Below are positions 1-29,678 of a stretch of 29,678 nt of DNA, one piece after another. The stretch is from a virus (lineage: Duplodnaviria; Caudoviricetes). The position numbers were made by a program, and so were the translations under genes. Location: positions 1 to 29,678 of IMG/VR virus record IMGVR_UViG_3300037780_000065; one strand, given 5' to 3'. Numbering within the stretch: the first letter of the stretch is position 1; every line of letters starts with the position of its first letter. The notes under the pieces are model-generated. The model saw nothing but the letters and a program-made list of their open reading frames with translations. It made no database searches and was not told the DNA's origin.

Positions 1-63
1 TCCAATTCACACGATCCTGACTTGTCGAGCCGCCGCAATGTCAGGATCAAGTTTTTGTTGTGC
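1..63 (-). other. attC site, partial (same family as 1683..1804 and 2981..3102)
   Basis: Identical to 1742..1804, ending GCAATGTCAGGATCAAGTTTTTGTTGTGC. Confidence 0.85.
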
Positions 64-81
64 GGTTCTATCGAGAAAGCT

Positions 82-282
82 ATGAACGAAGAACGAATGT
101 TGAAGTGGTTTGAATACTCTCACTTGCCAGAGCACCTGCAGGCGGTGTCGAAGCCGTTCGGCGAACTTGCCTCAAATGTTTGTGAGGTCATCGAAGGCGG
201 GCCAGAGCGGACCGTTGCGTTGCGAAAGCTGCTGGAGTCGAAAGACGCTGCTGTTCGCGCCAAGCTAAACCCTGGCGGCTAA
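82..282 (+). CDS. Cassette 1 gene A: small helical phage protein, possibly Acb2/Tad1-like hairpin family
   Basis: ATG at 82 just after the attC; motif FEYxHLPEHLQxVSxPF...ERTVALRKLLExKDxAVRA; family assignment is from memory. Confidence 0.75.
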   Translation: MNEERMLKWFEYSHLPEHLQAVSKPFGELASNVCEVIEGGPERTVALRKLLESKDAAVRAKLNPGG

Positions 283-284
283 TC

Positions 285-482
285 GTGCGTGCAATTATCG
301 AGCGGGTCACGTGTGACGACTGCGGAGAGATTCGCCACTTCGAGAAATTCGATATGGCCGGAATGACCGCAAGGACCGAACCGCTAACGGACTGGTTGCG
401 ACAGTACGGGTGGACAGTCCAAGAGAACGGCAATCGTCGTATCGACACGTGCCCCGCTTGCGTTGCTAGGCAGCGTGACTGA
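285..482 (+). CDS. Cassette 1 gene B: small CxxC...CxxC zinc-binding protein
   Basis: CDDC and CPAC pairs; stop just before the R box at 487; duplicated at 2026..2223. Confidence 0.75.
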   Translation: MRAIIERVTCDDCGEIRHFEKFDMAGMTARTEPLTDWLRQYGWTVQENGNRRIDTCPACVARQRD

Positions 483-486
483 ATCC

Positions 487-578
487 GCACAACGCTTGGG
501 TTCACACGGTCGCCGCGTGTGACCTTGACCAAACCAAACAGCGAGACCGGCGACTCGTTGTGCAATCCATTGTTAGTC
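487..578 (-). other. attC site (92 bp)
   Basis: GCACAAC ... GGGTTCACAC / TCGCCG-CGGCGA / GTTGTGCAATCC ... GTTAGTC, with an extra C in the right arm. Confidence 0.85.
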
Positions 579-881
579 ATGCCTGTCGATTGGTCGAAGT
601 ATCCCGATGATTGGAACGAAACGGCAAACCGCATCAAAGATGAGGCAGGCTGGAAGTGTGAGAAGTGCGGCAAGCAGTGCAGATTTCCGGGCGAAGAATT
701 TGACACGCACAAAAGGACGTTGACCGTTGCCCACATCAACCACGTCGAAATGGATTGCAGCGATGAAAACCTCGTTGCGTTGTGTCCAGCGTGCCATTTG
801 GAATACGACGGCTACCGCAAAGCGATGCAGCGGCTAGCCAAGAAGCGAATCAAGTCAGTTGCCGATAACGTGTTGTTTTAG
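579..881 (+). CDS. Cassette 2: HNH endonuclease-like protein
   Basis: CEKCG...LTVAHINH...NLVALCPACH; ATG directly after the R box (ORF track start 519 lies inside the attC). Confidence 0.8.
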   Translation: MPVDWSKYPDDWNETANRIKDEAGWKCEKCGKQCRFPGEEFDTHKRTLTVAHINHVEMDCSDENLVALCPACHLEYDGYRKAMQRLAKKRIKSVADNVLF

Positions 882-885
882 GTCT

Positions 886-994
886 GACGAACGGTCGTGA
901 TCACCGGCGTGCGAACAACGAAAGAATAAGGAGCGAATGCGATATGACTAAAAACACAGGACCGGCCACGTCCGGTGCATCATCGTTGTTGGGC
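886..994 (-). other. attC site (109 bp)
   Basis: GACGAAC ... TGATCACCGGCGTG pairs with CACG(T)CCGGTG(C)ATCA ... GTTGGGC; two extrahelical bases. Confidence 0.9.
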
Positions 995-1189
995 TGCGGC
1001 ACGGATAGTGCAGCTTCCGCCGGTGATCACGACCGTTGGGCTGACGCAATGCGAGAGCTATTTGAGACGCATGACCGAGCAATGAAAGGTGATTTCGAAT
1101 CAGTCGAAGACATCTATTGCCTGTTGCTCTACAAGGTTTCGTGTCTCAAAAGATTGAGCGAAGCAAAACAGATCACCGAAGGACGGTGA
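944..1189 (+). CDS. Cassette 3: hypothetical protein starting inside the attC loop
   Basis: AAGGAG at 928..933, ATG at 944; ORF fills the cassette. Confidence 0.7.
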   Translation: MTKNTGPATSGASSLLGCGTDSAASAGDHDRWADAMRELFETHDRAMKGDFESVEDIYCLLLYKVSCLKRLSEAKQITEGR

Positions 1190-1200
1190 TACGGCCGTCA

Positions 1201-1307
1201 GCCCAACGATGCGAATTTCCGGCAAGAACAAAGCCAAAAAGGAACGAACTTGTGAGTGACAGCAGAAAAACCAGCCCGGCCTTGCCGGAACATTCGTCTT
1301 GTTCTAC
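1201..1307 (-). other. attC site (107 bp)
   Basis: GCCCAAC ... GAATTTCCGGCAAG pairs with CTTGCCGGAA(C)ATTC ... GTTCTAC. Confidence 0.9.
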
Positions 1308-1641
1308 GGCGTCACGGAAGACGTCGGGTGCCGGGAATTCGCATCGTTCCACGGACGAGCTTTTGCCCTGCCCGTTTTGCGGGAGCGGAGGGAACCTCAT
1401 AAATGACTTATCGCACTTCCCGATCCAGTTCTGTGTGCTGTGCGAGAAACCGTCTTGTGCGACCGAAGGCCCCGTAAAGGAAACACGGTCCAATGCCGTC
1501 AAGGCTTGGAACACTAGGGCAGGGCAAGTTGCCGACCAGGGGCTAGCTTATGGGCTTGCGAAGGCAGTAGGCAGGTTCACAGACATGACACCCGAGCAAG
1601 TTCTGAAACTCGCAAAAGCTTGCAGCCCCGCAGGCGAATAG
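1252..1641 (+). CDS. Cassette 4: Lar-family restriction alleviation-like zinc protein
   Basis: LLPCPFCG...C..C...EGP...A..AWNTRA; GTG at 1252 in the attC loop after AAGGAA. Confidence 0.75.
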   Translation: MSDSRKTSPALPEHSSCSTASRKTSGAGNSHRSTDELLPCPFCGSGGNLINDLSHFPIQFCVLCEKPSCATEGPVKETRSNAVKAWNTRAGQVADQGLAYGLAKAVGRFTDMTPEQVLKLAKACSPAGE

Positions 1642-1682
1642 CAACAAAACGCAGGACACTTAGGGAAAGTGTCACGACGTCC

Positions 1683-1804
1683 GTGGAACGTTGAACTTAT
1701 CCTGCATTGCCATTCGTGGCGTGCTTTGAGTTGACCAACTTTCCAATTCACACGATCCTGACTTGTCGAGCCGCCGCAATGTCAGGATCAAGTTTTTGTT
1801 GTGC
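1683..1804 (-). other. attC site (122 bp)
   Basis: GTGGAAC ... AACTTATCCTGCATTGC pairs with GCAATG(T)CAGGAT(C)AAGTT ... GTTGTGC. Confidence 0.9.
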
Positions 1805-1822
1805 GGTTCTATCGAGAAAGCT

Positions 1823-2023
1823 ATGAACGAAGAACGAATGTTGAAGTGGTTTGAATACGCTCACCTCCCGGAGCATTTGCAGGCAGTGTCGAGGCCATTC
1901 GGTGAACTGGCCGCGAAAGTTTGCGAAGTCATCGAAGGCGGGCCAGAGCGAACCGTTGCGTTGCGGAAATTGTTGGAGTCGAAAGACGCCGCCGTGCGTG
2001 CCAAACTCAACCCAGGCGGCTAA
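1823..2023 (+). CDS. Cassette 5 gene A: second allele of 82..282
   Basis: 62 of 66 amino acids identical to 82..282. Confidence 0.75.
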   Translation: MNEERMLKWFEYAHLPEHLQAVSRPFGELAAKVCEVIEGGPERTVALRKLLESKDAAVRAKLNPGG

Positions 2024-2025
2024 TC

Positions 2026-2223
2026 GTGCGTGCAATTATCGAGCGGGTCACGTGTGACGACTGCGGCGAGATTCGCCACTTCGAGAAATTCGACATGGCC
2101 GGAATGACCGCAAGGACCGAACCGCTAACGGACTGGTTGCGACAGTACGGGTGGACAGTCCAAGAGAACGGCAATCGTCGTATCGACACGTGCCCCGCTT
2201 GCGTTGCTAGGAAGCGTGACTGA
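2026..2223 (+). CDS. Cassette 5 gene B: copy of the 285..482 zinc-binding protein
   Basis: Three nucleotide differences from 285..482 by manual comparison. Confidence 0.75.
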   Translation: MRAIIERVTCDDCGEIRHFEKFDMAGMTARTEPLTDWLRQYGWTVQENGNRRIDTCPACVARKRD

Positions 2224-2227
2224 ATCC

Positions 2228-2331
2228 GCACAACGTTCGGGATCTCCGGCATGGAACAACCAAGGAAACGAATCTATGAGTAACGCACAAGAAATCCAGA
2301 CCGGCCATGCCGGAGCATCCCGTTGTTCTGC
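2228..2331 (-). other. attC site (104 bp)
   Basis: GCACAAC ... GGGATCTCCGGCATGG pairs with CCATGCCGGAG(C)ATCCC ... GTTCTGC. Confidence 0.9.
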
Positions 2332-2569
2332 TGCGACCAAACAGTCGCAGCTAGACGCCGGGGATACCGAACGTTCTGCTGACGCCCTGCGGGGTATCGT
2401 CAAGCAATTGGATCGCCTTGAAGAGCAAGTGCCCTTGATCATTGGCATGTTTGTGTTTCGCTTTTTCGAGAAAAAGGCATTCCACAATGGTCAAATGGCA
2501 ATGCTCCGGGCGATACGGGATCTAATTGCTTGGGAGATACGCCGCATGGAAGGGAAAGATGATGATTGA
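2276..2569 (+). CDS. Cassette 6: hypothetical protein starting inside the attC loop
   Basis: AAGGAAA upstream and ATG at 2276, both in the loop. Confidence 0.7.
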   Translation: MSNAQEIQTGHAGASRCSAATKQSQLDAGDTERSADALRGIVKQLDRLEEQVPLIIGMFVFRFFEKKAFHNGQMAMLRAIRDLIAWEIRRMEGKDDD

Positions 2570-2590
2570 TGGACAATCATTCCGTCGTCA

Positions 2591-2716
2591 GCAGAACGCT
2601 GGCATTCTCCTGTCGGCACCTCCCAAGCAATCCCAACCAAAAGGAATCCATGACATGACCCAACCAGCAAGCCAACCCGAAGCAACCGCCGATCAGGAGC
2701 AATCGCCTTGTTCTGC
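2591..2716 (-). other. attC site (126 bp)
   Basis: GCAGAAC ... ATTCTCCTGTCGGC pairs with GCCGA(T)CAGGAG(C)AAT ... GTTCTGC. Confidence 0.9.
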
Positions 2717-2984
2717 GACTTTTCCAAACCCTCTAATGATCCAGATGGGCGAGGGCAAATTGTTGTGCTCGAAGTTCTGGGACCACGCCGATTCTGACGG
2801 CGGGATCATTATTTCAGACACTGGTGAACGACATGAGATCGGCAGTGATGCCAATCTACCAGCGGAGGAAAACCACATGCCAAAGACCGGCGAGGTGTTT
2901 TTGCGATTCGGGTGCAAGGCAAGTGCCGAGTCGTTGCGAGACGTAATTAATGAAGTGATTTCCGAATGGCCTTCAAGTTCGTAG
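2655..2984 (+). CDS. Cassette 7: hypothetical protein starting inside the attC loop
   Basis: AAGGAA at 2641, ATG at 2655; TAG stop lies in the next R box GTAGAAC. Confidence 0.7.
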   Translation: MTQPASQPEATADQEQSPCSATFPNPLMIQMGEGKLLCSKFWDHADSDGGIIISDTGERHEIGSDANLPAEENHMPKTGEVFLRFGCKASAESLRDVINEVISEWPSSS

Positions 2985-3102
2985 AACGCTGAACTTATCC
3001 TGCATTGCCATTCGTGGCGTGCTTTGAGTTGACCAACTTTCCAATCCAAACGATCCCGACTTGTCGAGCCGCCGCAATGTCAGGATCAAGTTTTTGTTGT
3101 GC
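2981..3102 (-). other. attC site (122 bp), near-identical to 1683..1804
   Basis: Same arms and loop with a few substitutions; GTAGAAC ... GTTGTGC. Confidence 0.9.
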
Positions 3103-3119
3103 GGTTCTTGGAGAAAATC

Positions 3120-3653
3120 ATGGGTCGAGAAATAAGAATGGTCCCGCCTAATTGGGATCATCCCAAGGGGATGCGAATGAATGGCCGGATAGATTACCAA
3201 CCGATGTTCGATCAGCGTTTCGAGGATGCGGCAGAGGAGTGGAAGCAAGAATTTGCTAAGTGGCAAGCGGGCGAGCGTCCCAGTTACTACACCAAAAAAG
3301 AGGGAGAACCGGAGCCGGAGTTTTGGGAGTACCACGGCGGACCACCAGATCGCGATTACTACCGACCGTGGAAGGACGAAGAGGCGACGTGGTATCAGGT
3401 GTGGCAAACCGTCAGCGAAGGCTCGCCAGTCTCCCCACCATTCGAGACCAAAGAGGAGTTGATCGAATACCTAGTCGCTAACGGGGACTATTGGGATCAG
3501 GCGAGACGCGACGAAGGCAGAACGACCGTGATGGATTGCCAACCGTGGTCGCGAAAAGCAGCGGAGGCGTTTGTCAACGGCCCTGGATGGGCACCGTCGA
3601 TGGTTGTCGACAACAGCGGCGTGCGATCGGGCGTCGAATCGCTCGCGGACTGA
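3120..3653 (+). CDS. Cassette 8: phage-type hypothetical protein (Trp/Pro/acidic-rich)
   Basis: GGAG at 3110, ATG at 3120; MGREIRMVPPNWDHP...YQVWQTVSEGSPVSPPF. Confidence 0.8.
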   Translation: MGREIRMVPPNWDHPKGMRMNGRIDYQPMFDQRFEDAAEEWKQEFAKWQAGERPSYYTKKEGEPEPEFWEYHGGPPDRDYYRPWKDEEATWYQVWQTVSEGSPVSPPFETKEELIEYLVANGDYWDQARRDEGRTTVMDCQPWSRKAAEAFVNGPGWAPSMVVDNSGVRSGVESLAD

Positions 3654-3657
3654 ATCC

Positions 3658-3785
3658 GCACAACGTCGCACTTCTCCCGCTTCGCATTAAACCGATCAAC
3701 CTCAAAGGATTCACTCAGATGACAGATCAAACCAACTTCAGCGAACCAACCAGTGGCGAAGTCGGCGAGCAAGTGCTTGTTATGC
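3658..3785 (-). other. attC site (128 bp)
   Basis: GCACAAC ... GCACTTCTCCCGCTTCGC pairs with GCGAAG(T)CGG(C)GAG(C)AAGTGC ... GTTATGC. Confidence 0.9.
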
Positions 3786-4141
3786 CAGCGTGGCGTTGCT
3801 TCCACTGCGGGTTTAAGACAAGTGACGAAAAGGAAGCCCAAGCACACTTCGGAGACGACTCAGACGATCCAGCTTTGTGCGTCTTCTGGACTTCGCTCGA
3901 TGATGCCGAGCGGGCTCACGAATATCAACAACTGACGATGGAGTTAAACGCGACACGCGAGGACGTTTTCCGTTTGAATGCGGAAATTGAAATGGAAAGC
4001 TCCGAAGGAATGAGGATGTTTCGCGAACTTGAATCTCGTATGTACCAAGAACTTCGGCGTGCCGAAGAGGATGGGTATGCCCGAGGCTTGCGAGATGCTC
4101 AAAAGCATCCCGAAGAAATCGGGCTGTGCCGCTTGGCATAA
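3719..4141 (+). CDS. Cassette 9: zinc-finger (CxxC...H) plus coiled-coil hypothetical protein, starting inside the attC loop
   Basis: AAGGA upstream, ATG at 3719; WRCFHCG...AQAHFG; TAA stop lies within GCATAAC. Confidence 0.75.
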   Translation: MTDQTNFSEPTSGEVGEQVLVMPAWRCFHCGFKTSDEKEAQAHFGDDSDDPALCVFWTSLDDAERAHEYQQLTMELNATREDVFRLNAEIEMESSEGMRMFRELESRMYQELRRAEEDGYARGLRDAQKHPEEIGLCRLA

Positions 4142-4191
4142 CGAGTAATTACCCGGTGAAAGCGCCGCTCAATTGTCTTGCGCCGGATAAT
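4136..4191 (-). other. Putative attI site between the last cassette and the intI stop codon
   Basis: R box GTTATGC on the minus strand (4136..4142) with no partner R box; imperfect inverted repeat AATTACCCGG...CCGGATAATT. Confidence 0.6.
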
Positions 4192-5190
4192 TCAGGCGGC
4201 TAGGATCGCATCAATAGGGCTGTCCTGGCCGCTGATTGCAATTTCGTCTTCGAAGATGTAATCGAAAGTCTGCTCGATGCTGTTGTGACCGAGGATTACC
4301 TGCAATCGCTCAATGTCCTTGGTTCGCCGGTAAAAATGCGTGGCACCAGCTCGCCGCATGTCGTGCGGGGTGATTCGCCGGCGGACTCCGGATGATCGCA
4401 CGGCCGCGGTGAATCGCTTGCGGAATGCGTCGTCGTTGATGTGCCAGCGTTTTTTCGGGGCTGTTGGATCGCGGGGATCGGCAGACAACGAGCGGCTAGG
4501 GAATAGCCAGAACCAGTCTATCAGCAGCGGTGCGGTTGGTGACTTGGTGGCGAAGCTCTTGGGGACCGGGACGCCGGGGTTGCCGCATTGCTGGTCGCGT
4601 CGATGGAAGTGCTCGACGTTTCGGATTTGTTGGTGGATCCGCTGATGGAGTGATTCGGGCAGCGGCACGATGCGAAAGTGATCGTGTTTGCAATCGGCGA
4701 TTTCGGCTTGCTGGAAGTCGAAGTTGAGATCCTTGATTCGCAGGTTGAGGATGTCGTTCAACCGGCTCATGCAACCGAACATCATCAGGGCAATCAGTTG
4801 ATCGTGCGGCGAGAGAGCCTGGATGACTTGCGTGATCTGATTCGCACTGATGTTTCGCCGCCGTTGACGGGTCGGTTGTTTGAGTCGCAGCGGGTCGGTT
4901 TCACGTTGCTCGAGCGTGCGGTGCAAGACTCGCTCGAACAGAAACCGAATAGCCGACATGGCTTGGTTGACCGTTCGCGGCGACTGGTTGCGGTCGTTGG
5001 CCAGGACGTTTCGAAAGTGATAGACATCATCCTCGGTGATCTGGTCTCGCGTGATTCGGTTGCCGCGGTGGCGGCGTGTTGTGTTGACGAAATCCATCAC
5101 GACCGGCCAATACGCATCGAACGTTGAGTCTTTGTTTCCGGCTTGCTTGATTGCGGCGCGAAGCTCTCTTCGCAGTGTGGCTTGTGACAT
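4192..5190 (-). CDS. intI: Integron integrase (IntI-family tyrosine recombinase)
   Basis: N-terminal SPRTVNQAMSAIRFLFERVL; catalytic R (SRL..ILNLRIKDL), K, HDMR, LGH...Y; IntI-specific insert VPKSFATKSPTA..WFWLFPSRSLSADPR..KRWH; GGGGGTG RBS. Confidence 0.92.
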   Translation of the reverse strand: MSQATLRRELRAAIKQAGNKDSTFDAYWPVVMDFVNTTRRHRGNRITRDQITEDDVYHFRNVLANDRNQSPRTVNQAMSAIRFLFERVLHRTLEQRETDPLRLKQPTRQRRRNISANQITQVIQALSPHDQLIALMMFGCMSRLNDILNLRIKDLNFDFQQAEIADCKHDHFRIVPLPESLHQRIHQQIRNVEHFHRRDQQCGNPGVPVPKSFATKSPTAPLLIDWFWLFPSRSLSADPRDPTAPKKRWHINDDAFRKRFTAAVRSSGVRRRITPHDMRRAGATHFYRRTKDIERLQVILGHNSIEQTFDYIFEDEIAISGQDSPIDAILAA

Positions 5191-5256
5191 GTCGCACCCC
5201 CTGTGGATCTTGGATAAGCAAGTCCCACACTAATTCGGGCCAAGGCAAAAGCAAGC

Positions 5257-5291
5257 TTTGCGTTTTGGGCGATGGTGCTATGATTTCGATA
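5257..5291 (+). promoter_or_regulatory. Possible extended -10 promoter giving a leaderless transcript of the DUF1064 gene, divergent from intI
   Basis: TGcTATGAT at 5276..5284, ATG at 5291, no Shine-Dalgarno; weak -35 TTGCGT near 5258. Confidence 0.35.
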
Positions 5292-5602
5292 TGAGATCGC
5301 ACAAGTACAACGCCAAGCCGACTGTTCTCGATGGCATTCGTTTTGACTCTCAAGCCGAGGGCCGATACTACAGTCAGCTCAAGCTTCGCCAGAAGGCTGG
5401 CGAGGTTGTGCAGTTCTTGCGTCAGGTGCCGTTTCATCTTCCCGGCAAGACCAAGCTGGTGGTCGATTTCATGGAGTTCCATGCAGACGGCACAACTCAT
5501 TTTGTGGATGTCAAAGGCATGGAAACCGAAGCGTTCAAAATCAAACGCCGGCAGGTCGAGCAGCTTTATGCACCAATCAAAATCGAGACGGTGAAAGCAT
5601 GA
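5291..5602 (+). CDS. DUF1064-family PD-(D/E)xK endonuclease-like phage protein
   Basis: HKYNAKPTVLDGIRFDSQAEGRYY...RQVPF...VDF...DVKG. Confidence 0.85.
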   Translation: MRSHKYNAKPTVLDGIRFDSQAEGRYYSQLKLRQKAGEVVQFLRQVPFHLPGKTKLVVDFMEFHADGTTHFVDVKGMETEAFKIKRRQVEQLYAPIKIETVKA

Positions 5603-5838
5603 CTCGAGACATCGAAAACGAACTGAGCGTTTCGCAAGTCGCACGTATTCTGCGAATCGATCCTAAGACGGTGCGTCGGTATATCGACCAAGGCAAGATT
5701 GTCGCCCACCGGGAGCGAAACAGCGGAAAGATTGTTGTGATGCGAGCGGAGGTTGACCGTCACCTGGAACCCCTGCCTGTGTATGTGCCGGAGGGAAAAG
5801 AAGGACTTTCCGGCACTTCTGGCGTTTCAGTGTCTTAA
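5599..5838 (+). CDS. Excisionase-like helix-turn-helix DNA-binding protein
   Basis: LSVSQVARILRIDPKTVRRYIDQGKI; ATGA overlap with the upstream gene. Confidence 0.8.
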   Translation: MTRDIENELSVSQVARILRIDPKTVRRYIDQGKIVAHRERNSGKIVVMRAEVDRHLEPLPVYVPEGKEGLSGTSGVSVS

Positions 5839-5901
5839 GCATTGAAGCATCCGCAGCAGGCGTCATCATGCGAGTGTTCGAACACTCTTATGAGGCCCCT
5901 C

Positions 5902-6273
5902 ATGTCCAACACTCTATCTGTTGACGAAGTTGCCGATCAGCTTGCGGGTCGCATCGGCGAAATCAGTGTTCCCGAACCGGCGTTGGGCGTTGGTTCTCTG
6001 GGGCAAGCCGCGGCGACAATGGTGGCCTCGCAGGTCACTGGCAGCATTCTTTCGATCATTGCTCAATTTCTTGCTGACAACTCTGATTTGCTTCCACCGA
6101 AAGACGCGGTTTTGTCAGCCGTCAACAAGGCAATTGATGCAGCACTAGCAAAGATTGATCGACCAATCCTAACGTCGTTGATCAGTCGCAGCATCAAAGC
6201 GGCAATTGCCAAGGCAGTTGATTCGCTCTATGACGCAATTCTGAATCCGCAGCCGCCTACCACTGAGGTCTGA
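5902..6273 (+). CDS. Hypothetical helical protein
   Basis: GAGG at 5892, ATG at 5902. Confidence 0.7.
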   Translation: MSNTLSVDEVADQLAGRIGEISVPEPALGVGSLGQAAATMVASQVTGSILSIIAQFLADNSDLLPPKDAVLSAVNKAIDAALAKIDRPILTSLISRSIKAAIAKAVDSLYDAILNPQPPTTEV

Positions 6274-6275
6274 TC

Positions 6276-6911
6276 GTGATTCGATCTGCACTGCGAGCCG
6301 CACCCGTTTGCATCGCATATTTTGCGATCGTTTTTGTGTCAGTGTTGTTTGCAAGCCTGGCGCACTCGCAGCCTCCGTTGACAATCACGTCAAGCGGATA
6401 CTACCTCACCGAGGTTGATTCAAACGGTGTGCCGTCGCTGGTGCAGATTACAACCGTGATCGACATGACTGGGGGTGACTCTCCTACACCGCCGGACGAA
6501 GGCGAGGTTGACGCGGCGATTGTCAAGCAAGTGCGGAAGTGGGCTGATGCAGTGGATGACCCGCAATCAGCCCAAGCAATTGCAGCGGTTTACTCACATG
6601 TCCGAGGAGCCGTCGACGAAGCAATCTTGGATTCGACAACAGTTTGGCCAGCACTGAAAGACTCAACCGATTCGGCGATTGAGTTGGTTGAAGGAGTCAA
6701 AAGCTGGAAACCGTTCCGTGACGAACTGTCCGCAGTCGTGACCGAGGGAAGGCAACGCGGCACCCTGCAATCGCCATCCGCTATTTCGAGAATGGCGAGG
6801 TCGGTACAGCACGGCCTGGAGCTTTCCGCCGATGGCAGCGATGCCCTGCCGCTCGATGTGTTGACCAAAGTTGCCGCCAAGACCAACGAGGCGATCGATG
6901 AACACAAATAG
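6276..6911 (+). CDS. Hypothetical exported or membrane-anchored protein
   Basis: Hydrophobic N-terminus ending LAHS; Pro linker. Confidence 0.7.
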   Translation: MIRSALRAAPVCIAYFAIVFVSVLFASLAHSQPPLTITSSGYYLTEVDSNGVPSLVQITTVIDMTGGDSPTPPDEGEVDAAIVKQVRKWADAVDDPQSAQAIAAVYSHVRGAVDEAILDSTTVWPALKDSTDSAIELVEGVKSWKPFRDELSAVVTEGRQRGTLQSPSAISRMARSVQHGLELSADGSDALPLDVLTKVAAKTNEAIDEHK

Positions 6912-7857
6912 AGTCATCCAAGAGCTGTTTCGTCTCGGCCACTTCGACAACCCTGCTCACAAAACGGGTGTCACAAAAGATGAGTTGCCATCCTTGCAAC
7001 TGACAGATGCACCGGTCCGCAAAGCAATTGCGAGCTATCAGGAGTTCATGGCAACCGACTTTGATCGGCTGGCGTTGCAAGAGCATGGCCGGATCGGGAT
7101 TGCTGATGGCGATGTTGGACCAGCGACGGAAAAGCTCTTTGAAGTAGAGCGATGCGGTTGCCCTGATTACGAAGCTGCTGTCGCCGAAGAGACTGGCCGA
7201 GGTTCATGGCCCGCTGGGTGCCACAACGAATTCCCAGGCAAACACGCGTTTGCGGTGCATTTCGACCGCAACGGAATGCCGACCCATTGGCGTTTGATTT
7301 TTGATGATGCTTGGCTGCTTGTCCGTCAGGCATACGCAGATATTGGCATTGCATTTTTTGAAGTTGATGCGACATTAAAAGCCAACACCGTCGTCACTTG
7401 GCAACGTTCGCGAACTTGGATCGGTTTGGCCATCGTGCCGCGGTCACCAAGTTGCCGTGATCGCATTTGGGCCAAGTTCGACACAGCTTACGGGACCAGC
7501 TTTGCCCGCCAAAAAGCAGTTGATCAGATTGCTCGTTTGATGGCTCACGAATTTTGCCACAACATGGGGCTGAGTCACACACGCGGCGGAATCATGAATC
7601 CGTCAATCACGTCCGGCACGTTCCGTCCTAACGCTTGGCGAGACGATCCAAGCGAACCTGCACTGGTTCGTTTCTTTGGTGGTGATCCAGTTGATCTTGG
7701 CATCGGTGATCCAAAACCGGATCCAGATCCCGAACCGCCGCCACCAGATCCAAAACCACCAGGGCCGAATGAGTTCTGGTTCAAGGGCGATTTCACTCTC
7801 ATGCAAGGCGATAAAAGCCTTGGTGATTACATCCTCGCACCGAAGCCACAGGTTTGA
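6898..7857 (+). CDS. Matrixin-like (M10 metzincin) zinc metalloprotease with MMP-type prodomain
   Basis: ERCGCPD cysteine-switch-like motif, HEFCHNMGLSH, Met-turn GIMNP, PG-binding-like AIASYQEF...DGDVGPAT, Pro-rich linker. Confidence 0.85.
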   Translation: MNTNRVIQELFRLGHFDNPAHKTGVTKDELPSLQLTDAPVRKAIASYQEFMATDFDRLALQEHGRIGIADGDVGPATEKLFEVERCGCPDYEAAVAEETGRGSWPAGCHNEFPGKHAFAVHFDRNGMPTHWRLIFDDAWLLVRQAYADIGIAFFEVDATLKANTVVTWQRSRTWIGLAIVPRSPSCRDRIWAKFDTAYGTSFARQKAVDQIARLMAHEFCHNMGLSHTRGGIMNPSITSGTFRPNAWRDDPSEPALVRFFGGDPVDLGIGDPKPDPDPEPPPPDPKPPGPNEFWFKGDFTLMQGDKSLGDYILAPKPQV

Positions 7858-7859
7858 AA

Positions 7860-8585
7860 ATGCGTTTCCTTTTGATGCTCTTGATCGCATTTGCTGCGGT
7901 CCCGCTGCAAGCTCAGCGAGTGTTCCGCGCGTCAGCGATTGACATGGAACAAGACAGCCGGCTTGACGTTCTCGAATCGCAAGTTGCGGCAATCCACGAT
8001 GCGATTGGACAGATGGTGAAACCGGCTCCCAATCCGGTGCCGAATGCGAAGCCGGTCAGCAAGCCAGTGGTCGAGCCAAAGGCGGTTGTGGTCGCTCGGC
8101 AAACATTGGCTCAGCCTGTCAGCGCGTCCAATCGCTACAGCACTGGCGAGCTTCGTACGATCATCCAGTCAATGCGGCCAGGTGGTTGGCGGGGGCCGGT
8201 CTATGCCGATGTCGAACCAGAGTCATGGGCAAGGCAACACCTGCAAAGCGATCACGGATTTACATCGGCACAGGTCTCAGGGCTGACCCAAAGTGAGTGT
8301 TTGATCCTTCATGACTTGCGACATGGTGGCAAGATTTCGCCGTTTCGCTCCAGTCAATCGGTGCAATCAATGACGGTTCAGCCGGTAATCGTGGCCGCGC
8401 CTGCTAATGCAACCGCAACGGTTCAACGCAGCTACAACGGCCCAGTCGTTAACCGGACTGTCAAGCGGCAGGTCACGCAACCGCAGTATCAGATGCAGGG
8501 TGGTTGCCCCAATGGTCAATGCCCAACGCAGCGGTCGCAATCATCCACACCTCGTTTCCGTTTGTTTCCAGGATTGTTCCGATGA
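7860..8585 (+). CDS. Hypothetical secreted protein
   Basis: Signal peptide MRFLLMLLIAFAAVPLQA; C-terminal GGCPNGQCP. Confidence 0.7.
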   Translation: MRFLLMLLIAFAAVPLQAQRVFRASAIDMEQDSRLDVLESQVAAIHDAIGQMVKPAPNPVPNAKPVSKPVVEPKAVVVARQTLAQPVSASNRYSTGELRTIIQSMRPGGWRGPVYADVEPESWARQHLQSDHGFTSAQVSGLTQSECLILHDLRHGGKISPFRSSQSVQSMTVQPVIVAAPANATATVQRSYNGPVVNRTVKRQVTQPQYQMQGGCPNGQCPTQRSQSSTPRFRLFPGLFR

Positions 8586-8848
8586 TTTTCGATGCAGAAG
8601 CGGCACTGTTTGAAGCCCTCGACAATTCAGACTTGCGGCCAATTCAAAAAAAGCGAATTCGATTGCAGGTTCGCTATCGGCCATTGAAGCGAGCGGAAAT
8701 CCTGGGAGCGATCCAGGCCCACTGCTGCATGGAAGGATTGATTTCTGAGAGCGGTGAGGTTGAAGCGGCAATTGATTGGCAGATGGTTATCGATGCCATT
8801 GTCAAATACCTGCCAACGATCCTGTCCATCATCATGCTGTTCATCTAG
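8582..8848 (+). CDS. Small protein with C-terminal membrane segment
   Basis: ATGA overlap; ends KYLPTILSIIMLFI. Confidence 0.65.
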   Translation: MIFDAEAALFEALDNSDLRPIQKKRIRLQVRYRPLKRAEILGAIQAHCCMEGLISESGEVEAAIDWQMVIDAIVKYLPTILSIIMLFI

Positions 8849-8871
8849 TGCTCCAATTCGCCGATTCCGTT

Positions 8872-9180
8872 ATGTCAGACCCAAACTCCGGTTGGTATTT
8901 CGCCGGAGCATCAACAGTTATCGCAACCCTAGCGAGTGTCGTGGCGTTTCTCTTTAAGTTGCTCGAATCGAAAAACAGCGAGTCGATCAAGACACTTGAA
9001 CAGCAGATCGTCAACCAAGAGAAGCGATTGATTGAGTCCGATCGAAAGCATGACGAATGCCAAGAAGATCGGATTCGTCTTGGGCAAGAGGTGTCTGTGA
9101 TTCGCGAACATCTTGGCCAGTACATCCGCAAACACCAACAACCTGGCGACACGGATCCCGGAGAGGATTTGGACGCCTGA
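8872..9180 (+). CDS. Single-TM coiled-coil protein (holin-like candidate)
   Basis: Hydrophobic GASTVIATLASVVAFLF followed by a heptad-rich segment. Confidence 0.55.
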   Translation: MSDPNSGWYFAGASTVIATLASVVAFLFKLLESKNSESIKTLEQQIVNQEKRLIESDRKHDECQEDRIRLGQEVSVIREHLGQYIRKHQQPGDTDPGEDLDA

Positions 9181-9260
9181 TTTCCGCACAAACCGACCCT
9201 AACCGCATTGGGTCACTAACCTAATCCGGTTTTCGAAACACCCTAGTACGACTTTCGACC

Positions 9261-11423
9261 ATGGCAAAGCAGACAATCAACGTTGGCACAACGGCGGGCG
9301 ATGGCACTGGTGACACGCCGCGTGCGGGCGGGCAAAAGATCAACGCGAATTTTACGGAAGTATATGACGCCATTGCCGCGTTGGAAGCGTTGCTGGCAAG
9401 CGACGAAACCGATTTGGACGAACTGCAAGAGATCGTCGATTTCATTCAGCTCAATCGAACCGATTTGGATGCGTTGTCAATTGCTTCCATCGCGGGATTG
9501 CAGGCCGCACTGGACGCCAAGCAAACAGCACTGGTTAGCGGAACTACGATTAAAACAGTAAACGGATCGTCATTGCTGGGCAGTGGCGATCTGGAAGTTA
9601 CTGGTGGCACTAGCGAAACAGGCGTGACGCAGCAACTCCAGCGAAAATTGCAGCGAATCGCAAACGGTGACGAACACGCTGTCAAGATTATGACGATTGG
9701 CGACAGTCTTGCCGCCGGTGCATGGCCGACGTGCACTGCTCGAATCATGCAGGCGTTGAAGTCCTGGCTGCCGTCCTCTCTATATTACGCTGAAGGCGGC
9801 AGCTTACTCGGTGCCAGAACAGGACAGTTTTCAAGTTCCGACGGTGCTACGCGGGTGCAGAGAACAGACTATGACGTGTCGTACATTGGCATTGCCACAA
9901 GGTACAACACAGGCCAGTCGTCAACGTGGGCGTATGGCAACAATATGATATACGCCGATGAAATCCTGATTCCGATTGTTACGGAGCCAGGGGCTGGGAA
10001 GGTCAAAATTGAAATATCGGATGGTGGATATTCACTCGGCACTGCAACTTACCGCGACATTGTAAGTGATGACATCACGTCGGGTCACACACTGACCAGC
10101 GGAGAGTTGATTATTGATGCCGACGCAGCAAAAGGACTTGATACTGTAAAACTGTCCGTTGCTCTTGATGATTACGTTGTCCGAATCACGCATGAGAGCG
10201 GGTCAGAAGTCCGGGTGTTGGACTTGCAATTTTCCGTGGTTAGTGCCGCCGCTATTAACCTCTATCGGATAGGGGCAGGAGGCAACGCATTTCGCAATTC
10301 ACTTGCATCAGCTAACTCGATCATGTCGGATTTCCTGGATCAGTATGATCCAGACTTATTGATCATCGAAAGCGATGATGGGCCCGTGGATTACGAAAAT
10401 TTCTTGCCAATGCTCAGTGATGCTTTAGAGGCTTGCACGACAGCGGCCCCTACTGTCTTGCTAGTCGGCAACCCCGGCATTGGGAGTGGAGGTGGTGTGA
10501 GCGAATCTGACTTAGCAGATCGCATTGCATACTGCAAAACATTCGGCGAGTCACGACGGTGGGACACTCTTGACGGCCTTGAAATTGCCGGAGGCTATGC
10601 CGCACTGGTCGAGTTTGGCATCCAAGGTGATGGAATCCATCTGACTCCTGACGCCTGGAACCTTATCGCTGACAAATGGATCAACCGCAATGGATTGCAG
10701 AAATACACGCCACGAATCCCAGGTGGTGATGTCGCGTCTACACAAGACGTGCTGGACAAAACCAGCGACAGACTGGTAAGGGCAAGAGACTTGCAAGTAA
10801 TTGGTGCCGGTGTTCGAGTGATTGACTCCGGCACAATGGATTGGGGGTATCACGTCGAAGAAGCGGGAGCCGGCACACGCAATCCCGGATCGATCCATGT
10901 CGAATCTGGTAGCACAGCAAACGGCAGTGCATCGGCTTTCATCGGCGAAATCAACAACCCAATTGGTGTCGACAAAGGCCTCTTCGCGCAGACAACAAAC
11001 GTGTCGATGGCTTGTGCGGTTCGTGTGCCCGCCGCGATGTCGGCTAACAGCGAAATATGGATCACCATGGCTGGGCGATCCTCACAGACTCAATACTATG
11101 GATCACTAACGGCGGCGGGATATGGGTGGCGTATTAAAAACGGAGAAATACACGGGGTCCGCTGGACAAACAGTTTGCAGCTAACGCCGGATAGCGTAGA
11201 CCTAAATCCAGGCACCTCAGCAAAATGGCACTATCTCCTGATAGTATCTAAAAATCTTAGTGGAGTGAGCCAAGAGCTATCTTTTTATGTCGATCAAACT
11301 TTGATCGGCGTGCAAACTTACAACGCGTTTGGCGTAGGTTTGCCACTTCGTTTCGAAGTCGAAAACGGGGGAGATTCGAGTAATTGCCAGCTTGATTTTC
11401 TGCCGCCGCGTTACAGTTTTTGA
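9261..11423 (+). CDS. Virion fibre/spike-like protein with SGNH/GDSL hydrolase domain
   Basis: N-terminal KQTINVGTTAGDGTGDTPRAGGQKINANFTEVY (T4 gp9/gp10-like motif); IGDSL block I and DGIH block V. Confidence 0.75.
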   Translation: MAKQTINVGTTAGDGTGDTPRAGGQKINANFTEVYDAIAALEALLASDETDLDELQEIVDFIQLNRTDLDALSIASIAGLQAALDAKQTALVSGTTIKTVNGSSLLGSGDLEVTGGTSETGVTQQLQRKLQRIANGDEHAVKIMTIGDSLAAGAWPTCTARIMQALKSWLPSSLYYAEGGSLLGARTGQFSSSDGATRVQRTDYDVSYIGIATRYNTGQSSTWAYGNNMIYADEILIPIVTEPGAGKVKIEISDGGYSLGTATYRDIVSDDITSGHTLTSGELIIDADAAKGLDTVKLSVALDDYVVRITHESGSEVRVLDLQFSVVSAAAINLYRIGAGGNAFRNSLASANSIMSDFLDQYDPDLLIIESDDGPVDYENFLPMLSDALEACTTAAPTVLLVGNPGIGSGGGVSESDLADRIAYCKTFGESRRWDTLDGLEIAGGYAALVEFGIQGDGIHLTPDAWNLIADKWINRNGLQKYTPRIPGGDVASTQDVLDKTSDRLVRARDLQVIGAGVRVIDSGTMDWGYHVEEAGAGTRNPGSIHVESGSTANGSASAFIGEINNPIGVDKGLFAQTTNVSMACAVRVPAAMSANSEIWITMAGRSSQTQYYGSLTAAGYGWRIKNGEIHGVRWTNSLQLTPDSVDLNPGTSAKWHYLLIVSKNLSGVSQELSFYVDQTLIGVQTYNAFGVGLPLRFEVENGGDSSNCQLDFLPPRYSF

Positions 11424-11432
11424 GGTTGATCT

Positions 11433-12068
11433 ATGACGTGGGACACAACACAAATGAACTTCGACGCGAGCGATCCCACTTGGGACGCATCGAGTTGGGT
11501 GGTCGAGGCAAGTTCTGGCAAGTGGAAACCTTTAGCGATCCGATTTGCGATCGAAGCAACCCGAGGCGATTGGATGAGACATATAACACCTGATTCGACT
11601 GACCAGACTTTGGTTTTCGAAGCCTATGACGCATCGGCTGATCCAGTGACGCTCACCTTCGAGAGTGCAGGTTTGTCGCTGGCATATCGGATCGATGCGG
11701 ATGGTCGTGAAGGCACGCCGGTTTCGTTGACGCCGATTGCACGCGACGTTGCTGGCACGCATCAAGACGGAGCGATCACGTCCAAAGGGGGCGGCAAGCA
11801 CGAAGTCGATGTTCCCGACGCGGCTTTCGCAGCGGCCAACGATGGCAAGACGGTGACACTGGTTGCGTCGGCTACTGGTGTGGATCTGGTGGTTGCCGAA
11901 AAAGTCGCACTTGGCAATGTGCCTAGCGCGGAAGAAATCAGCAACCGGCTCGAGCGGACTGACGGGCCGATCGACAAGGTGCCGAAGTTTGATGACACGA
12001 TCCAGCGTGACAAGACTTCGGCAAGTTCGAGCCAAATGGTCGAGACTCTCACGAAGGTGACTGAATGA
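11433..12068 (+). CDS. Hypothetical (probably virion-associated) protein
   Basis: GAGG RBS; beta-rich composition; operon context. Confidence 0.65.
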   Translation: MTWDTTQMNFDASDPTWDASSWVVEASSGKWKPLAIRFAIEATRGDWMRHITPDSTDQTLVFEAYDASADPVTLTFESAGLSLAYRIDADGREGTPVSLTPIARDVAGTHQDGAITSKGGGKHEVDVPDAAFAAANDGKTVTLVASATGVDLVVAEKVALGNVPSAEEISNRLERTDGPIDKVPKFDDTIQRDKTSASSSQMVETLTKVTE

Positions 12069-12391
12069 GCTACGCACCGGAGTATTACGGGGGATTGCCT
12101 GATCCCGGTGAAGGGCTTGCCAATGTCGTTGTCAATTGCGTCGACGAGAACGGTGATCCCGAAGCCGATGTTGTGGTTGAGGCTCGGATCCTGGCTGTTC
12201 CGCCAAGCGAAACGGGGCGAGCGTATGACGGCATCAAGCAATCCGACACGTCTGATTCGGAAGGCGTGGCAACGCTCGTGCTGGTTCGCACAGGCACCTA
12301 CCAGATCCGCCGGGGCGAGACCAAGAACTGGGTCCAGGTGACTGTGCCAGACGAAGAGACCACGACCGTTTCGAGCATCATTGGATTGTGA
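12065..12391 (+). CDS. Hypothetical protein, prealbumin/Ig-like beta sandwich candidate
   Basis: VNCVDENGDP...TSDSEGVATLVLVRTGTYQI pattern. Confidence 0.6.
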   Translation: MSYAPEYYGGLPDPGEGLANVVVNCVDENGDPEADVVVEARILAVPPSETGRAYDGIKQSDTSDSEGVATLVLVRTGTYQIRRGETKNWVQVTVPDEETTTVSSIIGL

Positions 12392-12403
12392 CACAGAGTC
12401 GAT

Positions 12404-12907
12404 GTGGGAAAGCAAGCAAACGATCACTCGCCGGGGGTTGCGAAGACACTTGGCCAAGTAGCGAACAACTACGATGTGAATCTCGACACCGTCAAGCGAT
12501 GGCGTCAGCAGGGGATGCCGGGAAAGTCTGGCAAATACGAACTGCAATTGATTTCTCGATGGCTGCGAACGGAAGGTCCGTGGAAGCCATACGCAAAACC
12601 GCCGGCAACAGAAGATGAGTTGATGGTTGCCGATGGCGATTCCGTCGCACTCGAACGCTACCGGTTGGCCAAGGCAAAGATCGCTGAGTTGGATCTTGCG
12701 AATCGCAAGGGAGAGTTGATCGACCGGGAAACGTGCCGAGATGTTTTGGTTCGATGGGCGGTTCTGATTCGGAGACTTGGCGAAGTTCTTGGCAAGCGAC
12801 ACGGTGCCGAGGCCACACGCAGCGTCAACGCCACTCTCGGCGAGTGCGAATCGATTATCGCCAAAGCACTCGCACCACCGGAGGATGACGAGGATGGCAA
12901 CGCTTGA
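12404..12907 (+). CDS. Terminase small subunit (Nu1-like)
   Basis: Winged HTH TVKRWRQQGMP...YEL..I.RWL, then AKAKIAELDLANRKGELIDR; directly before the large subunit. Confidence 0.8.
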   Translation: MGKQANDHSPGVAKTLGQVANNYDVNLDTVKRWRQQGMPGKSGKYELQLISRWLRTEGPWKPYAKPPATEDELMVADGDSVALERYRLAKAKIAELDLANRKGELIDRETCRDVLVRWAVLIRRLGEVLGKRHGAEATRSVNATLGECESIIAKALAPPEDDEDGNA

Positions 12908-14903
12908 AATATCGCATGCTCCGCTGAAAACCGATCTGATGTGGTGTCTGGGGCTTGCCAAGGCACCTGTCACGCGGACCATCACGCAGTGGGCAGAAGA
13001 AGCAATCGTTGTCCCCAACGGGCCTGCCGAGAAGGAGCGTTATCGGCATGAAGTACACCCGGTTTCGCGATTGTATTTCAACGAATTGGATTCAGGGCGA
13101 TGGTCTCGGATTGCCGCGACTGGGCCAACGCAGAACGGCAAGACGTTGATGTGCTATGTGATTCCAGTTCTCTACCACTTGTTTGAGATTGGTGAGACCG
13201 TGATTGCTGGGCTGCCATCGATGGACATGGCAAACGACAAGTGGACGGAAGACTTTTTGCCGGTCATTGAGGCGAGCGAGTACCGCGAATTCTTGCCTGA
13301 TCGCGGTGAAGGCAGCCGCGGTGGTCAGGTCAAGCGATCAATCAAGTTCAAAAACGGTTCCGTCCTGCGGTTTATGACCGCTGGCGGGAATGACAAGGCT
13401 CGTTCAGGGTTTACGAGCCGAGTGGTTTCGTTCACAGAAGTGGACGGAATGGACGAGTCATCGGAATCAAGCCGCGAGGCAGACAAGGTTGAGCAGATCG
13501 AAGCACGAACGCGGGCTTTTGGACGAACTGGCAAGCGAATCTACATGGAATGCACCGTTTCGTTTGAGACGGGCCGCATTTGGCAAGAGTGCAAGAACGG
13601 AAGCGATTCAACAATTGTTCGGCCCTGTCCGCATTGCGGTGAGTTCGTGGCACCAGAGCGTGAGCACTTGGTTGGCTGGGCTGGCGCTGAATCAGAAGAG
13701 GAAGCGGCCGAACGATCGCACTTTGTTTGCCCGGCATGTTCGGAGCCTTGGACTGAAGAGAACCGTATCGTTGCGGGGCGAGATGCAGTGCTCTTGCATC
13801 GTGGGCAGACGATTACCAAGCGTGGGAAGATCAAGGGAGACATCCCAAAGACACAAACGCTAGGTTTTCGTTGGTCAGCGATCGATAACCCGTTTGTCAC
13901 CGCATCGGACTTGGGTGCAGAAGAGTGGAAGGCATCGAAGGACCGGGACAGGGAAAACGCCGAAAAGAAGATGCGGCAGTTTGTCTGGGCGTTGCCATAC
14001 GAGCCACCTGAACTCGATCTGACCCCATTGCTGGCAGAGGACGTTGAAAAGCGAACTGGCAAACTCAAAAAGGGGGTCGTGCCAGCCGAGACAACCGCTA
14101 TCACGATTGGGATCGACACGGGCAAACGTGCATTGCACTGGACCGCGTTGGCCGCAAGCAAAGAACATGGCAGCCGCGTCATTGAATACGGCGAGCAGCC
14201 AGTCGCCGCAGACCGTTTGGGCGTTCGTCGCGGTCTCGTCGATGCGTTGATCAAGTTGGCAGAATACTTTGACGACGGCTGGGCGGATCCGAGCGGACGG
14301 GTGCATTTTGTTAGCCAAGTCTGGATTGACTCGGGCTATCACGAGCACACAGAGGCCGTTTATGAGTTTTGCACGCTGATCAACAAGAAACTGGAATGCC
14401 CGCTAGGTGCTGAGATCTACCGGCCAACAAAGGGTTATGGGGAAGGTCAAAAACGCATGACGCGATACAATGCCCCAACGGGAAAGAACCGAGGGATTTT
14501 GCACATCGGAAACCAGTTCCATATCGCACGGGTTCAACGGAATGGCCGATTCGTGCCGGGTGTAATGCTTGTCCACATGAATTCAGACCATTGGAAATCC
14601 GAACTCCATCAAAGGCTGTCGATGCCTGCGGAAGATGAGTTGGCTGTGACCCTGTATGACGCAGCAAGCCCGAATGAGCACGCTGATTTTTCAGAGCAAC
14701 TGACCGCAGAAAAACAGGTCGAAAAGTTCCTGCCGAATCGTGGAGAAGTGGTGGTATGGGAGCGTGTTCGTCGCAAGAACCACTGGCTTGACTCAACTTA
14801 TTCCGCATTGTGCGCTGGCGAAGCGATTATCGAAGTCGCAGAAAAAGCCACAAAGAAGAAGCGGAAGCGAACCCTTCAGGAAATGGCCAAGGAAGCGAAA
14901 TGA
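12894..14903 (+). CDS. Terminase large subunit (lambda GpA family)
   Basis: Walker A GPTQNGKT, FTEVDG, CPHCG/CPAC zinc knuckle, ITIGIDTG, IDSGY, NHWLD. Confidence 0.95.
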   Translation: MATLEISHAPLKTDLMWCLGLAKAPVTRTITQWAEEAIVVPNGPAEKERYRHEVHPVSRLYFNELDSGRWSRIAATGPTQNGKTLMCYVIPVLYHLFEIGETVIAGLPSMDMANDKWTEDFLPVIEASEYREFLPDRGEGSRGGQVKRSIKFKNGSVLRFMTAGGNDKARSGFTSRVVSFTEVDGMDESSESSREADKVEQIEARTRAFGRTGKRIYMECTVSFETGRIWQECKNGSDSTIVRPCPHCGEFVAPEREHLVGWAGAESEEEAAERSHFVCPACSEPWTEENRIVAGRDAVLLHRGQTITKRGKIKGDIPKTQTLGFRWSAIDNPFVTASDLGAEEWKASKDRDRENAEKKMRQFVWALPYEPPELDLTPLLAEDVEKRTGKLKKGVVPAETTAITIGIDTGKRALHWTALAASKEHGSRVIEYGEQPVAADRLGVRRGLVDALIKLAEYFDDGWADPSGRVHFVSQVWIDSGYHEHTEAVYEFCTLINKKLECPLGAEIYRPTKGYGEGQKRMTRYNAPTGKNRGILHIGNQFHIARVQRNGRFVPGVMLVHMNSDHWKSELHQRLSMPAEDELAVTLYDAASPNEHADFSEQLTAEKQVEKFLPNRGEVVVWERVRRKNHWLDSTYSALCAGEAIIEVAEKATKKKRKRTLQEMAKEAK

Positions 14904-15181
14904 GCAAGCCAAGACGAACACTAGCTGAAATGGCTTCCGCTTCCAATCAGGTTGCAGGTGGGACTGTGTGTTGTCCACGGTGCAGTTGCCAGGACTTTCG
15001 CACATACAAGACAGATCGAAAGCAGGCGTCGGTTTTTCGGTACAAATCATGCCGGCATTGCGGACATAAAATCCTAACGACGACAGTGTCCCAAGAGCGG
15101 CTAATTCGTGACATCGACGAAGCAGACATGGAAGACGAAGGGGAAATAGAATTTCAGCCAGTCAGGCGATTCCCTGCTTGA
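14900..15181 (+). CDS. Small zinc-ribbon protein (Ogr/NrdR-like)
   Basis: CPRC...FRYKSCRHCGHKILT. Confidence 0.7.
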   Translation: MSKPRRTLAEMASASNQVAGGTVCCPRCSCQDFRTYKTDRKQASVFRYKSCRHCGHKILTTTVSQERLIRDIDEADMEDEGEIEFQPVRRFPA

Positions 15182-15253
15182 AAGATTTCCACACATGGAA
15201 AGATCGTCGATTAAAAGCGTGGACGTGCAGTCTTTTGGTGCCATCATGTCACC

Positions 15254-16825
15254 ATGATTCAGCTTGCACCGTCACACATCCTCGACGAGTTCGGCCGGCC
15301 ATTGCAAAAGACCGCGAAACCCCGGTCAGAACTGGTCGATGCGTTCCTGGATGCACATGCTGGTCGGCAAGTAGTGGACGCCACCTATGACGCGGCCCGC
15401 AATGGCGACGAGCACAAGAACTACTGGGCAAACGCGGATTCCTACGACGCTGATTCCGCTCATAGTCCGGCAGTTCGCCAGCCTTTGGTTGAGCGAAGCC
15501 GGTATGAGATCGCAAACAACGGCTATGCCTCGGGCATCGCATCCACTTACGCGAATGACTTGATTGGCGTTGGTCCATCACTTCGGATGAACACTGGCAG
15601 CGAACCGTTCAATCGGATGGTGGAAACCGAGTGGAAGCGATGGACGAAAGCGGTCCAGTTTCGTCGAAAACTATGGTGCCAAGCACATGCCAAGCACACT
15701 GATGGCGAATCGTTTGCTGTGCTTCGAAAAAACAAGAACGTGCGAAGTCGAATTAAGCTCGACATCAAGCTTTACGAGACGGAGCAGGTGCAGACACCTT
15801 ATTTGCCATACGGCGAAGAAGGGTATATCGACGGGATCAAGTTTGATGAGTTCGGAAATCCAGTCCACTACGACATACTGAAGCATCACCCAGGGTCAAC
15901 GAACGAACTGCACTATCACATGACACCTGAGAAGGTGCCAGCTCGTTTTGTCATGCACTGGTTCCGTATGCTGCGGCCAGGGCAGCACAGAGGCGTGCCA
16001 GAAACAGTCAGCACGCTCAACCTAGGAGCCTCGGCGAGGCGTTGGCGTGAGGCCGTTGTTGCAGCGGCCGAGAACATCGCGGATTTTTCGATCATGATTA
16101 AAACCATGTTCGAGCCCGACGAAATGGACAGCGTTTCGCCGATGTCCACGCTCGACATCCAGAAACGCATGATGACCGCTCTGCCGGCAGGGTACGACGC
16201 GTTTCAGCCAAAGGCAGAGCAACCAACCGCCAATCATGCAGAGTTCCACAAGACGTTGATCAATGAACAGGCCCGGCCAAAGTCGATGCCGTTCAACAAG
16301 GCCGCGTGCGATTCGTCGAATTACAACTACGCATCCGGTCGACTCGACCATTCGACCTACTACGGCTCGCTCGATGTGGAGCGTGAAGACTGCAACGATT
16401 TGGTTCTCGACCCGTGTTTCGATGTGTGGTTCGAGCATGCCGTCATTGAGTTTGGATGGTTGGGCGGCAACCCGGACGCACTGACAGCCGCGGCATCCGC
16501 TCACGAATGGGACTGGCCAAAACACCAAGTGGCCGACATCAAATCAGAGGCATCCGCCAATGCAACCAAGTTGCAAACCGGCGAAACGACGTTGCTCGAT
16601 GTCCACTCCGCAGCCGGTCGCGATTACGAGGACTGTCTGACCAAAGAGGCAGAGACCAACGGCATTACCGTTGAGCAGCAGAGGCAAATCAATCTGCTGA
16701 GAAATACTCCGAGTCATCTGACGAACGTTGTGGCAACGATCATCGGCGTGCAGGTGGCGAGCCAGTCGCCAGGTTTGGAGTTTGACCAATCACAGCCAGA
16801 GGAAACCGATGACGACGAAGAATGA
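15254..16825 (+). CDS. Portal protein (lambda family)
   Basis: RSRYEIANNGYASG, DGIKFDEFGNPVHY, RPGQHRGVP, NYASGRLD. Confidence 0.95.
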   Translation: MIQLAPSHILDEFGRPLQKTAKPRSELVDAFLDAHAGRQVVDATYDAARNGDEHKNYWANADSYDADSAHSPAVRQPLVERSRYEIANNGYASGIASTYANDLIGVGPSLRMNTGSEPFNRMVETEWKRWTKAVQFRRKLWCQAHAKHTDGESFAVLRKNKNVRSRIKLDIKLYETEQVQTPYLPYGEEGYIDGIKFDEFGNPVHYDILKHHPGSTNELHYHMTPEKVPARFVMHWFRMLRPGQHRGVPETVSTLNLGASARRWREAVVAAAENIADFSIMIKTMFEPDEMDSVSPMSTLDIQKRMMTALPAGYDAFQPKAEQPTANHAEFHKTLINEQARPKSMPFNKAACDSSNYNYASGRLDHSTYYGSLDVEREDCNDLVLDPCFDVWFEHAVIEFGWLGGNPDALTAAASAHEWDWPKHQVADIKSEASANATKLQTGETTLLDVHSAAGRDYEDCLTKEAETNGITVEQQRQINLLRNTPSHLTNVVATIIGVQVASQSPGLEFDQSQPEETDDDEE

Positions 16826-18869
16826 AATCCTGTCGATGTCTGCGCCGGTCAATATTGCGGCGATGGACGATCAAGGCGAACCAAAGAAAACGCCCACATT
16901 CGACGTTGTCGCGTACACAGGCGACCCAATCAACCTTGGCGGGTGGGACCTGCCGGTTGTGATCGACTTAGACGGAATGGTCTATGGGAATTCGCTAGTC
17001 GCAAACCTCGATCATGATCGAACCAAACGCGTTGGCAATGTCACTGCCAAAACGATCACTGACAACAAACAACTAATCCTCGCGGGGACTGCTTCGGCAG
17101 CGACGGAATCCCGCCGCGAGGTGATCGAGAGTGCCGCCAGTGGATTCGTCTGGCAAGCATCTATCGAAGCATCGGCCGACCGAGTCACCGAGGTTAAGGC
17201 CGGTCAGAAAATCCAGGTCAACGGCCGCGAGGTCGAAGGTCCGGTTTACCACGTTTCCGCGAGCACGCTCAAGGGGTTCGCGTTCGTTTCGCATGGTGCG
17301 GACGATAACACCACAGTTTCGATTGCGGCGTCAGCCGACAAAACTCCACCAAAGAGGAAAAAGGCCATGACGCCTGAATTGAAAGCATGGATCACCGAAA
17401 TCGGTTTTGACCCTGAAAGCCTGGAAGAAAACCAGATTGATGGACTAAAAGCCAGCTTCGAAGGCCGAAACAAGCCAAAAAGCACGACCGACAGCGACAC
17501 TGGGTTGAAGGACGGAATCGCCCAAGTTAAGGCGGAGAAGGATCGTCAAAAAACGATCTGCGAACTTGCGATGCGTGCCTGCGAGCGAATGCCGTTTATG
17601 TCCGCAGAAATCGAGCAACTCGGCGAAGACGCAATCGACAACAAGTGGAGCGTCGACAAGTTTCGCCTGGAGTTGATGGAAGCAGGAACGCCAACTGGCG
17701 TTACGATCCGAAACCCCTCGCGTGATTCCCGGCTGTCAAGCCGAGTGCTGGAGGCTGCGGTTTGTGTCGCTGGTCGATTGGACGACGCAGAGAAGCACTA
17801 CGACGACCAGACTCTGCAAGCGGCACATGATCGATTCCACGGTGCGGGCATTGGGCTGAATCAGTTGATCATGCTTGGTGCCGAAGAAAATGGCTACCGA
17901 AGCAACCATTCGAATCAAATCACTCCCGATGTGCTCGAAGCTGCGTTTACCAGTCGTGGCGGAAAAGACATCCGAGCGAGCGGATTCTCGACGGTCAGCA
18001 TTCCGACTGTTTTGTCAAACGTTGCCAACAAGTTCTTGCGTCGTGGCTGGGACTCCATTGACATGACCCCAATGGAAATCGCTGCGATTCGTCCGGTTCG
18101 GGACTTCAAGACTGTCACCACAGTCAGCCTGACCGGGGACACTAAGTTCCAAAAGCTTGGCCCCGATGGTGAGATCAAGCACGGCACGCTTGGCGAAGAA
18201 ACGTACAACAACAAGGCTGACACCTACGGCCGCATGTTGTCGATCACCCGTACCGATTTCATCAACGATGACTTGGGTGCATTGACTGACGTTCCGCGGA
18301 AGCTTGGCCGCGGTGCCGCGTTGAGTTTGAACGACATTTTCTGGACCAAGTTCCTGGACAATGCTGCGTTCTTCGCTAGTGGAAACAACAACGTTTCGAC
18401 AGACACTGGTGCTTTGGGGCTAACCGGGCTTTCCGAAGCTCACACCGTGTTCATGAGTCAAACCGACCCAGACGGCAACCCGCTTGGCATCACACCGTCG
18501 ATCCTGCTGGTTCCAACCGCGTTGGAAACGACTGCCCGACAGCTGATGAACAGCGAAAAACTAAAGGGTGATACTGACGAGCCAGATGCAAACCCGTGGC
18601 GTGGTCGCTTCCGAGTGGTTACTTCTCCGTACATGCACAACGCTCTGTTCACTGGGTACAGCGCTGCTGCTTGGTACTTGCTGGCTGATCCCGAAGACAT
18701 GCCAGTGATCGAGATTGCTGCACTCAACGGACGCGTTGAGCCTGTCGTTGAAACCGCACGTGCAGACTTCGATGTCCTGGGTGTCCAGATGCGTGGCTAC
18801 AGCGACGTCGGTGTCGAACTGCAAGAGTATCGCGGCGGCGTTCGTGCTGATGGCTCGGCTGCTGACTGA
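16809..18869 (+). CDS. Prohead protease/scaffold-major capsid fusion protein (Mu gpT-like capsid)
   Basis: N-terminal AYTG...LDHD...WQASI protease-like part; C-terminal VRDFK...TYGRMLSITR.DFINDDLGA...LLVP...AWYLLADP. Confidence 0.9.
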   Translation: MTTKNEILSMSAPVNIAAMDDQGEPKKTPTFDVVAYTGDPINLGGWDLPVVIDLDGMVYGNSLVANLDHDRTKRVGNVTAKTITDNKQLILAGTASAATESRREVIESAASGFVWQASIEASADRVTEVKAGQKIQVNGREVEGPVYHVSASTLKGFAFVSHGADDNTTVSIAASADKTPPKRKKAMTPELKAWITEIGFDPESLEENQIDGLKASFEGRNKPKSTTDSDTGLKDGIAQVKAEKDRQKTICELAMRACERMPFMSAEIEQLGEDAIDNKWSVDKFRLELMEAGTPTGVTIRNPSRDSRLSSRVLEAAVCVAGRLDDAEKHYDDQTLQAAHDRFHGAGIGLNQLIMLGAEENGYRSNHSNQITPDVLEAAFTSRGGKDIRASGFSTVSIPTVLSNVANKFLRRGWDSIDMTPMEIAAIRPVRDFKTVTTVSLTGDTKFQKLGPDGEIKHGTLGEETYNNKADTYGRMLSITRTDFINDDLGALTDVPRKLGRGAALSLNDIFWTKFLDNAAFFASGNNNVSTDTGALGLTGLSEAHTVFMSQTDPDGNPLGITPSILLVPTALETTARQLMNSEKLKGDTDEPDANPWRGRFRVVTSPYMHNALFTGYSAAAWYLLADPEDMPVIEIAALNGRVEPVVETARADFDVLGVQMRGYSDVGVELQEYRGGVRADGSAAD

Positions 18870-18916
18870 TCTAGCTGATTAGTAAACCTGTTTTCACTCA
18901 ATATTGAATCGGTCTC

Positions 18917-19198
18917 ATGAAAGTCTTGATGCTTCGAAACCCACGATCCTTCCTTCGCTGTGATTTGCACGAAGGTGAAACCGGAGACGTTTCGAAGCGT
19001 CTCGGCGAAGTGCTGATCGATTCAGGAATCGCAGTGGAAGCGAAAGAAGATACGCCAGCCAAGCCGGCTAAGCGTTCCACTCGAAAGACTAAAAGCAGCG
19101 TAAAGGGCGTGGCCGACAAACCCGCCGTTTCCGAAACCAAGCCCGCTGAAATTGCGGGCACTGAAACCGACAACACCACCCCAAGTGAAGGGAACTGA
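18917..19198 (+). CDS. Small head-associated hypothetical protein with low-complexity tail
   Basis: Follows the capsid gene; L..GIAVE motif then a K/P/T-rich tail. Confidence 0.65.
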   Translation: MKVLMLRNPRSFLRCDLHEGETGDVSKRLGEVLIDSGIAVEAKEDTPAKPAKRSTRKTKSSVKGVADKPAVSETKPAEIAGTETDNTTPSEGN

Positions 19199-19200
19199 AC

Positions 19201-19542
19201 ATGCCAGAGGCAACTTTCAAACACGGCAATCCGTTGATGTGCGATTACGTCGCGGGAACGGATGTCACCGAGGGCGATGTGATCGTCATCGGAACGCAAT
19301 GCTTTATTGCACATCGTCCGATTGCAGCCGGTGAAAAAGGTGCATTGGCTGCCGGCGGAGGCGTTTACTCAATTGCGTCCAACGGCTCGCTTGATTCCGG
19401 CGGTGCAATCGCCTACTGGGACGAATCGGAAAGCGAAGTCACCAGCACAGCGACCGACAACACCCGCATCGGTGTCACGGCACCGAGCCAAGGTGCTGCC
19501 GCAGATGGCGATGCAGTCTTGATCATCCACGACCGCGCCTAA
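19201..19542 (+). CDS. Capsid cement/decoration protein (DUF2190-like)
   Basis: DY..G.DV..GDVIVIG...IAAGEKGAL...GVY...YWD...IG. Confidence 0.8.
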   Translation: MPEATFKHGNPLMCDYVAGTDVTEGDVIVIGTQCFIAHRPIAAGEKGALAAGGGVYSIASNGSLDSGGAIAYWDESESEVTSTATDNTRIGVTAPSQGAAADGDAVLIIHDRA

Positions 19543-19552
19543 GTGAAACCCA

Positions 19553-19768
19553 ATGTCTGAGCAAACCCCACCCGAAACGATCGCCGAAGCCATTGAGCAA
19601 TCGGCGATCGGTGGCATCAAAAAGGGATCCGAGGAAGGTCGTGAGTTCGAGAAACACTCGATCGACGACCAGATCAAGGCGGCCCAATATGTTGCTGCGA
19701 AACGAGCAGCGGGGAAAGCTCACTTTGGCCTGCGGTTCACGAAGCTTGTTCCACCCGGAGCGGGCTGA
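19553..19768 (+). CDS. gpW-like head completion protein candidate
   Basis: 71 aa, KHSIDDQIKAAQY...GLRFTKLVPPG. Confidence 0.55.
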   Translation: MSEQTPPETIAEAIEQSAIGGIKKGSEEGREFEKHSIDDQIKAAQYVAAKRAAGKAHFGLRFTKLVPPGAG

Positions 19769-20136
19769 TGGGGTCTTGGTTCGATTCGATGTTTCAGGCT
19801 AGCGTCACACCTCAGCTAAACCGTTACTACGGTGTGACTGTGGTTTTGGCGCGAGGTGCGTTAGTGAGCGAAGAGTTCACGGCGAGGCGAAACAAAGTTG
19901 AGAACCTTTCGTCCAGTGACGCAGACGGCTTTCGATTGGATTTCACGCAACGTGATTTCCTTTTGCCGGTGAACACGATCGAGATGGATGACGAGATCGT
20001 TGAGCCTCGTTCAGGAGATCGCGTTTACGAAGGCGACGAAGTATTCGAAATCTTCCCAGAGGACGAATTCACGTTGCCAGTTGAGCGTCATAGCCAAAAC
20101 GAATGGCTTGTCCACACAAAGCAGGTCAATGAGTAG
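19768..20136 (+). CDS. Head-tail joining protein (gpFII-like)
   Basis: RDFLL...EPRSGDRV...FEI...VHTK; position in the module. Confidence 0.7.
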   Translation: MGSWFDSMFQASVTPQLNRYYGVTVVLARGALVSEEFTARRNKVENLSSSDADGFRLDFTQRDFLLPVNTIEMDDEIVEPRSGDRVYEGDEVFEIFPEDEFTLPVERHSQNEWLVHTKQVNE

Positions 20137-20563
20137 TCCAGATGTCGACATTGCAGTTGATTTGACGGCGAAGCTGAATGAAGCACATTCCACTTCGCCG
20201 TTCTCTCGCGTGCCTTGCCGTATTGAATACGCACACGAGAGCAACATCGATTACAAGTCGTTTCGAGACACGCAAATCCAGGTGTCGCCGCAAGGGATCG
20301 ATCATATTCGAAGCGCTCGCGAATACTGGTCGGAAGACGCCAGGATACAGGTTGAGTTCGCGGGAAAGACGAAGGACACCAACAACGCGTCGATTCGTGA
20401 CTGGCTGGACTTTGTCTATCAAGTCATCGGCCAAATCAAGACGTTGAAGCCGTTGAGAAAGAAGGCATTGCGAATCGAATCGGAGGAACGATACGACCGC
20501 GCAATGCTGCATACGTCGAAGGTCTTCAAGACCATTTACATCATCACTTATTCCCAAATCTAA
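20129..20563 (+). CDS. Tail terminator-like protein
   Basis: Size and position just before the tail tube gene. Confidence 0.55.
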   Translation: MSSPDVDIAVDLTAKLNEAHSTSPFSRVPCRIEYAHESNIDYKSFRDTQIQVSPQGIDHIRSAREYWSEDARIQVEFAGKTKDTNNASIRDWLDFVYQVIGQIKTLKPLRKKALRIESEERYDRAMLHTSKVFKTIYIITYSQI

Positions 20564-20575
20564 AGGGTACTGAAC

Positions 20576-21034
20576 ATGTCTGTTTTGGGACTTGAAGTCA
20601 CCACGGCACTCAACACGGCAACCATCGCGTCACCAACTTGGGATGTCGTTGGTCCAATCAAAGACGAGACGCTCAACATGTCCAAGAGCTTGGTCGATGT
20701 GACCACGCGATTGGCGAACGGATGGCGATTGCAACGTGGTGCATTGAAAGAGGCAACAATCGACTTGCAATTGCTTTATCTGCCAGACGACACGGACTTC
20801 CAGGCGTTCCAGGAGGCGTTTTTCGATGGCACGCAGTTGATCATCGGACTGTTTGACGGCGATATCGAGGTGGACGGCACATACAACGGTCTGCACTCCG
20901 CGGTGAATGTCACCGGGTTCAGTATCCCCCGCAACCTCGAAGACGCTGTGGTTGTCGACGTGACGCTGGTACTTGACCTGGAAGACACGACCAACACCGC
21001 TCCGTCTTGGGCTGAGATCACAATTTCGAGCTGA
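20576..21034 (+). CDS. Major tail tube protein
   Basis: IKDETLNMSK..VDVTTR...GW...LKEATID...VTGFS...LEDAVVVDVTL. Confidence 0.8.
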   Translation: MSVLGLEVTTALNTATIASPTWDVVGPIKDETLNMSKSLVDVTTRLANGWRLQRGALKEATIDLQLLYLPDDTDFQAFQEAFFDGTQLIIGLFDGDIEVDGTYNGLHSAVNVTGFSIPRNLEDAVVVDVTLVLDLEDTTNTAPSWAEITISS

Positions 21035-21082
21035 GCGAACTGAATCACATCAATCAAACAACTGAGAACAGGAGTCGAAATA

Positions 21083-21403
21083 ATGAAAATGATCAGTCCC
21101 CGAATGCTGGAAAAGATGCGACGTGGTGCCGAGCGTCTTTACGTCAAGCATCGCGAATCACTCGCGACTGCAACCGTAGTGTTGCGTCAGGACATCGCCA
21201 AGGAACTTGGGTTGAAGTTCACTGAAACGAAGCCAGTGGAATCCAACGCAGGGAACAGTGAGCCGATTGGTCTTTTTGAAGACGAGCCAACCGCCGAAAA
21301 GATCGTGAGGACGCCGCACATCCGGGTCAAGCTCACCGACTATATCGCCGCGTTGAAAAGCCAGCCCACCAAACCTGCTGAAAAGGCTGCTGACAAGAAA
21401 TGA
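21083..21403 (+). CDS. Hypothetical protein
   Basis: AGGAG RBS; intact ORF between the tube and chaperone genes. Confidence 0.6.
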   Translation: MKMISPRMLEKMRRGAERLYVKHRESLATATVVLRQDIAKELGLKFTETKPVESNAGNSEPIGLFEDEPTAEKIVRTPHIRVKLTDYIAALKSQPTKPAEKAADKK

Positions 21404-21843
21404 AACCAAATGCAACGAGTTGCAACGCCAAAGTGAACGGCAAAGACGTCAGCCTCGCGTTGACTGTTGGTCGAGTGATCTACGGGCGATCCAACGGCAG
21501 CGACATCGGCGACCTTGAAGACGGTCCTGTTTCCGCGATGTTCACCGATCCGGTATTGCTGGCGGAGACGACATGGAATCTGTACCAGGATCGATTGGTG
21601 GACGCGGGTGTTGAGAACCAAGAAGCGTTCAACGATTTGCTTGATGGAAGCACCACCAAGTCGATTGAGGCTGCTTGCAAGAAAGCACTGATTGATTTTT
21701 TTCCGTGGGGCCAGGTTGTTGTGGATCAAGTCGACGAACTGATCAGCAACCTCGGCAAGACGGCGAAAGCGATGGCGGATCCAATGTCTGGCCAACAATC
21801 TGGAAAGCTGCCGGAATCATTGGAATCGACCCCTCAAACCTGA
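21400..21843 (+). CDS. Tail assembly chaperone (gpG-like)
   Basis: Position upstream of the tape measure; DPVLL...AL.DFFP. Confidence 0.65.
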   Translation: MKPNATSCNAKVNGKDVSLALTVGRVIYGRSNGSDIGDLEDGPVSAMFTDPVLLAETTWNLYQDRLVDAGVENQEAFNDLLDGSTTKSIEAACKKALIDFFPWGQVVVDQVDELISNLGKTAKAMADPMSGQQSGKLPESLESTPQT

Positions 21844-22076
21844 CGTACGGGCAGTTGGTGTCGATGGCTTACGAGCGTGACAGAGCCGAATGGGCTCGCG
21901 CGTCAGCCATCATGGCCCAACTAGCGAACGTCAACCGAGGCAAAGACACAAAGCCAATTCCTGCCGATGCCTACACGCCGTATTCGAGCGAACAGACTTC
22001 GGATGGAAGCAGCAAAATCAAATTGAACGCCAAGAACCTGCACTTGTTGAAAGCACTAACGGGGAAACGCAAATGA
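21696..22076 (+). CDS. gpT-like -1 frame extension of the tail chaperone
   Basis: -1 frame open from 21696 to 22076; WKAAGIIGIDP..LT..QL..M...W. Confidence 0.55.
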   Translation, partial: FFSVGPGCCGSSRRTDQQPRQDGESDGGSNVWPTIWKAAGIIGIDPSNLTYGQLVSMAYERDRAEWARASAIMAQLANVNRGKDTKPIPADAYTPYSSEQTSDGSSKIKLNAKNLHLLKALTGKRK

Positions 22077-22540
22077 TCGGTTTCACAGTTGGTCGAATCG
22101 TCAACAACGCACCTAAGATCGTTCGACAGATCAAAAAGCGAAAGTCGCAAACGCTGGACAAATTCGGCGTTGATCTGCGAGAAGCCGCGGTTTCTTCGAT
22201 GAAAACGGTTCCGACTGACTCGCCAAAGACTTCGTCACCTGGGAGCCCGCCGTTTGTTCGGTCGGGTGAGCCAAACTTAACAACGATTCGCCATGCAGTG
22301 AACGGAGACACGGTGGTTGCTGGTCCGGTGCTGGCAAAGAAACCAGGCAATCTTGGCGGGCCAATCCCTGGGATTCTCGAGCGTGGTGGCACGGTGATGA
22401 AGAAAACCCGTCGAAACCGAATGGGGCAAGGCCGGGTGATTCGCTACCAGGTGAAAGCGAGACCATTCATTTACCCGGCGGGGATGAAGGCACTGCGAAA
22501 GATGCAAGGTGATATGCGACGCCGGGGGATTGCAAGATGA
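22073..22540 (+). CDS. Basic tail completion/neck protein (HK97 gp10-like)
   Basis: SSPGSPP...VVAGP...LERGG...KARPFIYPA. Confidence 0.65.
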   Translation: MIGFTVGRIVNNAPKIVRQIKKRKSQTLDKFGVDLREAAVSSMKTVPTDSPKTSSPGSPPFVRSGEPNLTTIRHAVNGDTVVAGPVLAKKPGNLGGPIPGILERGGTVMKKTRRNRMGQGRVIRYQVKARPFIYPAGMKALRKMQGDMRRRGIAR

Positions 22541-25116
22541 CCACACGAGCACAAATTGACGCTGGTGGAGCGGAGTTTTCGCTTTCACTAAAAGACGACC
22601 TCACAAAACAGGTGCAGGCGTCGCTGCAGACTGTCGTAACGGAAGTCCGTGCAGTCAAAGCGGCTGTTGACAGCGAGATCAAGGACATCGGCCGGCAGAT
22701 TGAATCAACTGCTAAGTCGGTGGCTGCGTTGAGTGCAGGCGTGACGGCACTGGGCGGTGCTTCGCTGTTCGGATTTGGCAAGGCAATTGTTGCGGCTGGC
22801 AATTTTGCCGAGACCGTCAACATGTTCGAGGCGGTGTTCAAAGATCAATCCGCCGCGGTCCGTGCTTGGGGTAAAGAGTACGGAAAAACGGTTGGTCGAG
22901 CCGAAGCTCAGATGCTGGATTTTCTCGCTCAATCACAAGACACATTTGTTCCCCTCGGCTTCGATCGACGTGAAGCAGCCGAGCTATCGAAGACTGTAAC
23001 GAAGCTCGCCATTGATCTGGGGTCATTTAAGAATATCGACGACGGCGAGTCTCTTCGCAGGTTGCTTGGGGGCTTGGTAGGCAACACCGAAAACTTGAAG
23101 GCGTTTGGCGTCCAAGCGACCGCCGCCGCCGTAAAGGCGAAAGCGTTGTCTCTTGGGTTCGACCCGAACAACTTGACCAGCTACGAAAAAGCGTTGGCAA
23201 TCCTCGAGATCACAATCGATGGAACGCAGGACGCACAGGGCGATGCGATCAATACAGCGAAGGAATTCGCCAACAGCGTCAAGGGCCTGCAAGCTCAAAT
23301 CAAACGACTGACGATCAATCTGGGATCAGAGCTGAAAGGAGCCGCTACAGCCGCGGTCCGTGCGTTGTCGTCGATGCTATCGCTCACCAGCGATTTGCTG
23401 GAACGGTTTCCGGTCCTGACGAAGGTTGCAGCAGCCTTGGCGATCGCGATCACTGCAATCGGCTTGGCCGCAACGGCAGCGGCAACCGCAATAGCGTTCC
23501 TTGGTGCATCACTTGGAACGATTGGCATTCTGGCCCTCGGTTCGCTCGTTCGGACGGCTGGCGTAATGGGAACGCTCGCGATTGCGTCAGGGATTGCAAG
23601 AACAGCAGTCACGGGTGTTTCGACGGCTTTCGGAGCGTTTGCCGTGTCGTCGCGGGCCGCGGTTACAACCTCAGCAACTTTCGCTGGTGCGATGCGTGGG
23701 GTTGCCGCCGCGATTGGGCGTGTTGGAGCGGGACTCGCCGCGGTGTTCCAACGGGGCGTGATGCGTGCCGCGTTGCTGGGGCTGGTCGCCGGTTTCAAGA
23801 CGGCAATCGCAACGGTCACGGCTGCGTTCGCTGCAATGTTCCGATTTGTCATTGCCGCATCACTGCGGATGGCGGTGGCGTTGGTCAATCCGTGGACGCT
23901 CTTGGCCACCGCCATCGTCGCCGCCATGAAACTGGTTGAGCGATACTACCGCCAGCAAGAAGAGTTCGAGAAAAAGCGTGCAAAAAACCTGGAACAGGAG
24001 CGTCAGCGAATCGTTGCTGAATCGTTCCGTGCCGCTGGTCAGCCTGTTCCTGATGATCTAAGCAACAACCGAGATTACAACAAAGCAAGGGTTGTTGGCA
24101 CAAAAGACACGGCACTGTCACAGTTTGATAGCGATCTGGCGAAAGAAATCGCCGGGATGCGGACGGCTCTTGAGTCATTCCGGGAGCGTGTGGCAGGGGC
24201 TGAGCGTTTGCTCTCGCGTGGGTCAATCAATCAGGAGCAATTCGACAAATTCGCCAAGCAGGAGCTGGAGTCATTTCGCAAGAGCGACCCTGTTACGCAA
24301 GCTCGCGAGTCACTTCGGGAATCATTGCTCACGCCGATCGAGGTGTTCGAGAAAGCGGTCGCGGAAGCGAAGACGCTGTTTAGTGACGAGCCAGCAATGT
24401 TTGATCGTGCGCGGCAGGCTGCAATCGAACAGTTCAAGGCAAACGACAAGGCAACGCAGTTGGCACAGCAGCTACGGACGCCGCTTGAAAAATTCGAAGC
24501 GGCAGCCGAAGAAGCAAACCGCCTATTCGCCGATTCGCCAGAGAATCTCAAAAGAGCCTTGGACGATGCGGCTGAACAGTTTCGTGCGAGTGATCCCGCC
24601 GAACAACTGAAGATGCAGCTTCGAACTCCTGCGGAGATACTGCGTGATAGGATGATCGAACTGGGCGAGATCCTCGCAAGCGCTCCAGCCGAGATGCGTG
24701 AGCAACTTGCGACACGAGGCCGGCAGCAGGCGTTTGACGAATTCAACCGAACTGATCCCGACCGCCGTGGCGCAAAGGAGATTCGCGACTCACTGAAAAG
24801 CGACGGGGTGAAGATCGCTGAGAAGATCGCCAAGGCGAGCGAGTTGGTCAGCAAGGGTCTCCTGAGCCAACGCGAACTGGCAAAGTTCCGCGGCAATCTA
24901 ATCAAGGAAGCGGTTGGCGATCGTCCCGAGGTCGATTTGTCACGATCGGTTGCATCAACCAGCGCAACGTTCGCGTCACAGGTCGGTGCGTTCGGCCCTG
25001 CGTTCAACGCCGACCAAGAGCTTGTGAAATTCAACGAGAAGCAACTGGAAGTACAGCAAGAGATGAACGGGCACCTTGCGAAAATGGCTAATCGGCGAAG
25101 GGTCCTTAACAAATGA
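22537..25116 (+). CDS. Tail tape measure protein
   Basis: 859 aa, Ala-rich helical; KLAIDLGSF..., hydrophobic middle, repeated LRTPxExF units. Confidence 0.9.
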   Translation: MTTRAQIDAGGAEFSLSLKDDLTKQVQASLQTVVTEVRAVKAAVDSEIKDIGRQIESTAKSVAALSAGVTALGGASLFGFGKAIVAAGNFAETVNMFEAVFKDQSAAVRAWGKEYGKTVGRAEAQMLDFLAQSQDTFVPLGFDRREAAELSKTVTKLAIDLGSFKNIDDGESLRRLLGGLVGNTENLKAFGVQATAAAVKAKALSLGFDPNNLTSYEKALAILEITIDGTQDAQGDAINTAKEFANSVKGLQAQIKRLTINLGSELKGAATAAVRALSSMLSLTSDLLERFPVLTKVAAALAIAITAIGLAATAAATAIAFLGASLGTIGILALGSLVRTAGVMGTLAIASGIARTAVTGVSTAFGAFAVSSRAAVTTSATFAGAMRGVAAAIGRVGAGLAAVFQRGVMRAALLGLVAGFKTAIATVTAAFAAMFRFVIAASLRMAVALVNPWTLLATAIVAAMKLVERYYRQQEEFEKKRAKNLEQERQRIVAESFRAAGQPVPDDLSNNRDYNKARVVGTKDTALSQFDSDLAKEIAGMRTALESFRERVAGAERLLSRGSINQEQFDKFAKQELESFRKSDPVTQARESLRESLLTPIEVFEKAVAEAKTLFSDEPAMFDRARQAAIEQFKANDKATQLAQQLRTPLEKFEAAAEEANRLFADSPENLKRALDDAAEQFRASDPAEQLKMQLRTPAEILRDRMIELGEILASAPAEMREQLATRGRQQAFDEFNRTDPDRRGAKEIRDSLKSDGVKIAEKIAKASELVSKGLLSQRELAKFRGNLIKEAVGDRPEVDLSRSVASTSATFASQVGAFGPAFNADQELVKFNEKQLEVQQEMNGHLAKMANRRRVLNK

Positions 25117-25997
25117 CGATGAGCTTGCAAACCGCGTGGGATGACGTCGAAACAACCGCCAGTCTGAGCGAGTCAGACCAGGCTGCAACGTTTCGGTACA
25201 TGGTGTTCACGGACGATGGCGAAACCGAAGACGACGTTCGTGACTATGCGATGCCACGGGTGCCCGATGTCTATGCGGGATTGTTGTTCACCAAAATGGA
25301 CGTCAAGCGAAAGCAAGAGGCTGATGACGTTTGGTCGATCACAGCCTACTACGAATCGCCAGCGAGTTCGTTTGCACTTCCAAAACTCTCTGCTGGGGAG
25401 ACACGGTGGTCCATTCGCAATGGTGGTGGATCGACAGTGAAGCGTTTGTACTCACTTGGATTGGTGTCAGAGCATGTCTCCGAAGACACAGGCTCAAACT
25501 ACAAATTCGAGGCAACCAAAGCCGAGAGACTCGTCGGAATCAGCGTGGGGAAAGATGGCAAAGGTTTTGAGGTTGAAGGTAAGGATGTTTCGCTTGGGAA
25601 TATCGAGATTTCAGTTGAGACCGTGGTATCAAACGCCGAGGCAACGGGCGCATACCTCACCGCCGCCTCGGCCGCCGCCGATGCAAACGCGATTAACGAC
25701 AACACCTGGAAAGTATTTGCCGCCGAAACGCTAAGGCTCATTGACTTCAACGCGTCGCAACGAGCAGGCAACAATCCCGATTGGGATGTTGCAATGACGT
25801 TCGTGTTCTCACCATCGCTTACCAATATTCGTGTTCCGAACATTTCAAAGCCGATCCCAGCTAAGAAAGGTCAGCAGCTTTTGGACGTGATGTTCGCTGA
25901 AAAGAAGGTGGGAAAGTTCTCGCTCAGTGTGCCGGTCCGGGCGGCTGTCCATGACTGGTATCCGAAAATCAATTTTGCATCGGTGCTCAAAGTCTAA
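25113..25997 (+). CDS. Tail tip/distal tail-region protein
   Basis: Directly after the tape measure; beta-rich. Confidence 0.65.
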   Translation: MTMSLQTAWDDVETTASLSESDQAATFRYMVFTDDGETEDDVRDYAMPRVPDVYAGLLFTKMDVKRKQEADDVWSITAYYESPASSFALPKLSAGETRWSIRNGGGSTVKRLYSLGLVSEHVSEDTGSNYKFEATKAERLVGISVGKDGKGFEVEGKDVSLGNIEISVETVVSNAEATGAYLTAASAAADANAINDNTWKVFAAETLRLIDFNASQRAGNNPDWDVAMTFVFSPSLTNIRVPNISKPIPAKKGQQLLDVMFAEKKVGKFSLSVPVRAAVHDWYPKINFASVLKV

Positions 25998-26722
25998 TGG
26001 CCTACCAATTGCCCAAGGCTGGACAGCCAGCCGACTTTATTGAATCTGCGGCAGTGTGGAGCGACATTTTCCGGCTACTCAACGAATGGAAAGCGGGCCG
26101 TTTGAATCCAGTAGCTGAACAGCGTTCACGAGCCGCCGGTGTGAACGTCTCAAATGCGTCTGGTAACGATCGCGAGGCTGGCGAAGTGCTCCAGATTGAT
26201 TCAATGGAGCAACCCGATGAAGCGATCGTCGATGCGTTCATGAGTGCCCCAGTCGTCGACGCGATCGATCCTGTTTGGCACACGGATATCGACAACCTCG
26301 TTGTTGTTTCCGGCGGTGTTCTGGATGATTCAATCTTCACCTGGAAGCCAAGGCACTGGACGGTGGTGAAGGTGACTGTCGAAGAGGCCACTGACCGCTT
26401 TGTCATGTTGGATCCCGACAACCTGAATCAGATGAAGACCGCCGACGCCGGGATTTGGCGAATCATTGGACTCGACGAAGAAAACGAGCTCGCTGTGGTT
26501 GACCTGAATTCGTCTCAGCCATTCTGGCGGTACGAGTTAACAGAAACATCGCAGGCACCAGAAACAACCGAGGCGAAGCTGATCCGTGTCGATGGCACGG
26601 AGTTCACAGACGAAATCAACCTTAGCGATCCTCTTAGCTTGATGGACGATCAGAGCAGCGGAGACAAAGGCTGGTGCATTCACATCGGAAACGAATTTCA
26701 CGCGATCCAAGGTCCTTGTTAG
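25997..26722 (+). CDS. Tail tip-region hypothetical protein
   Basis: TAATG coupling; V.NASG.D...GEVL. Confidence 0.6.
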   Translation: MAYQLPKAGQPADFIESAAVWSDIFRLLNEWKAGRLNPVAEQRSRAAGVNVSNASGNDREAGEVLQIDSMEQPDEAIVDAFMSAPVVDAIDPVWHTDIDNLVVVSGGVLDDSIFTWKPRHWTVVKVTVEEATDRFVMLDPDNLNQMKTADAGIWRIIGLDEENELAVVDLNSSQPFWRYELTETSQAPETTEAKLIRVDGTEFTDEINLSDPLSLMDDQSSGDKGWCIHIGNEFHAIQGPC

Positions 26723-26731
26723 GGAACACTC

Positions 26732-27145
26732 ATGGCAGATTTGACCATTACCCCAGCCAACGTTGGGCTGGCAGAAACCGGCGTCTACGTTCAGGTCGTC
26801 CAAGTTGGCGAGGGCGTCACGCAGGGGCAGACGGGCTACAAAAACAACGAGGACAAATACCTTCTGGCGGATGCTGACGATACAGAGTCAACGGCCGCGG
26901 CGAAGTGCATTTTTCTCACCGCTGCGTCAACTGATGGCTACGCAGTTGCGGCATTCTCCGGCCCGGTGGACGTCGGAGCAACGCTAACGGTTGGTGAGCA
27001 ATACTACGTGAGCGATACTGCGGGCGGCATCAAGCCGGCAGCCGATTTGGCAACTGGTGACTATGTCACCTTGCTTGGAATCGCGATCGCGACCGACACA
27101 TTGCAGTTGGACATCTCGGCTAGCGGCGTACAGGTGCCTGCATAA
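26732..27145 (+). CDS. Cement/decoration-like beta structural protein
   Basis: MADLTITPANV...LTVGEQYYVSDTAGGI...LGIA. Confidence 0.65.
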   Translation: MADLTITPANVGLAETGVYVQVVQVGEGVTQGQTGYKNNEDKYLLADADDTESTAAAKCIFLTAASTDGYAVAAFSGPVDVGATLTVGEQYYVSDTAGGIKPAADLATGDYVTLLGIAIATDTLQLDISASGVQVPA

Positions 27146-29427
27146 TGAGCCGTCGAGGGTGTCGTTGTTGTGGTTGCAACGATCGAGAGTACATCTTTCG
27201 GCCGGACTTCTACGTTCCGACCGATGCTGTTTGCTTGGTTTCAATCACTACCGAGATCGAGACCCGCGTGCTGGTTCAACAGATTCACCGGGCTGACAGC
27301 GATGGCGAGGAAACCGTTGATTCAACAACATCCGACACGACAACGACCGACGATGAAACTGTCGAGACAACGGAGGATGTGAACGCTGCCGGCAAGTGGG
27401 TTCACGAGTATGACACCGAAGAAGATGTGGTGGATGGTGAAACATCGCCCGCAGACGGCGGTGTAACTTTTCAACGAACGACGACTTACACGACTGAAAC
27501 GGTCACGGAACGTAGACGACTGGCCTATCTCTTTGACGTCAGCGACAACGACGGATTCGCCGAGTCCGGTTGGTATCAGTCAGCACATTTAAAGCTTGAT
27601 CTAGAGCCCTTTGTTAGAGAAGGGTTCACGGACCAGATCGATTCAATTGAGCACTACGCCACAGTTTATGGCCTGACGAGGAACACTGCGTTGCCGACAA
27701 CCGCTGCGGGGTTTGATGCACTGGTTTCTGCGGCGGCAAACGAACACGATCTGACCGATCTTGCAGACCCCGAGGCTGAGGATCCGGAAACACAGTATGT
27801 CACTGCAACGACTTGGATTCCAAGTGTTGCAACGACGTCTCTTTTGATGCTGGTTGATGAAAGCACGGACAATCGAGGCGTTCAGGTTGAGTCACTGCGA
27901 TTTGCGATGGCAAACCATTACCCGGATGCTCTCTACAGCGGTGTTGAGATCGTCCAGGACTGGAAGACTTATTGGGACCGCGATGACCTTGCGGACTTCA
28001 CGCTAAAGTCGCCAATCAGCGGCCCTGATTTCGAGCTTGATTTGCGAAGCTTGGTCTACTCTCATTCCGGGCAAACACTGAGCGAAGGAGCGATCGCAGA
28101 AATCGAGATCATCGACGCGACCGATGCAGTGCTGCTGACGCTAGGTTTGTCGGTCAACTCATCGGGTAAAATTGTCTTTTCTGTTGACGACGACGATTCT
28201 ATCGCGGAAACGTTCGAAATTGGGTTCGCAGCAATCATCAGCAACCCGGACTTCCTGTTTCCAGAGATCGAATGCAGAATCCGGAAGCATATCATTGAGG
28301 TGATTGCTGCTGGCGATCTAGAAACCTCATCGGGCACGACTACCAACACTTGGGAGGCTGTGCCGATTGATCACGAAATCGATTTTGCATCCGTTCGATT
28401 GCATGTGACAGCGGCAAGTGGATACAAGCTCGGGAAGTTGCCAGTCACGCCACTGATTGATCCAGTCGAGAACACCAACACGAAGTGTCCCGATCGAAGG
28501 ACTTGCGAGTTTGTGCCGAACTTCGGTCACGGTCGGTTCCAGGTGGATGATGTGTCGCTTCCAGGATTCACCGAAAACTCGCCAACCGCATTGGATTACA
28601 CGCACGAATCGTGCAAGGCGTTGTTGGAGGCAACTGGCGGAATCGCAGGCGAACAGTTGCTGGCTGCTGGTGTTGGGTCGTATGTGCTTTGGACACGCAA
28701 TGACGAAAGCTACGTGCGTCCACCGAGCGGCGGCGGTCTCTATTCACAGTACAGATCACGCGCCGGAACTACCGACATTGGGCACGATCTGGACACCTAC
28801 ACGCCAGCGAAGAAGTTTTTCGTAGTAGAAAGCAGCGTCGATTTTTACGAGGTGGCAGATCCAACGAAGGTTGGAGTGAGGGTCACGATCGACCTGGACT
28901 TTCCAACCACACAACAGGCAATCCCAGCGCAAACGACGTACACGACAACATCCAGCAGCTCACAGGTTGTGTCACAGAGCAACTACAACTCGACGTCGGA
29001 GCCAGTTGACCGGCTGTTTCCAATCTCTTCGAGCTTGGCCGACACAACGGACACGAATCCAACCGCGACGTCATATCCTGCCCAAGCAACGTTTGACGAG
29101 CCAATCGAGGACTACGAAGTCTACGATGCGGGGTACCAGTATGATGTGATCTTGATATTCACTGACGGATACGGCAATGAGGTTGGCGGTCAGGAACTAG
29201 AGTTTGAAAAGGTTGTTGACAGGTGGGAAGCAGGTAGCGAACCGACGATCGCATTCACGATCGCTGATGTCGTGGGTTCCGTGCCATCGCATTGGATGGT
29301 CACAGCAGCGAGTGCCACGACGTCACACAGTCGAACCGGAGACACACACTACGCAACGCACAATTGGACCGTCACGCAAGAAGAAATCGACCTCGACAGC
29401 CTGGCCTTTAATGTGAAGCCGATTTAA
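27145..29427 (+). CDS. Large acidic Thr-rich tail/receptor-binding candidate
   Basis: 760 aa ORF, N-terminal GCRCCGC, D/E/T-rich. Confidence 0.65.
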   Translation: MSRRGCRCCGCNDREYIFRPDFYVPTDAVCLVSITTEIETRVLVQQIHRADSDGEETVDSTTSDTTTTDDETVETTEDVNAAGKWVHEYDTEEDVVDGETSPADGGVTFQRTTTYTTETVTERRRLAYLFDVSDNDGFAESGWYQSAHLKLDLEPFVREGFTDQIDSIEHYATVYGLTRNTALPTTAAGFDALVSAAANEHDLTDLADPEAEDPETQYVTATTWIPSVATTSLLMLVDESTDNRGVQVESLRFAMANHYPDALYSGVEIVQDWKTYWDRDDLADFTLKSPISGPDFELDLRSLVYSHSGQTLSEGAIAEIEIIDATDAVLLTLGLSVNSSGKIVFSVDDDDSIAETFEIGFAAIISNPDFLFPEIECRIRKHIIEVIAAGDLETSSGTTTNTWEAVPIDHEIDFASVRLHVTAASGYKLGKLPVTPLIDPVENTNTKCPDRRTCEFVPNFGHGRFQVDDVSLPGFTENSPTALDYTHESCKALLEATGGIAGEQLLAAGVGSYVLWTRNDESYVRPPSGGGLYSQYRSRAGTTDIGHDLDTYTPAKKFFVVESSVDFYEVADPTKVGVRVTIDLDFPTTQQAIPAQTTYTTTSSSSQVVSQSNYNSTSEPVDRLFPISSSLADTTDTNPTATSYPAQATFDEPIEDYEVYDAGYQYDVILIFTDGYGNEVGGQELEFEKVVDRWEAGSEPTIAFTIADVVGSVPSHWMVTAASATTSHSRTGDTHYATHNWTVTQEEIDLDSLAFNVKPI

Positions 29428-29648
29428 TGCAAATCATCAATCGTCAACACCTGAACAAGAACGAGCCGATCTGCCGATCTTGTGAGCATTTCGGAGAGCA
29501 CAACAGCCGCGTCGGGTGCCTGTTGCTGTTGCCTTTGTGCCCATGCCGTTACACAACGAGATTGCTGGCTGGCCAAGGGTGTGCCGACAAAGAGAATCCG
29601 CGGTTTGGGCCAGCGGATAGGGGTGGGGGCCTTGCGGGTCCTTCCTAG
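29427..29648 (+). CDS. Small Cys-rich protein
   Basis: ICRSCEH...GC...CPC...GC; TAATG coupling. Confidence 0.55.
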   Translation: MQIINRQHLNKNEPICRSCEHFGEHNSRVGCLLLLPLCPCRYTTRLLAGQGCADKENPRFGPADRGGGLAGPS

Positions 29649-29678
29649 TCTCTGTTTCGGAGGTAAGGACCTCGTCAG

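Follow-up and report, generated by a model that had tools for sequence, protein, structure and literature searches.

An extra, bulge-free arm complementary to the circle junction in attC-type cassettes of a phage record

The cassette array and its integrase

The window analysed here is a whole virus record of 29,678 nt (~29.7 kb), with a tool-estimated completeness of 36%. Its phage-type matches (lambda-type portal, protease/capsid) all score under their curated cut-offs. At 493-4141, the + strand carries an array of eight whole attC-type cassettes, each delimited by an AA|C crossover, with boundaries after 492, 891, 1206, 1688, 2233, 2596, 2986, 3663 and 4141; a ninth cassette is truncated by the start of the window. 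On this strand the eight cassettes lie upstream of an integrase gene (4192-5190, - strand), whose 3' end adjoins the array and which encodes a 332 aa integron-integrase-like tyrosine recombinase; a DUF1064 gene (5258-5602) adjoins the integrase. A weak, sub-cut-off HNH match lies at 579-881, within a cassette. The intervals 1-492, 1689-2233 and 2987-3663 form a set in which one cassette is present in two copies (91% over 300 nt), and the third has the common 120-nt head and 19-nt tail with different cargo.

Searched against nine families, the integrase matches TIGR02249 best (194.2 bits, under the cut-off of 265), and its best solved relative in a PDB search is IntI4 (2a3v, E 2.5e-30). Its alignment to 2a3v and to proteins named integron integrase has no large gap, and it has the IntI-specific insertion between patches II and III, at what we take to be the position of that insertion. 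The KGxK-type hairpin differs, and reads KHDH here. The protein belongs to a Planctomycetota-linked clade (40-65% identity) in which KHDHFR replaces the KGxKxR-type motif of canonical IntIs, and judging from these residues bulge recognition may be different. An alignment-based search gives 24 genome loci, with close relatives in Planctomycetota, and seven weak loci in viral contigs; as a single query against viral contigs the integrase finds no relatives. The host is probably a planctomycete, since the closest integrase relatives sit in Planctomycetota genomes.

The likely attI is at 4135-4160 (+), with AA|C at 4141/4142, an assignment based on the sequence and on a joint from 1207 to 4146 in related contigs (X4). 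We see no GTT partner arm there, and its right side is similar to the left arms of the cassettes. Integrase, array and attI thus assigned lie next to one another, as in a complete integron. By the published rule the + strand is the bottom strand, because the crossover falls in the AAC of R' and the extra bases are on the opposite arm. The cassette genes are therefore reversed relative to those of bacterial cassettes, and their ORFs point towards attI, which departs from the top-strand, Pc-read arrangement of a complete integron. Several of the genes in 493-4141 begin within the attC loop, and all are on the bottom strand.

Anatomy of the cassettes with an extra arm

In three of the eight whole cassettes, a hairpin and an extra arm, which we name C, follow the inner attC arm. 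The order of elements is left arm A, segment 'a', inner arm B, hairpin 1, arm C, cargo, hairpin 2 and tail. In the ordinary attC fold, the cassette-start arm A pairs with B, which ends in GTT, such that the spacer is unpaired and one or two extra bases stand on B. Arm C pairs with A as well, without bulges, and the pairing runs on into the last 11 bases of its own cassette. The first-pass annotation had described these arms as inverted copies of the circle junction, and the matches hold at exactly the lengths and scores it gave.

The first C cassette (892-1206, crossovers AA|C after 891 and 1206) has an ORF at 944-1189 without a Pfam family. AAC plus arm A, the bottom-strand R'/L' side, occupies 890-909, followed by segment 'a' (911-921), the predicted partner of the GTT box of B in the alternative fold. 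Arm B (967-998) has its GTT at 988, with an extrahelical C and T on the + strand, and hairpin 1 (993-1014), with GGA in its loop, overlaps the B tail. Arm C (1018-1046, GTT at 1035) is the reverse complement, 29/29, of 1196-1206 joined to 892-909. Hairpin 2 (1172-1190, AAGGA loop) precedes the cassette tail (R', 1196-1206), which pairs with the 3' part of C. The second C cassette (1207-1688) encodes a Lar restriction-alleviation domain (PF14354, above cut-off) in the ORF 1252-1641. Its arm A is at 1207-1224, with segment 'a' at about 1224-1231; arm B (1282-1309, GTT at 1301) has one extrahelical C, and hairpin 1 (1307-1326) has an ACGGAA hexaloop. Arm C (1329-1357, GTT at 1346) matches 1678-1688 plus 1207-1224 at 28/29 positions, the single deviation being a G.T on the + strand; hairpin 2 (1655-1673) has an AGGGA loop and the tail is 1678-1688. 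The third (2234-2596, ORF 2276-2569 without a Pfam family) has arm A at 2234-2250, segment 'a' at about 2253-2260, and arm B at 2305-2333 (GTT at 2325, one extrahelical C). Hairpin 1 (2330-2351) has 8 bp and a loop without GGA. Arm C (2357-2384, GTT at 2373) matches 2586-2596 plus 2234-2250 at 26/28 positions, with one G.T and one G.A on the + strand, and it is followed by hairpin 2 (2562-2580, ATGGA loop) and the tail (2586-2596). All of these elements are on the + strand.

When each cassette interior was dinucleotide-shuffled 300 times, ungapped matching to a 29-nt junction query never scored above 17, 20 and 18, compared with 29, 28 and 26 in the actual sequences. In the remaining five of the eight whole cassettes such a copy is absent (scores of 9-12 at best, versus 22-29), and their circle folds contain the ordinary bulged arm only. 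The GTTs of the three copies lie 47, 45 and 48 nt past those of the inner arms, within the spacing previously noted. The normal inner arm B also complements the end of its own cassette, over 8 bp in 4/6 C sites, as attC arms do, and complementarity to the junction alone is therefore not special. What sets these sites apart is that they have a second arm, free of bulges. This arm does not simply repeat B: C also matches the T in the GTC motif of the tail, which B leaves unpaired, and so copies the junction strand itself. Non-C cassettes of seven other loci (L040, L043, L050, L063, L109, L125 and L138) likewise end in GTC-N5-AAC versus GTT-N5-GC in arm B, so that on the R' side a T is conserved and unpaired there too.

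The A:B fold has the features of an attC site: AAC and GTT boxes, an AA|C crossover and, in all six C sites known to us (see below), an imperfect hairpin with an unpaired central spacer and extrahelical bases on the R''-L'' arm. It has in common with IntI1/attC-aadA7 and the V. cholerae VCR the AAC...GTT R box and the bottom-strand AA|C crossover, the unpaired central spacer with one or two extrahelical bases on the 3' arm, and an inner arm that matches the cassette's own end, as those sites are described in PMC5027507 and PMC2727003. It differs from the sites described there in the second, bulge-free arm outside the site, in helices predicted to sequester the normal arm, in genes that lie on the bottom strand and often start inside the site, and in a first extrahelical bottom-strand base on B that is C and not G, a change reported to cost at most 2.7-fold in integration (PMC2727003). 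Taken as the site, the A:C fold lacks attC character, with zero bulges and 0-2 mismatches. That C is a canonical right arm with a misplaced crossover is ruled out: the bulges are on B, and repeats and contig branches place AA|C. The first-pass annotation had taken the junction match as support for the predicted crossovers; they are separately backed by repeats within the window and by related-phage contigs, which branch or end loosely no more than 3 nt from them (494, 1205, 1207, 1689, 2236).

Occurrence, variation and exchange of cargo

The same layout occurs, with different sequence, in three cassettes of two other viruses. The provirus L007/G003 has two adjacent C cassettes among seven A:B sites detected in one half, and L212/G404 has one. 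The element thus recurs in other viruses with matching changes, as the first-pass annotation had proposed to check. The six C sequences all differ, and each pairs over 27-30 bp (26/28 at worst), split into 11-12 bp on the tail side and 15-18 bp on the head side. The four deviations in the window family are two G.T and one G.A in the window and one G.T variant at 1020 in X4; 3/4 keep a G.T on the + strand, numbers too few for significance. The claim that the copies lie inside coding sequence stands for the window (ORFs 944-1189, 1252-1641 and 2276-2569) and fails for L212, where the copy is upstream of a likely ribosome-binding site and ATG; a coding location is therefore not a fixed feature. 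Being non-coding in L212, C cannot be kept for an encoded protein, and we rejected that explanation.

The arm is a rare add-on, found in 4/167 distinct matches to an A+B pattern (13-15 of 15 positions; three of the four are those of this window), where the best other match reaches 8 of 15. Of that set, 156/167 score as attC-like, with 4/10 of the scored positions forced by the pattern. Pattern scans of IMG/VR (four complete, one of 56/64 parts and one of 7/64, the last two yielding no case) give L007/G003 and L212/G404 as the only true cases; one complete scan, with 26 stretches, refinds the three known cases and none new. A metagenome scan (15/64 parts) has no C case among 124 loci, 44 of them short-flanked such that C arms may be cut off. 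The A-B-C layout is absent from the five pattern matches in 401 genomes of the class of G001, and from the 24 genome and seven viral-contig loci of integrase relatives. A DNA search of 401 genomes of the phylum returns no match, GenBank phages a single 53-base match, and Rfam no meaningful match. Just three viruses supply the six cases, which are probably related by descent, and most of the controls used below are unrelated cassettes from bacteria; the contrasts therefore make the cases look more independent than they are.

Several observations concern the other two viruses. The complete provirus G003 has no integrase match, despite its C cassettes. In L212, 2054-2239 is a stub like the N-terminus of the integrase clade described above (34 columns, E 2e-5), its 5' end adjoining the array in an arrangement opposite to that of the window. 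Lar-like cargo (LLPCPFCG) stands behind a C-bearing head in the window (1252-1641), and behind ordinary heads in L212 (1048-1388) and L007 (1310-1041, minus). In L007, 2200-2460, within the 701-nt C cassette (minus), and 4590-4290 are long intra-cassette stretches with low coding capacity and several hairpins.

Related contigs from seven of 12 listed runs, X4 and X7 among them, inform on movement, for the differences among the matches listed. In X4, the neighbours of C cassettes differ from those in the window: a variant copy of 890-1201 stands in a different context, one contig spans 2232-2597, and the joint from 1207 to 4146 sets a C cassette directly on the likely attI. Such changes of neighbour would fit, indirectly, recombination by an integron integrase. 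Another X4 contig covers exactly 1205-1356, with a joint from 1356 to 1633, and an X7 contig matches 961-1046, continues with 176 other letters and resumes at 1172-1203. From these two we conclude that the head through C and the tail, from about hairpin 2, are kept while the cargo is replaced. In the 1207 family other joints lie farther on, at 1374 and 1383, within the Lar-like start that is shared. One head without C stops at 1806, so breakage where the last arm ends is not confined to C cassettes. Contig depth in X4, which does not give copy number, is 740 for the 1205-1356 head versus ~220-430 summed over the integrase bins.

Because C cassettes have other neighbours in related contigs and cargo is replaced right after C, C appears from these sequences to be a maintained part of the site and not a relic. 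The first-pass annotation had allowed for a neutral scar, which is unlikely given that the module is retained while cargo changes. A fuller version makes C the trace of cassette building or renewal: a fold-back copy of the junction without a regulatory job, kept exact by repeated template switching, that marks the point where new cargo is joined. It would account for C copying the junction strand itself, including the T of GTC that B leaves unpaired, for the change of cargo directly after C in two families (1046 in X7, 1356 in X4), and for its rarity (two other viruses in eight scans). Copying would not, however, yield the pairing of segment 'a' with B, hairpin 1 and hairpin 2, all kept with different sequences. 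Hairpin 2 and the tail are inherited across cargo swaps and are therefore not newly written from C, and a non-C family likewise exchanges its cargo where the last arm ends (1806), the outcome expected if selection acted on nothing but the module. We consider this origin distinctly unlikely.

The AA|C junction is copied exactly on the minus strand, and this copy could also be an inverted recombination site that flips the segment with the ribosome-binding site and start codon, and a bulge-free hairpin is reported to lose part of its strand polarity (PMC2727003). We hold this to be highly improbable, with an identical orientation of C in all six cases and, in L212, a main start outside the segment. 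No strand-changing joint or circle junction occurs among those listed from contigs of the seven runs, a weak argument in that contigs drop rare variants.

Predicted folds and possible functions

With AAC forced onto either B or C, A:C is predicted to be more stable than A:B by 5.3-22.2 kcal/mol in linear and by 9.1-21.5 kcal/mol in circular DNA, and the energy gap is similar in RNA folds. Without C, the predicted probability of the attC fold as DNA is 0.97-0.99; with C present, the recombinogenic fold is no longer the favoured prediction. The competition with attC folding suggested by the first-pass annotation is thus borne out by predicted folds of linear as well as circular cassettes. Also as proposed there, C is predicted to pair with both cassette ends at once, and in DNA folds of the linear array (whole cassettes) the pairing probabilities are 0.63-1.0 for the head and 0.31-1.0 for the cassette's own tail.

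In the A:C state, segment 'a' and hairpin 1 are predicted to hold B. The a:B helix has -7.4 to -10.2 kcal/mol in all six C sites and is equally strong in 3/98 non-C sites. Hairpin 1 is less specific, with 22/98 controls equally stable. Competing folds may be general in the array, given that a non-C head (493-575) also has an internal segment able to pair with arm A. In the heads of the set 1-492, 1689-2233 and 2987-3663, an internal segment at about 1753-1761 pairs exactly with arm B, the mirror image of this competition.

Both hairpins tend to present GGA. It is in the loop of hairpin 1 in 5/6 C sites versus 3/98 controls, and a hairpin with an ANGGA loop precedes the tail in the five C cassettes scored by script and, by folding, in that of L212, compared with 0/60 other cassettes with a findable end of their own and 0/6 non-C tails of the window. 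Two of 135 tails upstream of A:B sites have it, and these are probably the C tails themselves. The loops have the ANGGA(N) form of CsrA/RsmA sites, as judged by sequence and fold, and are candidates for such sites.

The interpretation that we prefer, tentatively and at a little under even confidence, is that C is a conditional off-switch on cassette movement, a brake acting in cis against its own attC. C would refold single-stranded DNA into a form that the integrase is predicted not to use, A:C being in effect a locally double-stranded form of the R'/L' arm, while segment 'a' and hairpin 1 would sequester the freed B. At the same time the 3' part of C would pair with the tail of its cassette, and this tail serves as R' arm for the attC that follows; with the cassette's own site and the next attC both occupied, both sites needed to excise the cassette alone would be blocked. 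As DNA is exposed 5' to 3', B would appear before C and A:B could form first, opening a short window for the integrase, which would explain continued cassette movement. A permanent lock is excluded, because C cassettes move. The hairpins with GGA loops are possible handles for a protein that sets the balance.

We favour this reading because of the pairing kept in six different sequences, the predicted energies and the a:B helix described above, and because of what is reported for integron integrases. Double-stranded attC is non-recombinogenic for IntI1 (PMC5027507). Deletion by attC x attC falls 130- to 490-fold when one of the two sites has lost its extrahelical bases, and this loss together with a paired central spacer drastically reduces attI x attC recombination (PMC2727003). 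Finally, attC sites with low folding probability have reduced or undetectable excision (PMC5371416). The low-folding attC sites of Vibrio sedentary integrons are alike in that competing folds reduce the recombinogenic hairpin and hence excision. There the competition is attributed to long terminal loops (PMC5371416); the competitor in the cassettes here is instead a dedicated element, exactly complementary to the circle junction, that varies with the ends of each cassette.

Against the brake, C cassettes are not frozen: they have other neighbours, one sits on the likely attI, and a head reaches a depth of 740. The circle, which has to re-integrate, is predicted to be locked at least as firmly as the linear form in 5/6 cases, so the brake must assume a kinetic window. 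The predicted folding probabilities of ~1e-4 to 1e-16 are mostly far under the 1e-5 to 1e-7 reported for natural low-folding sites (PMC5371416). The biochemical support all comes from IntI1 and VchIntIA, by analogy, and the integrase here scores under the cut-off and has a KHDH hairpin. Finally, a pure DNA brake leaves the GGA loops unexplained.

The same pairing can be read in the opposite sense, along the lines of the self-splint of the first-pass annotation, with the A:C duplex as the integrase substrate. It would be an attI-like double-stranded core that splints the cassette ends; a four-way junction centred on AA|C would be resolved to release a circle, which would then insert at a folded attC. 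Such a core is conceivable because C, with 11-12 bp, the crossover and 15-18 bp, is as long as the core site of a tyrosine recombinase, in which two arms flank a 6-8 bp spacer (PMC4792948), and because IntI1 can act on double-stranded pairs of partners at a low rate (PMC4792948). The likeness of the right side of the likely attI to A arms, the tail pairing predicted in the linear array, the divergence of the integrase, and the fact that C cassettes are mobile and common (3/8 here) also fit. Yet a single bulge-less partner costs IntI1 more than 100-fold (PMC2727003), double-stranded attC is inert with it (PMC5027507), and attI x attI recombination is 3-4 orders below reactions with attC (PMC4792948). 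A substrate of this kind would leave B superfluous, and B is well formed and bulged in 6/6 sites; in the complete provirus G003, moreover, C cassettes occur without any integrase match. On balance, we rate it as somewhat unlikely.

Alternatively, the A:C fold could act in the transcript, for which the + strand is the coding strand, closing the cassette RNA into one domain in which GGA hairpins bind host CsrA/RsmA and the translation or stability of its own or the next cassette is tuned. The hairpin evidence is what speaks for it: an ANGGA hairpin before the tail in all six C cassettes and 0/60 others, and the GGA of hairpin 1 (5/6 versus 3/98). High-affinity RsmE targets include AGGGA and AAGGA pentaloops and ANGGAX hexaloops (PMC4005645), which the loops here fit, and one Pirellulaceae genome has seven CsrA matches above cut-off. 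The likeness extends to the RsmZ and hcnA targets of CsrA/RsmA, with ANGGA(N) loops on short stems; unlike those described in PMC4005645, these candidate sites come two per cassette, with variable closing pairs, within a DNA recombination module. In most cases the stem of hairpin 2 is not closed by the C-G pair found in the RsmZ loops, the GGA loops may be shared by descent, and C is centred on a DNA crossover. Neither the window nor G003 nor G404, two of these three being fragments, has a csrA match, and there is no match in Rfam. The predicted accessibility of start regions with and without C is nearly unchanged (0.79/0.76, 0.55/0.65, 0.58/0.62, 0.46/0.46), and we rejected C as a switch of the cassette's own translation start. 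Regulation through the RNA thus seems unlikely to us.

A reading of longer odds, which we put forward as improbable, is that the C module is a reusable cassette chassis. C would close head and tail into a perfect duplex of integrase size, with a GGA hairpin 5' of each strand, and would hold the two cargo attachment points together, while a host GGA-binding protein would couple the building or release of cassettes to the state of the host.

We take the C-bearing site to be a real, maintained and new attC variant with a proposed function. In line with the first-pass annotation, which knew of no described attC feature of this kind, no extra complementary attC arm is described in the literature searched, where subscription journals are thinly covered. 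The phage integrons and CALINs of Qi et al. 2023 (PMC9892861) are similar in having attC-bounded phage cassettes with or without an integrase, and the text consulted describes no extra arm, bottom-strand genes or planctomycete phage.

Integron cassette shuffling is known to be controlled through the expression of the integrase, by host proteins, by the orientation of replication and by how readily the attC hairpin folds. If the brake is true, it would add a switch at the level of the single cassette, acting on its own mobility, changing with the cassette ends and parking the normal arm. The window is a good test case, since it combines three copies of the element with internal controls without C, an intact integrase of its own and a likely attI. 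Should C prove to be a substrate or a chassis, it would bear on the question of how cassettes arise, and the chassis in particular would provide a testable route to the origin of new cassettes.
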